A stretch of DNA of 64,000 nucleotides from the NCBI GenBank assembly GCA_965203055.1, contig OZ241863.1, forward strand, positions 96,001 to 160,000, read 5' to 3'. The notes beneath the pieces were generated by a model. It saw nothing but the letters and a program-made list of their open reading frames with translations, had not been told where the DNA came from and searched no databases. Shown here piece by piece: positions 1 through 64,000 of the stretch. Each line of letters starts with the position of its first letter. Position 1 is the first letter of the stretch. The translations under genes were made by a program, and so were the position numbers. Source of the stretch: Spirochaetia bacterium (GTDB lineage Bacteria > Spirochaetota > Spirochaetia > SZUA-6 > Bin103).

Positions 1-62
1 TGGAGTCGGAGGTCGTGGCGGATCGCCTATTGCTGACGTACTAAGCTCCTGATGGCGATCAG

Positions 63-2357
63 TCAGATGGAGGAAGCTTCAAGGGCATCCCAAAATCGCC
101 GTATCTGTGGCGGCACGTCGCTTGCTTTGTTTGCTCCTGACATGATCTTTTCCGGCGGAAACTGTCTGCGCAAGAACTCCTTGGCTGGCCCTGAAGCTGA
201 TTTTCGATCGATCGTCACTATACCGTGCTCAAGGAGAAGCCTGCGTAACCTGCGCCAGCGCCAGGAATCATGAAACAGACGACCCCCATCATCAACGTCG
301 TAGATCGGATTCGCTCGCTCGTATGCGCGCATCAGCCATTCGAGCAATTCCATTGATCGATCCGACACGTTCCGCCTATCTTGATCTGAATCAGTATCTA
401 CCGATGTTCCACAATCGGACAGCACACGCATGATCTTATCGGGAATACGTATTGTCTCCTTTCCCTTATCGATCAGACTCTGAACTCCAGCGACATCACG
501 TGGAACCCGGAGTCCATTCAGTTCCAGCCGGGTGCTCCCGACCTCCACCATTGGCTCCTCGAGCAAGATGTTGTGTGCGTAACACTCTACAAACTTCGTG
601 GCTCCCAAATTCGTCCGTCGTACTGTAACGCCGTCCAGCGTACAATTTCGCAAAGTGACGCCGGAAAGATCACCGCCGGGAAAGATTACGTTACTTATCT
701 TGAGCCCTGCTATGTCAGCCTCGTTGTTCGACCCGAATGCCTTCAACAAGGCCAAGACGATCAGTCCGGCATTTTCCCGAACCTGAGACGCTCGTCGCCA
801 TTCGTCACGTCCCGCCATCGCCAGACGGTTCAGCATTACTTGAAGATCATCAAGAGTTGACAAGGTGTCGTTTGTCATCACCTCTGCTGCAAATCGTTCA
901 GCGACCAACTCGGGCAACGCAGCGCGACTCAGGATCGCACGCAGGTCTGAATTCGAACCGTACTGCTCGGCAATAACACGGGCAAGGAAGTAGAAGAAAT
1001 AGACCTCATGCTCGAACCCGATCGTCTCATGCTTCTCACTGTGGGTGAGAAATGCAAGTGTCGGCATCCGTTCAATGATGATCTGTCTCTCAGACTCGTC
1101 AATTTCATCGTGAAGAAAAAACTCTGCGACTTCCCTTACGGATACACCATCGAGCTCGCGGGTCTCCTGGTTCCACATCTCTTCGGCAAGTTCTCGTACG
1201 ATCATTTCAAGCTGATCTTCGGACAACAGCGGTCGCTGTTGGCGATCGAGGATCTTCTCCGCCTGTTCCCGCTTCAGGAAGCTATGGATCAAGGTGTCAA
1301 GCAAGTTGCCATCTTCAGAAAATTCGCTACCCGTTAGTACCAAATCGACAGTCTTGGCAAAGAACAGCGGCTTATCCATGAGATGACTATCTTGTTGGAA
1401 CGCCGCGCGGACTTTTTTTCGTAACTCATTCTTCCTTTCCGTCGGCAGCGAGTATTGACGCGCGATCTCATTCAGGTAGTCTGACCGGTGGGCGTCGTCC
1501 CACGGCGCTATCTCCACGGGTATGTGCGACCATCGCTGTTTCCCCGTCGCAGCGGCTCGGTCGGCGCGCCGGAGGAACTCTTCCTCGTAATAAGTTGATC
1601 TAGCTGAGGTAATTATTCTACCGTAGCCATCCAGTTGTTCCAGAAAAGTCGCCAGAGTACTGAAGGCGTCATCATACCCACTGACCCCTAGAAGCTCGTC
1701 GAATCCGTCTATCACGGGCACCAACAGTCCTACGCGGACCAGGGTTGCAACGGAATGGTAAGTCAGGTTGACCCTCAGATCCTGCAGTTCCGTAGCAAGC
1801 GCTTCGTGCAGCCGCGCCAGGGCGCGGCCTTGCGCATTCACATATAGCAGCAACTTTCCCGTACTGCCGCGCAGGTACCGGTCGGCCTGTTGCCAGACCA
1901 GCTCCTGTAGCACCCGCGTCTTGCCGGCGCCGGCGCCGCCGGTGGCCATGATGACCTCGGTCACATCAGGCTCGTCATCTTCCATGAGTTCAGTGAGCAA
2001 CTCCGTGGCGGGTTGGGGTCCTTTCAGCACCCCGCCCCCATCCGGGCAGCGAGCTCCGGTAGGAACGAATATTTTGTCTTGTCTGGACCGATAGATCATG
2101 CGAGCGACATGCTTCAGATCTGCCATCCGTGTATCCGCAAGAAAAACGGTATACGGCAGGGTCGTACCGTTGGCGCTTGCGGTAACCTCGTGGTCTCGCG
2201 AAACCGTAAAATTAGCTTCCCGAGGTTCGCCGCGCATTTGCCACTCGGCCTGGAGTCTCCTCCCCGTTGCAGAGATCACGTGGATACCACCCGGGTCTGC
2301 AAATGACGTCAGGTCGCTTTCGATGCGCTCGAGGTCTGCGTCGTATGTCTCGCGCAC
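63..2357 (-). CDS. NACHT/STAND-like P-loop NTPase with C-terminal pentapeptide-like repeats
   Basis: Walker A GGAGAGKT, Walker B LVPVIDGFDEL, IITSARS sensor-like strand, KPLF (GxP-like position), FEHEVYFFYFLA wHTH-like motif, then FPGGDLSGVTLRNCTLDGVTVRRTNLGATKF repeat-like stretch. GTG start at 2357 is preceded by GGGAG and lies 4 nt after the upstream stop (the ORF track starts at 2414). Confidence 0.75.
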   Translation of the reverse strand: MRETYDADLERIESDLTSFADPGGIHVISATGRRLQAEWQMRGEPREANFTVSRDHEVTASANGTTLPYTVFLADTRMADLKHVARMIYRSRQDKIFVPTGARCPDGGGVLKGPQPATELLTELMEDDEPDVTEVIMATGGAGAGKTRVLQELVWQQADRYLRGSTGKLLLYVNAQGRALARLHEALATELQDLRVNLTYHSVATLVRVGLLVPVIDGFDELLGVSGYDDAFSTLATFLEQLDGYGRIITSARSTYYEEEFLRRADRAAATGKQRWSHIPVEIAPWDDAHRSDYLNEIARQYSLPTERKNELRKKVRAAFQQDSHLMDKPLFFAKTVDLVLTGSEFSEDGNLLDTLIHSFLKREQAEKILDRQQRPLLSEDQLEMIVRELAEEMWNQETRELDGVSVREVAEFFLHDEIDESERQIIIERMPTLAFLTHSEKHETIGFEHEVYFFYFLARVIAEQYGSNSDLRAILSRAALPELVAERFAAEVMTNDTLSTLDDLQVMLNRLAMAGRDEWRRASQVRENAGLIVLALLKAFGSNNEADIAGLKISNVIFPGGDLSGVTLRNCTLDGVTVRRTNLGATKFVECYAHNILLEEPMVEVGSTRLELNGLRVPRDVAGVQSLIDKGKETIRIPDKIMRVLSDCGTSVDTDSDQDRRNVSDRSMELLEWLMRAYERANPIYDVDDGGRLFHDSWRWRRLRRLLLEHGIVTIDRKSASGPAKEFLRRQFPPEKIMSGANKASDVPPQIRRFWDALEASSI

Positions 2358-2361
2358 TTGA

Positions 2362-2961
2362 TCAGCTCCCCAGTTGATGGACGGTAAGCCCCTCGCTGAC
2401 CAGCGCAGCGTCATTCATCGCTGAACCGACCTCTCTGGTACGCATCCATACGACCGCATCGGGGTGGCCTGCGTGCGCTGAGAGCGCGCCCGGGAGAAGA
2501 TCGTCATCGTCTGTCACAATGCCAACACAGGTCCGCGCCTGCGCCGCGGCATATAGCGCATCGCAGGCCAGCATGCCGTCTACCATTTTCTGTACGTAGC
2601 GGCGGTCGGTGCCGCTCCCGGTGGGAGGCCGCATCCGGCGCCGCACCGTGCCTCGCGGGTGAAACATCGGGAATTGGATCATCGAGGTGGCAAGCGCCGG
2701 ACGGACGATCAGGCCATTGCGCCGGCCGCGCAGCACCGGCAGCAACTCATGCAGCCATGACGCATGGCGGCTCGGCCATCCCTGCTCAGTGATCCATCCT
2801 CCGTACAGCCGGAGATCGAGCTCGCGCGCGTCCGGGAACAGGGTTGCGAACGCGCGAGACACCTGCTCCACGATGGTCAGAGTAACGAGTTCCAGATCAG
2901 CTTTCGAGTTCTGGTCACGGCGGCGAAAATTGTACCAGTCGACAAGAGCCAGCCCTTGCAT
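2362..2961 (-). CDS. NYN/LabA-like PIN-fold nuclease
   Basis: Acidic motifs LALVDWYN, LRLYGGW, QKMVDGMLACD and IVTDDDDLLP match the NYN catalytic layout (DxxN ... K.VD ... [ST]xDxD). Confidence 0.7.
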   Translation of the reverse strand: MQGLALVDWYNFRRRDQNSKADLELVTLTIVEQVSRAFATLFPDARELDLRLYGGWITEQGWPSRHASWLHELLPVLRGRRNGLIVRPALATSMIQFPMFHPRGTVRRRMRPPTGSGTDRRYVQKMVDGMLACDALYAAAQARTCVGIVTDDDDLLPGALSAHAGHPDAVVWMRTREVGSAMNDAALVSEGLTVHQLGS

Positions 2962-3105
2962 GAGTTACTACCCAACCCAATATACGACCTGGAGCGGGGG
3001 GTCAGCTTTGGGAAGCGGCCGGCCCGCCCGGTAGTGGTACGCGACGGGCCGGCTGCCGGTAATGGTGACGGAGGCGCTCCGGTTGCCGTTAGCCCACCCG
3101 CCTGA

Positions 3106-3189
3106 TGCCCGGAAGAGGACTCGAACCTCCACAGCCGTACGGCCACCAGACCCTGAACCTGGCGTGTCTACCAATTTCACCATCCGGGC
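3106..3189 (-). tRNA. tRNA-Leu(CAG)
   Basis: GCCCGGA acceptor stem, D-loop TTGGTAGAC, anticodon arm CCAGG-TT-CAG-GG-TCTGG, long variable arm, GGTTCGAGTCC T-loop. The discriminator A is followed by TCA, so CCA is not encoded. Confidence 0.95.
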
Positions 3190-3203
3190 AGGATGACGGT
3201 AAC

Positions 3204-3232
3204 AACCTACCCCTGCCCGGCACTCCTGTCAA
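3204..3232 (-). promoter_or_regulatory. sigma70-type promoter of tRNA-Leu
   Basis: TTGACA (3232-3227), 17 nt, TAGGTT (3209-3204), 14 nt upstream of the tRNA. Confidence 0.7.
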
Positions 3233-3283
3233 GACCTTGAGACGAGACGAGACGAGATCTGCGCCGCGCGGCGGGAGCGCCGG

Positions 3284-4915
3284 TCAGGCGGGGGCGGCGG
3301 CCCCCTGGCCGACGGTATCGGTCGGGCCGGTGAAGCCGGGACCGCCGGCCGCCACGTAGCCGCGGCTGGCGCCGGAGCGGTCCGGGCTCACCCAGAAGGA
3401 GTACAGCGCCGCGTCGCGCAGGTGGAAGCGCAGCCGCACCGGCCGGCCCGCGAGTTCCGCCAGGCCGCCGGCATTGCCCCAGGTGACCGCCTGCCGGGTG
3501 GCATCGCCGGTCACCGGCGCGCAGCGCTCGCGTGAGCAATGGCCGAGCGGGTTGCCGGCGGCGTCCAGCGCCTCCACCCGCAGCTCGCCGCCCGCCGCGG
3601 CGGCGTTGACGAACAGGTGGCGGCCGCTGAAGCGCAGCGGGCGGGTGGTCAACGTGCCGCCGTCGGCGCCGGCCGCATGGGACACGAAGCCGTCGCGGCG
3701 CAGGGTCGCCAGGCCGGTGCTGCCGCCGGCGTACATGTGCGCGCCGAGCTTCGGCGAGACGCCGGAGAAGGCGCCGAAGTAGAGGTAGAGCCGGTCGCCG
3801 ACGATCAGACAGCACCCGCCGCAGGAGTGGATGTAGTCGCGGTTCCAGTCGCCCGGCTGGTGGGTGCCGGCCACGATCGGCAGGCGGTCGCGGCGGTCGA
3901 AGTGGAACCCGTCCCGGCTGTAGCCCACCAGCAGCTCGGTGATCTTGGGAAACCCGCCGGCCTCGCAGATCTCGTTGGGCGGCCCGCGGTGGATCATGAA
4001 GAAACCCAGCATGAGACTCTCGTAGCCCACGGCATCGATGTTGTAGAGCTGGGTCGGGTAACCGTGTTCCGGGGCCGGCGGGTCCAGATCGTCGGCGCCG
4101 GCCCAGTGGGCGACTTGCTCCGGTTCCCAGGCGGCGCCGGCGAACAGGTCCGGGTGCTCGTGGTAGCCGCGCAGGCGCCCGACCGCCGGAGCGCTGGTGC
4201 GGATGCTGTATACCCAGCGCTTGCGGAACGGGTTGTAGAAGATGGTGGTATTGTCGCCGCCGCGGCCGGTGGCGGCGCGTTCGCGCCAGTGGATGCCGTC
4301 CGCCGAGGAATAGACGTGGCCGCCCACCCACTCGTTGGCGGTGCCGGGGCCGCCCAGCTCGCCGTAGCGGAAGCCGGCGCCGCGCCGGCGGTGGTAGGCG
4401 AACATCTTGAAGCGTTCCGCGGCGCGCGCGGCCTCCTGATCGAGCCATACTCCGACGCCGTCCCGCTGATAGCTGGGCCGTAGCGGCAGCACCCGGTTGG
4501 TACCCGGCTCCACGTCCAACTCCGGGCGCTCCCAATGCACGCCGTCGCGGCTGGTGGCCAACGCCACTCCGTCGAACCAGCCGGCGTGGTACCACAGCTT
4601 GAACAGCCCGTCCGCCGGATCGTAGAAGGCGCCGTCCTTGAATGGGCAGGCCGTGGGACACAGCCCGAAGTTCATTTCCAACGGGGTCTCCGGCACCAGC
4701 ACCGGGCTTGCCTCGTGCAGCACCGGGGTATGGAACTCGCGCCGCAGGGAACTCTCGGCGATCAGAAACTCATCCACCAGGAGTTGCCGCCCCACGTCGA
4801 TGGGGATCACCGCCGGCGGCCGCTCCAGGTAGGGGACCGGCCCCGGCTCCCGCGCCTCGCGCGCCAGCCCGCGCGGCGGCCACTCCGCAGGTTGCTCGAT
4901 CCCGTTGTAGCTCAC
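3284..4915 (-). CDS. Beta-propeller glycoside hydrolase-like protein (GH32/GH43-like clan)
   Basis: Repeated Asp-box-like motifs SRDGVHW, SADGIHW, SRDGFHF; typical GRQLLVDEFLI N-terminus and LRRDGFVS...LYSFW C-terminal domain. GTG start overlaps the MazG stop (GTGA). Confidence 0.6.
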   Translation of the reverse strand: MSYNGIEQPAEWPPRGLAREAREPGPVPYLERPPAVIPIDVGRQLLVDEFLIAESSLRREFHTPVLHEASPVLVPETPLEMNFGLCPTACPFKDGAFYDPADGLFKLWYHAGWFDGVALATSRDGVHWERPELDVEPGTNRVLPLRPSYQRDGVGVWLDQEAARAAERFKMFAYHRRRGAGFRYGELGGPGTANEWVGGHVYSSADGIHWRERAATGRGGDNTTIFYNPFRKRWVYSIRTSAPAVGRLRGYHEHPDLFAGAAWEPEQVAHWAGADDLDPPAPEHGYPTQLYNIDAVGYESLMLGFFMIHRGPPNEICEAGGFPKITELLVGYSRDGFHFDRRDRLPIVAGTHQPGDWNRDYIHSCGGCCLIVGDRLYLYFGAFSGVSPKLGAHMYAGGSTGLATLRRDGFVSHAAGADGGTLTTRPLRFSGRHLFVNAAAAGGELRVEALDAAGNPLGHCSRERCAPVTGDATRQAVTWGNAGGLAELAGRPVRLRFHLRDAALYSFWVSPDRSGASRGYVAAGGPGFTGPTDTVGQGAAAPA

Positions 4916-5298
4916 CGCGCCTGTTTCTCCCGTGCCTTCGCCGTTGCCCATATCCGCTTCGCTTCCTCCTCGGTGACTTCGGTGCCGTCGAACACGAACG
5001 GCTTGCGCCGCTGCATCTTGGCCACCACCTGATCCAGCACTTCATGCGCCGCGAAGTAGCCGCTACGTTCCGCCAACAGCGCGCAGACTACGACGTCCCA
5101 CAGCAGATCGCCAAGTTCCTCGCGGAGATTCTCGTGGTCGCGGTTGGCGACCGCGAGCAGTACCTCGTCGGCTTCGGCGCGCAGCTCCGCCGCGTACTGC
5201 TCCACGGTGCGCGTCGTGGTCCACGGGCAGCGGGCCAGCACCTTGCGCGCCGCGGCCGCCAGTTCCACAAAGCTCTCCGTCACGAGTCGTTCGCTCAT
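4912..5298 (-). CDS. Single-domain MazG nucleotide pyrophosphohydrolase
   Basis: CPW, EADEV and LREELGDLLW motifs; KMQRRKPFVF ending. Confidence 0.8.
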   Translation of the reverse strand: MSERLVTESFVELAAAARKVLARCPWTTTRTVEQYAAELRAEADEVLLAVANRDHENLREELGDLLWDVVVCALLAERSGYFAAHEVLDQVVAKMQRRKPFVFDGTEVTEEEAKRIWATAKAREKQAR

Positions 5299-5428
5299 CT
5301 GGAATCTCATCATCATTATATGCTGCGGCTGCCGGCTCCGCATCGGAGCCGCTGCCCGCCGCCGGCGGTGAATGAATGGACCCGGTCGATTCGGCCGTGG
5401 TATGACCCACGGCGTGGAGCAGCTCCCA

Positions 5429-5893
5429 ATGATCTCCCTGCGCGTCAACGGCGCGGCGCGCCGCGTGCCGGCGCCGCCCGACACCCCGTTGCTGCTGGTG
5501 CTGCGCAACGACCTGCAGCTCGGCAGCCCCAAGTACGGCTGCGGCGCGGAGCAGTGCGGGGCCTGCATGGTGCTGATCGACGGCAACGCGGCGCCCACCT
5601 GCCGGCTGCCGGTGAGCGCCGCCGCGGGGCGCGAGATCGTCACCGTCGAAGGGCTGGCGCCGGGCAGCGCCCTGCACCCGGTTCAGCAGGCGTTCATCGA
5701 CGGCAACGCAGTGCAGTGCGGCTACTGCGCGAGCGGCGTAATGATTGCGGGCGCGGCGCTGCTGGCGCGCAACCCGACGCCCACGCGGGCCGAGATCCAG
5801 GCGGCCCTGGACCGCAACATCTGCCGGTGCGGGGCGCACAACCGCATGATCGCCGCGCTCCGGCGGGCCGCGGCCGCCGCGGCCGCGGACTGA
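5429..5893 (+). CDS. (2Fe-2S)-binding small subunit, molybdenum hydroxylase (IorA/NicA-like)
   Basis: KYGCGAEQCGAC, QCGYC and NICRC motifs; GGAG upstream of ATG 5429. Confidence 0.9.
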   Translation: MISLRVNGAARRVPAPPDTPLLLVLRNDLQLGSPKYGCGAEQCGACMVLIDGNAAPTCRLPVSAAAGREIVTVEGLAPGSALHPVQQAFIDGNAVQCGYCASGVMIAGAALLARNPTPTRAEIQAALDRNICRCGAHNRMIAALRRAAAAAAAD

Positions 5894-5901
5894 CCCGGCG
5901 C

Positions 5902-8004
5902 ATGACCGCCGAGGTCAGCGCCCGCCTGCGCTTCGCGCCCGACGGCACGCTCACCGTGCTCAGCGGCAAGGTAGAGCTGGGCCAGGGCCTGCGCGACGCC
6001 CTGACCCTGATCTGCAGCACCGAACTGTCGCTCGACGCGCGCCGCATCCGCGTGCGCTGCGGCGACACCGGGCTGACCCCGGACGACGGCCTTACCGCGG
6101 GCAGCAACTCGATGGAGCAGACCGGCGCCGCGGTGCGCGCCGCGGCCGTTGCGGCCCGCGACGAGTTGCTGCGCCGGGCGGCGGCGCGCTGGCAGGCGCC
6201 GCCCGGCGAGCTCGTAGCGCGCGCCGGCCGCGTCCGGCGGCGGGACGGGGAGGGCGCCGCGCTCGACTACTGGGAGCTCCTCGACGCCGGCGAGATGGAG
6301 GATCTGCCTCCCGCGCCGCGGGAAGAGCGCGCGCCGGCGGGGCGGGTGGCGGCGCTGGTGAGTGGGTGCGACACCTTCGTGCATGATCTGCGGCTGCCCG
6401 GCATGGCGCATGGCCGCGTGCTGCGGCCGCCGGGCTACGGCCGGCGGCTGACGCGCCTCGATGACCGCGCCGCCGGCGCCATGCGCGGCGTCCTGGCGGT
6501 GGTGGTCGACGGCAGCTTCGCCGGCGTGGTGGCGGAGCGCGAGGAGCAGGCGATCGCCGCCCGCGACGTGCTGGCCGGCGGCGCTCGCTGGCAGGCGCCC
6601 GCCGATGCCGCGCTGCCGGCCTCCGGCCGCGCCGCCCTGGCCGAGGCCGCGGCCCACGCTACGCCGATCCTCGACCGCGGGACGGCGCCGGCGCAGGCCG
6701 TGGCGGCAACGCTCAGCGCCACCTACTCGCGGCCGTTTCTGCTGCACGCGGCGTTGGGCCCCTCGGCCGCGGCGGCGCGCCTGGACGCCGCGGGGCGGCT
6801 CACCGTCTGGTCGCACACCCAGGGGCCGTTTCAACTGCGCGCCGCGCTGGCCGACGCGCTGGCGCGGGAGCCGGCCGGCATCCGGGTAATCCACGTCGAC
6901 GGGGCCGGCTGCTACGGCCACAACGGCGCCGACGACGCGGCGTTGGACGCGGCGCTGCTGGCCCTGGCGGTGCCCGGGCGGCCGGTGCTGGTCAAGTGGA
7001 CGCGAACCGACGAGAACCGGTGGGAGCCGTTCGGCAGCGCGATGATCGTCACCTGCGCCGCCGACCTGGACGCCGCCGGCAGCGTGCTGCATTGGCGCCA
7101 TGAGGTGCGCAGCTACCCCCACGGCGCCCGCCCGCGCGCCGCGCCGGGACACTCGGCGCTGCTGGCCGCCTGGCACCGGCGCCGCGCGCTGGCGCCGCCG
7201 CCGGTGCGCAACAGCCGCGGCCTGACCGCCGGTCCGCAGCGCAACGCCGAGCCGCCGTACCGGTTCCCGCGGGTAAGCGTGGTTACCCACTTCGTACCCG
7301 AGGCCCCGGTGCGAGTCTCCGCCCTGCGCAGCCTCGGCGCCTACGCCAACGTGTTCGCCGCCGAGTCGTTCATGGATGAGCTGGCAGCCTGCGCCGGCGC
7401 CGATCCGGTGTCCTATCGGCTGCGCCACTTGCGCGACCACCGCGCGCGTGACGTGCTGGCCGCGGCGGTCGCCGCGGCGCCGGCCGCCGGAGGCGGGAGG
7501 TATCGCGGGCGCGGCGTCGGGCTGGCGCGCTACAAGAACCTGCAGAGCTACGTCGCCGTGGTGTGCGACGCGGCGGTGGATCCCGGCAGCGGGCGCATCC
7601 GCCTCGAACACGCCGCCATTGCCGCCGACGCCGGCCGCATCATCGATCGCGACGGTCTTGCCAACCAGCTCGAAGGGGGCTTCCTGCAGGCCGCGAGCTG
7701 GACGCTGAAGGAAGCGGTACGCTGGGACCACGCGGGAATGACCGGTACCGACTGGGATTCCTATCCGGTGCTGCGCTTCAGCGAGGTGCCGCCGGTTGCG
7801 CTGCGCCTGCTCGACCGGCCGGAACTGCCCAGCCTGGGCGCCGGCGAAGCCGCCCACGGTCCGGCCGCGGCGGCCATCGCCAACGCCGCGGCGGCCGCGG
7901 CCGGAGTGCGCCTGCGGCACACCCCGTTCACGCCGGCGCGGGTAATGGCGGCCCTCACTGCCGGCCCGGACGCGCGCACACCTCGGCCAGCGCCGCCACG
8001 GTAG
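5902..8004 (+). CDS. Molybdopterin-binding large subunit, xanthine dehydrogenase family (IorB/NicB-like)
   Basis: GKVELGQG, TAGSNS, GAGCYGHNGADD, SALRSLGA, QLEGG and GAGE motifs; this is the 3' part of the 4642..8004 ORF. Confidence 0.85.
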   Translation: MTAEVSARLRFAPDGTLTVLSGKVELGQGLRDALTLICSTELSLDARRIRVRCGDTGLTPDDGLTAGSNSMEQTGAAVRAAAVAARDELLRRAAARWQAPPGELVARAGRVRRRDGEGAALDYWELLDAGEMEDLPPAPREERAPAGRVAALVSGCDTFVHDLRLPGMAHGRVLRPPGYGRRLTRLDDRAAGAMRGVLAVVVDGSFAGVVAEREEQAIAARDVLAGGARWQAPADAALPASGRAALAEAAAHATPILDRGTAPAQAVAATLSATYSRPFLLHAALGPSAAAARLDAAGRLTVWSHTQGPFQLRAALADALAREPAGIRVIHVDGAGCYGHNGADDAALDAALLALAVPGRPVLVKWTRTDENRWEPFGSAMIVTCAADLDAAGSVLHWRHEVRSYPHGARPRAAPGHSALLAAWHRRRALAPPPVRNSRGLTAGPQRNAEPPYRFPRVSVVTHFVPEAPVRVSALRSLGAYANVFAAESFMDELAACAGADPVSYRLRHLRDHRARDVLAAAVAAAPAAGGGRYRGRGVGLARYKNLQSYVAVVCDAAVDPGSGRIRLEHAAIAADAGRIIDRDGLANQLEGGFLQAASWTLKEAVRWDHAGMTGTDWDSYPVLRFSEVPPVALRLLDRPELPSLGAGEAAHGPAAAAIANAAAAAAGVRLRHTPFTPARVMAALTAGPDARTPRPAPPR

Positions 8005-8875
8005 TCTCCAGGCTGCGCGAGGTGTCCACCGCCTCCTCCGGTTCCGCCGCAAAGGGAGTGGCGCTGAGCAGCTCGTAGAGCGCCGCGGCGCCGTGGAGGA
8101 ACTGGCCGGGGACTCCCACCGACTCGAAGGTCGCCGCGATCTGGCGCATCTCCTCGATCCAGCGCGGCGCCTTGGCGGGCAGCGCCGGCAACGCGCGGCG
8201 CCGCGCCGCCCAGGCCGCGCCCTGGCTCTCCGCCAGCTCCGCGGCAAGCGCCTGGTCCACCCCCAACCGGCTGGCGGCGGCGAGTTGGGCCAACTGCAGC
8301 GCCGCGCTGCCCTTGGTGACCGCCGCATAGCACATCTTGAGGGCGGACGCGCGCCCGACCGCGCCGCCGAGGTCGCGCACCACCAGGCCGCCGCCTTGCA
8401 GCGGCGCCAGCAGGTGGGCGGCCGGTCCCGAGGCGTAGAAGCGCGGCCCGGAGCCGTTGGCGGGCGGCCCGCCGATGATGCCGGCGTCGACGTAGGCCGC
8501 GCCGGCGCCGCGGATCATGTCGGCGATGCGGGCCGTGGTAGCGGGCGCAATTGCGTTGCAGTCGGCGTAGGGCGGGATGGCTCCGGTTGCGATCATGGCA
8601 TTTGCGGCCGCCCGCGCGGCCGCGACCGCAGCCGCCGGCGGGAGAATCGACAACACCAGATCGGCGGCCCCGACCACGGTCTTGATCCCGCCCAGGTTGC
8701 GGATCCCGGCCTGCGTCGCCAGCCTGCGGGTACGCGGCGAACGGCCCGCCAAGGCGGTAACGACGGTGAAGCCGCGGCTGCCGAGCAGCCGGCCTACGGC
8801 ATGCCCCATGTTGCCGGGGCTGATGATGGCGATGATCTTCAAACGTTGACCTCCTCTCTTCGAAAACGTCTTCAT
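7955..8875 (-). CDS. NAD(P)-dependent oxidoreductase (3-hydroxyisobutyrate/6PGD-like, DUF1932-type C-terminus)
   Basis: SPGNMG Rossmann motif, YVDAGIIGGPP, ASALKMCYA, RWIEEMRQIA. Confidence 0.8.
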   Translation of the reverse strand: MKTFSKRGGQRLKIIAIISPGNMGHAVGRLLGSRGFTVVTALAGRSPRTRRLATQAGIRNLGGIKTVVGAADLVLSILPPAAAVAAARAAANAMIATGAIPPYADCNAIAPATTARIADMIRGAGAAYVDAGIIGGPPANGSGPRFYASGPAAHLLAPLQGGGLVVRDLGGAVGRASALKMCYAAVTKGSAALQLAQLAAASRLGVDQALAAELAESQGAAWAARRRALPALPAKAPRWIEEMRQIAATFESVGVPGQFLHGAAALYELLSATPFAAEPEEAVDTSRSLETTVAALAEVCARPGRQ

Positions 8876-9303
8876 TCTTCGGCCGCGGGCTCGGTCCGCT
8901 GGCGCTTGACCGCCGCGCGGCGCGTCTTGTCCTGCAGGCGCCGCTCGCGGGCGGCGCGGGAGGGCCGCGTCGCCCGCCGCGGCCGCGGCGTCTCGAGGGC
9001 GCGCGCAATGGCGGCCGCCAGCCGCGCCCGCGCGTCACGGCGATTGGCCTCCCGGGTACGAAAGCGGCGCGCGGTGATGATCAAGGCCCCGCCGGCGGTG
9101 ACGCGCGCGCCAAGGCTGCTCAGCAACCGCTCCCGCACCTCGGGCGGCAGGGCCGGCGAGCCGGCCACGTCGAAGCGGAGCTGCACCGCGGTGGCGACCT
9201 TGTTCACGTTCTGTCCGCCCGGCCCGCGGCTGAGGATGAAGCGCTCGGCGAGCTCATCCTCCGGAATGGCCAGACCGGATGTGACCTGCACCATGGCGGT
9301 CAT
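8872..9303 (-). CDS. arfB: Alternative ribosome rescue peptidyl-tRNA hydrolase ArfB
   Basis: GPGGQNVNKVAT with GGQ, and a basic C-terminal tail RRATRPSRAARERRL. Alternative start at 9294. Confidence 0.92.
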   Translation of the reverse strand: MTAMVQVTSGLAIPEDELAERFILSRGPGGQNVNKVATAVQLRFDVAGSPALPPEVRERLLSSLGARVTAGGALIITARRFRTREANRRDARARLAAAIARALETPRPRRATRPSRAARERRLQDKTRRAAVKRQRTEPAAEE

Positions 9304-9372
9304 TTGACCGCGATACCGCCGGCTGCTGCAAGCGAACGTTCGTTCCGCCCGCAGAGGCAGTATATTCAGCGG

Positions 9373-10383
9373 GTGAAGTCCACGAATTCGGCGCCGGCTC
9401 GCGCGCGGGGCGCCCCGCCGCCTCCCGTCGAAGCTGCCGGCCTGGTGAAGCGGTACGGGCAGGTGACCGCGCTGGACGGTCTCGACCTGAGCGTGTCCGA
9501 GGGAACCGTGCTCGGCCTGCTTGGTCCGAACGGCGCGGGCAAGACCACCGCGGTGTCGATTCTGGCCACGCTGATCACGCCGGACGCCGGCAGCGCGCGG
9601 ATCACCGGCGTCGACGTGGTGGCGAAGCCGCGCTCGGTGCGGCGCCGCATTGGTCTGTCAGGACAGTTCGCCGCGGTGGACGAGCACCTCACCGGGTTCG
9701 AAAACCTCGACATGATCGGGCGCCTCTACCATCTGGGCCGCGCGCGCGCCCGGGCCCGCGCCGCCGAGCTGCTCGACCTGTTCGATCTGACAGCCGCCGG
9801 CGGGCGCCCGGTAAAGACCTACTCGGGCGGGATGCGGCGGCGCCTCGACCTGGCCGGCGCCCTGGTGGCGGCGCCGCCGGTGCTGTTTCTGGACGAGCCC
9901 ACTACCGGCCTCGACCCGCACAGCCGACGCCAACTCTGGGAGGTGATCCGGCGCATGGTCGGCGGCGGCACCACGGTGCTGCTCACTACCCAGTACCTGG
10001 AGGAGGCGGACCAGCTCGCCGACCGCATCCTGGTGATCGACCACGGCAAGGCGATTGCCGAGGGCACCCCCGACGAGTTGAAGAGTCTGGTGGGCGCGGA
10101 GCGGATCGAGGTCACGGTGACCGCCGGCGAGGACGGAACCGGCGGCGGCGCGCTGCAGCGCGCGCAACGGTTGCTGGCCCGCTTCGCGGTTGGCGAGCAG
10201 CAGGTGGACCGGCGCGCGCGGTCGCTGATCATGCCGGTCGAAGGAGGGCCGGGAGTGCTTGCCCAGGCGCTGCGCGAGCTGGACCGGGCGCAGATTGCGG
10301 TGCAGGACGTCGGGCTGCGCCGCCCGACGCTGGATGACGTGTTCCTGACCCTGACCGGACATGCCACCGAGGAGGAGCAATGA
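9373..10383 (+). CDS. DrrA-type ABC exporter ATP-binding subunit
   Basis: GPNGAGKT, YSGGMRRRLD, FLDEPTTGLD, RRPTLDDVFL. Confidence 0.9.
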   Translation: MKSTNSAPARARGAPPPPVEAAGLVKRYGQVTALDGLDLSVSEGTVLGLLGPNGAGKTTAVSILATLITPDAGSARITGVDVVAKPRSVRRRIGLSGQFAAVDEHLTGFENLDMIGRLYHLGRARARARAAELLDLFDLTAAGGRPVKTYSGGMRRRLDLAGALVAAPPVLFLDEPTTGLDPHSRRQLWEVIRRMVGGGTTVLLTTQYLEEADQLADRILVIDHGKAIAEGTPDELKSLVGAERIEVTVTAGEDGTGGGALQRAQRLLARFAVGEQQVDRRARSLIMPVEGGPGVLAQALRELDRAQIAVQDVGLRRPTLDDVFLTLTGHATEEEQ

Positions 10384-11186
10384 CGGCGCTGCTGCACGCT
10401 CTCGCTGACGCCGCGGTCATCGCCAAGCGCAACGTGATCAAGATCAAGCGGGTGCCGGAGGTGCTGGTCTTCGTGCTGCTGTCGCCGATCATGTTCGTGC
10501 TGCTGTTCGCGTTCGTGTTCGGCGGTTCCATCAACATCCCCGGCGGCTCCTACCGGGAGTTCCTGATCGCCGGGATCTTCGCCCAGACCGTGGTGTTCGG
10601 CGCGACGTTCACCGGCGCGGGCCTGGCGGAGGACATCCAGAAGGGAATCATCAACCGCTTCCGCGCGCTGCCGATGTCGCGCAGCGCGCTGCTGGTGGGG
10701 CGTACGGTGAGCGACGTGGTGTACAACGCCCTGTCCCTCATGATCATGGCCCTGACCGGCCTGGTCGTGGGGTGGGGAATCAGCACCAGCGTGCCGGAAG
10801 CCGCGGCCGGATTCGGCCTGCTGCTGGCGTTCGCCTACGCGTTCTCCTGGGTGATGGCCTACGTGGGCCTGCTGGTACCCAGCGTGGAGGTGATCAACAA
10901 CGCCTCGTTCATGGTGACCATGCCGCTCACCTTCGTCGCCAACACCTTCGTGCCGGCCGAGAACCTGCCGCCGGCGTTGCGCGTCTTTGCCCTGTGGAAT
11001 CCGATTTCGGCCGTCACCCAGGCGACCCGCGAGCTGTTCGGCAACATTCCCCCCGGCACGCCGCCGCCTGCCGCCTGGCCGCTGCAGCACCCGGTGCTCT
11101 ACACGCTGCTCTGGGCGGTGGTCATCATCGCCGTGTTCGCGCCGCTGGCCGTGCACCGCTACCGCACCATCGGACAGCGCTCCTGA
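10380..11186 (+). CDS. DrrB-type ABC-2 permease
   Basis: About six hydrophobic segments, GIINRFRALPM and WNP motifs; ATGA-coupled to the ATPase. Confidence 0.9.
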   Translation: MTALLHALADAAVIAKRNVIKIKRVPEVLVFVLLSPIMFVLLFAFVFGGSINIPGGSYREFLIAGIFAQTVVFGATFTGAGLAEDIQKGIINRFRALPMSRSALLVGRTVSDVVYNALSLMIMALTGLVVGWGISTSVPEAAAGFGLLLAFAYAFSWVMAYVGLLVPSVEVINNASFMVTMPLTFVANTFVPAENLPPALRVFALWNPISAVTQATRELFGNIPPGTPPPAAWPLQHPVLYTLLWAVVIIAVFAPLAVHRYRTIGQRS

Positions 11187-11192
11187 AGGCGC

Positions 11193-12410
11193 CTACAGCG
11201 CACTGAGAGCGGGGCCGGCCGCCGCTCCGATCAGTACCACCAGCCAGGGCGGCAGCTTCCACCACGCCAGCAGGCCGAACGCCGCCAGCGCCAGCGCCAA
11301 GTCGCCCGGCGCATGGATCGCCGTGACCCACACCGGATCGTACAGCGCCGCCAGCAGCAGGCCCACCACCGCGGCGTTGACCCCCGCGACGGCGGCGCGG
11401 AAGCGGCCGGCCGAGCGCAGCCGGTCCCAGAGCGGCAGGATGCCGATCAGCAGCAGAAACGAGGGCAGATAGATGGCGCCGAGGGCCACCGCTCCGCCGC
11501 GCCAGCCGCCCGCCGGTCCCGCCATCACCGTCCCCAGATAGGCGGAGAAGGTGAACAGCGGCCCCGGAACCGCCTGCGCCGCCCCGTAGCCGGCGATGAA
11601 CTGGTCGCCGGTCACCCAGCCGGCCGGCTCCACCTCGGCCTGCAGCAGCGGCAGCACCACGTGCCCGCCGCCGAATACCAGTGCGCCCGAACGGTAGAAC
11701 CCGTCGATCAGCGCCAGCCAGGCGTGGTCCGTAAACTGCCGGGCAACCGGCAGCCCGGCCAGCAGGATCAGAAACAGGGCCAGGCAGATGACCGTCCGGT
11801 GGACGGCGGTTCCCGCACCGGCGCGCACCGGCGCCCGCGGAGACGCGGCCTCGTCTCGCAGCAGCAGCCACCCGGCCGCCCCGGCAAGGGCAATGACCAG
11901 CACCTGGGCCAGCGGCGTCCGCCAGAACAGCATGCCGACGGCGGCCAGCGCGGCGATGGTAGCGCGGCGGCGGTCGGGCGCCAAGTTGTGCGCCATACCG
12001 TAGAGCGCGTATGCGACCACCGCCGCCGCCACTGCCTTGAGGCCCCGCAGCCAGCCCGCGGCGATCAGTTGCTCGAAGGTCGCCACCCCGTAGCCGAACA
12101 GGATCAGCGCCGCCGCGGAGGGCAGCGTGAAGCCGAGCCACGCCGCCACCCCGCCGCCGATTCCGGCGCGCGTCATGCCCACCGCGATGCCGACCTGACT
12201 GCTGGCGGGACCGGGCAGCAACTGGCACAGGGCCACCAGATCGGCATAGGAGCGGTCGTCCAGCCACCGGCGCCGGGTAACGTACTCGGCGCGGAAGTAG
12301 CCGAGGTGGGCGACCGGCCCGCCAAATGAGGTGACGCCCAGCTTCAGCGCCGCGAGCAGCACTTCGAGAATCCGAGACCGCACGACCTGCCGTTGCCCGC
12401 CGTCCGTCAC
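11193..12410 (-). CDS. chrA: Chromate efflux transporter (CHR family)
   Basis: SFGGPVAHLGYF, QLLPGPASSQ, GALVFGGGHVVLPLL, AQAVPGP. Confidence 0.92.
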   Translation of the reverse strand: MTDGGQRQVVRSRILEVLLAALKLGVTSFGGPVAHLGYFRAEYVTRRRWLDDRSYADLVALCQLLPGPASSQVGIAVGMTRAGIGGGVAAWLGFTLPSAAALILFGYGVATFEQLIAAGWLRGLKAVAAAVVAYALYGMAHNLAPDRRRATIAALAAVGMLFWRTPLAQVLVIALAGAAGWLLLRDEAASPRAPVRAGAGTAVHRTVICLALFLILLAGLPVARQFTDHAWLALIDGFYRSGALVFGGGHVVLPLLQAEVEPAGWVTGDQFIAGYGAAQAVPGPLFTFSAYLGTVMAGPAGGWRGGAVALGAIYLPSFLLLIGILPLWDRLRSAGRFRAAVAGVNAAVVGLLLAALYDPVWVTAIHAPGDLALALAAFGLLAWWKLPPWLVVLIGAAAGPALSAL

Positions 12411-12413
12411 ACG

Positions 12414-12706
12414 TCACCAACGGGCGGCGTCGAGGCCGGGCACGCGGGAGAACTCGCCCAGGTTGCGGGTCGCCAACCTGATGGAATGCGCCAAGGCGAT
12501 GGCGGCGATCATCAGATCGTTCGCCCCGAGCGGACGGCCCTCACGCCGTAGCTGGGCTCTGATCATTCCGTAGCGCATGGCTGCCTCGTCGTCGAAGGGC
12601 AGCGACGGAAACGCTTGGCAGAAGGTCTCCACCCGCTGCAGGTTCTCGGCTACCCGCGCCGAGTTATACGCGGTATGCAGACGCTGGTGTCCAGCAGCCA
12701 GATCAG
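12414..12706 (-). pseudogene. vapC: VapC PIN toxin with an internal out-of-frame deletion
   Basis: The N-terminal IWLLDTSVCI is in one frame and joins AYNSARVAENL...DLMIAAIAL...LATRN..EFSRVPGL in another frame at 12672/12671. The segment carrying the conserved Glu is absent. Confidence 0.75.
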
Positions 12707-12924
12707 CGGATCGCCTCGACGTCCTCCGGCGGAGGATCATCCGGTTCGACCAGATCGCCGCGCCCGTGACGGAGCAGGTCGACCAGGCTCCGCGGCCACT
12801 CGGTGAGGCTCTCCCGCCGGATCAACGCGCTGATCCACGCCGACAGGCTGCGGTGCTGCTGCCCGGCCTGCTTGCGCGCCGCTTCCAGCACCTCCGCAGG
12901 CAGATACACGGTAACTTGCGCCAT
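12703..12924 (-). CDS. RHH (CopG-like) antitoxin, VapB-type
   Basis: MAQVTVYLP...SLSAWI ribbon-helix-helix with an acidic tail; the stop overlaps the toxin start. Confidence 0.75.
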   Translation of the reverse strand: MAQVTVYLPAEVLEAARKQAGQQHRSLSAWISALIRRESLTEWPRSLVDLLRHGRGDLVEPDDPPPEDVEAIR

Positions 12925-13078
12925 GTCCGCCGCACTATACGCGCCCAAGTATACGACCCGCAAGCTCCTTGTCAGGGCCGCGCGCGGCGCGCGGCCGGCG
13001 TGCATTCGCCGCACTCAACTGGCTCGCGTTGCTTGCGGAGTCGCATTGGGAGAGGCGGCTCTGCTATGGTGGCATGGA

Positions 13079-14095
13079 ATGCGCATCCTGTTCATTGGCG
13101 AAGTCGTCGGGGGAGCCGGCGTGTACTGCGTCAAGACGCTGCTGCCCGGTCTCAAGCGCGAGTTCGACATCGACCTCACCATCGCCGCCGCGGAGGGTGC
13201 TACCGGCGGCTTCGGCCTGGGCAAGGGACACTCCGTATACCTGCACAAGCTGGGAGTCGACGTCATCACTACCGGCGACTTCGCGTACTTCAAGCGCGAC
13301 ATGGTGGGCCACATCGCCCAGGCGCGCTACCTCCTGCGCCCGGCGAACTATCCCTACGGCAACCCCGGACGAGGGTGGCTGGTAGCGCGCCCGGCTCCCG
13401 GCGCGCGCCGGAAACCGCGGCGCGGCGAACCGCAACCGGACGCCGCCGGCGCCGCTCCGGGCGCCGCCCCGGCGGAATCAGGCGCCGCCAGCTCCCCGGC
13501 GCCGGAAGCCGCCGCGGCGCCGGAAGCCGCCGCGGCGCCGGCAACCGCCATTCGGCCTCCCGCTCCGGGCGCAGGGGTGATCTCGCTGCTGGGCCAGGCC
13601 GGATTCAGCCGCGTGCACCTGCGCAATCCGTTCGAAGTCGCCGGCGGGTTGATCGACCGCGTGCGGCAGCAGACCCCCATCGTGCTGGTGGACTTCCACG
13701 CCACCACCACGGCCGAGAAGGTGGCCATGAGCCTGTTCCTCGACGGCAAGGTGAGCGCGGTGCTCGGCACCCACGTGCGGACCCTGGCGGCGGACGCGCG
13801 CCTGCTCCCGGGCGGCACCGCGGCCATCACCCACAGCGGCCGTACCGGCAGCCTGAACTCGGTAGGCGGCCTCGATCCCGCGGTCGAGACGCGCAAGTTC
13901 CTCACCCAGGTGCACGAGCAGTCGCGCGATGCCTGGGGCCTGCTGGAGCTGCAAGGCGTGGTGCTGGAAATAGCCTCCGACGGCCGCGCGCAAAGCATCA
14001 CCGCGTTGCGCCGCCAGACCACGGCGCCGGAAGGCGCCCAGGCAACGCCGGCGGCGCAGCAGCAGCGCGGCCGCCGCGCGGGCAGACGCCGCTGA
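13079..14095 (+). CDS. YmdB/TIGR00282-family metallophosphoesterase variant with an Ala/Pro-rich insertion
   Basis: MRILFIGEVVG, GATGGFGL, LRPANYP, VDFHATTTAEK, GTH. Confidence 0.8.
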   Translation: MRILFIGEVVGGAGVYCVKTLLPGLKREFDIDLTIAAAEGATGGFGLGKGHSVYLHKLGVDVITTGDFAYFKRDMVGHIAQARYLLRPANYPYGNPGRGWLVARPAPGARRKPRRGEPQPDAAGAAPGAAPAESGAASSPAPEAAAAPEAAAAPATAIRPPAPGAGVISLLGQAGFSRVHLRNPFEVAGGLIDRVRQQTPIVLVDFHATTTAEKVAMSLFLDGKVSAVLGTHVRTLAADARLLPGGTAAITHSGRTGSLNSVGGLDPAVETRKFLTQVHEQSRDAWGLLELQGVVLEIASDGRAQSITALRRQTTAPEGAQATPAAQQQRGRRAGRRR

Positions 14096-14148
14096 CGCCG
14101 CTGACGCCGGCCCGGCCGCGCTCCGGCGCCCCCGGCGTCCGATTCTCG

Positions 14149-14177
14149 TTGACAAACGGGGTCCCCTCGCCCACCAT
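14149..14177 (+). promoter_or_regulatory. Putative sigma70 promoter of the rpoN operon
   Basis: TTGACA (14149-54), 17 nt, CACCAT (14172-77), 11 nt before ATG. Confidence 0.45.
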
Positions 14178-14188
14178 GCGGCCACGCC

Positions 14189-15571
14189 ATGTTGTCGCAA
14201 CAGCCCGTTCTGCGCCAGGAGCAGCGTCTCAAGATGACCCCGCAGCTCTACCAGGCGATTCGCATCATGGCGCTGCCCCTGCACGATCTGCAGTCCACCA
14301 TCCAGCAAGAGCTGGAGCGCAATCCGGCGCTCGAGGTGGTCGAGGACAACACCACTACCTCGTTGGACGAAGCCGGCGCGGCGCGTAACGAGGAGGAGAG
14401 CGTATTCGCCGAGTCGTCCGACCCCGGCTACCTGAACGGCAGCCGCGGCACCGACGAAGACGCCAAGCGCCGGTTCCTGGAGGGAGCTCTGGCGCGGCCG
14501 GAAACGCTGCAGGAACATCTGTCGTGGCAACTTCGCCTGCAGCCCCTCACCGCGCAGGAGTACCGCCTCGGCGAGCTGCTGATTCGCAACCTGGACCACA
14601 ACGGGTTTACGCTGGAGGAGCCCGAGACTCTGGACCGGGACGCTCCGCCGGAGCGGCTGGGCAAGCTGATCGAGATGATCCAGGGATTCGACCCGCCCGG
14701 CTGCTGTACCAGCGACTTCACCGCTTCGCTGCTGGCCCAGATCCGCGTGCACCCACATTCCGAACCGGGCAGCGCGGAGCTGGTGCGCAACTACATGGGA
14801 CTGGCCGAGCGCGGCAAGATCGCGGAGATCGCGCGCCGCATGGCGGTTTCGGAGGAGGAGGTGCGCGCCATCCTCGACTTCGTGCGCGAGCTGGATCCGA
14901 TTCCCGGGCGCAACTACAGCGCCGAGCAGGTGCGTTACGTGAGCCCCGACGTTATCGTCAAGCAGCTCGACGGCGAGCTTGGCCTGCTGCTCAATGACGA
15001 ACAGCTGCCGGTGTTGGGAGTCAATCGGTTCTTCGAGCAACTGAGCCGCGACGACTCTGACCGCGAGCTGCGCAAGTTCGTCAATCACAATCTGCAGGAT
15101 GCGCGCTGGTTCATGCGCAGCCTCGCCGAACGCAACCGTTCCCTGCGCAAGGTCACCGAGGCGGTAGTGAACGCGCAACGCGAATTCTTTCGCCGCGGGC
15201 CCAAGTACCTGGTACCCCTCACCCTCAAGGACGTCGCCGCCGAGGTCGGGGTCAGCGAGGCGACCGTATCGCGGCTGGCCAACGGCAAGTACGTGCAGAC
15301 CGAGTTCGGTATCTTCGAGTTGCGCTACTTCTTTACCAACTCGATCTCCGGGGCGGGTTCCAAAGGTTCCCGCTTTTCGAAAGCCGGCGTCAAGGAGATG
15401 ATCCGCGAGATCGTCACCGGCGCGGGCCCGACGGACGGGGCGGCCGGCAAGCCACTGTCCGACAGCCGTATCGCCGAGATACTCGCCGGTCGAGGAGCGA
15501 AGATCGCCCGGCGTACGGTGGCAAAGTATCGCAAGGAGCTGGATATCGACAGCTCCTATCGACGTACCTGA
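14189..15571 (+). CDS. rpoN: RNA polymerase sigma-54 factor
   Basis: Q/L-rich region I (QRLKMTPQLYQAI), SEATVSR HTH, RpoN box ARRTVAKYR. Confidence 0.97.
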   Translation: MLSQQPVLRQEQRLKMTPQLYQAIRIMALPLHDLQSTIQQELERNPALEVVEDNTTTSLDEAGAARNEEESVFAESSDPGYLNGSRGTDEDAKRRFLEGALARPETLQEHLSWQLRLQPLTAQEYRLGELLIRNLDHNGFTLEEPETLDRDAPPERLGKLIEMIQGFDPPGCCTSDFTASLLAQIRVHPHSEPGSAELVRNYMGLAERGKIAEIARRMAVSEEEVRAILDFVRELDPIPGRNYSAEQVRYVSPDVIVKQLDGELGLLLNDEQLPVLGVNRFFEQLSRDDSDRELRKFVNHNLQDARWFMRSLAERNRSLRKVTEAVVNAQREFFRRGPKYLVPLTLKDVAAEVGVSEATVSRLANGKYVQTEFGIFELRYFFTNSISGAGSKGSRFSKAGVKEMIREIVTGAGPTDGAAGKPLSDSRIAEILAGRGAKIARRTVAKYRKELDIDSSYRRT

Positions 15572-15597
15572 AATTCGACGACCAGGAGCAACGAACG

Positions 15598-15918
15598 ATG
15601 CAGCTTCAGGTAAAAGCGGTTCACTTCGAGCTGGCAGAGCGGCAACGACAACACGTCCACCGCCGGGTGCAGCGGTTCACCTTTGCGCACGAGTACCTGG
15701 TGGACCTGGCAGTGACCCTCACCCGGGAACGCAACCTGTTCCACGCCGAGGCCTCGCTGCACTTCCGGTGGGGCGCGATCACCCACCTCAAGGTGAGTGG
15801 CTATGATCTGATCGAGGCAGTCGACAGGCTGTTCGACAAGGTGCAGGCCAAAGTAACCAAGGAAAAGAGCCGGATCACTTCGCACGGCGACCCGCACCGC
15901 GCCGCGCCGCGCGGCTGA
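15598..15918 (+). CDS. hpf: Ribosome hibernation promoting factor (HPF/RaiA)
   Basis: 106 aa, AGGAG RBS, directly after rpoN; DLIEAVDRLFDKV...KEK pattern. Confidence 0.8.
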   Translation: MQLQVKAVHFELAERQRQHVHRRVQRFTFAHEYLVDLAVTLTRERNLFHAEASLHFRWGAITHLKVSGYDLIEAVDRLFDKVQAKVTKEKSRITSHGDPHRAAPRG

Positions 15919-15940
15919 CGCCGGCGCCGGCCGCCATCGG

Positions 15941-16897
15941 ATGACTGTTCTCGACCTGCTGCAGCTCGACCCGAAGGAGCACGAGCCGCTGGACCTGCGC
16001 TGCGTCGGCGGGCGCCGCGGGCTGACGGCGCAGCTCCACGGACCGGAGCTGAACCGGCCCGGCCTCGCCCTGGGCGGCTTCTTCGACAGCTTCGCCTGGC
16101 AGCGCATCCAGGTGTTCGGCCGGGGCGAGAGCGCCTACTTGCAGAAGCTGGCCGCGGAAGGGGTCACCGCGCCGCTGCGTGAGATGGTCTCGTATGAGCT
16201 TCCCTGCAGTGTATTTACCCACGGCATCGATCCCACCGAAGACTTTTTGCGCCTGGCGGAGGAGGCCGGACGGGCGGTGCTGCAAACGCCGCTGTCCACC
16301 GCCGACTTCACGTCGCGCGTGGTCCGCATTCTGGCCCTCATGTTCGCGCCGTCCACGCAGGTGCACGGCGTGATGCTGGAGGTGTTCGGGATGGGGGTGC
16401 TGCTTCAGGGGCCCAGCGGCGTCGGCAAGAGCGAAGCTGCGCTGGCACTGGTGGAGCGCGGCCACCGGCTGGTGGCCGACGACAAGGTCGATCTGCGCCT
16501 GGTCGGCAACGTGCTGCACGGCAGCGGGCCCCACGCCAGTCATCACATGGAGATCCGCGGCTTGGGCATCATCAACATCTCATACCTGTTCGGCGTGGGC
16601 GCGGTCCTCGATTCCAAGAGCGTGCAGCTCGTGGTGCGGCTGGAGGATTGGGAGCCGGGCAAAAGCTACGACCGGGTGGGACTCGATAAGAGTACCGTCG
16701 AGTTTCTCGACGTCGGCGTCCGTGAGGTGCTGATTCCGGTGCGCCCCGGGCGTCCCATCTGGATCCTCATCGAGACGGCGGCGATGAACGAACGTCTCAA
16801 ACACATGGGCTACTACTCGGCGGCAGAGTTCAACCGCAACGTCCCGCACTGGATGGACGGCAGTCGCCCGCGGACCGTCACGATCGAGGAGTGGTGA
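15941..16897 (+). CDS. hprK: HPr kinase/phosphorylase
   Basis: LNRPGLAL, VHGV, GPSGVGKSE, LVADD, HHMEIRGLGII. Confidence 0.96.
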   Translation: MTVLDLLQLDPKEHEPLDLRCVGGRRGLTAQLHGPELNRPGLALGGFFDSFAWQRIQVFGRGESAYLQKLAAEGVTAPLREMVSYELPCSVFTHGIDPTEDFLRLAEEAGRAVLQTPLSTADFTSRVVRILALMFAPSTQVHGVMLEVFGMGVLLQGPSGVGKSEAALALVERGHRLVADDKVDLRLVGNVLHGSGPHASHHMEIRGLGIINISYLFGVGAVLDSKSVQLVVRLEDWEPGKSYDRVGLDKSTVEFLDVGVREVLIPVRPGRPIWILIETAAMNERLKHMGYYSAAEFNRNVPHWMDGSRPRTVTIEEW

Positions 16898-16900
16898 GCG

Positions 16901-17173
16901 TTGATCGAACGTGAAGTTCTCATCATCAACCGGGCGGGCATCCATGCCCGCCCGGCCGCCAAGCTGGTGCAGACCGCCAGCGCGTTCTCGTGCGACATCT
17001 TTCTCGAGAGCGGGGGCGAACGGGTCAACGGAAAGTCCATCATGGGCATCATAACGTTGGGGGCCACCTATCAGACCAGGGTCAGAATCATTGCCGACGG
17101 CGCCGATGAACAGGCCGCGGTGGCCGCTCTGGCCGAGCTGTTCGCGCGCCGCTTCGAAGATCCGGAGTCGTGA
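16901..17173 (+). CDS. ptsH: Phosphocarrier protein HPr
   Basis: GIHARPA (His15) and GKSIMG (Ser46). Confidence 0.95.
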   Translation: MIEREVLIINRAGIHARPAAKLVQTASAFSCDIFLESGGERVNGKSIMGIITLGATYQTRVRIIADGADEQAAVAALAELFARRFEDPES

Positions 17174-17243
17174 TCGGAGCCGGGGCGCCGGCCGGCGCCC
17201 TTGGCGCGGCGCGGCGCAATCTTCATAATGCCGGAGAGCGGCG

Positions 17244-17855
17244 ATGAAGGGGTTGACGATCCGCCAGCGCGAGGTGTATGAGTTCATCGAAGGGTTCATC
17301 CGGCACAAGTACCCGCCGACGGTGCGCGAGCTCGCCGGCCACTTCGCCATTTCCGTCAGAGCGGCGCACGATCATCTCAAGGCACTGAAGAAGAAGGGCT
17401 TCATCCGCTGGGACGAGGGCCGGTCGCGGTCCATCGAGTTGCTTGACGCCGTCAGTCCCGCGCCGCCCCCGGAGCTGATAACGCGCGTTCCCTTGCTGGG
17501 CATCGTGGCGGCCGGGGTTCCGGTATTTGCCGACGAGAACTTCGAGGGCAGCGTGGTAATAGCCAGCGAGCTGCTCGGTTCCGGCGATCACTTCGCGTTG
17601 CGCGTGCAGGGGGACAGCATGAACGACGCCGGCATCCTCGACGGCGACATCGCCGTCATCCACCGCCAGCAGCATGCCGACAACGGCGACATCGTGGGAG
17701 TGATGATCGATCAGAAGGCGACCCTGAAGCGGTTCTTCCTGGAAGCCAACCGGGCCCGCCTGGAGCCGGCGAGTCGCAACCGCAGCCACCGGACGATATT
17801 CACCCGCGAACTCAGAATCCTCGGCAAGCTCCGGGTGGTGCAGCGGGTCTATTGA
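17244..17855 (+). CDS. lexA: LexA repressor
   Basis: LTIRQREV...PPTVREL wHTH, VAAG cleavage site, GDSM Ser, ATLKR Lys. Confidence 0.95.
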   Translation: MKGLTIRQREVYEFIEGFIRHKYPPTVRELAGHFAISVRAAHDHLKALKKKGFIRWDEGRSRSIELLDAVSPAPPPELITRVPLLGIVAAGVPVFADENFEGSVVIASELLGSGDHFALRVQGDSMNDAGILDGDIAVIHRQQHADNGDIVGVMIDQKATLKRFFLEANRARLEPASRNRSHRTIFTRELRILGKLRVVQRVY

Positions 17856-18928
17856 TGCCGTCCGGGACGAAGCGTACGCGGCGCGGCGCCAGCTCGCGCC
17901 GCGCCGCGCCGGCGCGCCGGGACGGCAGCCTGAGCGGCGGCGTACATCTCCTGCTCGGCCCGGAGGCGGGCCGCAAACGCGCCTTCGTGGAGCAGATCGC
18001 GGCGGCCGCCCAAGCGCGCCACGGCAACGTCGAGGTGCGGCGCGCCTTCCCCTACGACAACGACCTGATCGATCTGGTCGCCACCCTGCGCACGCCGGGA
18101 TTGTTCGCCGCCCATCAAGTCGTAGTGCTGCAGGAGGCGCAGGATCTGCGCGCCGGCAACCAGCTTGCCGCGCTGGCGGCGTACTGCCAGGAGCCGGCCG
18201 CGGCCAGCACGCTGGTCATGACGGCCAACGGCATGGCGCGCGACCTGCCGGCCGCCCTGACCCGCGCCGTGGGCAAGGAACGCACCAGAGTCTTCTGGGA
18301 AATGTTCGACAACGAGAAGCAGGGCTGGCTGCTGCACTTCTTCCGCAGCCGGGACATTCGCATCGACGCCGCCGCCTGCGCCCTGATCCTGGAACTGGTG
18401 CCGGCCGACGTTGCCTCGCTCGACGCGCTGTGCGGCAACCTGGCCAGCTTCTTCGGCGCCGGCGCCGCCATCTCGGCGCCGGACATCGAACAGTTCCTCT
18501 ACCACAGCAAGGAAGAGACCGTGTTCTCGCTGTTCGACCGGGTAGCGGAACGCGACCTGCAGGGCTGCCTGGAGACGGTGACGACGCTGCTCCTGTCGCG
18601 CCGCGGCGATGCGGTGCAGATCATCGGCGTGCTGCTGAGTCAGTTCCAGCGTCTGACCCAGCTCAAGGAGCTGCTGGCGGAGCGTACTTCCGAGGCGGCC
18701 GCGCTGCAGAAGTTGCGCATCACCGGCAAGCGCCTGCAACACACCTACCAGGAGGCTCATCGCCGCTACCCGGACGCGGCGATGGAGCCGATCTACCGCC
18801 TGCTGGTCGAGTTCGACACGCGCGCCCGCCTCCTCAGCCAGGAGTTGTCCGAGCCGCTGCTGCAGCTCCTGCTGTATCATGTTGTCGCGCGAGGCGGGCA
18901 AGGAGTGTGGCGGCCGTTTCGCGTGTAA
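17855..18928 (+). CDS. holA: DNA polymerase III delta subunit
   Basis: HLLLGPE, TPGLFA, VFWEMF, HSKEETVFSLFD; TGATG overlap with lexA. Confidence 0.8.
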   Translation: MPSGTKRTRRGASSRRAAPARRDGSLSGGVHLLLGPEAGRKRAFVEQIAAAAQARHGNVEVRRAFPYDNDLIDLVATLRTPGLFAAHQVVVLQEAQDLRAGNQLAALAAYCQEPAAASTLVMTANGMARDLPAALTRAVGKERTRVFWEMFDNEKQGWLLHFFRSRDIRIDAAACALILELVPADVASLDALCGNLASFFGAGAAISAPDIEQFLYHSKEETVFSLFDRVAERDLQGCLETVTTLLLSRRGDAVQIIGVLLSQFQRLTQLKELLAERTSEAAALQKLRITGKRLQHTYQEAHRRYPDAAMEPIYRLLVEFDTRARLLSQELSEPLLQLLLYHVVARGGQGVWRPFRV

Positions 18929-20777
18929 TCCCGGCGCGGGAGGCGATCGTCTCCGGCGACTCGGCCAGGAGCGCCTCCACCGAGCCGAACACCTCCAGCA
19001 GGCGGCGGCTGCGGGCGCGGCCGATGCCGTGCACCGATTCCAGCAGCGACAGACCGACGCGCTTGCTGCGCAAGCGGCGGTTGAAGCCGGTGGCGAAGCG
19101 GTGGGACTCGTCCCGGGCGCTCTGCAGCACGCGCAACGCCGGCGAAGTGGCGGGCAGGAGCACCGGATGGGAGCGGCCCGGCAGGAAGATCTCTTCGTTG
19201 CGCTTGGCCAGTCCGGCGACCGGCAGGTGGTCCAGTTCGAGGGCGCGCAGGATGCGCACCGCGGCGCTTACCTGCCCCTTGCCGCCGTCTACCAGCACCA
19301 GGTCGGGCAATGGGCGGTTGTCGTTGACCAGGCGGGTGTAGCGCCGCGCCACTACCTCGCGCATGGCCGCGAAGTCGTCCACCTGGTCGCCCAGGGTGCG
19401 CAGTTTGAAATGCCGGTAGGACTGCTTTTCCGGGCTGCCGTCCACGAACACCACCAGCGAGGCCACCGTGTCGCGACCCTGCAGGTGGGAGATGTCGAAC
19501 GCCTCGATGCGGCGCGGCGTGGCATCCAGTTGCAGCGCGTCACGCAACGCTTCGAGGGCGCTGAGCTTCGCGTCGCGGTCGGCGCGCTGCTGTTCACCGG
19601 TCTCCCAATCCACGCGCGCGTTGTGCTCCGCAAGGCGCAGGAAGCGGGCGTGCTTGCCGCGTTGCGGCACCTTCACGTGCAGCCGCGCCGGCCGCCGCCC
19701 GGCGGCAGGAGCGGCCGCATCGCCGCGGTCCGCGCCGCCGCCGGGCGCAGGGCCAAGCACGGTACGGTCGAGAGCGCGCTGCAACAGCTCCGCGGCCGCC
19801 GCCGGCAGGCGCAGGAACACGCTGCGCGGGCGGGTCTGGATGCCGGCGTAGTACTGGAGCAGAAAGCTAGGCAGCACCTCCTCAGGCGGCGCCGTATCCA
19901 GCAGCCGGAAGCGCTCCTTGCCGAGTAGCTGGCCGTGGCGGACCGGCAACAGGGTGACGGTGTAGTGGGCGCCGTCCTGGTGGCAGCCCACGTAGTCGCG
20001 CGCCTCCCGCGAGAAGTCGACCACGTCCTGTTCGCTGTCGACCACCTCGCCGATCGCGCGGATCCGGTCGCGCAGCTCGGCGGCGCGCTCGAAGCGCAGC
20101 GCCGCGGCTTCCTGCTGCATCAGGGCGCGCAGCTCGCGGATCAGCTCGGCGCTGTTGCCGGTAAGCAACTTGCGCACCGCGGCCACCCGCCGCTGGTACG
20201 CCGGGGCGTCGATGTGGCCGACGCAGGGCGCCGCGCAACGCCCGATATGGTAGTTCAGACAAGGCTGGTCGCGGCGCTTGAACACCTCGCCGCGCTTGCG
20301 CAGGGGAAACAGCTTGTCGATCAAGGTAAGGTAGACGTCGATCCGGTTGACCTTGGGAAAGGGACCGAAGTACTCGGAGCCGTCGAGCACGATGGTGCGG
20401 GTGCGGAACACCTTCGGGTATTCCTCATTGGTCAAGCGGATGACGGGGTAGGACTTGCCGTCCTTGAGATTGATGTTGTAGCGCGGGGCGCGGTCCTTGA
20501 TGAGCGAGTTCTCCAACAGCAGCGCCTCGAACTCGCTGTGGGTGACGATCACCTCGAAGTCCGCCACCCGGCTGACCAGCACGAGGGTCTTGAGATCGCG
20601 CGCCGCGCCCGCCCCCCCGGCATTGAAGTAGGTCCCGACCCGAGCCCGCAGGTTCTTGGACTTGCCCACGTACAGCACCTGACCGCGGCGGTCCTTGAGC
20701 AGGTAGACGCCGGGCGCGCGCGGCAGCTCCCGCGCCATCCGCGGCAGATCGGCCGTTGCCGTGTCGCCAACACCCAT
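18834..20777 (-). CDS. uvrC: Excinuclease ABC subunit C
   Basis: PGVY...YVGKSKNL GIY-YIG, EAFDISH, LVDGGKGQ, RDESHRFA, C-terminal HhH. Confidence 0.97.
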   Translation of the reverse strand: MGVGDTATADLPRMARELPRAPGVYLLKDRRGQVLYVGKSKNLRARVGTYFNAGGAGAARDLKTLVLVSRVADFEVIVTHSEFEALLLENSLIKDRAPRYNINLKDGKSYPVIRLTNEEYPKVFRTRTIVLDGSEYFGPFPKVNRIDVYLTLIDKLFPLRKRGEVFKRRDQPCLNYHIGRCAAPCVGHIDAPAYQRRVAAVRKLLTGNSAELIRELRALMQQEAAALRFERAAELRDRIRAIGEVVDSEQDVVDFSREARDYVGCHQDGAHYTVTLLPVRHGQLLGKERFRLLDTAPPEEVLPSFLLQYYAGIQTRPRSVFLRLPAAAAELLQRALDRTVLGPAPGGGADRGDAAAPAAGRRPARLHVKVPQRGKHARFLRLAEHNARVDWETGEQQRADRDAKLSALEALRDALQLDATPRRIEAFDISHLQGRDTVASLVVFVDGSPEKQSYRHFKLRTLGDQVDDFAAMREVVARRYTRLVNDNRPLPDLVLVDGGKGQVSAAVRILRALELDHLPVAGLAKRNEEIFLPGRSHPVLLPATSPALRVLQSARDESHRFATGFNRRLRSKRVGLSLLESVHGIGRARSRRLLEVFGSVEALLAESPETIASRAGITRETAATLLARLARQHDTAGAAAAARTTPG

Positions 20778-20868
20778 TGGGTAGTAGTATAGTATGGCGG
20801 GTGCGCGCGATCTGTGGCATACTGGTTTGACGGGACGTGGCGGCGGCTTGGCGCGCGGTCCCGGCCGC

Positions 20869-20941
20869 GGGGGATTAGCTCAGGTGGTAGAGCGATTGGT
20901 TCGCAATCAATAGGTCAGGGGTTCGAGTCCCCTATCCTCCA
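20869..20941 (+). tRNA. tRNA-Ala(CGC)
   Basis: GGGGGAT/ATCCTCC acceptor stem with G3:U70, anticodon arm ATTGG-TT-CGC-AA-TCAAT, GGTTCGAGTCC T-loop; CCA not encoded. Confidence 0.95.
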
Positions 20942-20956
20942 AGGAGGCCCCACGCC

Positions 20957-21508
20957 GTGATCGTCTCCCAGGAGACGTTGCGGGAGCTCATGGCCAGCGG
21001 CGCGGTAGTCGTCGCGCCGCTGGCGCCGGATCAGTTGCAGCCCGCCTCCATCGACCTCACCTTGGGCGACCACTTCCTCAAGGTAGACGAGAACGCCGTC
21101 GACCGCATCACCCTGGACGCAGAGTTGCGCTACGTCCCGCTGCACACCGAGGAGATCGTGATTCCCCCGCTCTCGTTCCTGCTCGCCGTCACCCGCGAGC
21201 GGATCAAGCTGCCGCACGACATTACGGCGTTCGTCGAGGGCCGCAGCTCCATCGGGCGGCTGGGACTGTTCATTCAGAATGCCGGCTGGGTGGATCCCGG
21301 CTTCGACGGCACCCTTACCCTGGAGCTGTTCAACGCCAACCGGCTCCCCATTCGACTGCGCGCCGGCCGGCGCATCTGCCAGATCGTATTCGCCCAACTG
21401 GACCGCAGCACCGGTCATCCCTACCGCGGCAAGTACCAGCATCAATCGAGCGCCGTCGGCAGCCGCATCCACCTCGACCGGCAAGCGCCGGCGCCGGCCG
21501 ACGCCTGA
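20957..21508 (+). CDS. dcd: dCTP deaminase
   Basis: QPASIDL, EGRSSIGRLGL, AGWVDPGFDG, TLEL, YRGKY. Confidence 0.93.
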   Translation: MIVSQETLRELMASGAVVVAPLAPDQLQPASIDLTLGDHFLKVDENAVDRITLDAELRYVPLHTEEIVIPPLSFLLAVTRERIKLPHDITAFVEGRSSIGRLGLFIQNAGWVDPGFDGTLTLELFNANRLPIRLRAGRRICQIVFAQLDRSTGHPYRGKYQHQSSAVGSRIHLDRQAPAPADA

Positions 21509-21538
21509 CGCGGCCGCCGGCCACTCCCGCCGCGGCCG

Positions 21539-22834
<1,296 letters not shown>

Positions 22835-22922
22835 TGATGATATGGCCTGCTACAAAGTATAGGGTACCCGGAAACCGCGCCGCAACGGCGCTGCCGGAGG
22901 GCGGGCGGGCAGGCGCTTGCTG

Positions 22923-24341
22923 CTACGAGGCCGGCAGGCGCAGGGTGAAGGTGCTGCCGCGGCCTGGGCTGCTGCGGACGTTCACCTCGCCGGCGTGCGC
23001 CTGGGCGATGTGCTTGACGATGGCGAGGCCGAGGCCGGTGCCGCCGTAGGCGCTGCTGCGGGCGCGGTCTACGCGGTAGAAGCGCTCGAAGATGCGCTCC
23101 TGGTGCTCGGGCGCGATGCCGCTGCCGGCGTCGGTCACGTCTATCAGCACGCTGCCGGCGGCGCGCCGGGCGCGGACCTCGACCGGCGCGCCGCGGCGGC
23201 TGTAATTGATGGCGTTGTCGAGCAGGTTGGTGACCGCCTGCTCCACGAGCTGCGCGTTCATGCGGCAGGTAAGGTCGGGATCGCAGCTTGACTGCAATGC
23301 CACGCCGCGCGCCGCGGCGGCCTGCCCGCACGACACCATGGCGGAGGAAATGACCGGGGCGAGCGCCGTGTCGGTGAACCTGATGCTGCTGCGCTCCTCA
23401 CCCAACTCGATGTCGGCCAGACTCAGCAGATCGTCGATGATCGCGCCCAGGCGTAGCGCCTGCCGGTGAGTGATCCGCAGAAAGCGACGCGCCTCCGGGC
23501 CGGCGCACATCTCGTTGTCCAGCAGGGTCTCTACGAAGCCGCTGATGGAGGTGACGGGGGTGCGCAGTTCGTGGGAAACGTTGGCCACGAAGTCGCGCCG
23601 CACCTGCTCCAGATGGCGCAGGCGGGTCACGTCGCGCACCACCACCAAGGCGCCGCGTTCGCCGCCGGCGCCGGCGAACGGCTGGCTCTGCGCCTGCAGC
23701 CAACGCGGTTCGCGGCCGGGAATGCGAACGTCGGCGTCGGCGCACTCGTCGTGATACAAGGCCGGCTCCGCCACCTCGGCCACGCCGTGCTCCTGCAGCA
23801 GGCCGCGCGCCGCGCTGAGCCGCGCGCCGGCGCCAGCCGCGGGCTCCGCGCCACCGGCGCCCAACATGTCCGCCCCGGTGGGATTGATCTCCAGGAGCGT
23901 GCCGTCGCGGCCGAACACCAGCACCCCGTGCGGCAGGCCGTCGATCACCGCGCTCAGGCGCCGGTGGGCCTGCTCCAGGTCACGCATCCGTTCCTGCGCC
24001 GCGGCCGCGAGCGACTCCAGCGGCGCGTCCGGCCCGGCGCCATCCCCGCGCGCGGCGGCCAGCATCCGGCCGCTGCGCGCGGCCGGGCGCGCGTAGCAAC
24101 GCCACACCGCCAGCAGCGCCGCGCCAACCGCGACCGCCAGCAGCGCCGCGCCAACCGCGGCCGCCGGCGCGCGCCCGGGCAGGCCGGCGGCCAGACCGGT
24201 CGCCACTCCCAATGCGGCTACGGCCGCCAGGCTGCCGCCAACGGCCGCCAACCGCCGCCAACCGCCGGTGCCGCCGCGGCGCGGCGTCCCGAGTGGTGAG
24301 CCGCGCGCCTGGTCCGGTTGCGGCGTCGGCGGGTCGTTCAC
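22923..24341 (-). CDS. PhoR-like sensor histidine kinase
   Basis: Two TM segments, PAS-like region, RDFVANVSHELRTP, NLLDNAI, RFYRVD, GGTGLGL. Confidence 0.9.
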   Translation of the reverse strand: MNDPPTPQPDQARGSPLGTPRRGGTGGWRRLAAVGGSLAAVAALGVATGLAAGLPGRAPAAAVGAALLAVAVGAALLAVWRCYARPAARSGRMLAAARGDGAGPDAPLESLAAAAQERMRDLEQAHRRLSAVIDGLPHGVLVFGRDGTLLEINPTGADMLGAGGAEPAAGAGARLSAARGLLQEHGVAEVAEPALYHDECADADVRIPGREPRWLQAQSQPFAGAGGERGALVVVRDVTRLRHLEQVRRDFVANVSHELRTPVTSISGFVETLLDNEMCAGPEARRFLRITHRQALRLGAIIDDLLSLADIELGEERSSIRFTDTALAPVISSAMVSCGQAAAARGVALQSSCDPDLTCRMNAQLVEQAVTNLLDNAINYSRRGAPVEVRARRAAGSVLIDVTDAGSGIAPEHQERIFERFYRVDRARSSAYGGTGLGLAIVKHIAQAHAGEVNVRSSPGRGSTFTLRLPAS

Positions 24342-24343
24342 GC

Positions 24344-25048
24344 CTAGGGCGCCGGGTCGGAGAAGCGGTAGCCGACGCCGCGCACGGTCTCGATGAGCCG
24401 ATTGTTGGCGCCCAGCTTCTTGCGCACCCCGGCGATGAGCACGTCGATGGAGCGGTCGGTTACCGGGTAATCGGGCCCATGGACCGCGGCCACGAGCTGG
24501 TTGCGGGTAAACACCCAGCCGGGGCGGGCGGCGAGGAACTGCAGCACCGCGAACTCGGTGGCAGTCAGCGGCACCGCCCGCCCGCCGTACTTTACGTCGC
24601 GCTTGCCGGGGTGAATGGTCAGCTCGCCGATGGTCAGGGGCGCCTGCTCGTCATGCACCTCAGCGCCATGCCGGCGCAGCACCGCCTTGAGCCGCGCGAC
24701 CAGTACCCGCGGCCTGAACGGCTTGGTGACGTAGTCCTCGGCGCCCTGTTCCAGGCCGGCCACGATGTCGGCCTCGTCGCCCCTGGCGGAGATCATGATG
24801 ATCGGCACCCCGCGGGTCATGACGTTGGACTTCAGCGCCCGGCACAGCGCCAGACCGTCCATACCCGGCAGCATGATGTCTACCAGGATCAGCCCCAGGG
24901 AGACCTGCTCCACGATCCGCAGGGCCTTCTCGGCGGTGGCCGCGGCCAAGGTGACGAAGCCCTCCTTCTCGCAGTTGAAGCGGATCAGCTCCGTGATGTC
25001 GGCCTCATCCTCGACCACCAGGATGCGGTTGCTTGCGGAAGCCGCCAT
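24344..25048 (-). CDS. OmpR/PhoB-family response regulator
   Basis: ILVVEDE, VDIMLPGMDG, YVTKPF, IETVRGVGY. Confidence 0.92.
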   Translation of the reverse strand: MAASASNRILVVEDEADITELIRFNCEKEGFVTLAAATAEKALRIVEQVSLGLILVDIMLPGMDGLALCRALKSNVMTRGVPIIMISARGDEADIVAGLEQGAEDYVTKPFRPRVLVARLKAVLRRHGAEVHDEQAPLTIGELTIHPGKRDVKYGGRAVPLTATEFAVLQFLAARPGWVFTRNQLVAAVHGPDYPVTDRSIDVLIAGVRKKLGANNRLIETVRGVGYRFSDPAP

Positions 25049-25053
25049 CCCGC

Positions 25054-26337
25054 CTACCCTGCGCCGGGGTCCGCGTTCGGCGTTATCGCGGCGCGCGTGG
25101 CCGCCAGCCGCGCTCCCTTCCATTCGGTGCGCACGCCGGCGATGGCCAACACCGTGATGTAGGCGTAGAAGCCCATGAAGAACAACGTATAGGGCACCAC
25201 CCGCGCCAGGGCGCGCCCGCGGCGCCGCCGGTACAGCACCGCTTCCAGGGTGGCCAGCGTGCCGATGCTGAGCAGCGAGGTGAGCGGCAGCGCCGCCAGC
25301 CACGGCGCCAGCAGCGTCCCCGGCGCGGCCGCCACGCTGGCAATCAGAAACAGCGTCACGTAGCGGTACCCCCAGGCCGCGGCGCGGTCGCCGCTGAAGA
25401 ACGCGCCGCCGTTCCAGCGTACGTGCTGGTTGATGAAGCGGCGCCAGCTCGGTTGCGGCTCGGTGGTGACCTGGGTGGCCGGCAAGGTAGCGGGCCGCAC
25501 CCTCCAGCCGCACCGGCTCGCCGCCCCGATCAGCGCCGCATCTTCCGTCAGGGTGTAACCCAGCGAGCGAAATCCGCCGATCCGGGCCAGCACCGGCGCG
25601 CGTAGCGCCAAGTTGTTGCCGAAGCATCCCGTGGGTCTGCCCAGGCCGGCGCTGCCGGTGGAATACTGATGCACCAGCGGCTGCTCGAACGCTTGGTAGC
25701 GGTCCAGAAAGCGGGGCCGCCGGCGGGCCCCCCTGGAACGCACTGCCAACTGCCCGAAGACCACGCCGACCGCGCCGCCGGGGTCGCCGGTGAAGTAGGC
25801 CGCCAGACCCGCCACCCAGGTGGGAGGCACGATGCAGTCGGCGTCGGTGAAGAACAGCAATTCGCCGCCGGCCGCCGCCACCCCCAGGTCCAGCGCCTGC
25901 TGCTTGCCGGTGCAGTCCACCGGCGGGCGCCGGTTGCGTACCACCCGCACCGGATAGGGCGCCGCGGCCCGATGCCGCTCCATGATCGCTGCGGTGGCGT
26001 CGCTCGAACGGTCATCCACCAGTACCAACTCGAAGGCGGTCGTGGTCTGAGCGGCCAGGGAAGCCAACAGATGCGGCAATGCGTCCTGCTCGTCCATCGC
26101 CGCGACCACCACCGACACCGCGGGCGGCGCGGGGGCGGGGCGCCCGCCGCGCGCGGCTCCGGCCCGGGCCGGATGCGCCGGAGCCCGCGCCGGGCGCGCC
26201 AGAGCCCGCGCCGGCAGAACGGAGCGACGGTCGTGGCCGCGGGCGCGCAGGATACCGGTCGCGAGCCCGCCGTGGGTGAGCAGCATCGACGCGCAGAGCG
26301 CCAACACTGCCCACTGCAGCGCGCCGCCGGCGGTCAT
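25054..26337 (-). CDS. Membrane-bound GT2 glycosyltransferase
   Basis: VDDRSSD, FTDADC (DxD), TED and QHVRW (QxxRW) motifs; TM helices at both ends. Confidence 0.85.
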   Translation of the reverse strand: MTAGGALQWAVLALCASMLLTHGGLATGILRARGHDRRSVLPARALARPARAPAHPARAGAARGGRPAPAPPAVSVVVAAMDEQDALPHLLASLAAQTTTAFELVLVDDRSSDATAAIMERHRAAAPYPVRVVRNRRPPVDCTGKQQALDLGVAAAGGELLFFTDADCIVPPTWVAGLAAYFTGDPGGAVGVVFGQLAVRSRGARRRPRFLDRYQAFEQPLVHQYSTGSAGLGRPTGCFGNNLALRAPVLARIGGFRSLGYTLTEDAALIGAASRCGWRVRPATLPATQVTTEPQPSWRRFINQHVRWNGGAFFSGDRAAAWGYRYVTLFLIASVAAAPGTLLAPWLAALPLTSLLSIGTLATLEAVLYRRRRGRALARVVPYTLFFMGFYAYITVLAIAGVRTEWKGARLAATRAAITPNADPGAG

Positions 26338-28211
26338 GACAGCGCGCGCTCCAATGACCGGTTGAGGCGACCGGCGAAGGCGACCGGATCAGCGAGCTGC
26401 GCGCCCTCGATGAGCAACGCCTGCTCCAGCAGCAGGCGGCTGGCGTCCTCCAGCAGCCCCGCCTCCGCGCCGGCCGCCAGCAGCGCTTCCAGCCTAGTTA
26501 CGATGGCGTGGTCGGGATTGATCTCCAGCACCGGCTGGAGGCGATCCGCCTCCTGACCCAGCGCCCGCAGCACGCTCTGCATCGACAGCGTCGGATCGTT
26601 CTCGTCGGCCACGATGCAGCTCGGCGAATCGCTCAGCCGGGCGCTCGCCTTCACCTCTTTCACCTCGTCTCCGAGGACTTCCTTGATGCGCTTGAGCAAC
26701 GGTTCGACCTTCCTGGCGCGTTCCTTGGAAACGTCGTCGGTCTTGAGGTCGTCGGCGGTGTCGCTGCGATTGACCGACTTGAGTTCATGCTCCCGGTACT
26801 TGCCAATGGTGGGGATCACGAAGGCATCGATCTCGTCGTCCATCAGCAGCACTTCGAGGTTCTGCTCCCGGTACACCTCCAACAGAGGCGACCGGCGCAG
26901 GTTGGCGCCGCGCTCCCCGGTGAGGTAGTAGATCGCCTTCTGCTCCGGCTGCATGCGGCCGGCGTAATCGTTCAGGCTGGTCAGCTCGTCGTGGGCGGTG
27001 GTGCGAAAGCGGACCAGCTCCAGCAGCGTCTCGCGGTTGGCGTAATCCTGGTACAACCCTTCCTTGAGGGGGCGCCCGAACTCGGTCACGAACTTGGTAT
27101 ACCGCTCGGGGTTGCCGGTCAGGGACTGGAACTCGCTCAGCAGCTTCTTGACCGAAGCGTTGCGGATGCCGGTCAACACGCGATTCTGCTGCAGCAGCTC
27201 ACGGCTCACGTTGAGCGGCAGGTCTTCGGAGTCGATCACGCCGCGCACGAAGCGCAGCCAGGCGGGCAGCAACTCCTTGTCGTCGTCGGTAATGAACACC
27301 CGCTTCACGTACAGCTTCACCCCGGGCCGATAGTCGGCGTAATACAGGTCGGCAGGCGCCTTGTTCGGCACGAAGAACAGCGTGGTGTACTCCTGGGTGC
27401 CCTCGGCGTGGGTGTGGACGTAGTGCAGCGGGTCCTCGTCGTCATGCGTCAGGGAGCGGTAGAACTCGAAGTAGTCGCTGTCCGCCAACTCCGACTTGGG
27501 GCGCTTCCAGAGCGCGGACGCGGCGTTGATCTGCTCGCTGCGCGGCTCCGTCTTCTTGTCCTCCGTCTCCGTGTAGTGCAGATGGATCGGATAGGGGATG
27601 TGGTTGGAATACTTCTTGACCAGGGAGTCGATCTGCCAGCGCGCGGCGAACTCGGCGCCGCCGTCGTTGAGCTGCAGGGTGACCGTGGTGCCGGCGCCGG
27701 TGCGCTCCGCCGGAGTGATCTCGTAGGAGCCGCGCCCGTCGCTGACCCAGCGGTGGGCCTGGCTGTCGCCGGCGCGCAGGCTGAGCACCTCGACCCGGTC
27801 GGCCACCATGAAGCTGGAGTAGAACCCCACCCCGAACTGCCCGATCAGGTTGCTGTCGCCGGGCGCGCCCTCCTTGGCCTCCTGCTGCATCGCGTCGAGG
27901 AACCGTTTGGTCCCGGAGCGCGCAATGGTGCCCAGGTTGTCACGCAGCTCGTCGGCGCTCATGCCGATGCCGCGGTCCGCGACCGTCAGGGTCCGCGGCT
28001 TGGCTTCGGCGTCGAAGGAGATGTCGATGCGCGGCGTGAACGGCGCCCCCTTGAAGTCGGCGTCGGTGAGCGTCAGGTAGCGCAGCTTGTCCAGGGCGTC
28101 GGAGGCGTTGGAGACCAGCTCGCGCAGAAAGATCTCCTTGTGCGAGTACAGCGAGTGGATGATGAGGTCCAGCAGTTGGCTGACCTCGGTCTTGAAACGG
28201 TGTTTGGCCAT
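26334..28211 (-). CDS. htpG: Chaperone HtpG (Hsp90)
   Basis: [39 protein letters not shown]. Confidence 0.98.
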
Positions 28212-28277
28212 CGTCTGCTTGCGGTTCCGTCCTTGTTCAGCGTAACTGGGTCGGCCCGGGCGGCCGGGCGTGGGCGC

Positions 28278-29363
<1,086 letters not shown>

Positions 29364-29483
29364 GACGCACCCTCAGAGTAACGATGCGGCGCCGCCGCGG
29401 TCAAACCCCGCCAGCCTCCCCCATCCCCACCGCCGCCGGTTCACCCCGCGCTTTGTGGGCACGAGCTGTACTCCCCGGATCCC

Positions 29484-29512
29484 TTGACCAAGTTGGCTCT
29501 ATTTCCTATCGT
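29484..29512 (+). promoter_or_regulatory. Promoter/operator of the higBA module
   Basis: TTGACC (29484-89), 17 nt, TATCGT (29507-12). The palindrome CCAA-G-TTGG (29488-96) overlaps the -35, as expected for TA autorepression. Confidence 0.55.
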
Positions 29513-29548
29513 GCTACTTGAGTTGATTTCGGGAGCGAAGTATATTGA

Positions 29549-29842
29549 ATGAGAATTATCGCCAAGAGGACGTTGCGGGAGTTCTGGGAGCGTCACCGGG
29601 ACTCGGAACCTCCGTTGCGCGCTTGGTATCAGGAAGTCGCGCGAGGGGATTGGGATACGCCGGCCAAGTTGAAGACGCGGTATCCGAGCGCCAGCATCGT
29701 CGCCGGCAACCGCGTGGTGTTCAACATCAAGGGCAATACCTACCGGCTGGTAACGAAGATCAACTATCGATACCGCGCCGTCTACGTGCGGTTCCTGGGA
29801 ACCCACGCCGAGTATGACGCCGTGAACGTGGAGGAGGTGTGA
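29549..29842 (+). CDS. higB: HigB toxin (RelE superfamily)
   Basis: MRIIAKRTLREFW, VFNIKGNTYRL, FLGTHAEYD. Confidence 0.92.
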   Translation: MRIIAKRTLREFWERHRDSEPPLRAWYQEVARGDWDTPAKLKTRYPSASIVAGNRVVFNIKGNTYRLVTKINYRYRAVYVRFLGTHAEYDAVNVEEV

Positions 29843-29843
29843 G

Positions 29844-31058
29844 ATGGCCGAGGTCAAGCCGATCCGGACCGAGGCGGGCTATACGGCCGCGCTCGCCCGG
29901 GTCGACGAGCTGATGGACGCCGAGCCAGGGACCCCGGAAGGCGAGGAACTCGATGTGCTGGTTGACTTGGTGGAGTTGTACGAGAGCAAGCACGTGCCGA
30001 TGGAGTATCCGAGCCCCATCGCCGCGCTCGAGTTCCGCATGGAGCAGGCGGGGTTGGCACCGCGCGATCTGGTCCCTTACCTCGGCAGCCGCGCCAAAGT
30101 GGCGGAAGTGCTCTCCGGCAAGCGCGCAATCACCATGCCGATGGCGCGCGCCCTCCATCGGCATCTGGGAATACCGGCCGAGGTGCTGCTGCGCGAGCCA
30201 ACTGCAATCGCCGAGCAACCGTTGGCGAACATCGAATGGAGCCGCTTTCCTCTCAGGGAGATGGCCAAGCGGCAGTGGATTCCGGATCTCCCTGACCTCG
30301 CGCAGCGGGCGGAAGCGCTGGTCGGCGATTTGATCAAGCGCTCCGGCACCCGGCAGGTGGCTCCTGTCGGTCTGTACCGCAAGAACGACCGCCTCCGTAC
30401 CAACGCCAAGACCGATTGGTATGCGCTCCAGGCGTGGTGCTGGCAGGTGTTGGCGTCGGCGAATCGGAATCCGCCGACGACGAAGTACGCGCCGGGCACG
30501 GTCACCTTGGAGTTCCTCGGACAGGTCGCACGGCTGAGTCGTGAGGAGGAGGGCCCGCGTCTTGCCCACGAGTTCCTGGCAACCCACGGCATCCCGCTGG
30601 TCGTCGAACGGCATCTGCCGCGCACCTATCTCGACGGAGCGGCGCTCCGTCTCGGCGGCCGGCCGGTGGTCGCTCTGACCCTGCGCTACGACCGCATCGA
30701 CGGCTTCTGGTTCTGTCTGCTGCACGAGCTGGCGCACGTTGGCCGCCACCTGGACCACGATGTCGGCGCCGCCTTCGTCGACGACCTGTCACTGCGCAAG
30801 CCGGATGGGACAGCCGAAGACCGGCGCGAGGCGGAGGCGGACGAATGGGCCGCGGAGGCGCTCATCCCGGGCTCGGTCTGGGAAGCGAGCGCGGTGAGGA
30901 ATGAGCCGACACCGCTGGCGGTCATGGGCTTGGCCCAACGCCTGCAGATTCATCCGGCCACGATTGCCGGCAGGGTCCGGTACGAGCGCCGGAACTATCG
31001 GCTGCTGTCCCAATTCGTCGGCACCGGTAAGGTCCGCCGACAATTCGGCATTACATAA
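29844..31058 (+). CDS. higA: HigA antitoxin fused to an ImmA/IrrE-family Zn metallopeptidase
   Basis: KPIRTE..Y..AL, SPIAALEFRMEQ, EVLSGKR HTH; C-terminal FWFCLLHELAHV (HExxH) and EAEADEWA. Confidence 0.88.
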   Translation: MAEVKPIRTEAGYTAALARVDELMDAEPGTPEGEELDVLVDLVELYESKHVPMEYPSPIAALEFRMEQAGLAPRDLVPYLGSRAKVAEVLSGKRAITMPMARALHRHLGIPAEVLLREPTAIAEQPLANIEWSRFPLREMAKRQWIPDLPDLAQRAEALVGDLIKRSGTRQVAPVGLYRKNDRLRTNAKTDWYALQAWCWQVLASANRNPPTTKYAPGTVTLEFLGQVARLSREEEGPRLAHEFLATHGIPLVVERHLPRTYLDGAALRLGGRPVVALTLRYDRIDGFWFCLLHELAHVGRHLDHDVGAAFVDDLSLRKPDGTAEDRREAEADEWAAEALIPGSVWEASAVRNEPTPLAVMGLAQRLQIHPATIAGRVRYERRNYRLLSQFVGTGKVRRQFGIT

Positions 31059-31652
31059 ACGGTCTGAGGGCGGGCAGGCGCCGGTGGCCTGCAGTTGGCG
31101 TCGAGGGTAGTCGCTAGAGCTCAGCTCGCTGGGGGTGCGCCCGACTGCGGGCATGACGGCGCGGCGGAGGGCGGGGAGCAGCGCCTGCAGGTAGCGGGCC
31201 ACCGTGCGGTGGTCGGCCAGCACCCGGCCCACGCCGTCGTCGATGAGGGCGCGCACGGGGAGCGGCGCCGCGGCCGGTACTTCGTGCCGGTCGAGCACGC
31301 GCGGCGCGCCGTGCGGGGTGACCAGCACGTCCACCCACAGGTCGCGCCAGGCGAAGCGGCCGGCGGCCAGCGTCACTTGGTCGCAGATGTTGAAGTAGAG
31401 CGCGCGCGGAGCGGTCAAACCGGGCGCCATCCAGGCGTACAGGTTGTAGGGGCGGTCCTCCCAGAACAGGCCGAAGGTTACCGTGCCGCGCGGCAGATGG
31501 ATGCCGCCCGGATCGTAGGCGCGGTCGCTGACGAAGTGCAGAACGCCGTGGCCCGGGCGCAGCAGCAGCAGGCGGGCGCGGAACCGGTTGCGGCGCCCGT
31601 CGGGGTAGCGCTTCTCCTCGTAGCACCAGCGCGGGTAGCCGCGGCCGGTCAC
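30789..31652 (-). CDS. DUF402 (FomD-like) protein; 3' end reads antisense into higA
   Basis: FWEDRPYNLY, YFNICD, WRDLWVDVLV, VLDRHE; GTGA-coupled to atl. The first in-frame stop is at 30789. Confidence 0.6.
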   Translation of the reverse strand: MTGRGYPRWCYEEKRYPDGRRNRFRARLLLLRPGHGVLHFVSDRAYDPGGIHLPRGTVTFGLFWEDRPYNLYAWMAPGLTAPRALYFNICDQVTLAAGRFAWRDLWVDVLVTPHGAPRVLDRHEVPAAAPLPVRALIDDGVGRVLADHRTVARYLQALLPALRRAVMPAVGRTPSELSSSDYPRRQLQATGACPPSDRLCNAELSADLTGADELGQQPIVPALVPDPAGNRGRMNLQALGQAHDRQRCRLIPHRARFPDRARDERLRGPFVRLRLAPVFGCPIRLAQ

Positions 31653-32005
31653 GGGCGCCATTGGCTGGCGGCCAGATCGAGGCGCCCCGCGCCGTCGACC
31701 GCAACCCCTTCGGCCAGCAGCAACGCGCGTTGCCGTTCCAGCCCGTTGCCCGGCGGCAGGCGAATGACGCCGCCGGCGCCGATCACGCGATGCCAGGGCA
31801 GCGCGCGGCCGGCGTAGACCCGCAACGCCCAGGCCACTTGGCGCGCCGCCCGCGGATTCCCGGCCTGCGCCGCTACCTGACCGTAGGTGGCAACCCGCCC
31901 GCACGGGATCGCCGCCACCACCCCGGCGATGCGCTGCAGCAGACCTTCCGCCGCCGCAGGCGCGGAGCGGCTCGGCGCGCCGGCGCCGGCAACGTGCGCC
32001 GCCAC
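31649..32005 (-). CDS. Alkyltransferase-like protein (Atl/YbaZ, MGMT family)
   Basis: IPCGRVATYGQVA, ARQV, and PWHRV (Trp in place of the catalytic Cys). Confidence 0.88.
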   Translation of the reverse strand: MAAHVAGAGAPSRSAPAAAEGLLQRIAGVVAAIPCGRVATYGQVAAQAGNPRAARQVAWALRVYAGRALPWHRVIGAGGVIRLPPGNGLERQRALLLAEGVAVDGAGRLDLAASQWRP

Positions 32006-32008
32006 GGG

Positions 32009-32821
32009 TCAGCGGTCGACCGGATCCTTGAGGCGAACCATGATGCGTTGCCGGAGGCGGTCCCGCTTCACCTCGAAGGCGTCGTTGCGCGCGGCGATGA
32101 TCTTGACCAGCTTGGAGGAGCCGTAGGTGCGCGGGTCGAACGCCGGGTCCAGCTTCTTGAGGTTGTTGGCGATCTTGCGCAGGTCGACCCACGCCGACTC
32201 CTGATCCACCATCTCATGGGCCTCGGTGACGATGGAGATCAGGTCGGCGTCGACGCTGGCATCCTCGATCCCCATACTGCCGTTCGGACCCGGATCGCCG
32301 GCCGCCGGCTCGGGAGTCGCGCCGGCCGGGTTGTCGCGCCGCCGCGGCCGCCGGCGCCGGTCGCCCTCGTAGCTCTTCATGATGTTCTCGACGTAGCGAA
32401 ACTCGTTGCAGGCGTTGACGAACGGCTTCGGGGTATGGTGCTTGCCGATCCCGACCACCTCCATTCCCGCCTCCCGCAGACGAATCGCCAGCTTGGTATA
32501 GTCGCTGTCGCTGGAGACGATCACGAATCCGCCGACGTGATCGCTGTAGAGGATATCCATGGCGTCGATGATCATCGCCGAGTCGGTGGCGTTCTTGCCG
32601 ACCGTGTTGCGGAACTGCTGGATCGGCTGAATGGCGTGTACCGGGAGCTTCTTCTTCCACGAGTCGAGCTGCGGCGTGGTCCAGTCGCCGTAGATCCGGC
32701 GAATGGTGACCACACCGAACTTCACGACTTCCTTCATGACGTGTTCGATTTGCGAAGCCTGCGCGTTGTCGCCGTCGATCAGGACGGCCAGACGGCGCTC
32801 GGCGCTAATGGTTGGACTCAT
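32009..32821 (-). CDS. NYN domain RNase with C-terminal OST-HTH/LOTUS
   Basis: LAVLIDGDN, RRIYGDW, GKNATD, IVSSDSDY; FDPRTYG..KL LOTUS signature. Confidence 0.9.
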   Translation of the reverse strand: MSPTISAERRLAVLIDGDNAQASQIEHVMKEVVKFGVVTIRRIYGDWTTPQLDSWKKKLPVHAIQPIQQFRNTVGKNATDSAMIIDAMDILYSDHVGGFVIVSSDSDYTKLAIRLREAGMEVVGIGKHHTPKPFVNACNEFRYVENIMKSYEGDRRRRPRRRDNPAGATPEPAAGDPGPNGSMGIEDASVDADLISIVTEAHEMVDQESAWVDLRKIANNLKKLDPAFDPRTYGSSKLVKIIAARNDAFEVKRDRLRQRIMVRLKDPVDR

Positions 32822-33452
32822 ATGAGGTTCCTCGAGGTGTTGGTATTGGTATGTGGTGACCGGCGGCCGGGCGCGCAGCCGCGGTCAGCTCGGCGAAGCG
32901 GAAGCAGTCGATCAGGTGGTCGTTGACCACTCCCACCGCCTGCAGATGGGAGTACACGATGATGGGTCCCACGAAGCGAAAGCCGCGCGCTCGCAGGTCT
33001 CGGCTCACCCGCCGCGACAGTTCGGTTGCGGCCGGAACGTCGCCGGCGGCGCGCCACCCGCCCACCACGGGTTGGCCGTCGACGAAGCGCCACAGATAGG
33101 AGCAGAAGCTGCCGAACTGCTCCTGCACGGCGAGAAAGGCGCGCGCGTTGTCGATCGACGCCGCCACTTTCAGCCGGTTGCGCACGATGGCCGGGTTGGC
33201 GAGCAGCGCCGCCTGCTCGGCCGCGCCGTAACGCGCCACCCTGGCTACCTCGAAATCCTGGTAGGCGCGCCGATATCCGGCGCGCTTATGCAGGATGGTG
33301 CGCCAACTCAACCCCGCCTGCGCCCCTTCCAGCACCAGAAACTCGAACTGCAGGCGGTCGTCCTCCCACACCGGCGTACCCCATTCGGCGTCGTGGTAGG
33401 CGCGCATCGACTCGTCTCCGGCGCACCAGTCGCAACGGCGGCGCCCGCCCAT
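32805..33452 (-). CDS. tag: DNA-3-methyladenine glycosylase I
   Basis: RCDW, YHDAEWG, LEGAQAGLSW, IVRNRLK, NDHLIDC. Confidence 0.95.
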   Translation of the reverse strand: MGGRRRCDWCAGDESMRAYHDAEWGTPVWEDDRLQFEFLVLEGAQAGLSWRTILHKRAGYRRAYQDFEVARVARYGAAEQAALLANPAIVRNRLKVAASIDNARAFLAVQEQFGSFCSYLWRFVDGQPVVGGWRAAGDVPAATELSRRVSRDLRARGFRFVGPIIVYSHLQAVGVVNDHLIDCFRFAELTAAARPAAGHHIPIPTPRGTSYESNH

Positions 33453-34225
33453 CAGCCGGCGCCCCCCTCACGGTCGCCGGCCGCGGCATGGCGGTTGATC
33501 AGCTCCGTGTTCACCGTACCCGCGGCGCGATCGATGAACGCCGCCAGCGCGGCCACGCGGTGGTCGCGATCGAGCAGGTCCCACAGTTCCCGCACCGCCT
33601 GCCGCGGGGTGGCGCCGAGCGGCAGGAGAAACGGCTCGCCGGCGAACGGCGGCAGCGGCGCGCCGTCGCCCTCGTAGGTAGTGATGCAGTGCCCCCAACC
33701 GGGACGCGGGCTGCGGTAGGTGAAGTGCTGGAAGCTCACCTGCCGCGGGTCGCCGGCGACGGTCTTGATGATGGCCAGTTGATAGCCCCCGCGGCCGCCG
33801 GCGGCAACCACGCCCGCAATGCGCGGCGTGTAGTGGGGCGGGTCCGGCTCCACGTCCCGGCGCGCGAAGGCGGCGGCGAAGGAGTCGCCGGCCGTCATCC
33901 CGGCGGCGATGGTCTCCGTATGGTCGCCGTTGCCGACCACGTGCGCGGCGCGGCCGGCCTGCGCGGTACGGGCGACCGCAGTCGCCCGATACAGAATGAG
34001 GCTGTCGCCGCCGTCCTGCGGCGCCGCGCCGGCCGCCGCCACGACCCGCACCGCGCCGCCGCGGTCCCGGACGAAGCGCCGGTTCCGGCTGCGGTCGCTG
34101 CGCCCCATGATCCAATATAGCTGCACGCCGGCGGCCCCGTCCGCGCTGCAGCCGACCACGAGGCCGCGCCCGGGATAGGCGGTCCGCGCCAGCCAGGCGC
34201 GGTCTTTGCCTACCCCGGCTAGCAT
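33452..34225 (-). CDS. IMP cyclohydrolase-like protein (PurO-like Ntn fold)
   Basis: YPGRGLVVG, YWIMGRS.RSRNR, GNGDHT, EPDPPHYTPRI, HCITTY. Confidence 0.8.
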   Translation of the reverse strand: MLAGVGKDRAWLARTAYPGRGLVVGCSADGAAGVQLYWIMGRSDRSRNRRFVRDRGGAVRVVAAAGAAPQDGGDSLILYRATAVARTAQAGRAAHVVGNGDHTETIAAGMTAGDSFAAAFARRDVEPDPPHYTPRIAGVVAAGGRGGYQLAIIKTVAGDPRQVSFQHFTYRSPRPGWGHCITTYEGDGAPLPPFAGEPFLLPLGATPRQAVRELWDLLDRDHRVAALAAFIDRAAGTVNTELINRHAAAGDREGGAG

Positions 34226-34299
34226 GGCGCACTCGCCCGCGGGCGCGGGCGCCAGCGGCCCGCCTTTACATGGGATTGGGGAGCGGTTACCGTCGCGCC

Positions 34300-35676
34300 G
34301 TGAGCGAGCACGGCGCCTTCGAGGCGGCCGCCGAACGCCTGCTGAGCCTGACCGACCTGCGCCGCGGCAGCGCTCAGGGCGACCGCCGGCGCTACCGCGC
34401 GCCGCGCATGCGCGCCTTGCTGGAACGGTTGGGGAACCCTCACCTGGCGGTTCCCACCATCCACGTCGCCGGCACCAACGGCAAGGGCACCACCGCGGCA
34501 ATGCTCGCCTCGATTCTGAGCAGCGCGGGCCTGCGCGCCGGCCTGTTCACCTCGCCCCATCTTCACTCCCTGGTGGAACGCATCCGGGTAGGCATGAGTC
34601 CCATCAGCCGCGCGCAGTTCGCCGCCCGGTTCGCCCAGGTCTGGCCCGCGGCGCAAGCGGTCGCCCGCTACTCCGGGTTGCCCGGCCCGGCGGCCCAGGT
34701 CACTACGCTCGAACTGTTGACGGCGATGGGGTTGCATCACTTCCGTGAGGTAGGGGCGGCGTACCAAGTCATCGAGGCGTTCGTCGGCGGCCGCGACGAC
34801 ACTACCAATATAGTGCAGCCGGTACTGTCCGTAATCACCAACATCAGCCGCGATCACGTCCCGGCGCTCGGCCGCACGCTGGTCGATATCGCCCGCGCCA
34901 AGGCCGGCATCATCAAACCGGGGGCGGCGGTCGTGGCGGCGCCGCAACTTCCCTCCGTGCAGGCCGAGCTGGAACGCGCGGCGCACCGCCGGGGGGCGGC
35001 GCTGGAGGCGGTTGCGAGCGTGCCGGCGCCGCCCGCCGCCAACCCGTTGGCGCAGTCGCAGCAGCACCTGCGCTGGCGGGGGCGCCATGGCGAGTACCGC
35101 GTGGCGCTGCCGTTGCGCGGTGCGGTACAGCGCGAAAACGCTGCCGTAGCCATTACCGCCGCGGAACGGTTGATCGATCTCGGCGCGCCACTGACCAGTG
35201 CGGACATCCGGCGCGGGCTGGAACGGGTCACCTGGCCGGCACGGTTCGAACTGCTGCAGCGGCAGCCGGTGCCGGTAGTGGCCGACGGCGCCCACTGCCC
35301 GCACGCCATGGCGCGGCTGGTGGCCGAGCTGCGGCTGGTGCGGCCGCGGCCGCGGCTGCACGCGCTGGTCGGCGGCCAGCAGGGTCACGACGCCGGCGCA
35401 ACGCTGCGCCTCCTGCACCCGCTCGCGGACTCGGTCACCGCGGTCCGCTCGCGCCACCCGCGCGCCCTGCCGGCCGCCGAGCTGGCGGCCGCGCTGCAGG
35501 CGGCAGGCATCGCCGCGCGGGCCAGCGAACTCCCGGTAGCGGACACCCTGCGGGAGTTGCTGGCCGCGGCCGCCGGCACCGACCTGGTGCTTGCCACCGG
35601 CTCACTGGCGGTCGCCGCGGAAGCGCGTGAGGCGCTCTTCCCGGCGATCGCCGCCGATCGCTATCCCGCGGCCTGA
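34300..35676 (+). CDS. folC: Folylpolyglutamate synthase/dihydrofolate synthase
   Basis: IHVAGTNGKGTT, FTSPHL, GGRDDTTN, KAGIIK, WPARFE, DGAH. Alternative start at 34270. Confidence 0.9.
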   Translation: MSEHGAFEAAAERLLSLTDLRRGSAQGDRRRYRAPRMRALLERLGNPHLAVPTIHVAGTNGKGTTAAMLASILSSAGLRAGLFTSPHLHSLVERIRVGMSPISRAQFAARFAQVWPAAQAVARYSGLPGPAAQVTTLELLTAMGLHHFREVGAAYQVIEAFVGGRDDTTNIVQPVLSVITNISRDHVPALGRTLVDIARAKAGIIKPGAAVVAAPQLPSVQAELERAAHRRGAALEAVASVPAPPAANPLAQSQQHLRWRGRHGEYRVALPLRGAVQRENAAVAITAAERLIDLGAPLTSADIRRGLERVTWPARFELLQRQPVPVVADGAHCPHAMARLVAELRLVRPRPRLHALVGGQQGHDAGATLRLLHPLADSVTAVRSRHPRALPAAELAAALQAAGIAARASELPVADTLRELLAAAAGTDLVLATGSLAVAAEAREALFPAIAADRYPAA

Positions 35677-35702
35677 AGGAACCTGGCGCCCGGCAGTCCG
35701 GC

Positions 35703-35882
35703 TCAGATTATGTCGGTGTCACGCACCGTCTTGCGCTTCGCCTTGCGGGCGTTCTCCACGGCCTCGTCACACACCTTGCGTACTTTCTCCGACAGCGCCT
35801 CGGCCACCGAGGCCGCCGTGTTCATTCCCGCGTCTTTGATGTAGCTCTTGACCTTGGAAGTAACTATCAAGATTTCTGCCAT
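35703..35882 (-). CDS. Bacterial histone-fold protein (Bd0055/HBb-like), 59 aa
   Basis: MAEILIVTSKVKSYIK.AGMNT...ALSEKVRKVCDEAVENARKAKRKTVRDTDI, with the RKTV..xD histone-fold signature; AAGGAG RBS. Confidence 0.88.
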   Translation of the reverse strand: MAEILIVTSKVKSYIKDAGMNTAASVAEALSEKVRKVCDEAVENARKAKRKTVRDTDII

Positions 35883-36012
35883 GCTGTGAGCTCCTTGTGC
35901 TGGATGGATAGTGTCAGGAACCGACGCGCGAACCATACCCGAAAGGCAAGGCGCGCGTCACCGGTCCTGCTGCGCTTGTTGCGCTTTGCGCGGGCGTGCT
36001 TGCCAAGCCAAC

Positions 36013-36840
36013 TCACGCTCCCGGCACGCGGCCCAAGCGCGCCCCGCAGCGCCGGCAGAAGGCGGCATCCAGCTCGTGGCCCCGGCGGCCGCAGGCCGGA
36101 CAGCGCCGGCGGTTGCGGGCATGGATGGTCTCGGACACCACCTCGGCGGTGACCAGTCCGGTGGGTACGGCGATGATACCGTAGCCCATGATCATGATCA
36201 CCGCGGCGATGCTCTGGCCCAGCCCGGTGCGCGGCGTGACATTCCCGTAGCCCACCGTAGTGAGGGTCACGATGGTCCAATACATGCTTTGCGGGATGCT
36301 GGTAAAGCCGTTCTCCTCGCCCTCGACCACGTAGATCAGCGAGCCCAGGATCACCGCAATGATCAACACGCTGAACAGGAACACCGTGATCTTGCGCCGA
36401 CTGGCGCGCAGCGCGCCCAGGATCACCGCGGCTTCCGCCATGTAGGGAACCAGCTTCAGAACCCGAAACACGCGCAGCACGCGCAGGAGCCGCAACACTG
36501 CCAGGTAATGGGTTCCGGGCAGCACCAGTGCGAGGAACGCCGGCAGCACCGCCAGCAGGTCGATGATCCCGAAGAAGCTCGCCGCATAGCGCTGCGGCTG
36601 GCGAACCGCGGTCAGACGCAGCAGATATTCGACCAGGAACACGCCGGTGAACACCCACTCGGCCGCTCGCAAAGCCGAAATCCAGTTCGCGGTTGCGGCG
36701 GAACTCTCGGCCAGCACCACCGCGACGCTGGCGATGATGACGGCAATCAGGACCACGTCGAAGGTGCGGCCGGCGCGGGTATCGGACAGGAAGATGATGG
36801 TATGCAGCCGTTCGCGCCAGTCGGGGAACGATTGCTTCAT
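36013..36840 (-). CDS. Voltage-gated potassium channel (6TM) with C-terminal Zn ribbon
   Basis: S4 RLLRVLRVFRVLK, selectivity filter TTVGYG, CPACG...FCRRCG. Confidence 0.92.
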   Translation of the reverse strand: MKQSFPDWRERLHTIIFLSDTRAGRTFDVVLIAVIIASVAVVLAESSAATANWISALRAAEWVFTGVFLVEYLLRLTAVRQPQRYAASFFGIIDLLAVLPAFLALVLPGTHYLAVLRLLRVLRVFRVLKLVPYMAEAAVILGALRASRRKITVFLFSVLIIAVILGSLIYVVEGEENGFTSIPQSMYWTIVTLTTVGYGNVTPRTGLGQSIAAVIMIMGYGIIAVPTGLVTAEVVSETIHARNRRRCPACGRRGHELDAAFCRRCGARLGRVPGA

Positions 36841-36938
36841 CGCGCTGCCGCCGCGTGCCGATTCGCCGCCGCGCGCCGGCGGAGGCGCGCGAGGACGACG
36901 GTTGTGTGGCAGTCAGGGTCGAGGGTGCGCAGGAGGCG

Positions 36939-38396
36939 TCAGGCCGTGGCGCGCTGCGCCGCCGGCAGCTCGAGGAAGCCATCCTCGATCTGACCTCCCA
37001 GGCTGCGGAGCTTGGTCAATACCGCCTGGTAGCCGCGTTCGATGTTGCCGACTTCGGTAAGCGTGCTCTCCCCGTCCGCCACCAGCGCGGCCAGCAGATA
37101 GGCGAAGCCGGCGCGCAGATCGGGCACTTCCAGCTCGCACGCCTGCAGCGAGGTCGGGCCTGAAATCAGCGCGCTGTGCTCGCAGCCGCGGTTGTGGAAG
37201 CGGCACCGCCGGGGGCCGAGGCACGCGGTGTGCAGCTCGATCGCGGCACCCATCTCGCCAAGTGCGGCGACGTAGCCGAGGCGGTGTTCGTAGACGGTCT
37301 CATGGACGGTGGAGACGCCGTCCGCCTGGGTCAGCAGGACCACCAGCGGCGGTTGCCAGTCGGTCATGAACCCAGGATGCGGGGCGGTCTCCATCAGCAC
37401 CGGGCGCGGCGTGCGCGGACCGCGGAAGCGGATGCCGCCGGGCTCCACGTCGCAGCAGCCGCCGGCGGCGCGCAGCGTGGTCAGGAAGGCGCTCAGGTGC
37501 GCGGGCTCCGCGCCGTGCACGAATACGTCGCCGCGCGTGGCGACCGCCGCGGCGGCGTAGGAGGCGGCCTCCAGCCGGTCGCCGATGACCCGGTGACGGG
37601 CGCCGTGGAAGCGCGCTACCCCATCGATCACCCAGGTACGCCCGCGCCGGCGCCGGATGCGCGCGCCCAGCGCCCGCAAGAAGCCGACCAGGTTGCAGAT
37701 CTCCGGCTCGATGGCCGCGTTGCGGATTATCGTTTGCCCGTCGGCGCCGGCTGCCGCCAACAGGAGCTGCTCGGTGGCGCCGACGCTCGGGTAGTCCAGG
37801 CGGATGGCGGCGCCGCGCAGCGCGCTGCAGCGCACGCGGGTAATGCCGTCGTCCCGTTCGATCTCGGCACCCAGGCTGCGCAGCCCCGCGAGGTGGTAGT
37901 CGATCGGCCGGCGGCCGATGGCGTCGCCGCCGATCGACGCGATCTGGGCGCGCCCGAGACGCCGCAACAGCACTGCCAGGAAGATCACGCAGCAGCGATG
38001 CTCCGGGCTCACGTCCGCAGGAATGCGCCAATCGGTGATCGTGGACGGGTCTATCTCCAGGGTGGCTTCGCCAAGCCAGCGCCAGCGCACGCCGAGGGCG
38101 GAACAGATGCGCAGCGTCAACTCCACCTCGCCGATACGCGGCACGTTGTCCAGCACGCTCGGCTCCTCCGCCAGCAATGCGGCAATGATCAGCTTGGGGG
38201 CCGCGTTCTTCGCGCCGGCGACGTGGATCTCGCCGCGCAGCGGACGCCCGCCGCTGACGCTGTAGAAGCGCTCCCCCCGCGCCGGCGGCGCGGGCACGGC
38301 GCGCCCGGCAATGGCGACGTGGCGGCGCTCGGGCAACGCCGGCCCAGCCACCGCGGCAACGGGTTCGCCCGGATCAGAGTAACGGTATGCGCGCAC
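36939..38396 (-). CDS. murA: UDP-N-acetylglucosamine 1-carboxyvinyltransferase (Asp at the Cys115 position)
   Basis: GAKNAA, GGDAIGRRPID, PSVGATE, NAAIEPE, PGFMTDWQ, DLRAG, IERGY. Start uncertain. Confidence 0.9.
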   Translation of the reverse strand: MRAYRYSDPGEPVAAVAGPALPERRHVAIAGRAVPAPPARGERFYSVSGGRPLRGEIHVAGAKNAAPKLIIAALLAEEPSVLDNVPRIGEVELTLRICSALGVRWRWLGEATLEIDPSTITDWRIPADVSPEHRCCVIFLAVLLRRLGRAQIASIGGDAIGRRPIDYHLAGLRSLGAEIERDDGITRVRCSALRGAAIRLDYPSVGATEQLLLAAAGADGQTIIRNAAIEPEICNLVGFLRALGARIRRRRGRTWVIDGVARFHGARHRVIGDRLEAASYAAAAVATRGDVFVHGAEPAHLSAFLTTLRAAGGCCDVEPGGIRFRGPRTPRPVLMETAPHPGFMTDWQPPLVVLLTQADGVSTVHETVYEHRLGYVAALGEMGAAIELHTACLGPRRCRFHNRGCEHSALISGPTSLQACELEVPDLRAGFAYLLAALVADGESTLTEVGNIERGYQAVLTKLRSLGGQIEDGFLELPAAQRATA

Positions 38397-38485
38397 GGCC
38401 CCTCCCCAGCGCTAAAGCTCTCTAGCCGCTTTCTCTAATGTTCGGCTGAGGAGGGTGGCGGGCTAAGCGAAATGGCGGGGACGGG

Positions 38486-38737
38486 TCAGGATTGCCGGAT
38501 GCCGTAGCGGCGGCGGAACTTCTCGATCCGGCCGGCGCTGTCCACCAGGGTCTGCTTGCCGGTGTAGAACGGGTGCGAGGCGCTCGATATTTCGATGTTG
38601 ATCAACGGGTACTCGTTGCCGTCCTGCCACGTGATCCGTTCTCTCGAGGAACAGGTGGACCGGCTCAGGAAGGCAAAATCGGAGGAGGTGTCCTTGAACA
38701 CCACGAACCCGTACTTCGGATGGATCTCATTCTGCAT
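38486..38737 (-). CDS. rpmE: 50S ribosomal protein L31 type B
   Basis: [31 protein letters not shown]; no CxxC zinc ligands. Confidence 0.95.
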
Positions 38738-38773
38738 GGGCGAAGCCTCTCTCAGGGTGCGCCGGAGGCCGCG

Positions 38774-39235
38774 CTAACCGCTCTCCGGCTGCCGCATAGT
38801 ATACCAAACGCCGCGCCCGAGGGACAGCTTCTTGGTATTCGGGATCTCGGGGGTGGTGCCCTTGCGGTACCCCCAGAACCGCTCGATCACTTCTTCCGAG
38901 AAGTCGATCTGAGTCATCTGCTGCAGCTCTTCGATCTGTTCCCACGACGCCTTCCTGGACTTCTGCTGCGCAGGAGTCATCTCGCGGATTTCTTCCTCGT
39001 ACTGCTCGATCAGGGAATCGATCATCTCCGCCAGCTCCTCCTTGCCGACGCGCGGCGCCTCGGGAGCCACCGCGGCGGTCGCGGCCGGGCTCCCCGCCGG
39101 CTCCGGGGCGTCGGCCGCCGCCTCCTCCGGGGCCGGCTCCGGGGCGGCCTCCGGCGGCGGGTCCGGCTTGCGGCGGAAGGTGCGGTAGAGGACGTAGACG
39201 GCGACTACGACGCCGGCCAGGAGCGCCCAGGTCAC
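38774..39235 (-). CDS. Hypothetical membrane-anchored protein
   Basis: N-terminal TM helix, PEPAPEEAA linker, acidic helical C-terminal domain; coding-like composition. Confidence 0.6.
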   Translation of the reverse strand: MTWALLAGVVVAVYVLYRTFRRKPDPPPEAAPEPAPEEAAADAPEPAGSPAATAAVAPEAPRVGKEELAEMIDSLIEQYEEEIREMTPAQQKSRKASWEQIEELQQMTQIDFSEEVIERFWGYRKGTTPEIPNTKKLSLGRGVWYTMRQPESG

Positions 39236-39417
39236 CGGCGGGCGCCCCGCGCGGCGGCGGCTTGCGGGGGCGGGCGCCGTCCGGCCCCCGCGTCAACCTC
39301 GTGATTCGTACGTGCAGGCATGTTCGGCCTCAGCATAGGAGGTTGTGGCACTGCCGACAACCTCCCGGCAGTGAGCGGCGTCGACGCGGCCGGGAGAATA
39401 GCGGTACTGTGGCCTCG

Positions 39418-40710
39418 ATGGCGGTCTCGAAGCCGCTCCACGGAGTCACGGTGCTGGACCTGACGCGCGTCCTCGCCGGGCCCTTCTGCACCATGGTGCT
39501 GCGCGACCTGGGCGCCGACGTGATCAAGGTGGAGCCGCCGGAAGGCGATGAGGCGCGCGGCTTCGGACCGTTCCTGCCGGGCGAGGAAGCCGGCAAGCGC
39601 GGCGCTTCGGCCTACTTTACCAGCCTCAACTGCGGCAAGCGCTCGGTGGTGCTGGACCTGAAGCGCGGCGGCGGGCGGACCGCGCTGGCCGAGCTGATCC
39701 GCCGCGCCGACGTCCTGGTGGAAAACTTCCGGCCCGGCACCCTGGCGCGACTCGGCTTCCCGCCGGAGCGCCTGCAGCAGCTCAACCCGCGGCTGGTGTA
39801 CGCCGCGGTCAGCGGTTTCGGCGCCACCGGCCCCGCGGCCCAGCGCCCGGCCTACGACCTGATCATCCAGGCACTGTCGGGCCTGATGTCGATCACCGGC
39901 ACCGCGCCGGACGAGGCGGCGGCGGACCCGGCGCAGGGCGGCGCGGCGCAGCGCGGGCGGCGGGTGCGCGTCGGCACCTCGATCGCCGACATCGTCAGCG
40001 GCCTGTACGCCGCCATCGGCATCGCCGCGGCCCTGGTCCGGCGCGCGCAGAGCGGACCGGGGGCGCAGCTCGACCTGGGAATGCTGGATGCCACCGTCTC
40101 GGTACTGGAAAACGCGATCGCCCGCTATCAGGTCACCGGCTCGGCGCCGGAACCGCTGGGCACGCGCCATCCCTCCATTACCCCGTTCGAGACCTATGCC
40201 ACCGCCGACGACGAGATCGTGGTGGCGGCCGGCAACGACCGCCTGTTCGCGGCCCTGTGCGCGGCGCTCGAGCGGCGCGAGCTGGTGAACGACCCGCGCT
40301 TCGCCGGCAACGCCGCCCGCAACGAGCACGCGGCGGCGCTGAAGGGGGAGTTGGAGAGCGTGTTGGCGCGCCGCTCCAGCCGTACCTGGCTGCCGCGGCT
40401 GGCCGCGGCCGGCGTCCCCGCGGCGGCGGTGAACACGGTGGCGGACCTGTTCCACGACCCGCAGCTCGCGGCGCGCGGCATGTTGCTGCCGGTGAGCGGC
40501 AGCGGCGGCCTGCTGGTTCCCGGCAGCCCGCTCAAGTTCGCCGGCAGCGCGCCGGAGCGGGCGCGGCCGCCGGCGCCGGCGCTCGGCGAGCATACCGAGC
40601 AGGTGTTGGCCGAGCTGGCCGCGGCCCGCGCACAGGGCGGGCCGGGCGGGCCGGAAGGCGCACCGCCGCAGCGCGGCGCCTCACCGGCAACGGGCGGCGG
40701 CCCAGCGTAG
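39418..40710 (+). CDS. CaiB/BaiF family III CoA transferase
   Basis: VLDLTRVLAGP, DVIKVEPP.GD, NCGKRS, VENFRPG, SIADIVSG. Confidence 0.92.
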   Translation: MAVSKPLHGVTVLDLTRVLAGPFCTMVLRDLGADVIKVEPPEGDEARGFGPFLPGEEAGKRGASAYFTSLNCGKRSVVLDLKRGGGRTALAELIRRADVLVENFRPGTLARLGFPPERLQQLNPRLVYAAVSGFGATGPAAQRPAYDLIIQALSGLMSITGTAPDEAAADPAQGGAAQRGRRVRVGTSIADIVSGLYAAIGIAAALVRRAQSGPGAQLDLGMLDATVSVLENAIARYQVTGSAPEPLGTRHPSITPFETYATADDEIVVAAGNDRLFAALCAALERRELVNDPRFAGNAARNEHAAALKGELESVLARRSSRTWLPRLAAAGVPAAAVNTVADLFHDPQLAARGMLLPVSGSGGLLVPGSPLKFAGSAPERARPPAPALGEHTEQVLAELAAARAQGGPGGPEGAPPQRGASPATGGGPA

Positions 40711-41091
40711 CGCGGCGGCTACCCGGTCACCGAGCAGGGCGGCCCCGTCGGCGGCGCTGACCCAACGGTACTCGTGGTGCTCCGGGCGGCCCAGCTCGGG
40801 GCTGACCGGCAGGGTCACCGCCGCCTGGCCGGTACGGCCCAGGTAGTAGCGCGCCACCTTGCCGCCGGCATACGGCGCGGTCTCGTAATAGTCGCCGCCC
40901 CACGCCAACTCCACCTGCTCGATGCCGGTCTCTTCGCGCAGTTCGCGCACGGCCGCGGCCAGCGGCTCCTCGCCGGGCGCGACCAGTCCCTTGGGAAAAT
41001 CCCAGTAGCGGTACGCGCGCAACAGCAGGAAGCGCGGGCCGGCGGCGGTGGCGCGCACCGGGACGATACCGGCGGAGAGACGCGCCGCCAT
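40681..41091 (-). CDS. NUDIX hydrolase (asymmetric Ap4A hydrolase-like)
   Basis: WDFPKG...GE..LAAAVRELREETG Nudix box; EHHEYRW. Confidence 0.88.
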   Translation of the reverse strand: MAARLSAGIVPVRATAAGPRFLLLRAYRYWDFPKGLVAPGEEPLAAAVRELREETGIEQVELAWGGDYYETAPYAGGKVARYYLGRTGQAAVTLPVSPELGRPEHHEYRWVSAADGAALLGDRVAAALRWAAARCR

Positions 41092-41117
41092 ATTCCGGGA
41101 TTCCGGGCCGGGGCGCG

Positions 41118-42536
41118 CTACTCCGGCAGGTGGAACACCGCCATCTTGGTCTCGGTCATCTCCTGCACCGCGTACTTGGGGCCCTCCTTGCCCATGCCGC
41201 TCTCCTTCACGCCGCCGTACGGCATCATGTCGGCGCGCCATTGGGTGCCCCAGTTCACGTGCAGGTTGCCCGACTCGCACTCGCGCACGAATTTCATCGC
41301 CCAATCCACGTTCTGGGTGAAGATGGCGGCGCTCAAGCCGTAGTTGGTGTCGTTGGCCGCGGCGATGGCGGCGTCCAGGTCGGGCGCCTGCGAGACCCCG
41401 ACCACCGGGCCGAAGATCTCGTCGCAGGAGATGCGCATCTCGGGACTGACGTCGGCCACCAGGGTGGGTTCGAACAGTTGGCCGGTACGGTCGCCGCCGG
41501 CCAGCACGCGGGCGCCGGCGCCGGTTGCCTCGCCGAGCCAGCCGGCGATTCGCTCCGAATCCTCCTCACGGATCATCGGCCCCATACCGGTGCTCTCGTG
41601 CAGCGGATTGCCGGTGGAAATGGCCGCGGTGGCCGCGGTCATGGCTTCCAGCAGGTCGCCGTAGATGTCGCGATGGGCGATGACGCGCTGAGTGGAGATG
41701 CACACCTGACCGGCGTTGGAGAAGCCGCTCTGGGCGGCGGCCTTGGCCACCCGCTCCGGGTCGGCGTCCGGCATCACGATCAGCGGCGAGTTGGAGCCCA
41801 GCTCCATGGTCACCCGCTTCAGTCCGGCCACCTTGCAGATCTGCTCGCCGATGTCGCGGCTGCCGGTGAAGGTGATCTTGCGCACTCGGGGGTCGGCGCA
41901 CAATGCGTTGCCGATGGCGCCGCCGGGGCCGGTCAGACACTGCACCGCCTCGGGCGCCGCCCCCGCCTCGACGAACAGCTCGATCAGCTTCAGGGCCGAC
42001 AGCGGGGTGTCGGTGGCCGGCTTGAGAATGCAGGCGTTGCCGGCGGCGAAGGCCGGGCCCACTTTGTGGCACACCAGGTGGAGCGGAAAGTTGAAGGGGC
42101 TGATACCCACCACGATGCCGCACGGCACGCGCACCGTGAAGCCGAGCTTGCCGCTTACGCCGGGGGCGCCGTCCAACGGTATCACCTCGCTGCCGAGGCG
42201 CTTCGCCTCCTCCGCCGAGAGCATGATGATCTCCGCCGCGCGGGTCGCTTCGATCTGCGCTTCGGCGAGGATCTTGCCCTCCTCCAGGGTGATGGTGCGC
42301 GCCAGGTCGGCGGCCCGTTCGCGCATCAGGTCGGCCACCTTGTGAAGTATCTCGTAGCGCTGATAGCCGGTGAGCCCGCGCATGATGGCGGCGCCCCGTT
42401 GCGCGGTCGCCAGCGCCTCCTCCACGTCGTCCAGATCCGAGCGCGGCACCGTGTCCACGACGGAGCCGTCGAACGGGTTGCGCACCTCGATCTTCTCCGC
42501 CCTGTCTACCCACTTGCCGCCGAGCAGCATTTTCAT
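41118..42536 (-). CDS. Aldehyde dehydrogenase
   Basis: SPFNFP, FTGS, MELGSN, AGQVCIS, EIFGP, PYGGVKESG. Confidence 0.93.
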   Translation of the reverse strand: MKMLLGGKWVDRAEKIEVRNPFDGSVVDTVPRSDLDDVEEALATAQRGAAIMRGLTGYQRYEILHKVADLMRERAADLARTITLEEGKILAEAQIEATRAAEIIMLSAEEAKRLGSEVIPLDGAPGVSGKLGFTVRVPCGIVVGISPFNFPLHLVCHKVGPAFAAGNACILKPATDTPLSALKLIELFVEAGAAPEAVQCLTGPGGAIGNALCADPRVRKITFTGSRDIGEQICKVAGLKRVTMELGSNSPLIVMPDADPERVAKAAAQSGFSNAGQVCISTQRVIAHRDIYGDLLEAMTAATAAISTGNPLHESTGMGPMIREEDSERIAGWLGEATGAGARVLAGGDRTGQLFEPTLVADVSPEMRISCDEIFGPVVGVSQAPDLDAAIAAANDTNYGLSAAIFTQNVDWAMKFVRECESGNLHVNWGTQWRADMMPYGGVKESGMGKEGPKYAVQEMTETKMAVFHLPE

Positions 42537-43126
42537 TGTTGAACGTCCTCCTGCGGCGCCCGGGCGGCGCCGCTCACGCTCCTATTATCCCGCGCCGGCG
42601 GCGGGTCTGCCAATCGGGCGCGCGCGCGACCGGCGTGCTCGGCGGCGGGCAGGTCCACCACCAGCCAGGCGCCCTCCCGCGCTACCGGATAGGTCTCCGC
42701 CACGTACGGCCCCCTGACCAGGCCCGGCGCCGGCGGGTCGCCCGCCAACTCCGCGTCCGCCAACTCCTCGGCGGCCACCAGCGCCACCTCGTAGCGGCTC
42801 ACCTTGAGGCGCTCGGGGAGGCACCACGACTGGCCGGTGCGCAGGTGAAACTCCCAGCCGTGCCACGGACAGGCCACCACTTCGCGGCTCGCCCGGTAGC
42901 GGTACTCGCCCGGTGCCGGCGACTGCAGCACGCCCCACAGGCGGCCCTCGCACAGCGCGCCGCCCTGGTGCGGGCAGCGGTTGCGCAGGGCGAAGAACTC
43001 GCCGCCGACGTTGAACACGCCGATCGAGCGCCCGGCCACGGTCACGATCTTGCGCCCGCCGGGCGGAATCTCACCCGCTTGCGCGACGGCGTAGCGCGCG
43101 GTTCGCGGGCGCTGCGCCGCGCTCAC
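42533..43126 (-). CDS. Rieske (2Fe-2S) ferredoxin
   Basis: NRCPHQG...ACPWHGWEF; GTG start overlaps the amidohydrolase stop. Confidence 0.88.
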   Translation of the reverse strand: MSAAQRPRTARYAVAQAGEIPPGGRKIVTVAGRSIGVFNVGGEFFALRNRCPHQGGALCEGRLWGVLQSPAPGEYRYRASREVVACPWHGWEFHLRTGQSWCLPERLKVSRYEVALVAAEELADAELAGDPPAPGLVRGPYVAETYPVAREGAWLVVDLPAAEHAGRARARLADPPPARDNRSVSGAARAPQEDVQQ

Positions 43127-44229
43127 GGGCGGCGCGGTTCCAGCCGGTAGAGGGCGCGCGCGTGGTGATAGCGAATGCCCGCCTTGACCTCCTCGGAGAG
43201 GCCGTGCGGCAGCACCAGGTCGGGGTTGTCGCTGTCCCAGTGCGGGTAGTCGCTGGCCAGCAGCAGATGATCCGCCAGCGGCCCGAGGTGCTCCAGCAGG
43301 CAGCGGAAGTCGGCGGCGCGCGGCGGCTCTTCGATCGGCTGGGTAGTCAGGTAGAGGTGTTCGGCAATGATCTCCGAGGGCCGCCGCCGCAGGTGCGGCA
43401 CCTCGGCGCGCAGCAGGTTCCAGGCGGCGTCGAGCCGCCACATCAGCGCCGGCGCCCAGCCGAACGCGTTCTCGATCGAGATCAGCTTGATGCCGAAGCG
43501 GTCGAACACCCCCTCGACCACCAGGCTGGTGACGTTGGCCTGCGCCGCCTGGGCCGGACTGAGATGGTCCTCGATGTAGTAGGAGGCATGTCCGGCGCCG
43601 GTAATCGGGTGGCCGTAGGCGCCGAACGCGTGGGTGGCGACGTGCAGCCCCTCCTCGGCGCACGCCTCGTAGATCGGCCAGTACCGGCGCCGGCCCATCG
43701 GCTCCTGGCTGCGGCCCTTGAACAGCACCTGCACGAACCGCCGGTCGCGCGCGCAGCGCCGCACCTCGGCGGCGGCCGCCGCCGGATCTTCCGTCGCCAG
43801 CACGATCGAGGCGCGCAGCCGCGCATCCCGGTCCAGCCACTCGGCCGCCTGCCACTCGTTGGCGGCGCGCGCCAGCGCGGCGCCCAGTTGCAGGTCGAGC
43901 GCCGCGTTGGCCGGCACCAGCGGATTGAGGATCGCGTAGGCGACGTGGTAGCGGTCGAGGAAGTGGCGGCCGGTGAATTCCACCTCCGACCCGGACTGGC
44001 GCCCCGACGGCGGGCGCGCGTCCTCGCGATGGTCCATGAAGCGGGGATAGTAGCCTCCGTTGGGGGTGCGCAGGCCGAACTGATCCAGGTGCCCGCGCCA
44101 GCGCTGCGCAAGGTAGGGGTAGAGATCCTTCAGGGAGTCGATCTCGTTGTGCAGGTCGCAGTCGATGAGCGCCGGGCGCGCCGGCGCGGGCGGGGAATCG
44201 ATCAGCGGTGCGGTTGCCGTGCGGCTCAT
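43123..44229 (-). CDS. Amidohydrolase_2-fold protein (putative dinuclear oxygenase subunit)
   Basis: IDCDLH, ANEWQ..EWL, THAFG, ENAFGW, TQPIEEP, SDYPHWD. Confidence 0.8.
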   Translation of the reverse strand: MSRTATAPLIDSPPAPARPALIDCDLHNEIDSLKDLYPYLAQRWRGHLDQFGLRTPNGGYYPRFMDHREDARPPSGRQSGSEVEFTGRHFLDRYHVAYAILNPLVPANAALDLQLGAALARAANEWQAAEWLDRDARLRASIVLATEDPAAAAAEVRRCARDRRFVQVLFKGRSQEPMGRRRYWPIYEACAEEGLHVATHAFGAYGHPITGAGHASYYIEDHLSPAQAAQANVTSLVVEGVFDRFGIKLISIENAFGWAPALMWRLDAAWNLLRAEVPHLRRRPSEIIAEHLYLTTQPIEEPPRAADFRCLLEHLGPLADHLLLASDYPHWDSDNPDLVLPHGLSEEVKAGIRYHHARALYRLEPRRP

Positions 44230-44241
44230 GGTGTCGCCTCC

Positions 44242-45261
44242 TCACAGCCGGTAGAGGCTGCGCGCATTTTCGCTTCCGATCATACCTTGCAGTGAATCCG
44301 GCAGGTGCGCCAGCAGGTCGGCCTCGGCGGCGCCGGTATGGGCGTGGGGATAGTCGCTGGCGTAGAGCAGCATGCGCTCCGAGCCGAGCTGGTCGATCAC
44401 TTCCCGCAACTGGCTCACCCGCGGCGGCGCGTCGAGCGGCTGAATCCCGAGGCGCACGTGCTCGCGCACGTATTCCGACGGCGGCCGGCGCACCCAGGGC
44501 ACCAGCCGGCGCAGGTTCCGCCACTCCTTGTCCATCCGCCACAGGTGCGCCGGCAGCCAGGTGAAGCCCGACTCCAGGAACGCCACGCGCAGCCGGGGGA
44601 ATGCGTCGAACACGCCCTCGACTATCAGACTGGAGAGCTGGGTGGCGAATACCTGCGCCATCGCCGCGTACTCCTCGAGGAAGTAGGAGGGCCAGCCGGT
44701 GGGCGTCGGCGGCATCACCGGGGCGCCGCCGAAGTGAATGCCGGCCACCAGCTCGTGACGTTCGATGCACTCCCACAGCGGGTGGAACAGCCTGCTTCCC
44801 AGCGGATGCTCGGTGCGCGCGGGAATCAGCACCTGAACGAATCCCGGCCGCTGCGCCACGCGCTCGATCTCGGCCGCGGCCAGGGCCGGAATCTGAATCG
44901 GGACCACCACCGAACCCCGCAACCGCGGTTCCGGCTCCAGCCACTCGCAGGTCAGCCAGTCGTTGACCGCCGCGGCCAGCGCCGCCGCCACGTCGGGGTG
45001 GTGCATGCTGTCCACCGCGTACAGGCAACTGGAGACCGCGGCCTCCACCGGCGCGGCGTCGAACAGGTCGGCGCGCAGGCGCTGCAGACTGGAACCGGCG
45101 GCCGCGGCCGTGACCGGCGCCCCCTTGGGGTAGTAGTGCACCGCCGGCCCCCGGTCGAGCGTCTGCGAGAAGTGCTCTACCCAGTGCGCGGTGAGGTAGG
45201 GGAACAACTCAGCGATGCGCGGGGTGCGGACGTGCACGTCGGCGTCGATGAGCGGTCCCAC
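44242..45261 (-). CDS. Amidohydrolase_2-fold protein (paralogous partner subunit)
   Basis: IDADVH, VNDWL..EWL, IHFGG, ESGFTW, QPLDAP, SDYPHAH. Confidence 0.8.
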   Translation of the reverse strand: MGPLIDADVHVRTPRIAELFPYLTAHWVEHFSQTLDRGPAVHYYPKGAPVTAAAAGSSLQRLRADLFDAAPVEAAVSSCLYAVDSMHHPDVAAALAAAVNDWLTCEWLEPEPRLRGSVVVPIQIPALAAAEIERVAQRPGFVQVLIPARTEHPLGSRLFHPLWECIERHELVAGIHFGGAPVMPPTPTGWPSYFLEEYAAMAQVFATQLSSLIVEGVFDAFPRLRVAFLESGFTWLPAHLWRMDKEWRNLRRLVPWVRRPPSEYVREHVRLGIQPLDAPPRVSQLREVIDQLGSERMLLYASDYPHAHTGAAEADLLAHLPDSLQGMIGSENARSLYRL

Positions 45262-45268
45262 GGCGCCG

Positions 45269-46345
45269 CTAGTCCTCGTGGTCCGGGCGGGCGGCGCCGC
45301 CGAGCGCCCGGCGCAACGGCTCGATGACCGGCTCCGGGGCCGGTTCCGGCAACGGCAGCGGGCGCCGCTGCAGGGCGCTGCGGTAGGCGGCGAGCAGCAC
45401 CGCGTACTGCTCGGCGGCGCGTTCCAGCGCCAGCGGATGCCCGCGTTCCGGGCGCTCGATCCAGTCCAACACCGAGCCGACCAGGGCCGCCTGCGCGGGC
45501 GCGTCCTGCTCCCAGTAGTCGTGGCTGCCGCGCTGCAGCCGGCCATCGCACAGCGTCTCCCACGACCACATGGTCCAGCTCACGTGGCCGCGTTCGCCGT
45601 AGACGCCGATACGCTTGTGCGCCCACACCTCGCCGCGCGCCGCCGGCGGCGCGTCGGGTTGGCGCGGGGCGCCGCGGCCGCAGCGCAGCAGGGCGCGCAG
45701 GCCGCCGGCGAAGTCGATCGCCGCCAGCAAGTCGTCGGGGGCGTAATGGGCGCGCGGGTTCGGCTGCAAACCTTCGGCGCCGGCGGCCTGCGCCAGCACC
45801 GCGGCGGGGCGCGCCGTACCGGCGAAGGCGAACACCGCCTGCAGGCAATGGGTTCCCTGATAGGCGCCGTTCATGCCGCAGCCGGCGTCGATGAAGCGCA
45901 CCTGGCCGAGGGCGCCCTCCGCCACCAAGCGCTGCAGCCGGCGGCGCGGGGCGTGATAGTGAAGCTGATGGTTGACCGCCACCTTCAGCGGGGAGGCGCG
46001 CGCCAGGGCCGCCAGCGCGGCGCAGTCGGGGCCGTCGATGGCGACCGGCTTCTCCACGATCGCGGCCGGGACCCCGGCGGCCGCCACCTGCTCCAGCACC
46101 TCCAGCCGCGCGCTCGGCGGGGTGTTGACGTGCACCACGTCGGGCCGCTCGCGGGCCAGCATCTCGCGGTAGTCGCGGTAGCGGGCGGGAACCCCGTAGT
46201 CGGCGGCCAGCCGGTCCCGGGGAGCGGCGGTGCGCGCCGCCACCGCCACCAGCCGGGCGCGCGGTTGGTAGCGGTAGGCCAGCGCGTGGTGGCGCGCGCG
46301 GGCGCCGCTCGCGCCGATGATCACGCTCCGGTAGCCGCCGTTCAC
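45269..46345 (-). CDS. Gfo/Idh/MocA family oxidoreductase
   Basis: VIIGASG, YRDYREML, IVEKPVA, VNHQ, G.LGQVRFI. Confidence 0.8.
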   Translation of the reverse strand: MNGGYRSVIIGASGARARHHALAYRYQPRARLVAVAARTAAPRDRLAADYGVPARYRDYREMLARERPDVVHVNTPPSARLEVLEQVAAAGVPAAIVEKPVAIDGPDCAALAALARASPLKVAVNHQLHYHAPRRRLQRLVAEGALGQVRFIDAGCGMNGAYQGTHCLQAVFAFAGTARPAAVLAQAAGAEGLQPNPRAHYAPDDLLAAIDFAGGLRALLRCGRGAPRQPDAPPAARGEVWAHKRIGVYGERGHVSWTMWSWETLCDGRLQRGSHDYWEQDAPAQAALVGSVLDWIERPERGHPLALERAAEQYAVLLAAYRSALQRRPLPLPEPAPEPVIEPLRRALGGAARPDHED

Positions 46346-46465
46346 GACATGCTGATTGTAGCATGCCTTGGGGGGCGGCGCTCCGCGGCTGCCCGGCGTC
46401 AGTGCCGGCGGCGGTTGCCGGCGGCGGCGGTTGCCGGCGGCGGCACTGCGCCATAAGCTGCTGAA

Positions 46466-47212
46466 ATGGCTGATTTCGACGGCAAGGTCGCGCTGGTCAC
46501 GGGCGGCGGCACCGGTATCGGGCGCGCTACGGCGCTGCTGCTTGCGGCGCAAGGGGCGGCGCTGGCCGTCAACTACTCGCGGTCGCGGCAGGAGGCCGAA
46601 GACACCGTTGCCGAGCTGCGCCGCGGCGGCGGGCGCGCTCTGGCGGTGCGGGCCGACGTAGCGGACGACGCCCAGGTGCGCGCCATGGTGGCGGCCACGG
46701 TGGCGGAGTTCGGCCGCCTCGACATTCTGGTGAACAACGCGGGGCGCACCCGGGCGGTGGCGCCGGCGGATCTCGACGCCATCCACGACGAAGACTTCGA
46801 TCAGATCCTGGGCGTCAACCTGAAGGGCACCTTCTTCTGTTCCCGCGCCGCCATACCCGAAATGAAGCGCGGCGGGGGCGGTCACATCGTGAACGTCGGC
46901 TCCATCGCCGGGTTGACCGGTCAGGGCAGCTCGCTGATCTACTCGGCCAGCAAGGCGGCGGTTATGAACCTGACGCGCGGCATGGCGCACAGTCAGGCCC
47001 CGGCGGTGCAGGTCAACTGCGTGGTGCCCGGCCTGGTGGAGACGCGCTGGACCGCCACCGTGAGCGAGGAGTTCGTGCAACGGAACCGCGCCGCCACCCC
47101 CATGGGACGGGCCGCCGCCCCCGCCGACGTGGCCGCGGCCATCGTCGGCCTGCTGCGCAGCACCTTCATCACCGGCGCCAGCCTGGTGGTCGACGGCGGA
47201 CGAACCATCTAG
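46466..47212 (+). CDS. SDR family oxidoreductase
   Basis: TGGGTGIG, NNAG, YSASK. Confidence 0.92.
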   Translation: MADFDGKVALVTGGGTGIGRATALLLAAQGAALAVNYSRSRQEAEDTVAELRRGGGRALAVRADVADDAQVRAMVAATVAEFGRLDILVNNAGRTRAVAPADLDAIHDEDFDQILGVNLKGTFFCSRAAIPEMKRGGGGHIVNVGSIAGLTGQGSSLIYSASKAAVMNLTRGMAHSQAPAVQVNCVVPGLVETRWTATVSEEFVQRNRAATPMGRAAAPADVAAAIVGLLRSTFITGASLVVDGGRTI

Positions 47213-47220
47213 TCCAGCCT

Positions 47221-49035
47221 TCAGCCGGGGAACACTGCCGCCGGGCGGCCCCGGGTTGCGGTCCGCAGGCGGAACAGGCCGCCGGCATGCGGCTGCGCGG
47301 CCAGCGCCGGCCCATCCTGCCCGTAGCGCGCAGTGGTGACGTAGAGCTGATCCAGCGCCGGTCCCCCGAACGCGCACGAAGTAGTCAGGTTGGCCGGTAC
47401 CGGGATGGTCTGCAACAGCGCGCCGGAGGTCGGATGCCAGCGCGTCACGCAGCCGCCGCCCCAGTGCGCCACCCACAAAGTTCCATCGAGCGCGACCGTC
47501 ATGCCGTCAGGGACTCCGCGGTCCGCCGGCAGCGTCACCGCGGGGCGCGGATTGGTGATGTTGCCGCTGGCGGCATCGTAGTCGAAGGCGGTGACCTGCC
47601 GGGTCAGGGAATCGATGTAGTACATGGTGCGGCCGTCGGGGCTCCAGTCCATGCCGTTGGTGTTGTCGATGCCGCTCAGGCGCCTGGTCACGGTCAAGTC
47701 TGGCTCCAGGCTGTACAGGTGGCCCAGCGTGTCGGTGGCGCGGTCGACGGCAATCGACCCGAACCAGAAGCGCCCGGCGGGGTCCACCTTGCCGTCGTTG
47801 AAATGGGTCTCGGGACGATCCGCCTCGATGGCCGCGACGCGCGTCCTGGCGCCGCTGACCGGGTCCAGGTGATAGATGCCCGAGGCGGTCGCCGCCAGCA
47901 GCCCGCCCCCCGCGCGCGGCACCACGCAGCCAACGAACTCGCCGACCTCGACCCGGCCGGCAAGGCCGGAGGCGGGTTGGTAGTGGTGCACGATTCCGGC
48001 GAACAGATCGACCCAGTAGAGCGTCCCGGCGGCGGCGTGCCACACGGGTCCTTCGCCCAGTTCGGCGCGCGCGTCGAGCACCAGTTCCGGCTCCGGCTCT
48101 CGCTCCGGCGCGACCGGCGCCGCCCGCACGCGGGCGGGCGCGGCCCGGGTCCCGCCGGCCGGCGCCGTCCCGGCGCCCCGGGCGCGTTCGGCGCGCTCCT
48201 CCCGGCGCCAACACCGCCACTGTTCCCGTTCCGGGTACTCGCCGCGGTCGCCGGACGCACGCCGCGCCAGCAGCTCCCGGTCCGGCTCGAACAGCCGCGC
48301 CACGCGCCGGTCGCCGCGCGCGCGGGCGGCGCGAATCTCGCGCTGCATGCGTTCCATGCCGTAGGCGTCCCGCTTCGGCAGCCAGCACTTGGTGTAGAAG
48401 TAGCTGACGAAGATACGCAGGCGGCCGCTGCAGTTGCCGGAGGTGCTGTGCAGCAGGGAAGAGTGGATCAACACCGTGTCGCCCGCCGCCAGCTCCACCG
48501 CCTGCTCGCCGGCCTGGATCTTCCCAGGGCCCTCGCTGCCGACCAGCGCGCCGCCGCGGTGGGAGCCGGGAATCACCCGCAGCGGGCCATATTCGGCTCC
48601 CTCCTGCAGGTAGGTGAGCACGTTCACCGCGTTCGGCGGCAGGTAATCATCGGTCCAGCCGGGCAGGCTCCACATGTCGCGGTGCCAGGCGCGCACCGCG
48701 CGCGCTTCGGTTGCGCTGACCGGCGGCGTGACGGCGACCTGCAGACTGTCGAAGCCCACGAACGGCCCCATCAGCTCCTCCAGGAGATCCAGCATCGCCG
48801 GCGCCACCAGCGCGGGGAGAAACAGGTCGGGGCGCTCCTGCAGCAGGCCGCGCAATACCGCCCGCGGCTGCCCCACGCCGCCCCCGCGCTGGTCCTCGCC
48901 CCACTCGCGGCGGTAGCGCTCCTCGAACACCTGCCGCCACTGCTCCAACCAGGCCGCGTTGAAGCCGCGCAGGATGGTGTAGCCGCGCTGCTCGAACTCC
49001 GCCACCCGGGCCGACAGGGTACCGTTCACCGTCAT
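47221..49035 (-). CDS. PhyH-family Fe(II)/2-OG dioxygenase fused to SMP-30/gluconolactonase
   Basis: N-terminal WHRD...IPGSH...LLHSTSGN..R; C-terminal LGEGPVW, FNDGKVDPAGRFW, NGMDWSPDG, PDGM. One continuous frame, ATGA-coupled to the sirtuin. Confidence 0.8.
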   Translation of the reverse strand: MTVNGTLSARVAEFEQRGYTILRGFNAAWLEQWRQVFEERYRREWGEDQRGGGVGQPRAVLRGLLQERPDLFLPALVAPAMLDLLEELMGPFVGFDSLQVAVTPPVSATEARAVRAWHRDMWSLPGWTDDYLPPNAVNVLTYLQEGAEYGPLRVIPGSHRGGALVGSEGPGKIQAGEQAVELAAGDTVLIHSSLLHSTSGNCSGRLRIFVSYFYTKCWLPKRDAYGMERMQREIRAARARGDRRVARLFEPDRELLARRASGDRGEYPEREQWRCWRREERAERARGAGTAPAGGTRAAPARVRAAPVAPEREPEPELVLDARAELGEGPVWHAAAGTLYWVDLFAGIVHHYQPASGLAGRVEVGEFVGCVVPRAGGGLLAATASGIYHLDPVSGARTRVAAIEADRPETHFNDGKVDPAGRFWFGSIAVDRATDTLGHLYSLEPDLTVTRRLSGIDNTNGMDWSPDGRTMYYIDSLTRQVTAFDYDAASGNITNPRPAVTLPADRGVPDGMTVALDGTLWVAHWGGGCVTRWHPTSGALLQTIPVPANLTTSCAFGGPALDQLYVTTARYGQDGPALAAQPHAGGLFRLRTATRGRPAAVFPG

Positions 49036-49859
49036 GCCGACCCACCGAGGGCGCGGACCAGCGCCGGCAGGAGCACGGTCACGTCGCCCTCCAGCCGCAG
49101 ATCGGCAAGCGCGTCGTGGGCGGTCGGACCGCGGTTGATGACGGCGTACCGGGCGCCGTGCTGCGCCGCCCGCAACGGCACGTCCGCGGCGGGCCGCACC
49201 TCCAGCGTGGAACCAATCGCCAGCACCAGGTCGGCGCGGCCCGCGGCGCGGAACGCGCGCTGCAGCTCGGCCGGCGGCAACGGCTGGCCGAACGATACGG
49301 TCGCCGTCTTCAGGAACCCGCCGCAGGCCTGGCAGCGGGGACAGTTGCCGGTGGCCTGGAACTCCTCCAGCGCGGGCTGCGGCGCGCTGCGGGCGCCGCA
49401 TGCCAGACACTCCACCGCCCGGTTGGTGCCGTGCAACTCGATGATCCGCTCGGCCTCGTGGCCGGCATCCCGGTGCAGGCCGTCCACGTTCTGGGTCACC
49501 AGGACGTCCAGCTTGCCGAGCCGGTCCAGCTCCGCCAGGGCGAGGTGGGCGGCGTTGGGCCGCGCCCGGGCGAACTCCCGGTGCCCCTCCGCCTTGTACT
49601 GCCAATGCGCGCGGCGCGCCGCTTCGGAAGCGACGAAGTCCTGGAACAGCACCGGCCGGCGCCGCGTCCACTGTCCGCCCGGGCCGCGAAAGTCGGGGAT
49701 CCCCGAGGCGGTGGACATGCCCGCTCCGGTGAACACCAGCACGCGCCGGGCGGCGCGCACCGCCCCGGCCAAGTCCGCTACCTGCGCCGCCGCCTCTTCC
49801 TCGATCACCGCTGCCGCCGCCTGCCAACCAATCTTGCCCGGTTCGAGCCCCTCCTGCAA
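49032..49859 (-). CDS. Sir2-family NAD-dependent deacylase
   Basis: TGAGMSTASGIPDFRG, TQNVDGLH, ELHG, CxxC...CxxC, GSTL, INRG. Confidence 0.92.
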   Translation of the reverse strand: MQEGLEPGKIGWQAAAAVIEEEAAAQVADLAGAVRAARRVLVFTGAGMSTASGIPDFRGPGGQWTRRRPVLFQDFVASEAARRAHWQYKAEGHREFARARPNAAHLALAELDRLGKLDVLVTQNVDGLHRDAGHEAERIIELHGTNRAVECLACGARSAPQPALEEFQATGNCPRCQACGGFLKTATVSFGQPLPPAELQRAFRAAGRADLVLAIGSTLEVRPAADVPLRAAQHGARYAVINRGPTAHDALADLRLEGDVTVLLPALVRALGGSA

Positions 49860-49895
49860 CGCGCGCCGGCACTGAGCAAGAGTTGTAGCGAGCGG

Positions 49896-50237
49896 TCAGC
49901 GGTGGTCGCCGTCGCCCTGCAGGGTGCCGGCCGCCTGGCGCCGCGCCAGTTTGCGCAGGTTGTGCTCCGCCACCTCCTGCAGCGAGAGATCCAGGTCGGT
50001 GCAGATCTGGGCCAGGTACCACAGCACGTCGCCAAGCTCGCTCTTGAGGGCGGCGCGATCCTCGCCGCTGATCACGCCGCCCTTGTCGCGGAAGATCTTC
50101 TTCACCTTGCCGGCCACCTCCCCCGCTTCGTTGGTCAGGCCCAGGGTCGGGTAGAGGATGGCGTGGTCCACCACCACCCGGTTCCAGGTGCGGCGCGACT
50201 GGCGCTGATAGCGGGCGAAGGTTGCGGCATCTGCCAT
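49896..50237 (-). CDS. MazG-like nucleoside triphosphate pyrophosphohydrolase
   Basis: LGLTNEAGEVAGKVKK..RD, ELGDVLWY, NLRKL..R...G.GD.R. Confidence 0.88.
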   Translation of the reverse strand: MADAATFARYQRQSRRTWNRVVVDHAILYPTLGLTNEAGEVAGKVKKIFRDKGGVISGEDRAALKSELGDVLWYLAQICTDLDLSLQEVAEHNLRKLARRQAAGTLQGDGDHR

Positions 50238-50399
50238 GCGCCAAGCCTACTACGGGCGCCGCGCCCGGGGCACCCCGCCTGCCGGCGAAGCTGCGCGCGC
50301 AGCGCCGGCCCGCGGCCTTGGGCGGACCGGTAGCAGGCAAGTAGTGGTCATTCGCGCTTAACGCCGTACCGAGACTATACTTATATTGGAAGAGCTCCG

Positions 50400-52262
50400 A
50401 TGAGCTCCATCTCTCTCTCCGATCGGTTTCAACCCTTCGTCGATACCCGCACCGGCGCCGGGGTGCTGGCGCGCATCACGCGCATGGCGTTGCGCTTTCG
50501 CCTGCGCCTGCTGCTTGGCGTGCTGGCCACCATCGCCGCGGCGCTCATGCAGCTCCTCATCCCGCGCTACATGGGCCAGGCGGTGGACCGCATCCACGAG
50601 CTGCTGGCCGCGGCCACGCAGTGGAATCCGGCCACCCGCCAGCAGCTCGTGACCGTGGCGCTCGCCCTGCTCGCGGTGAGCGTCTTGCGCGGGGTGTTCA
50701 TGGCGATCTACATGCAGCAGGGCGAGTCGCTCGGCCAGCACCTCGGGTATTCGTTGCGGCTGGCCTACTACGAAAAGCTGCAGCGCCTCAGCTTCAGCTA
50801 CCACGACCGCGTCCACACCGGCGATCTGATGACGCGCGGCATGCTGGACGTGGAAGGGGTGCGCATGTTCGTCACCTTCGGGTTGTTGCGCACCTTCTAC
50901 CTCGCCGTGCTGATCGGCTTCGGCGGCTACCAACTGGTAGCTACCGATCCGCTGATGGCGCTGGTGGCGTTGAGCTTCGTGCCGGTGGTGGGGTGGCGCG
51001 CCATCGTGTCGCGGCTGCAGCTCCGCGAGAGCTGGTATCAGCTCCAGCGGCGCATGTCGATCCTCACCCGGGTGATGGACGAGAACCTGAGCGGCATCCG
51101 CGTGGTACGCGCCTTCACTTCGCAGGACCACGAGATGAACAAGTTCGACCGCGCCTCGCGGCGCGCCCTGCTGCTGGCGCGCAAGCGCATCCGCATCCGG
51201 GTGCGGAACACGACCGTGATGACCCTCACCTACTACGCCGCCATGTGTCTGGTGTTGCTGACCGGCGGTCTCAAGGTGATGAACGGCGAGGCGAGCGTGG
51301 GCCGCCTCACCGAGTTCCTGGCGTTCATGACCATTCTGCAACTGCCGGTGCGCCAGCTCGGGATGATGGTCAACGCCTTCGCGCGCGCTTCCTCGTCCGG
51401 CCAGCGCCTGTTCGAAGTACTGGATCGGGAGCCCGACGTGGCGGACCGGCCCGGCGCCCGGGCGCTGGCCCTGACCCGCGGCGTGCTGCGCTTCGAGGGG
51501 GTCTCCTTCGCCTACCGCACCGAGGACGGCGACGCCGTGGCGCTGCGCGGGGTTTCGTTCACCGTCGGTCCCGGCCAGACGCTCGGCATCGTCGGCCCGC
51601 CGGGGGCCGGCAAGACGACCATCGCCCATCTGGTACCGCGCTTCTACGACGTCACCGGCGGGCGCATCACCATCGATGAGCAGGACATCCGCAGCGTCAC
51701 CCTGGACTCGCTGCGCAACGCGGTCGGCGTGATCCAGCAGGACAGCTTCGTGTTCACCGCCGCGCTGGAGAAGAACGTCGCCTACGGCGATCCCTGGGCC
51801 GAGCGCGAGCGCATCGAACACGCCACCGCGTCAGCGCAGCTCGACTCCTACGTACGCGGCCTGCCGCTCGGTTACGAGACCCTGGTGGGCGAGCGCGGCG
51901 TGTCGCTGTCGGGCGGCCAGCGGCAGCGGCTGTCGATCGCCCGCAGCGTGATGCTGCGCCCGCCGATCATGATCTTCGACGACTCCACCGCAGCCATCGA
52001 CGCCGGCACCGAGCAGCGCATCCGGGCATCGCTGCGCGAGGTCACGCGGCAGTGCGCCACCATCATCGTCGCCCACCGCCTGAGCTCCCTGATGCACGCC
52101 AACGAGATCCTGTTTCTCGATCACGGCCGCGTCGTGGAGCGCGGCAGCCATGACGAGCTGCTGGCCCAGGGCGGCCGCTACGCGGCGCTGTATGAGTTGC
52201 AGGCGCGCCGGCCGCCGGCCGGCGCCGCGGCCAACGGAGCCGGCCAGGGAGGCAGCTCATGA
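50400..52262 (+). CDS. Heterodimeric ABC exporter, subunit 1 (TMD+NBD)
   Basis: Six TM segments, GPPGAGKT, LSGGQRQR, degenerate Walker B IFDDS. Confidence 0.92.
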   Translation: MSSISLSDRFQPFVDTRTGAGVLARITRMALRFRLRLLLGVLATIAAALMQLLIPRYMGQAVDRIHELLAAATQWNPATRQQLVTVALALLAVSVLRGVFMAIYMQQGESLGQHLGYSLRLAYYEKLQRLSFSYHDRVHTGDLMTRGMLDVEGVRMFVTFGLLRTFYLAVLIGFGGYQLVATDPLMALVALSFVPVVGWRAIVSRLQLRESWYQLQRRMSILTRVMDENLSGIRVVRAFTSQDHEMNKFDRASRRALLLARKRIRIRVRNTTVMTLTYYAAMCLVLLTGGLKVMNGEASVGRLTEFLAFMTILQLPVRQLGMMVNAFARASSSGQRLFEVLDREPDVADRPGARALALTRGVLRFEGVSFAYRTEDGDAVALRGVSFTVGPGQTLGIVGPPGAGKTTIAHLVPRFYDVTGGRITIDEQDIRSVTLDSLRNAVGVIQQDSFVFTAALEKNVAYGDPWAERERIEHATASAQLDSYVRGLPLGYETLVGERGVSLSGGQRQRLSIARSVMLRPPIMIFDDSTAAIDAGTEQRIRASLREVTRQCATIIVAHRLSSLMHANEILFLDHGRVVERGSHDELLAQGGRYAALYELQARRPPAGAAANGAGQGGSS

Positions 52263-54178
52263 GCGGCCCCGCCGCGGCGCCGGCCGAGCAGGTCTACCTG
52301 GCGCGCCGCCGGCGCAAGGGGCGCATCCCGCCGCTGGCCGCGGTCGGCTCCCAGGTGAACCGCGAAGAGCAGATGTTCGGCGCGGCGTTCAACGGCCACG
52401 TGGTACGGCGCTTCCTGGCGTTCGTGCGCCCCTACCGGGCCAGGCTGTGGATTTCCGTTGCCGCGGTGCTGGCATTCACCTTCTCGCAGATGGCGTTTCC
52501 GCTCATCATCCGCATCGTCATCGACGACGTGCTGCTGGCGGAAGCCGCCGGCGCGGGGCGCCGCATCCTGTTCGCGGCCTGCGCGGCGTTCGCGGCCCTG
52601 GTGGTGGTCAACTACGCCGCCAACCTGATTCAGGAGTCGGTGGTGGCGCGGGTGGCCGAGCAGGTGCTGTTCGACCTGCGCCGCGCCATGTACCGGCATC
52701 TGCAGCGCGTCGCGCTGGCGTTCATGGACCGCACCGAGGTGGGGCGCCTGATGTCGCGGTTGCAGGGCGACGTCAACGCGCTGCAGGAGTTCCTCGAGTC
52801 CACCGTGTTCGCGGTTGGGGACCTGGTGCTGCTGATCGGCATCATCGTGATCCTGCTGGTCCTGAACCTGCCGCTGGGACTGATGACGCTGGCGATCGTG
52901 CCGGCGCTGCTGGTGGTGCGCGCCATCTGGCTGCCGTTCGCGCGGCGCGCGTTCCTCGGCGCCCGGCAGAGCAGCTCCAACATCAACGGCGCGCTGGCGG
53001 AGAGCATCAACGGCGTCCGGCTGATCCAGGAGCTGGGCCGCCAGCGGGTCAACTTCGATCTGTACGAGGAGAAGGTGTTCGACAATCTGCGCACCCAGAT
53101 CCGGGCGGCGCGCTTCTCGCAGATCATGATCCCGACGGTCGACTCCCTGTCCGGCCTCGCCCTCGGCCTGATCGTGGTGGTGGGCGGCGCGCTGACCCTC
53201 GGCGCGTCGATCGAGCTGGGAGTGCTGATCGCCTTCTTCTTCTACGTGCAGCGCTTCTTCGCCCCGATCCGTTCGGTGACCATGCAGTACAGCATCATGC
53301 AGCGCGCGATGGCCTCCGGGCAGCGCATCTTCGAAGTGCTGGACGTGCCGGTGCAGATCGCGGATCGCCCCGGGGCGCGCGACCCGCGGGAGATAGACGG
53401 CTCCATCGAGTTCCGCAACGTGACCTTCGGCTACGTCGAGGGACAGCCGATCCTGCACGACATTTCGTTTCGCGCGGCGCCGGGCGAGACGATCGCGCTG
53501 GTGGGGCCGACCGGCTCGGGCAAGACCAGCATCACCGCCCTGGCGCATCGCTTCTACGACGTATGGCAGGGCCGCATCCTGGTGGGCGGCCATGACGTGC
53601 GCGACCTGACCCAGGCGTCGCTGGGCCGCCACATCGGCATGGTGCTGCAAGAGCCGTTCCTGTTCACCGGCACCATCAGCGAGAACATCCGCTACGCCGC
53701 CAGGGACGCGACCCAGGAGGACGTGGAGCGAGCCGCCGCGGCGGTGGGCGCCCACGACTTCATTACCCGCCTGCCGCAGGGGTACAACACGATGCTGGAG
53801 CAGCGCGGCAGCAACCTGTCCCTGGGGCAGCGCCAGCTGATCAGCTTTGCCCGCGCCATCGTCGCCGACACCAGGGTTCTGGTGCTCGACGAGGCTACCG
53901 CCAACATCGACAGCTACACCGAGATGCAGATTCAGCACGCGCTGCGCGGACTGCTGCACCAGCGCACCGGCCTGGTGATCGCCCACCGCCTGGCTACCAT
54001 CCGCAACGCGGACCGCATTCTGGTGTTGCAGCAGGGACGCATCACCGAGCAGGGGACGCACGCCGAACTGCTGGCTCGGGACGGGCTCTACGCCGGCCTG
54101 TACGGCATGCACTACGCGTCGTTCGACGACCTTCCCGACGAGGTGGTGGGCGCGGCAGCCGGCCGCGCGGCGACCTGA
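52259..54178 (+). CDS. Heterodimeric ABC exporter, subunit 2 (TMD+NBD)
   Basis: GPTGSGKT, degenerate signature LSLGQ, canonical VLDEAT, AHRL. Confidence 0.92.
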   Translation: MSGPAAAPAEQVYLARRRRKGRIPPLAAVGSQVNREEQMFGAAFNGHVVRRFLAFVRPYRARLWISVAAVLAFTFSQMAFPLIIRIVIDDVLLAEAAGAGRRILFAACAAFAALVVVNYAANLIQESVVARVAEQVLFDLRRAMYRHLQRVALAFMDRTEVGRLMSRLQGDVNALQEFLESTVFAVGDLVLLIGIIVILLVLNLPLGLMTLAIVPALLVVRAIWLPFARRAFLGARQSSSNINGALAESINGVRLIQELGRQRVNFDLYEEKVFDNLRTQIRAARFSQIMIPTVDSLSGLALGLIVVVGGALTLGASIELGVLIAFFFYVQRFFAPIRSVTMQYSIMQRAMASGQRIFEVLDVPVQIADRPGARDPREIDGSIEFRNVTFGYVEGQPILHDISFRAAPGETIALVGPTGSGKTSITALAHRFYDVWQGRILVGGHDVRDLTQASLGRHIGMVLQEPFLFTGTISENIRYAARDATQEDVERAAAAVGAHDFITRLPQGYNTMLEQRGSNLSLGQRQLISFARAIVADTRVLVLDEATANIDSYTEMQIQHALRGLLHQRTGLVIAHRLATIRNADRILVLQQGRITEQGTHAELLARDGLYAGLYGMHYASFDDLPDEVVGAAAGRAAT

Positions 54179-54256
54179 GCGCCGGCCGCGCGGGCGGTCG
54201 CGGGCGGTACGCCAACCCGCCGGAGCGCGCGCCGGCGCCCCAATACCGCTTCCGCT

Positions 54257-55618
54257 TCAGGTGCGCTGCCGCAACTCCAGCAACGCCGCGGAGGGCCGCA
54301 CCGGATAGGGGGCGGCGTCCTGCAGCGCGCGCACCGGCGCCGGCAGGCTGGCGAGGCTGGCGGCCGCGCGCGCCCGGACCGCCGCCAGCGGCTCCCGCGC
54401 CGCCACCCGCGTTCCCGCGCGCAACTGCGGCCGCAGCAGCGGCACGCGCCGTTCACCGCGGCCGGCGCCCGCGGCGAGCTCCTCGGTCTCCTCCGCAAGG
54501 CAGAGCAGGTCGCGCGCGGCGTGCCGCGCCGCGTAGCAGCGCACCACCTGCTTGATTCCGGGCAGGGTAGCCTTGCCCGGCTCCTCCGAGCGCTTGGCAA
54601 TCGCGCGCCAGCCGCCGCCGCGGCGCACCGCCACCAGCTTGTACACCCCGCCCAGCGCGGGGTCGCCATGGGCGGTGACCAGGCGCGTACCGACGCCCCA
54701 CGCGTCGATCGGCGCGTTGGCGTTGCGCAACTCGGCAATGCGGGTCTCGTCCAGATCGCTCGACACCACGATCTGGGCCTCCTCGAGTCCCGCCGCGTCC
54801 AACTGCGCCCGCACCGCGCGGCTGAGATGGTCGAGCGCGCCACTGTCCAGGCGCACGCCGAAGCCGCGCCGGCCGCGCGCCTGCAGCGCGGCCAGCACCG
54901 GGATGGCATGAGGAATCCCGCTGTCCAGGGTGTCGTAGGTGTCGACCAGCAGTATCGCCCGCTCCGGGTAGAGCTCGGCGAAGCGGGCGAACGCGTCCTG
55001 TTCGTCGCCGAAAGCCTGGATCCAGGAGTGCGCCATGGTACCGCTGACCGGGATGCCGTAGCGGGCGCCGGCGGCGAGGTTGGAGGTGCCGTGCACGCCG
55101 CCGACGTAGGCGGCGCGCGCCGCCGACAACGCCCCGTCCAGCCCCTGGGCGCGGCGCAGCCCGAACTCGAACACCCGCCCCCCGCCCGCGGCCTGCACCA
55201 CGCGCGCCGCCTTGGTGGCGATCAGGGTCTGGAAGTTGACGATGTTGAGCAGCAGACTCTCCAGGAGCTGCGCTTCGGTGAGGCGCGCGGTGACCCGCAG
55301 CAGCGGCTCGCCGGGGAACATCGCGGTCCCCTCCGGCGGCGCGTGCAACGCGCCCTGAAATCGCCAGCGCTCCAGGAACTGCAGGAACTCGGCGCGAAAC
55401 AACCGCAGTCCCTCCAGGTACTCCAGTTGCCGCGCGCTGAAGCGCAGCGCCGCGGCCGCATCGACGACCTCCTCCAGACCCGCCGCCAGCGCATAGCCGC
55501 CGCCGAACGGCGGGCGCCGGAAGAACAGTTCGAAGGCGACCTCGGGATCGCGGCGCTGCAGGAAGTAGCCCTGCAGCATGGTGAGCTGATAGAGGTCGGT
55601 GGCGAGCGCCGAGACCAC
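54257..55618 (-). CDS. pncB: Nicotinate phosphoribosyltransferase
   Basis: LATDLYQLTM, EFGLRRAQG, GTMAHS, LVDTYD, VRLDSG, GVYKL. Confidence 0.95.
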   Translation of the reverse strand: MVSALATDLYQLTMLQGYFLQRRDPEVAFELFFRRPPFGGGYALAAGLEEVVDAAAALRFSARQLEYLEGLRLFRAEFLQFLERWRFQGALHAPPEGTAMFPGEPLLRVTARLTEAQLLESLLLNIVNFQTLIATKAARVVQAAGGGRVFEFGLRRAQGLDGALSAARAAYVGGVHGTSNLAAGARYGIPVSGTMAHSWIQAFGDEQDAFARFAELYPERAILLVDTYDTLDSGIPHAIPVLAALQARGRRGFGVRLDSGALDHLSRAVRAQLDAAGLEEAQIVVSSDLDETRIAELRNANAPIDAWGVGTRLVTAHGDPALGGVYKLVAVRRGGGWRAIAKRSEEPGKATLPGIKQVVRCYAARHAARDLLCLAEETEELAAGAGRGERRVPLLRPQLRAGTRVAAREPLAAVRARAAASLASLPAPVRALQDAAPYPVRPSAALLELRQRT

Positions 55619-55632
55619 GCCGGACGCTTCGA

Positions 55633-56238
55633 TCAGGAAATGCGGATTCCCGCGGCGCGCATCTCCGCCAGCGCCCGGGCCACGTTGCCGGCGGGCTGAT
55701 CCACGCCGCGGCTGGCGCCGGCGAACAGTTCGACCTCGAACCCCAGGCGCGCCGCATCGAGGGCCGAGTACGCTACGCAGTAGTCGGTCGCGAGGCCGCA
55801 CAGCGCCACCCGCCGCACCCCCAGCGCCCGCAGATAGCCGGCCAAGCCGGTGGCGGTGCGGCGGTCGTTCTCGAAGAACGCGGAGTAGGAATCCAGCGCC
55901 CGGCGCGTTCCCTTGCGCAAGATCAGGTTGACGCGGCGGGTGTCCAGCGCCGGATGCAACGCCGCTCCGGCGGTGCCCTGCACGCAGTGGTCGGGCCACA
56001 GCGTCTGCTCGATCCCGCCAATGCGCACCGTGCCGTAGAGGGCGGCGCGAGGATGCTGCGAGACGAACGAGCAATGCTTGCGCGGATGCCAGTCCTGGGT
56101 CGCGACCACCAGGTCGTAGGCCGTCATCAGGCGGTTCGCCGCCGCCACCACGGCGTCGCCGTCAGCCACCGCCAGGGCGCCGCCGGGGCAGAAGTCAATC
56201 TGCACGTCGATGACCAGGAGCGCGCTACTCATCGCCAT
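55633..56238 (-). CDS. pncA: Nicotinamidase/pyrazinamidase
   Basis: IDVQIDFCPGGAL, TQDWHP, WPDHC, GLATDYCV. Confidence 0.95.
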   Translation of the reverse strand: MAMSSALLVIDVQIDFCPGGALAVADGDAVVAAANRLMTAYDLVVATQDWHPRKHCSFVSQHPRAALYGTVRIGGIEQTLWPDHCVQGTAGAALHPALDTRRVNLILRKGTRRALDSYSAFFENDRRTATGLAGYLRALGVRRVALCGLATDYCVAYSALDAARLGFEVELFAGASRGVDQPAGNVARALAEMRAAGIRIS

Positions 56239-56321
56239 TACGCTACACCCGCCCGGCGCGGCGCGCCAACCCGCAACCGCCGCGCGGTCTCACCCTCAGC
56301 CGGCGCCGGCGCGGGGCGGCT

Positions 56322-57335
56322 TCACTCCCCGCCCGGGCGGGCGGCGGCCAAGCCGGTCCCATGGCGGAGGGCGCCGGCCACCCCCAGCGCCGCCAGCCCC
56401 GCGCCGGCCAGCGCCGCCAGCAGGACCGCGGTGAGTTCGCCCGCCGGCACCTGGGCGAGGTCCGCGGGCGCCACCTTGGGCACGGCGTGCAGCGGCGTGG
56501 ATTCGGCGTAGCCGCCGGGCGGCAGCGCCAGGAACGGCCACAGGCGGCGCAGCGAACCCAGCATCAGGCCGCTCAGGACCGCGAGGGTAATGCCGCGGGC
56601 GCGGCGCAGCAGCCAGGTCAGCAGCTTGCTTACGGCGCCCAGGCCGACCAGCACGCCGGCCTGGAACACGATCAGCGGCAGCAGTTGCGGCGCGCCCCGC
56701 GTCAGGTCGCGCAGCAGATCGATCACGTAGGGGTAGGGGCCAAGCACCAGCAGCACGAAGGCGCCGCTGACGCCGGGCAGCACCATCACCGCGGCGGCAG
56801 TGGCTCCGCTCAGCGCCAGGAACCAGAGCGCCGGTTCGCCGGCGCCGCGCACCGGCAATCCCAGCAGCAGCACGGCCGCGGCCGCGGCCAGCACCAGGGC
56901 CGCGGCCTGCGGCAGGCGCCAGCGCCCCACGGCGCGCAACGGCAGCACCACCGCTACCGGCACCACCCCGCAGAAGAACGCCAGCGCCAACCCCGGCGCC
57001 GCATCGAGCAAGGCTCCCACCGGGTAGCTGAACAGCAACGGCGCCGCCACCATGCCGGCGCCCAGCACCAGCGCGAAGCGCCACGGCACGGCGCCCCAGG
57101 CGCGCGCGACCCGCGCCCGCCAGCGGCCGCCGCGGGCGCGCCACGGCAGCAGCGCGCGGACCACCTCCACCAGGGCGGCGAGGACCGCCACCAGCCGTTC
57201 GTAGATACCCAGGATCAACGCCAGGGTGCCGGCGCTGACACCCGGTACCAGCTCGACGACGCCCAGGCTCAGGCCGCGCACCAGGGTAAGCAGATCGCTC
57301 CGCCACCCGGCGCGGAGCTCGACAGGTCGATTCAC
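56322..57335 (-). CDS. DUF368 membrane protein (undecaprenyl-phosphate translocase family)
   Basis: Twin motifs VPGVSAGTLALILGIYERL and LPGVSGAFVLLVLG.Y; GSLRRLWPF. Confidence 0.85.
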   Translation of the reverse strand: MNRPVELRAGWRSDLLTLVRGLSLGVVELVPGVSAGTLALILGIYERLVAVLAALVEVVRALLPWRARGGRWRARVARAWGAVPWRFALVLGAGMVAAPLLFSYPVGALLDAAPGLALAFFCGVVPVAVVLPLRAVGRWRLPQAAALVLAAAAAVLLLGLPVRGAGEPALWFLALSGATAAAVMVLPGVSGAFVLLVLGPYPYVIDLLRDLTRGAPQLLPLIVFQAGVLVGLGAVSKLLTWLLRRARGITLAVLSGLMLGSLRRLWPFLALPPGGYAESTPLHAVPKVAPADLAQVPAGELTAVLLAALAGAGLAALGVAGALRHGTGLAAARPGGE

Positions 57336-57434
57336 CGCCCCAGTGTGCCCGATTCGCGGCCCGCGCTGCAGCCCGCGGCAGCCCGCGGCGCGGGTATGGC
57401 GCACCGCGCCCGTCATCGCTATACTGCGCCCGCT

Positions 57435-58301
57435 ATGAGTGCGCGTTACATGAGCCCGCTGACGGTAAGCGAGGCCACCGAACTGCTTGGCCGGAATCCC
57501 GGAGCCCGGGTGCTGGCGGGCGGCACCGATCTCATGGTGGATATGCGCTTGTCCCGCACCATCCCCGAGCTGATCGTCGACATCAAGAACATCGCCCAAA
57601 CGCGGGAGCTCTCCCTCTCCGACGAAGGTCTGGTGCTGGGCGCCGCGGTAGCCTGCGTCGAACTGACCGACCATCCCACGTTGCGCCGGAGCTACCCCGG
57701 CCTGGTGGAGGCGGCGGAGCTGATCGGCTCGTCCCAGATCCAGAGCCGCGCCAGCCTCGGCGGCAACCTGTGCCACGCCTCCCCCGCGGCCGATACGGTA
57801 CCCGCCCTGGCGGCGGTGCGCGCGGTGTGCCGCATCGCGGGTCCCGGCGGGGAACGGCGCGTGCCGGTGGAGGAGTTCTGCACCGCGCCCGGCGCCAACG
57901 TGCTGGCCGCCGGCGAGTTCCTGGTTGCCTTCGAGATTCCGCCGCCGGGCGCCGGTGCGGCCGATGCCTACCTGCGCTTCATCCCGCGCAATGAAATGGA
58001 CATCGCCGTGGTCGGCGCGGGAGTCAGCGTGAGCCTGGACGGCTCCGCTACCTGTACCGCCGCCCGCGTGGCGCTGGGGGCGGTCGCGCCGACGGTGATC
58101 CTGGTACCGGAAGCCGCCGCGGCGCTGCTCGGGAGCGCCATCGAAGACGCCGACCTGGAACGGGCGGCGGCCGCCGCCGCGGCGGCGGCGCGGCCGATCA
58201 GCGACCGCCGCGGCACCGCCGAGTTCCGGCGCCACGTCGCCGGGGTGCTCACCAAACGCGCCGCCCTGGCGGCGCGGAACCGGGCGCGCGCGGCGCGCTG
58301 A
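57435..58301 (+). CDS. FAD-binding medium subunit (CoxM/CutM-like)
   Basis: LAGGTDL, IGSSQIQSRASLGGNLCHASPAAD, PISDRRGT.EFR. Confidence 0.9.
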   Translation: MSARYMSPLTVSEATELLGRNPGARVLAGGTDLMVDMRLSRTIPELIVDIKNIAQTRELSLSDEGLVLGAAVACVELTDHPTLRRSYPGLVEAAELIGSSQIQSRASLGGNLCHASPAADTVPALAAVRAVCRIAGPGGERRVPVEEFCTAPGANVLAAGEFLVAFEIPPPGAGAADAYLRFIPRNEMDIAVVGAGVSVSLDGSATCTAARVALGAVAPTVILVPEAAAALLGSAIEDADLERAAAAAAAAARPISDRRGTAEFRRHVAGVLTKRAALAARNRARAAR

Positions 58302-58336
58302 AACGGCCTGAAAGCCAAAGAGAGAGGCAGATAATC

Positions 58337-58816
58337 ATGCAACAGACTCACGTCCGAACCACCATCAACGGCGAGCCCACCGAATTCCTGTGCGAGGCGC
58401 ATCTGAGCCTGCTCGACGCGTTGCGCGACAAGGTCGGTCTCACCGGTACCAAGGAGGGCTGCGGCACCGGCGACTGCGGCGCCTGCACCGTCGTGCTGGA
58501 CGGCAACATCGTGTGCTCCTGCCTGGTGTTGGCGGTGGAGACGGCCGGACACGAAATCGAGACGATCGAAGGCGTAGCCAAGGATCAGCAACTCCACCCG
58601 GTGCAGCAGAAGCTGCTGGAGCACGCCGGTCTGCAGTGCGGCATCTGCACCCCCGGCGTCGTGGTCGCGGCCAAGGCGCTGCTGGAGCGCACCCCCGACC
58701 CCAGCGAGAAGGAGATCCGCTACTGGTTGTCCGGCAACCTGTGCCGCTGCACCGGCTACGACAAGATCGTGCGCGCGGTGCAGGACGCGGCCTCGGTGTT
58801 GCAGGCGCAGGGTTAG
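58337..58816 (+). CDS. (2Fe-2S) small subunit (CoxS-like)
   Basis: [31 protein letters not shown]. Confidence 0.93.
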
Positions 58817-58834
58817 CCGGACCCGCCGCGCGGC

Positions 58835-59092
58835 ATGGCCCAGGTAGAGATTCCGGCGCGGCTGCTGGCCCGCACCGGCGGCACCGGCCGCGTCGAGGTG
58901 GCCGGCCGCAACGTGCGCCAGGTGCTGCGCGGCCTCGACGAGATGTTTCCGGGGCTGGTCGAGGAGCTGAAGGCCACCACCGCCATCGCGATCGATGGCG
59001 AGATCATCGGCCAGCGGCTGGAGGACGCGGTGCTGGAGCGGGTGGAGCCCGACAGCGAGGTGTACTTCATCCCCGCCGTAGCCGGCGGCTGA
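58835..59092 (+). CDS. MoaD/ThiS-family sulfur carrier
   Basis: 85-aa beta-grasp protein ending IPAVAGG. Confidence 0.85.
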
Positions 59093-59148
59093 AACGGCCG
59101 AACCCGCGCCCCGCAGGAGCGCCGCGCGGCGGTCCGGGAGCTGCACGA

Positions 59149-60279
59149 ATGGACGAACTGCACCGCATCATCGAACATCTCGCCGCCGGCCCGCCCGGAC
59201 AGGGGTGCGCGCTGGCGACGCTGGTGTACGTCGAGGGTTCGAGCTACCGCGGCGTGGGAGCGCGCGCGCTGGCCCTGCCTGACGGCAGCACCGTTGGCCT
59301 GATCAGCGGCGGCTGCCTGGAGGGCGACCTGCTGGAGCGCGCCGGCGAGGTGCTGGCCGACGGCCGCCCGCGCACCGTGCGCTACGACTCCACCTCTCCG
59401 GAGGACGCGCTGCTGGGGCTGGGGCTGGGCTGCAACGGGGTGGTCGAGGTGCTGCTGGAACGGGTAACGGCCGCCGACGCCGCGGCGGCCGCCCGCTATC
59501 TGCCGCTGCTGCGGCAGGCGCGCAACGACGGCCGGCGCGCGGCGCTGGCGACGGTGTACCGCTCGCCCGAAGCGGACGAGGTGGGCTCCCGCCTGGCGCT
59601 GATCGAGGCGGCTGCGGCGCCGGCGCGGCCGGCGACGCCCCACTACTTCGGCCCGCTGCGCGACGGGTTGCGGGAGGCGATGGCGCGCGATCTGGCCGCG
59701 CTCCTGGACCACGGCCGCTCGCGCGCCGCGGCGTATGAGGCCGCCGGTGACCGGGTGCAGGCGCTGCTGGAACTGGTGGAACCGCCGCTGGCCCTGACCG
59801 TGTGCGGCGCCGGTCCCGACGCGCAGCCGCTGGTGACCCTGGCCGCCGGCCTCGGCTGGGCGCCGCTGGTGTTCGACCACCGCGCCTCCTTTGCGCGCCC
59901 GGACCGGTTTCCCGACGCGGTGCGCGTGGTGACCGCGGCGCGCGAGGAATTTTCCGCCGCGGTACCGCCGCGGCCGGGTGAGGCGGCGGTGTTGATGACC
60001 CACAGCTACCCTGCCGACCTGCTCTACCTGGAGCAGCTCGCGCCCCGCAACTTGCGCTACCTCGGGGTCCTCGGCCCGCGCCGGCGGCTGGACCGGCTGC
60101 TGGCGGAACTGGGTCCGCGCGCCCCGGCGGAGGGCGTGCTCTACGGTCCGGCCGGGCTCGACATCGGCGCCGACACCCCGGCCGAAATCGCGCTTGCCAT
60201 CGCGGCCGAAATCCGCGCCGTGCTGGCCGGCCGCGGCGGCGGCTCGCTGCGCGCCCGCCCGACGCCGATTCACCGGTGA
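59149..60279 (+). CDS. XdhC/CoxI Moco-insertion chaperone
   Basis: GSSYRGVGA, ISGGCLE, GLGCNG, MTHSY, YLGVLG, PAGLDIGADTPAEIA. Confidence 0.9.
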   Translation: MDELHRIIEHLAAGPPGQGCALATLVYVEGSSYRGVGARALALPDGSTVGLISGGCLEGDLLERAGEVLADGRPRTVRYDSTSPEDALLGLGLGCNGVVEVLLERVTAADAAAAARYLPLLRQARNDGRRAALATVYRSPEADEVGSRLALIEAAAAPARPATPHYFGPLRDGLREAMARDLAALLDHGRSRAAAYEAAGDRVQALLELVEPPLALTVCGAGPDAQPLVTLAAGLGWAPLVFDHRASFARPDRFPDAVRVVTAAREEFSAAVPPRPGEAAVLMTHSYPADLLYLEQLAPRNLRYLGVLGPRRRLDRLLAELGPRAPAEGVLYGPAGLDIGADTPAEIALAIAAEIRAVLAGRGGGSLRARPTPIHR

Positions 60280-60896
60280 CCGGCGGCGCCGGCCGCGGGC
60301 GCGTGGCGGGGGTGATCCTGGCCGCCGGCGCTTCCCGGCGGCTGGGGCAACCCAAGCAACTGCTGCGCTACCGCGGCGAGACCCTGATTCACCGCAGCGC
60401 GCGGCTGGCGCACGCGGCCGGCCTGGCGCCGCTGCAGGTGGTGGTGGGCCACCGCGAGCGCGAGATGGCAGCCGCCCTCGGCGAGTTCGGCGCCGCCGCG
60501 GCGGTCGTGGCCAACCCCGACTGGCGCCGGGGCATGGGCGGCTCGCTGGCGCGCGGGATCGCGAGCCTGCCGCCCGCGGCCGCCGCGGCGCTGGTGCTGG
60601 TGTGCGACCAGTCGCAGCTCTCGGCCGCACTGCTCGGCGTCATGCTGGAGCGCTATCGGAGCGGCGGAACGACGCTGGTGGCCTGCCGCTACGCCAGCGG
60701 CGCCCTCGGGGTGCCCGCCCTGTTCGCCCGCTGCCACTTTGCCGAACTGGCCGCGCTGTCCGGCGACCGCGGCGCGCGCGCGCTGTTCGCCCGCCACGCC
60801 GCGTCCCTGGCCGCGGTCAGCTTCCCGGCCGGCGACTGCGACGTCGACACCCCGGCCGACGCCGCCGCCCTCGCCGATCACCAGTGCGCGACCTGA
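60276..60896 (+). CDS. MocA-like molybdenum cofactor cytidylyltransferase
   Basis: ILAAGASRRLGQPKQLL, NPDW..GM, LSGDRGAR, DVDTPAD. Confidence 0.88.
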   Translation: MTGGAGRGRVAGVILAAGASRRLGQPKQLLRYRGETLIHRSARLAHAAGLAPLQVVVGHREREMAAALGEFGAAAAVVANPDWRRGMGGSLARGIASLPPAAAAALVLVCDQSQLSAALLGVMLERYRSGGTTLVACRYASGALGVPALFARCHFAELAALSGDRGARALFARHAASLAAVSFPAGDCDVDTPADAAALADHQCAT

Positions 60897-60911
60897 CCGG
60901 CGCCCGTTCCG

Positions 60912-62135
60912 TCAGATGCCGAGAACTGCCTCCTGCGCCTGCCGGCGGATGAAACGCCCCAGCAGCGGGACGGCGAACGAGTAGCGGGCGCGGCGATTCT
61001 TGTACACCAGTCCCTGGGCCGCGAGCGCGGCCAGCATCTGGTTGACGTGGCTGCTGCCGAACGGCCGTTCCCTGCCGCGGCCCGATTCTTCGACTACTTC
61101 CTGGAACGTGAACTCCTCGTCGCAGTGGTCCAGCCGCGCGATCACGAACAGCAGGTCCCGCTGCCGGTCGGTAGCCCGCGCCCAGCGCCCGGCGAAGAAG
61201 TCGGCGTCGAGCTTTCGCTCGATCTCGGTCCGCAGGATGGAACCTTCTTCCCCCCGGTCGATCCTCTGTATGAACGCGTCATATACCTCCCGGCAGATGA
61301 ACTGGATGAAGTACGGGTAGCCGCCGGCCATGTCGATGATCCGGTCTACCGAGGAATCACTCAGACGAACCGGACAGTCGGCATCCGCCAGCGGCCGCCG
61401 AATCGCTTCCGCGCTCTCGACCCGGGTCAGGCTGCTCAGAAACCTGACTCTGAACATCCGCTCGGCGAACGTGCGCGCCTGCACCAGCTTGGGAAACAAG
61501 GTCGGAAGCCCGGTCAGGACCAGCATCAGCGGAAGCCCCTTGCGCTGCAGCGACTGGAAGGTATCGAGCAGCATCGACAGGGGAAATTGCTCTCGGGCCG
61601 ATTGATCGCTGAGGTTCTGCGCCTCGTCATAGGCAAACACGATGCCGCGCACGCCGCGGCGCTCCCGGGACAGCGTGCTCCATGCCAACTCCAGCACTGC
61701 CTTGGTCTTGTCGAGGGACAGGCCCGGAGTCCGCTGGTAATGGTCGATCAGGGCGTCATAGCCGAGCGGGTATTCGATCTCCTCCGGGGCGGCTGCGAAT
61801 CCGGCGCTGCGGACCTGCTCGGTTGCCGCGACCAAGTCCGCGGTCAACGGGGCCAGATCGGTGCACAGCCGGACCGCCATGCGGACTTCGCTGATGCTGG
61901 CGGCCTCCGACACGTCGCTGCCGACCCACGCCCACCTTCGTTCGACCGCCAGCGGCTTGAACGAGTCGAGCAGCACCGTCTTCCCCACCCCGCGAAGTCC
62001 GGTCAGAACCAGGTTTTCCAGAATGGTGCGCTGCCCGAGCAGGCGGATCAACTCGCTGCGCTCGGCGTCCCTCCCGGCCAGGTAGGGCGGCGGGTGGCCG
62101 GCGCCCGGGCGGAACGGGTTGGAGAACTTGGCCAT
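60912..62135 (-). CDS. Stand-alone AAA/STAND-type ATPase with C-terminal winged helix
   Basis: NPFRPGAG.PP.LAGR, GLRGVGKT, YDEAQ, GGYPYFIQ, LVYK..RARYSFAVP. Confidence 0.85.
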   Translation of the reverse strand: MAKFSNPFRPGAGHPPPYLAGRDAERSELIRLLGQRTILENLVLTGLRGVGKTVLLDSFKPLAVERRWAWVGSDVSEAASISEVRMAVRLCTDLAPLTADLVAATEQVRSAGFAAAPEEIEYPLGYDALIDHYQRTPGLSLDKTKAVLELAWSTLSRERRGVRGIVFAYDEAQNLSDQSAREQFPLSMLLDTFQSLQRKGLPLMLVLTGLPTLFPKLVQARTFAERMFRVRFLSSLTRVESAEAIRRPLADADCPVRLSDSSVDRIIDMAGGYPYFIQFICREVYDAFIQRIDRGEEGSILRTEIERKLDADFFAGRWARATDRQRDLLFVIARLDHCDEEFTFQEVVEESGRGRERPFGSSHVNQMLAALAAQGLVYKNRRARYSFAVPLLGRFIRRQAQEAVLGI

Positions 62136-62167
62136 GGCATGTTGACCTCCGTTACAGGTATGGACGC

Positions 62168-62196
62168 AATTTACACCATTGGCTAAGTTAAGTCAA
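62168..62196 (-). promoter_or_regulatory. sigma70 promoter of the ATPase gene
   Basis: TTGACT (62196-91), 17 nt, TAAATT (62173-68) in an AT-rich patch; GGAGG RBS downstream. Confidence 0.65.
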
Positions 62197-62201
62197 GTTG
62201 A

Positions 62202-63128
62202 TTAGTTCTCTGCGGCGGCCGCGAGCTTTTGGAACAGGTCGCGGAAGATCGGGTCACGCCGGACGAAGCGGGCGCAACGGATCAGGTGGCGGCCCCGGTC
62301 CACGCTCCAGGTGAGCTGATCGGTCAGCACCGGACTGGGCACCAGGTCAGCCGGCACCCAGGCCGGGTCGAGCAGGTAACCAATGGCGGCCACGTCCCAC
62401 AGCACCCGCGACCAGGCGTAGTGATCGGTACCCGACTCCTTGAAGCGCGACGCCAGGAAGGCGCCGAGCCTGCCGTGCGGCTCGACGTGGCGCTCGATCT
62501 CCGGGACGCTGGTGAGCAGGTGGCTGGTCACGCCCATGCAGGGCACCAGCACCAGGGGCACGCCGCAGTCGAGCAGGGTGCGGGCGGCGGGCAGGTCCTG
62601 GCGCAGATTGAACTCCCGGGTATCGGGCCAGTCGAGGGCGTGGCCTCCCAGCCACACCACGACGATCTTCGCGGCCAGCGCCGGCTCGATCAGCAGCGCC
62701 GAGGCGACGTTGGTGATTGCGCCGATCGCCACCACGTAGAGCGGATCGTCGTCCGCGGCGGCCAGCCCGCGCGCGATCAGGTCGCGCACCGCGGCCGACT
62801 CGCGCGGCTGCCCGGCGCGCCCCAGGTAGTCGGTCGAGCCGCGGAAGGCGAATCCGGCGGAGGAGCGCCCGAGGCGCTCCAGGAGGCGCAGGATCTCCCG
62901 GTAGCTCAATTCCATGCCGTGCCCCGGCCCGGTCGAGCGTTCGTTGTGGAACGGCGCCGCGTAGATCGCCTCCACGGCAAGCCGCTCCGGCGAGAGCAGG
63001 GCGTGCACCACCGCGAACTGATCGTCGGTCTCGTTGAAGGCGTCGGTGTCGAGCACCATCCGTACCCGGCCGGCGGGCGGGCGCAGCCGCGGCAGGCGGG
63101 CGGCGGCTGAGAGCTTGGGGAACATCAC
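62202..63128 (-). CDS. Nucleoside hydrolase (IUNH family)
   Basis: LDTDAFNETDDQFA, AIGAITNVA, EFNL.QD, LWDVAA. Confidence 0.88.
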   Translation of the reverse strand: MMFPKLSAAARLPRLRPPAGRVRMVLDTDAFNETDDQFAVVHALLSPERLAVEAIYAAPFHNERSTGPGHGMELSYREILRLLERLGRSSAGFAFRGSTDYLGRAGQPRESAAVRDLIARGLAAADDDPLYVVAIGAITNVASALLIEPALAAKIVVVWLGGHALDWPDTREFNLRQDLPAARTLLDCGVPLVLVPCMGVTSHLLTSVPEIERHVEPHGRLGAFLASRFKESGTDHYAWSRVLWDVAAIGYLLDPAWVPADLVPSPVLTDQLTWSVDRGRHLIRCARFVRRDPIFRDLFQKLAAAAEN

Positions 63129-63242
63129 GCCGCATCCTACACCAGCGGGGCCGCGGCGGCCGGGAGCCGTCCGGACACGTATTGCGCCCGCGGCGCGGGA
63201 GACGCACTATAGGGAGCGACGCCACACACCCGGAGGCAGCAG

Positions 63243-64000
63243 ATGGCAGACACCTACGCGCCGAGCGCCACGGCCTATCCGATTGCGCGCGCCCACGTGA
63301 ACAGTCTCGACCGCTACCGGGAGCTGTACGACCGCTCATTGCGCGACCCGGACGGCTTCTGGTCGGAGGCGGCCGAGCGGCTCACCTGGTTCCGCCGCTG
63401 GCAGCAGGTGCGCAGCTACGACTTCGTCACGGCCGACATCACCTGGTTCACCGGCGCCACGCTCAACGCCTGCTACAACTGCGTGGACCGCCACGTCGCG
63501 GCCGGGCACGGCGCCGCCGGCGCCATCATCTGGGAGGGCAACGACCCGGACGAAGACTCCACCCTGACCTACTCCGAGCTGCTGGAGCAGGTACAGAAGT
63601 TCGCCAACGTGCTCAAGAGCCTGGGCGCCGGCAAGGGAGACCGGGTGTGCATCTACCTGCAGATGGTGCCGGAGCTGGCGGTGGCGATGCTGGCCTGCGC
63701 CCGCATCGGCGCGGTGCACTCCATCGTGTTCGGGGCGTTCTCCGCCCAGTCGCTGCGCGACCGCATCAACGACTCCACCTGCAAGCTGCTGATCACCCAG
63801 GACACCGCCTTGCGCGGCCCCAAGGGCGGCATCCCGATGAAGGCCAACGCCGATCAGGCGGCCGCCGAGTGCCCCAGCATCGAACGCATGGTGGTGGTGC
63901 GCCGCAGCGGCGACCCGGTGGCGTTCGACGCCGGGCGCGACGTGTGGTGGCACGAAGCGATGGCCGCGGCCGCCGCCGATTGCCCGCCGGAGCCGATGGC
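63243..64000 (+). CDS. acs: Acetyl-CoA synthetase (5' part; truncated by the window end)
   Basis: GGAGG RBS; MADTY...DPDGFW...LNACYNCVDRH...IIWEG...MLACARIGAVHSIVFGAFS. Missing from the ORF track because there is no stop in the window. Confidence 0.93.
   Translation, partial: MADTYAPSATAYPIARAHVNSLDRYRELYDRSLRDPDGFWSEAAERLTWFRRWQQVRSYDFVTADITWFTGATLNACYNCVDRHVAAGHGAAGAIIWEGNDPDEDSTLTYSELLEQVQKFANVLKSLGAGKGDRVCIYLQMVPELAVAMLACARIGAVHSIVFGAFSAQSLRDRINDSTCKLLITQDTALRGPKGGIPMKANADQAAAECPSIERMVVVRRSGDPVAFDAGRDVWWHEAMAAAAADCPPEPM

Follow-up and report, generated by a model that had tools for sequence, protein, structure and literature searches.

The window, by which we mean the whole stretch of 64,000 nucleotides that was analysed, opens with two adjacent genes on the minus strand: an upstream gene (gene A) for a divergent NYN nuclease and a downstream gene (gene B) for a NACHT-type STAND NTPase. 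The features at this end of the window are as follows.

2362-2961, minus strand: gene A, divergent NYN (PIN-like) nuclease of 199 aa, from the open reading frame list
63-2357, minus strand: gene B, NACHT-type STAND NTPase of 764 aa, with a GTG start and its stop codon at 63-65
1983-2357, minus strand: N-terminal domain of gene B, residues 1-125, with no recognised catalytic motif
768-1955, minus strand: NACHT module of gene B, residues ~135-530, placed by the Pfam NACHT match at residues 135-228 and by invariant columns
531-758, minus strand: pentapeptide-repeat (beta-solenoid) stretch of gene B, residues ~534-609, placed by matching the family profile with solved proteins
66-500, minus strand: C-terminal domain of gene B, residues ~620-764, highly variable by column entropy
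2366-2371, minus strand: Shine-Dalgarno-like GGGGAG for the NTPase, read from the sequence
3104-3190, minus strand: tRNA-Leu(CAG), from a tRNA call, with the Rfam tRNA match at 3106-3189
1-44, plus strand: last 44 bases of a D12 adenine methyltransferase gene, from the neighbour family scan
1-3101, no strand: in-window part of a low-GC insertion, from comparison with the relative G009

The domain boundaries within gene B are approximate and were drawn from sequence alone. Its open reading frame as listed spans 63-2414 on the minus strand, and the GTG at 2357-2355 gives the protein of 764 aa. The junction between the two genes reads CTGGGGAGCTGATCAAGTGCGC: the TGA stop codon of gene A (2364-2362) is followed by a 4-nt spacer, TCAA (2361-2358), and then by the GTG of gene B, with the GGGGAG motif 8 nt 5' of that GTG and inside the 3' end of gene A. 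The original prediction described two co-oriented genes spaced by 4 nt, a ribosome-binding site for the NTPase within the 3' end of the nuclease gene and a position just 3' of tRNA-Leu, and the sequence agrees on all of these points, with both genes on the minus strand, GGGGAG at 2371-2366 and, from the coordinates of the tRNA, a pair that shares the strand of the tRNA and begins 142 nt past its 3' end. A promoter and terminator scan of positions 1-3300 gave no signal above shuffled sequences and none in the gap that separates the tRNA from gene A, and the tRNA was the only match in an Rfam scan.

Linkage and co-inheritance of the two genes

The pair is rare: a pattern scan of about 185,000 species genomes returned 38 loci, which come from at least eight phyla. 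Gene B lies directly downstream of gene A on the same strand in 37 of these loci; in the remaining one (L029), gene A is truncated. The two genes also adjoin in 11 of 12 metagenome loci, the contig of the remaining one (L096) stopping 143 nt past gene A. These counts confirm that homologues of the two genes are linked across genomes. Five loci from the window's own family were compared: a clear upstream NYN-like gene is found in all four complete ones, whereas in the fifth (L047) the NYN match is weak and the NTPase gene is broken by an internal stop. The stop codon of gene A and the start of gene B usually overlap, with stop-to-start distances from -20 to +21 nt in 30 of the 35 loci measured. 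No other gene accompanies the pair consistently: after A and B, the most frequent neighbour family is present in seven loci, and no small partner gene conserved beside the pair was found among the neighbour families of related loci. The pairwise distances of A and B correlate strongly (r = 0.943, 22 pairs; none of 2000 permutations gave as high a value), indicating that the genes are co-inherited, which does not speak for contact between their products.

Fusions of the NYN protein with the NTPase are rare. Five longer NYN-family proteins were found, and two of them have a NACHT match: P0214 (971 aa), which by alignment consists of gene A plus the whole NTPase, and P0244 (560 aa), the alignment check having been made for P0214 only. 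None of the best 150 representatives of the gene A family exceeds 310 aa, and a fusion at L017 is a decayed copy; decayed copies also exist at L024, L029 and L039. The nuclease is not fused to the N-terminus of the NTPase, the place of the effector or adaptor domain in bNACHT proteins, and is a separate gene in 37 of the 38 genome loci.

The nuclease and the NTPase

Gene A had been called an NYN protein by eye, and both fold and profile-profile comparison show this call to be right. On its own, gene A matches no Pfam family at E<=1, misses the gathering score of PF01936 and has no credible match in PADLOC or NCBIfam. Its structural model is a PIN-like three-layer fold that is nearest to solved NYN domains, and hhalign of a profile of 27 gene A family members (A3) against a profile of 15 PF01936 domains from related genomes (A4) gave a probability of 93% (E 3.4e-7, 112 columns); a comparison against one canonical NYN sequence, with a probability of 3%, was superseded by this 15-sequence profile. 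Among eight divergent relatives of the upstream gene, six have an NYN match (E 1e-6 to 2.4e-3), and one of these (L042) scores above the cut-off (29.7 vs 24.2 bits). The sequence profiles A1 and A3 matched no NYN structure in the PDB; the sole match in that comparison, a likeness over 40 residues around R-L-Y-G-G-W to a CCA-adding enzyme, was taken as a motif coincidence. A Foldseek comparison of the model with viral structures gave no match at E<=1e-3. About 900 protein clusters (50% identity) match gene A. Its candidate catalytic residues, D8, N11, D128, D134, D152 and D154, are identical in 22 of 22 pairs, the deep second subfamily included, and the counterparts of D8/N11, D128 and D152/D154 in a canonical NYN set are D7/N10, D71 and D96/D98, which are invariant there or nearly so. 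By modelled fold, profile-profile match and invariant Asp residues, gene A is a divergent NYN nuclease, for which RNase activity is predicted.

Gene B has 554 homologues at E<=1e-3. It scores 25.3-25.4 bits against Pfam NACHT (PF05729; cut-off 26.7) when taken alone, and all 39 aligned relatives have a NACHT match at E<=0.01 (best 1.2e-9), two of them carrying the source name 'NACHT domain-containing protein'. The protein contains a Walker A motif (G143-x-G145-K146-T147), a Walker B motif (D217-G-F-D220-E221), R253 in a motif S-A-R and F448-E-H450 in the winged-helix region, where we take a NACHT module to be defined by Walker A, a Walker B of the form hhhhDGxDE and a post-Walker-B sensor Arg. 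All 39 sequences share G143, G145, K146, T147, D217, D220, E221, R253, F448 and H450, and none of the 22 pairs, again with the deep second subfamily, departs from K146, D217, E221, R253 or H450. A conserved winged-helix His of NACHT proteins is described in the accessible text of 10.1101/2022.07.19.500537, and H450 is a candidate for this residue. With both the catalytic residues of the NYN protein and the NTP-binding residues of the NTPase intact, the two proteins look active, judged from their residues.

Downstream of the NACHT module, the pentapeptide stretch is short, with about 15 repeats in a five-residue register. Gene B alone reaches E 0.016 and 15.2 bits against Pfam Pentapeptide (cut-off 20.2), Pentapeptide_4 is present in 25 of 39 relatives if judged by E<=0.01 with cut-offs not compared (best 7e-8), and the family profile matches solved pentapeptide-repeat proteins at residues 534-609 with E values from 7e-5 to 1e-3. 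We presume that this stretch forms the sensor surface of the protein. Residues 1-125 and ~620-764 have no match in Pfam or among PDB profiles, and the best Protein Atlas score for residues 1-125 (0.83) was at chance level and was set aside. The N-terminal domain has invariant positions (D15, F19, D21, G23, W39, S53, Y69 and F72) and is proposed to be the docking site for the NYN protein; the C-terminal domain and residues 281-320 are the most variable parts of gene B. The order of domains given in the original prediction (N-terminal domain, NACHT, pentapeptide, C-terminal domain) is right at the level of the family.

Because the folds of the N- and C-terminal domains are unassigned, an effector could in principle reside in gene B itself. 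The NYN protein would then be a sensor or adaptor, for example of a foreign RNA end, and the lethal activity would belong to a terminal domain of the NTPase or to a host factor. NLR-like proteins carry effectors or adaptors at the N-terminus, according to the accessible text of 10.1101/2022.07.19.500537, and it is at this position that the NTPase keeps its conserved domain of 125 residues. However, all catalytic positions of the NYN protein stay invariant across a deep divergence, a sign of catalysis, D15 and D21 are the only conserved residues of the N-terminal domain that resemble part of a catalytic triad, and the fused form has NYN at its N-terminus, the usual position of an effector. We consequently give this arrangement little credence, and treat the NYN protein as the probable effector.

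Insertion, distribution and neighbourhood

The pair differs in composition from its surroundings. The GC counts made by hand for the original prediction, 29/60 at 361-420 and 53/60 at 6181-6240, are exact, and over whole genes the GC content is 54.7% for the NTPase gene and 63.7% for the NYN gene, against 70.8% for window positions 3300-64000; at third codon positions the two genes have 60% and 72%, and the neighbouring host gene has 91%. Comparison with a close relative (G009) that does not have the insertion shows the PLP-enzyme gene adjoining the tRNA, with aligned blocks 12 nt apart, and in the window's genome the stretch from L004:15986 to window position 3101 separates the two. The insertion is 5.1 kb in size, continues for 2,015 bases to the left of the window, is integrase-less and has its right border at the 3' end of tRNA-Leu(CAG); no att-like direct repeats were found at its borders, where the longest common run is 11 nt. 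Besides the pair, this islet carries a type II D12 adenine methyltransferase (PADLOC 2e-69) and an AAA_21 ATPase (AriA/NsnB-like), and a second islet, with an AriAB/OLD-like ATPase, is situated about 1.4 kb to the left of it, beyond the PLP-enzyme gene. Among contigs from four runs, X5 has one joint (2800 to 6515 of L089) that was judged untrustworthy, one side consisting of 21 letters, and a reduced summed depth across the islet was not interpretable.

A close orthologue is present in one of 23 genomes of the window's family and in none of 400 other genomes sampled from the phylum, and in a quick maximum-likelihood tree of the NTPase the phyla are intermixed. At one locus (L007) the pair separates the hydantoinase A and B genes, and at another (L023) it is duplicated in tandem. 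The insertion, the composition and the patchy distribution mark the pair as an accessory, horizontally mobile module. Neither protein has a match in the plasmid set, the NYN protein has none in the phage set and the NYN profile none in viral contigs, which tells against the anti-phage reading proposed below. Siting beside a tRNA, to which the original prediction drew attention, holds for this genome and does not extend to the system, as a tRNA is called in the flanks of 3 of 39 related loci.

The nearest neighbours of the pair are mostly housekeeping genes, and the neighbourhood is different in every locus. Credible defence or toxin-antitoxin genes occur within ±8 kb in about 10 of the 38 related loci, a raw count that we do not call an enrichment. 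Of 134 nearest-neighbour open reading frames, six match PADLOC at E<=1e-5 and two were judged real, a REase_II at L038 and a SoFic at L041. We set aside the mad3/AriA rows at L009, L010, L033, L036 and L041 as ABC transporters, the SspA/DndA rows at L040 and L041 as IscS-like enzymes, the rows at L008 and L028 as oxidoreductases, the row at L006 as an E1-like protein, and weak rows for pVip (L021), PsyrT (L037) and pAgo/SIR2 (L026, L028). The expectation that the two genes co-occur and sit in defence islands is thus borne out in its first part, and the defence context of the relatives is modest.

This solitary setting amid housekeeping genes at most loci would also suit a toxin-antitoxin-like addiction or stress module, in which the NYN protein is the toxin and the NTPase its ATP-dependent keeper, with no specific sensing of phage, and which persists because its loss kills the cell. 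A small nuclease translationally coupled to a larger partner, the mobility and patchiness of the pair and the lack of matches in plasmids and phages just described all fit such a module. On the other hand, a STAND protein of 764 aa with a repeat 'sensor' far exceeds the needs of an antitoxin, no small labile protein follows the NYN gene, and the NACHT proteins tested so far are infection sensors, as reported in the accessible text of 10.1101/2022.07.19.500537. We consider this explanation unlikely, while noting that it overlaps with an anti-phage reading, since abortive-infection systems are often toxin-antitoxin-like.

Quite improbable, in our estimate, is a non-immune regulatory module, in which an NTP-switched scaffold steers the RNase to certain host RNAs, for example in stress- or symbiosis-related turnover. 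Canonical bacterial NYN proteins are housekeeping: the NYN-LOTUS gene that the window carries at 32009-32821 has orthologues in all 18 family genomes compared; many neighbour genes of the pair are metabolic, and the pair is preserved with few differences in contigs of four studies. Against regulation of the host stand the patchy occurrence of close orthologues within family and phylum, the foreign composition, the insertion missing from a close relative, the neighbourhood that varies from locus to locus and the four decayed copies.

A proposed two-part NLR-like module and its relation to known systems

To account for these observations, we propose that the pair forms a self-contained module of the NLR-like kind, acting in conflict or against phage, with a nuclease effector supplied in trans by its own gene, a reading to which we assign a probability of roughly 0.6. 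The following working of the pair, from partner binding and trigger to substrate and a role in defence, is inferred. A single mRNA would serve both genes, their coupled translation yielding similar amounts of the two proteins, and the resting, ADP-bound NTPase would hold the NYN nuclease inactive, probably via its N-terminal domain of 125 residues. The pentapeptide solenoid and the end domain may bind a foreign protein or another infection cue, upon which the NACHT module would exchange nucleotide and oligomerise. NYN domains clustered in this way would turn active and cut RNA (less likely single-stranded DNA), and this cutting would stop the invader or the infected cell. It is possible, at somewhat less than even odds, that the pair represents a widespread, unannotated class of two-component bacterial NLRs, in which a NACHT sensor recruits and activates a dedicated NYN RNase via a private N-terminal docking domain.

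Most work on NLR-like sensors of bacteria has dealt with single proteins that have the killing domain fused on. A conserved split form allows one to ask how the STAND/NACHT switch passes activation to a separate enzyme, since its parts can be mutated, titrated and purified separately. Because a relative of the pair exists in a cultured organism (Methylorubrum rhodinum DSM 2163, locus L035), the idea is directly testable. It also offers an annotation, NYN nuclease with an NLR partner, for a protein family that has no Pfam or NCBIfam name. It would add an RNase class absent from the bNACHT effectors in the accessible text of 10.1101/2022.07.19.500537. If the broader reading, of a class of two-component NLRs, is true, bacteria would here be using the NYN fold in immunity for the first time, in parallel with the antiviral NYN RNases of animals and with the immune proteins of cnidarians in which Kaur et al. 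note an NYN domain. The claim is a modest one, for a rare candidate among many predicted defence modules.

The original prediction recognised no named system in this pair, and the searches agree. For the two proteins, PADLOC-DB 2.0.0 gave one weak row at E<=1 (mad8, E 0.016), and the best NCBIfam row was DS8_antiphage, with 15 bits against a cut-off of 790; a literature search found no NYN and NACHT gene pair, and for 'nSTAND5' it returned unrelated papers only. Compared with the known NYN nucleases MARF1 (PDB 5yaa, 6fdl), VPA0982/LabA-like (2qip) and PF01936, gene A is only 10-12% identical. It differs from them further by a segment of about 60 additional residues, inserted after the second strand and before the QKMVD helix and carrying the invariant R-L-Y-G-G-W, by having no OST-HTH/LOTUS domain and by its pairing with a NACHT NTPase.

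Avs proteins are single proteins with fused effectors and TPR-like sensors. They resemble the pair, as proposed here, in that a STAND NTPase links the sensing of phage proteins with an effector such as a nuclease; the pair differs, by description, in its NACHT-like core, pentapeptide sensor and effector in trans, and no PADLOC model fits it better than the weak mad8 row.

With bNACHT proteins, the pair shares the NACHT module with Walker A, Walker B and winged-helix His, a nuclease as the killing part (for gene A, proposed), an accessory and mobile character, and a repeat-type C-terminal sensor, pentapeptide repeats being among the sensors in the accessible text of 10.1101/2022.07.19.500537. 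In the same text (Kibby et al.), bNACHT25 is a fusion of an Mrr-like nuclease with NACHT, and mutants of its winged-helix His are toxic in a nuclease-dependent manner. The proposed effector of the pair, in contrast, has a gene of its own, coupled in translation to that of the NTPase instead of being fused to its N-terminus, and gene B keeps an N-terminal domain of its own, falls below the Pfam NACHT cut-off and is known from genes alone; NYN and PIN have no occurrences in the accessible main text of 10.1101/2022.07.19.500537.

An NLR-like NTPase with separately encoded proteins is also a feature of the CARD-NLR-like systems (bacterial gasdermin, PMC10312443; Caulobacter, PMC13236601), which, in the accessible text of these papers, employ CARD-like adaptors, proteases and gasdermin or other effectors, whereas the pair has one nuclease gene as its sole partner and no recognised CARD-like domain. 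As an operon of one nuclease and one NTPase, the pair resembles Gabija, Hachiman, AbpAB and Azaca, in which complexes of nuclease and NTPase control nuclease activity (accessible text of 10.1101/2025.07.10.664194). Those systems have nucleases of the PD-(D/E)XK, PLD-like or Toprim/OLD type, none of their PADLOC models matches the pair, and the accessible text of 10.1101/2025.07.10.664194 names Gabija, Mokosh, Hachiman and related systems, with no occurrence of NYN or NACHT and four of 'STAND'. Set beside these systems, the pair looks like an undescribed two-part version of the single-gene bacterial NLR sensors, with its function predicted.

Layout of the gene pair and identity of its products

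The left end of the window carries three minus-strand features:

3190-3104, minus strand, tRNA-Leu(CAG) (tRNA gene call and Rfam)
2961-2362, minus strand, gene A, a 199-aa open reading frame for the small protein (ORF listing)
2357-63, minus strand, gene B, the long open reading frame for the large protein, starting with GTG at 2357 and ending at 63 (764-aa frame)

The stop codon of gene A (2364-2362) is followed by a 4-base spacer and then by the GTG of gene B at 2357, the junction reading GGGGAG-CTGA-TCAA-GTG with the Shine-Dalgarno-like GGGGAG 8 nt 5' of the GTG, and the relatives of gene B align from residue 1 of this GTG-started 764-aa frame. The GC content of the pair is 55-64% (GC3 = 60-72%), against 70.8% for the rest of the window and a GC3 of 91% for the adjoining host gene. 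The sequence thus confirms the original prediction of two co-oriented genes 4 nt apart, AT-richer than their surroundings, near tRNA-Leu and with an RBS-like site before the NTPase gene; its two GC hand counts were exact on recount.

For gene B, the window's own protein falls just under the Pfam NACHT cut-off (25.3 bits versus 26.7), and the domain is found in all 39 aligned relatives at E <= 0.01 (best 1.2e-9), with Pentapeptide_4 in 25 of the 39. Walker A G-x-G-K-T (143-147), Walker B D-G-F-D-E (217-221), R253 in S-A-R and F-E-H (448-450), assigned on the NACHT motif definitions, are invariant in the 39 sequences, and the catalytic-type motif residues are kept in 22/22 pairs, the deep subfamily included. 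The bNACHT preprint (bioRxiv 10.1101/2022.07.19.500537) gives a description of the winged-helix His, a diagnostic residue. At positions 534-609 the family profile aligns with pentapeptide-repeat proteins of known structure (E = 7e-5 to 1e-3), and residues 1-125 and ~620-764 have no match in Pfam, PDB sequences or Atlas. We identify the gene B product as a STAND NTPase of the NACHT type that bears a pentapeptide stretch; its domain borders are approximate.

The window's gene A protein has no match in Pfam, PADLOC or NCBIfam, and among the 120 matches listed for its family there is no Pfam domain or source name. Of 520 candidates in the family search, 168 proteins pass E <= 1e-3. At the same threshold an exhaustive profile search gave 911 clusters, of which 341 pass 1e-10 and 96 pass 1e-30; nearly all of the best 150 of the 911 clusters have lengths of 185-225 aa, with none above 310. 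Several comparisons point to the NYN fold. Foldseek matches three solved NYN structures with a weak E of ~5e-3 and a probability of 0.96-0.99; the three closest clusters by language-model features (score 0.90, 173-174 features in common) carry PF01936 on 27-36% of their members; and divergent relatives of the upstream gene match Pfam NYN in 6/8 cases, above the cut-off once. When a profile of the family including distant members (A3) was compared by hhalign with a canonical PF01936 profile built from 15 domains of related genomes, the match covered 112 columns (Prob 93%, E = 3.4e-7), with D8/N11, D128 and D152/D154 aligned to the canonical conserved D/N, D and D-x-D positions. D8, N11, D128, D134, D152 and D154 are identical in 22/22 pairs covering both subfamilies. 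Sequence profiles of the family matched no NYN structure in the PDB, and comparison with a single canonical NYN sequence failed to show likeness. The fold and profile comparisons identify the gene A product as a divergent member of the NYN nuclease family.

The family also has an invariant motif, E-x-D-x-R-L-Y-G-G-W (residues 47-60), where a likeness to the head of the CCA-adding enzyme 9ns4 recurs over 40 residues (E = 0.63 with the gene A family alignment A1, 0.0038 with A3). Since the fold search lends no support to a nucleotidyltransferase fold for this ORF (window 2362-2961, minus strand), the likeness is regarded as a coincidence.

Elsewhere in the window, 32009-32821 (minus strand) encodes a canonical NYN plus OST-HTH/LOTUS protein (Pfam 5.2e-36 and 1.1e-10), to which gene A has no detectable likeness in a single-sequence comparison. 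The top PF01936 match (E ~1e-33 to 1e-36) recurs in 18/18 family genomes searched; the genome therefore has a housekeeping NYN in addition to the islet NYN.

Co-inheritance and genomic neighbourhood

Relatives of gene A found by a pattern scan, with one genome per species, gave 38 loci whose record titles name Acidobacteriota, Binatota, Latescibacterota, Spirochaetota, Gemmatimonadota, Planctomycetota, Alpha- and Gammaproteobacteria and Actinomycetes; L035 comes from Methylorubrum rhodinum DSM 2163. The original prediction had proposed checking whether homologues co-occur, and they do: the NTPase gene lies directly after gene A on the same strand in 37 of the 38 loci, the exception (L029) having gene A cut to its first 131 residues, and in 11/12 loci of an independent scan of metagenome contigs, the twelfth contig ending 143 nt past gene A. 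Of the 35 loci measured, 30 have the nearest fitting NTPase start between -20 and +21 nt from the gene A stop, most commonly at -8 or -4; in the remaining five the gap is 57 nt or the copy is fused, truncated or decayed. There is no conserved third gene, the commonest neighbour family after the pair occurring in 7 loci. Fused forms are rare: the 971-aa protein P0214 spans both proteins, and the in-frame fusion of L017 has a break further along its NTPase part. Pairwise distances of the gene A and gene B proteins correlate (r = 0.943 for 22 pairs, with 0/2000 permutations equally high, 17 loci with truncated, fused or odd-length ORFs having been left out), which shows co-inheritance, not contact.

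The same gene order is kept in a second, deeply diverged subfamily, in which the NTPase is ~26% identical to the window's and the NYN protein has ~240 aa with a Cys-rich insert. This insert, of ~40 residues with four spaced Cys (L036:7983-8732, L037:7995-8717, L038:7995-8717, L042:7416-8234), lies between a T-x-R motif and a QKxVD helix and looks like a zinc ribbon. NTPase paralogues at 24-30% identity, present in 9/23 genomes of the window's own family, are taken to belong to this subfamily. Five own-family loci were fetched: L044 is a close first-subfamily orthologue, L045, L046 and L048 have a clear NYN-like gene upstream of the NTPase, and L047 has a weak upstream NYN match and an NTPase with an internal stop.

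Flanking ORFs were picked greedily, the longest first, and some are therefore spurious. We compared 134/146 of the nearest ORFs (two per side where present) with Pfam and PADLOC, the 12 longest of these 146 with PADLOC (11 of them also with Pfam) and, among the 222 further ORFs with a length of 120 aa or more, the nearest 119 with PADLOC only. Housekeeping enzymes and transporters make up most of the neighbours; mobile-element genes comprise integrases in L020 (two) and L024 and transposases in L011, L015 and L037. Directly downstream of the pair, L011:11514-13847 (plus strand) combines a DruA-like region (Pfam DruA, 2.5e-34) with Tn5-type transposase domains.

Neighbours within ±8 kb of the pair judged to be credible defence or toxin-antitoxin genes
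L005: PDC-M07A, E = 2.8e-100
L006: NsnB-like ATPase
L016: HEC-05
L019: DarT and NADAR
L020: type I methyltransferase, PD-DExK/NucC-like nuclease
L026: type I methyltransferase and specificity subunit
L028: HmaB, 1168 bits
L038: type II restriction enzyme
L040: SoFic
L041: SoFic, PDC-S01

These account for 10/38 loci, which we do not call an enrichment because there is no matched background rate; of the original expectation of linked homologues in defence islands, the linkage stands and the defence-gene setting is limited to this count. Adjacency to tRNA does not hold as a general feature, with tRNA gene calls in the flanks of 3/39 loci only. Neither protein had a match in a plasmid collection, and the NYN protein had none in a phage collection or in viral contigs.

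Insertion and mobility

In a genome of the same genus (G009, 89% identity over the flank), a PLP-enzyme gene adjoins the tRNA-Leu gene, where the window's genome has 5.1 kb between the two. Within this stretch lie genes for an AAA_21 ATPase, a D12 adenine methyltransferase, the NTPase and the NYN protein; it lacks an integrase, and its borders lack direct repeats. The first two genes converge on the NTPase gene: the 311-aa AAA_21/AAA_15 ATPase (L004:16173-17108, plus strand, left of the window) has NsnB and AriA as best PADLOC rows, and the methyltransferase (L004:17160-18044, plus strand, ending at window 44) matches MTase_II (2e-69), with no restriction enzyme seen. Neither of these two genes goes with the pair in other genomes. 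About 1.4 kb to the left is a second low-GC insertion relative to G009, of 4.3 kb (L004:10277-14620; G000:C1:88277-92620), between a peptidase S58 gene and the PLP-enzyme gene, so that this short chromosome stretch has two separate islets. It encodes a protein of 582 aa that joins AAA-ATPase_like to PDDEXK_9, an AriAB/OLD-like ATPase of 539 aa and an ORF of 303 aa that matches no family.

A close NTPase orthologue (53% identity) occurs in 1/23 other family genomes and in none of ten same-genus genomes, and the gene A profile has no match in a phylum-wide sample of 400 other genomes. A quick maximum-likelihood tree places the NTPase of the window with rows titled Latescibacterota, Binatota and Spirochaetota (SH-aLRT 97), and the six phylum labels require 9 changes against a minimum of 5. 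A clean example of a cassette in an operon-like gene pair is L007:5502-12738, where the pair fits exactly between the genes for hydantoinase A and hydantoinase B. This insertion, the two tandem NYN plus NTPase pairs of L023:8001-13911 (the first NTPase split over two frames), and contigs from four studies that span both genes with few differences all fit mobility. The pair is accessory and mobile.

Within L023, ARAGORN calls a tRNA-Leu(CAG) inside the second NYN ORF (11496-11582, minus strand), probably falsely. The stretch L089:1-8000 (G000:C1:92501-100500) is present in whole or part in twenty public runs from 8 studies; sponge and marine metagenomes are among the labels listed, and none of the runs is on record as RNA.

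Proposed working and relation to known systems

On evidence that is comparative only, the two genes make up a real module, mobile and tightly conserved. From the overlap of stop and start codons, together with the strict co-inheritance and the occasional fusion, we infer a stoichiometric complex of the two products, and since NTP-binding and nuclease residues are invariant, we argue that both activities matter. In view of the known activities of NYN enzymes, the target here is probably RNA. The C-terminal repeat and end domain would be the ligand-binding part and the NACHT module the switch; the nuclease would need to be held off at rest and would be unleashed on activation. This anatomy fits NLR logic with a nuclease effector in trans, the reading to which we give a probability of about 0.6. 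Most of the remainder is divided among an addiction module resembling toxin-antitoxin pairs, an RNA-regulatory module with no immune role, and a model with an NYN protein that is not the effector.

The analogy for an NLR-like switch is bNACHT25, a nuclease-NACHT protein whose hyperactive winged-helix His mutants are toxic in a nuclease-dependent manner according to the preprint (bioRxiv 10.1101/2022.07.19.500537). Equivalent His mutants of the gene B product would be expected to show the same kind of toxicity, and activation would therefore be expected to unleash the NYN nuclease. In the same preprint, the RNase effectors of bNACHT proteins are Schlafen and HEPN, bNACHT genes are rarely in operons and those operons are poorly conserved, and NYN and PIN are absent from the main text. 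A comparative study of nuclease-NTPase systems (bioRxiv 10.1101/2025.07.10.664194) has PD-(D/E)XK, PLD-like and Toprim/OLD as nuclease groups and no occurrence of NYN or NACHT. Kaur et al. 2021 name NYN only for animal TRADD-N proteins; a 2024 Dnd paper has it in the reference list only; and a literature search for a link of NYN domains to defence and phage gave no relevant result. PADLOC 2.0.0 gave nothing better than E = 0.016, and NCBIfam no match near cut-off, for either protein. The original view that this is not a named system is thus borne out in PADLOC, NCBIfam and the literature covered, whose supplementary architecture tables could hold the pair. Multi-gene NLR-like systems with CARD-like adaptors have been reported (PMC10312443, PMC13236601). 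Bacterial NLR-like systems with nuclease effectors are known; the pair would add a newly recognised NYN family as partner.

Follow-up and report, generated by a model that had tools for sequence, protein, structure and literature searches.

A gene of 59 codons plus stop lies on the minus strand at 35703..35882 of the window (the whole stretch of 64,000 nucleotides that was analysed) and almost certainly encodes an alpha3-truncated bacterial histone. Its product, translated from the minus strand, is the 59-residue protein MAEILIVTSKVKSYIKDAGMNTAASVAEALSEKVRKVCDEAVENARKAKRKTVRDTDII. It is small and basic (6.5 kDa, pI 9.25, with 12 Lys and Arg residues against 9 Asp and Glu residues), and carries the RxTxxxxD, or RKTV, motif as R50-K51-T52-V53 and D57. 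The gene, its expression signals and one further group of genes mentioned below are as follows.

35703..35882, minus strand: histone gene, 59 codons and a TGA stop (ATG at 35882-35880, TGA at 35705-35703)
35883..36012, minus strand: spacer of 130 bp, from the stop of the K+ channel gene to the histone ATG
35891..35896, minus strand: Shine-Dalgarno sequence AAGGAG, 8 nt before the ATG
35932..35937, minus strand: -10-like box, TATGGT (TATAGT in the related loci L001 and L002), which holds the spurious ATG at 35936
35956..35961, minus strand: -35-like GTGACG, within the invariant block CCGTGACGCG
49032-49859 and 54257-56238, minus strand: Sir2 and NAD-salvage genes, with no link to the histone gene seen

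The gene for a K+ channel (36013-36840, minus) lies upstream on the same strand, with its stop 130 bp from the histone ATG, and folC converges on the histone gene from the other side, ending at 35676, 26 bp past the histone stop. The neighbours of the histone gene are housekeeping genes (tag, folC, the K+ channel, murA, rpmE2, trpS and htpG), and the wider window is ordinary chromosomal DNA, with uvrC, gltA, ABC transporters and, at 14189-17855 (plus), an rpoN-hpf-hprK-ptsH cluster followed by lexA. Rfam models run over the whole window matched two tRNAs and nothing else.

Several other loci in the window deserve a brief mention. The best NCBIfam match of the K+ channel gene was a voltage-gated K+ channel model, at 54 bits against a cut-off of 300, and its product has a zinc-ribbon-like tail of the form CxxC...CxxC, RRCPACGRRGHELDAAFCRRCGARL. 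At 29549-31058 (plus), an ORF for a HigB-like toxin (97 aa, Pfam E 1.1e-31) is separated by 2 nt from the next ORF, of 404 aa, which matched no Pfam or NCBIfam model and is unusually large for a HigB partner. Only a few kb separate the gene for a Sir2-family deacylase from genes for nicotinate phosphoribosyltransferase and an isochorismatase/nicotinamidase-like protein, which belong to NAD salvage. Two genes with MazG domains lie at 4912-5643 and 49896-50237, while 12414-12740 holds a PIN-domain ORF.

Translation start and upstream signals

The ORF listing of the window puts the start of the histone frame at 35936, which gives a protein of 77 aa. The ATG at this position is part of the TATGGT box. 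Both L001 and L002 read TATAGT here, and so do not have it, and in these relatives the in-frame open stretch ends 6 codons (L001) or 4 codons (L002) above the conserved ATG. Because the ATG at 35936 is absent and the frame is closed upstream in both relatives, we place the start at 35882 and reject the 77-aa form as an artefact of an ATG inside a -10-like box. The start, stop and length of the gene are conserved in L001 and L002, and the annotation of the histone is corrected from 77 to 59 aa. The initial annotation had described a basic protein of 59 aa behind an AAGGAG Shine-Dalgarno sequence, an upstream intergenic region of its own with a TATGGT box (35937-35932), an RKTV..D histone-fold signature, and a start misplaced at 35936 by the ORF listing; the sequence and its alignment with the relatives bear out all of these.

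The spacer is poorly conserved save for three elements, as shown by a three-way DNA alignment of the window, L001 and L002. The ribosome-binding sequence AAGGAGC, 7 nt before the ATG, is invariant in all three. The two boxes further upstream keep their distance, with 18 nt between GTGACG and the -10-like box in the window, 17 nt in L001 and 18 nt in L002; the conserved form around the -10-like box is GGTAT(G/A)GT, 17-18 nt downstream of GTGACG. The promoter-like box fits 8 of 12 consensus positions. Since a strict sigma-70 consensus scan of 35500-36200 gave no promoter-like site, it is from conservation and spacing that we infer that this -35/-10-like pair is the promoter of the histone gene. 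Conserved promoter-like boxes and a Shine-Dalgarno sequence are now documented for this histone gene.

A terminator scan over the same interval (35500-36200) also gave no site. The translation start region (35853-35925, minus) folded no better than its shuffles (z 0.03) and the 3' region (35630-35705) folded worse than its shuffles (z 1.69). As the RNA folds no better than shuffled sequence, neither a riboregulator nor a terminator is proposed for the gene. In the lowest-energy fold predicted for the 5' leader (35898-35925, minus), GGUUCCU pairs with the Shine-Dalgarno AAGGAGC, and this pairing partner is kept only partly in L001 and L002. The eight codons that follow the ATG have AT-rich third positions, which, like the strong Shine-Dalgarno sequence and the conserved boxes, give an indirect hint of expression.

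Conservation and predicted fold

The 59-residue protein matched Pfam PF00808 (CBFD_NFYB_HMF) at 29.0 bits, above the gathering score of 21.4 (E 1.3e-6). The only NCBIfam model that it matched was that of the archaeal histone superfamily, NF043032, at 28.7 bits and so below the cut-off of 50. A word-indexed search of a set of 5.8 billion proteins returned 44 candidates, and all 44 had E values of 1e-17 or lower and 76-97% identity. These close homologues are all 59-60 aa long, some are encoded on contigs that measure between 5 and 7.8 Mb, and the six of the 44 that are named all carry the name 'histone H3/H4'. Among cluster representatives, which were searched exhaustively, the E value was <= 0.001 for 500 proteins and <= 1e-10 for 35; many of the representatives are doublets, with two matched stretches each. 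A genome scan gave 11 loci with histone relatives. When the 934 six-frame stretches of the window were searched with a profile, no second histone gene emerged (next best E 4.8).

One retrieved protein, P0109 (202 aa), is 92% identical to the histone over its first 36 residues, beyond which its sequence is unrelated and rich in Arg, Ser and Ala. This protein appears to stem from a gene call with a frameshift in an assembly, and illustrates how a small histone gene can be mis-annotated.

L001 and L002 both come from genomes that their depositors titled 'MAG: Spirochaetia bacterium', the source of the lineage label used here, and their histones are 93% and 91% identical to that of the window. The GC content is similar (71.0% in L001, 72.4% in L002 and 70.1% in the window). 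The three are colinear over about 10 kb, with a DNA identity of 80-87% and the histone gene syntenic. The dN/dS values of the three pairwise comparisons between the window, L001 and L002 were 0.067, 0.177 and 0.072, and between the window and L001 the gene has 16 synonymous and 5 non-synonymous differences. By these substitution ratios, the histone gene is under purifying selection. Its GC content is 57%, compared to 70% for the window, because of its Lys, Ile and Thr codons. Recent transfer was considered as the cause of the low GC content and rejected, as GC3 is 0.80, the codons explain the difference and synteny at the locus extends to two relatives.

The AlphaFold2 (AF2) model of the protein had a pLDDT of 88.7 and showed the helix-loop-long helix-loop-helix topology of the histone fold, with alpha1 at residues 8-17, L1 at 18-23, alpha2 at 24-47, L2 at 48-54 and alpha3 at 55-57. 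Alpha3 is a single turn of 3 residues, alpha2 has 24 residues and the chain ends at 59. Shortening of alpha2 relative to nucleosomal histones follows the comparison made by Schwab et al. 2024 and Hocher et al. 2023, and the AF2 model has both the alpha3 of 3-4 residues and the short alpha2 by which Schwab et al. 2024 recognise alpha3-truncated histones. In Foldseek, the model reached TM scores of 0.92 with HBb, 0.85 with HLp, 0.85 with HTkC and 0.76 with HMfB. The 50 matches listed were all histone-fold chains, and all but one (NF-Y) were histone or nucleosome entries.

Sequence searches against the PDB gave the same order. With the single sequence, phmmer matched HBb/Bd0055 (8fvx, 8cmp) over residues 1-59 at E 2e-10 and 43.4 bits, HLp (9qt0) at 6e-9 and 38.8 bits, the archaeal face-to-face histone HTkC at 0.009 and HMfB at 0.015. 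With a family profile of 35 rows (A1), the values were 3.5e-25 for HBb, 3.9e-15 for HLp, 1.6e-11 for HTkC and 4.7e-4 for HMfB. Residues of HBb and HLp were mapped onto the window protein through the phmmer alignments.

When two copies of the chain were predicted together, the homodimer scored 0.89, whereas the highest score among 3 controls was 0.00. The mark used for a dimer was reached by 20 of 30 solved one-chain pairs and 1 of 23 solved single chains, counts that apply only roughly here, as the prediction was run on an alignment of our own. The dimer runs agreed in at least 98% of contacts, with a partner pLDDT of at least 94. The contacts were those of a handshake, alpha2 against alpha2 (34 with 34) and L1 (21-23) against L2 (52-53). 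As HBb dimers are already solved, the result speaks for likeness and is no independent proof, and the prediction may reflect the solved HBb dimer. The initial annotation had named Bdellovibrio Bd0055 (HBb) as a close counterpart and Leptospira as a source of related histones, and had pointed to Foldseek comparison with Bd0055 and HMf and to AlphaFold dimer models as checks. The HBb match in sequence and structure, the HLp match, the histone fold shared with HMfB and the predicted handshake homodimer all agree with what it proposed. It also suggested histone-based chromatin in this GC-rich lineage, a claim that goes further than a strong Shine-Dalgarno sequence and a conserved promoter-like box can show.

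Class placement and probable mode of DNA binding

To place the protein among bacterial histones, we counted the residues around the RxTxxxxD motif, with positions numbered from the clamp Arg; 195 proteins yielded 214 occurrences in 186 of them. Asp at +7 was present in 208 of the 214. In the close clade (45 occurrences) Asn at -6 and Arg at +4 were found in all 45, and Ala at -2 in 44 (Val in the other). Position +6 was Thr in 40, while the rest had Ser, Ile or Ala there. The other 169 occurrences mostly combined Arg at +6 with either Met or Leu at +4 (MDR in 62, LDR in 40, MAR in 13). The face-to-face signature, Arg at -6 with Asn at -2, occurred 6 times, in four doublet proteins, and all 6 occurrences carry Arg at +4, like HLp. 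The window protein has N44 and A48 in place of the face-to-face pair (R49 and N53 of HLp). Its loop, RKTVRDTD with K49 and R54, resembles the L2/alpha3 of HLp and differs from the M/L-x-R that most of the dimer-type relatives have. From its sequence, the window clade looks like an HLp-like L2/alpha3 on an HBb-like body.

The protein also has residues that are typical of bacterial dimers, namely S9, K10, K12, K16 and R50-K51-T52. S9, K12, R50, K51, T52 and D57 are invariant in all 35 aligned rows, and the dimer-core residues V11, L30, V34, V37 and I58 stay hydrophobic. A tree built on 62 alignment columns from 197 domains (of 235 domain hits, the 38 omitted being near-identical members of the close clade) gave the close clade 98% SH-aLRT support and set it among the dimer-type rows, away from the face-to-face-like rows. 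A dimer-type profile built without the window clade scored the window protein at 87.4 bits and a face-to-face-like profile at 64.6 bits, a difference of 23 bits from an uneven comparison, 158 domains against 7. An AU test on 53 rows did not reject the union of the window clade with the face-to-face-like clade (p 0.469, log-likelihood difference 3.0). This test drew on 7 of the 45 close-clade proteins (P0001-P0045), on each of the 9 face-to-face-like rows, and on 37 rows from the 180 others, comprising 31 taken at random and six chosen; P0189 was omitted for its long branch. On the balance of this sequence evidence, we tentatively file the window protein with the bacterial dimers (the HBb class), a class that is defined by sequence and not by structure (Schwab et al. 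2024).

Two observations concern other loci of the genome scan. L004 (4462-4902), L005 (5731-6171) and L008 (5668-6183) each encode a Cys/His-rich N-terminal domain fused to a histone fold, in MAGs labelled 'Bdellovibrionales' and 'Rickettsiales'; these fusions probably correspond to what Schwab et al. 2024 call ZZ histones. L007 (5881-6168), from Phycisphaeraceae, has the face-to-face R/N signature on manual reading of its translation, and a Lys-rich N-terminal tail, KKKAGKKKAIAK, that is reminiscent of eukaryotic histone tails.

How might the protein act? We consider it very likely that it is a DNA-binding, alpha3-truncated histone that works as a homodimer. Transcription would start from the putative promoter in the 130-bp spacer, and translation from the strong Shine-Dalgarno sequence would probably be at a high level. 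In the predicted dimer, two chains pair head to tail via antiparallel alpha2 helices (L30, V34, V37, V11, I58), and N-terminal residues 3-7 of both chains pair too. By analogy with HBb, the basic ridge of this dimer would touch the phosphate backbone of DNA across minor grooves with no sequence preference. In the paired L1-L2 sites, T22-A24 of one chain and K51-T52 of the other would touch DNA, with the R50-D57 clamp expected to hold these sites, and the first turns of alpha1 (T8-S9-K10, K12, K16) would add further contacts. The free dimer is the most likely form, because the full alpha3, the His of the archaeal four-helix bundle and the face-to-face Arg/Asn pair are all missing; such a dimer would most likely bend and compact DNA in the manner of HU and form no nucleosome-like particles. 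HBb bends and compacts DNA as a free dimer and without sequence preference (Hu et al. 2024). By this analogy, the window protein would bind and bend DNA, be abundant and act across the genome; bending as its particular mode of binding is somewhat better than an even call.

The protein could belong to the same family and bind differently, with dimers attached end-on via a single L1-L2 site to form a sheath round straight DNA. This mode was seen for HBb in a co-crystal, described as a nucleohistone filament with about one dimer per 2.5 bp (Hocher et al. 2023), and the window protein keeps both the complete L1-L2 site and the hydrophobic N-terminus that neighbouring dimers exchange in the HBb filament (MAEILIV compared to MAEVLVV). 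However, Hu et al. 2024 find bending in solution, the second interface used there, T8-S9-K10, is also kept here, and Hocher et al. 2023 themselves say that filament formation in vivo is not established. An end-on sheath also needs an acidic underside, and the window protein appears more basic near L2 (K47, K49, R54). We consider this mode unlikely.

The clade-specific loop could instead mark a hybrid alpha3 histone, HBb-type from alpha1 through L1 to the end of alpha2 and HLp-type in L2/alpha3 (RKTV-R-D-T-D). Compared to HBb, its loop carries Arg at +4 in place of +6, gains a Lys at -1 and lacks the salt bridge made by D49. Such a protein could have a DNA-binding geometry or higher-order assembly unlike those of HBb and HLp, and could serve as the main chromatin protein after loss of HU, as in Leptospira. 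We regard this full proposal as doubtful.

Close to it, and improbable in our view, is a face-to-face histone like HLp of Leptospira, in which two dimers form a ring tetramer that wraps about 60 bp. The single-sequence score for HLp is near that for HBb (38.8 compared to 43.4 bits, TM 0.85 for HLp), RKTV-R-x-T-D agrees with HLp in Arg at +4 and Thr at +6, and Arg at +4 also accompanies every one of the 6 occurrences of the R/N signature. One side of the HLp interface (T61, R55, F63) has recognisable counterparts in T56, R50 and I58. The other side has changed throughout, with R49, S52 and N53 replaced by N44, K47 and A48, and it is R49 and N53 that are reported as conserved among tetrameric forms (Schwab et al. 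2024; Hu et al. 2025). The first and last of these replacements run through the close clade, with Asn at -6 in 45 of 45 and Ala at -2 in 44 of 45. A common clade is not rejected by the AU test (p 0.469), but the free tree sets the window clade among dimer-type rows and the profiles favour the dimer type by 23 bits.

The protein could also have the histone fold and yet not be a global chromatin protein, and Schwab et al. 2024 caution that not every prokaryotic histone-fold protein is a genome organiser. It could be of low abundance or restricted to certain conditions, for example as a local regulator or as a protectant of DNA in stress or stationary phase, and its neighbours folC, the K+ channel gene, murA and rpmE2 have no link to chromatin. 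Against such a role, which we likewise hold to be improbable, Hocher et al. 2023 describe high expression for the relatives in Bdellovibrio, Leptospira and Waddlia, and HBb binds genome-wide and without sequence specificity (Hu et al. 2024). At the locus itself, the Shine-Dalgarno sequence is strong, the promoter-like boxes are conserved, and the protein is 91-93% identical to its L001 and L002 counterparts, compared to 80-83% for the flanking DNA.

GC-rich DNA yields many long spurious ORFs, and several long ORFs do overlap the histone locus on the plus strand, but a chance ORF or decaying gene can be dismissed in view of the Pfam and homologue E values, a dN/dS of 0.07-0.18, the 16 synonymous against 5 non-synonymous differences from L001, and the conserved start, stop and length.

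Comparison with known systems

To our knowledge, the characterisation of bacterial histones began in 2023, and HBb and HLp are the only two to have been examined in depth. Among the papers listed by our literature search on bacterial histones and Bd0055, none was a study of the clade's own protein. The class and even the clade are already in print. The survey of 18,343 bacterial genomes by Hocher et al. 2023 found 416 histone-fold proteins, and row 53 of its Table S1 is a 60-aa singlet from 'Spirochaetaceae bacterium bin103' (GCA_002238925.1). This singlet belongs to the same clade: it shares the N-terminus, has MNTAASVAEALS and ends in RKTVR-x-TD. A manual count of the printed row gives about 80% identity to the window protein, with one residue more in L1 and about 11 substitutions, and the singlet is catalogued there without being studied. 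Schwab et al. 2024 name the 'bacterial dimers' and give the Spirochaetota class Spirochaetia among their main hosts; in three searched files of their supplements, neither the window peptide nor the word 'Spirochaetia' was found. As class and clade were published before, the current picture is unchanged, and what the window gene adds is a conserved and correctly delimited member. This member comes from a large-genome lineage of 70% GC labelled Spirochaetia, in the phylum of Leptospira and with the other histone class. The clade-specific change in L2/alpha3 could offer a probe for the residues that set dimer against tetramer and bending against wrapping.

The closest known system is HBb/Bd0055 of Bdellovibrio bacteriovorus (8fvx, 8cmp, 9ezz, 9f0e), with 46-48% identity over the full length. 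The two proteins share the MAE-hydrophobic N-terminus, the S9-K10 motif, the lysines of alpha1, MNT in L1, RKTV, the RD clamp (R51-D58 in HBb, R50-D57 here), a short alpha2 and a one-turn alpha3. Among the DNA contacts listed by Hu et al. 2024, T8, S9, K10 and K12 are kept at the same numbers, and T23, A25, K52 and T53 correspond to T22, A24, K51 and T52. L1 of the window protein is one residue shorter. Two contacts differ: A23 replaces S24, and T56 stands where HBb touches DNA with R57. D49, which gives the clamp an extra salt bridge in HBb, is A48. The window protein has an Arg at 54 and an extra Lys at 49, and ends directly after alpha3. Its host also differs, with a 70% GC genome labelled Spirochaetia and no predatory Bdellovibrio.

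HLp of Leptospira perolatii (9qt0-9qt2), the bacterial face-to-face histone, is 44% identical to the window protein (TM 0.85). The fold with its truncated alpha3 is common to both, as is the pattern R-x-T-V-R-x-T-D in L2/alpha3, where HLp has RTT and the window protein RKT. The HLp DNA contacts A13/S14/K15, K17, K21 and T27 (Hu et al. 2025) correspond to T8/S9/K10, K12, K16 and T22. The tetramer residues R49, S52 and N53 of HLp correspond, as above, to N44, K47 and A48.

The archaeal histones HMfB and HTkA have in common with the window protein the histone fold, RKT-x4-D, the RD clamp and the L1-L2 DNA sites. The window protein differs from them in a shorter alpha2, an alpha3 cut to one turn and the absence of the sprocket arginine. 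The archaeal tetramerisation His, at the position of A48 in HBb (Hocher et al. 2023), is K47 here. Nucleosomal archaeal histones are marked by a full alpha3 together with this conserved His, and the window protein has neither. As it has no tetramerisation His and no sprocket arginine, no hypernucleosome is expected.

HU and IHF are functional analogues only. Like the proposed dimer they are small, basic, dimeric and sequence-independent benders of DNA, and Hu et al. 2024 liken the action of HBb to theirs, but their fold is unrelated and no homology is proposed.
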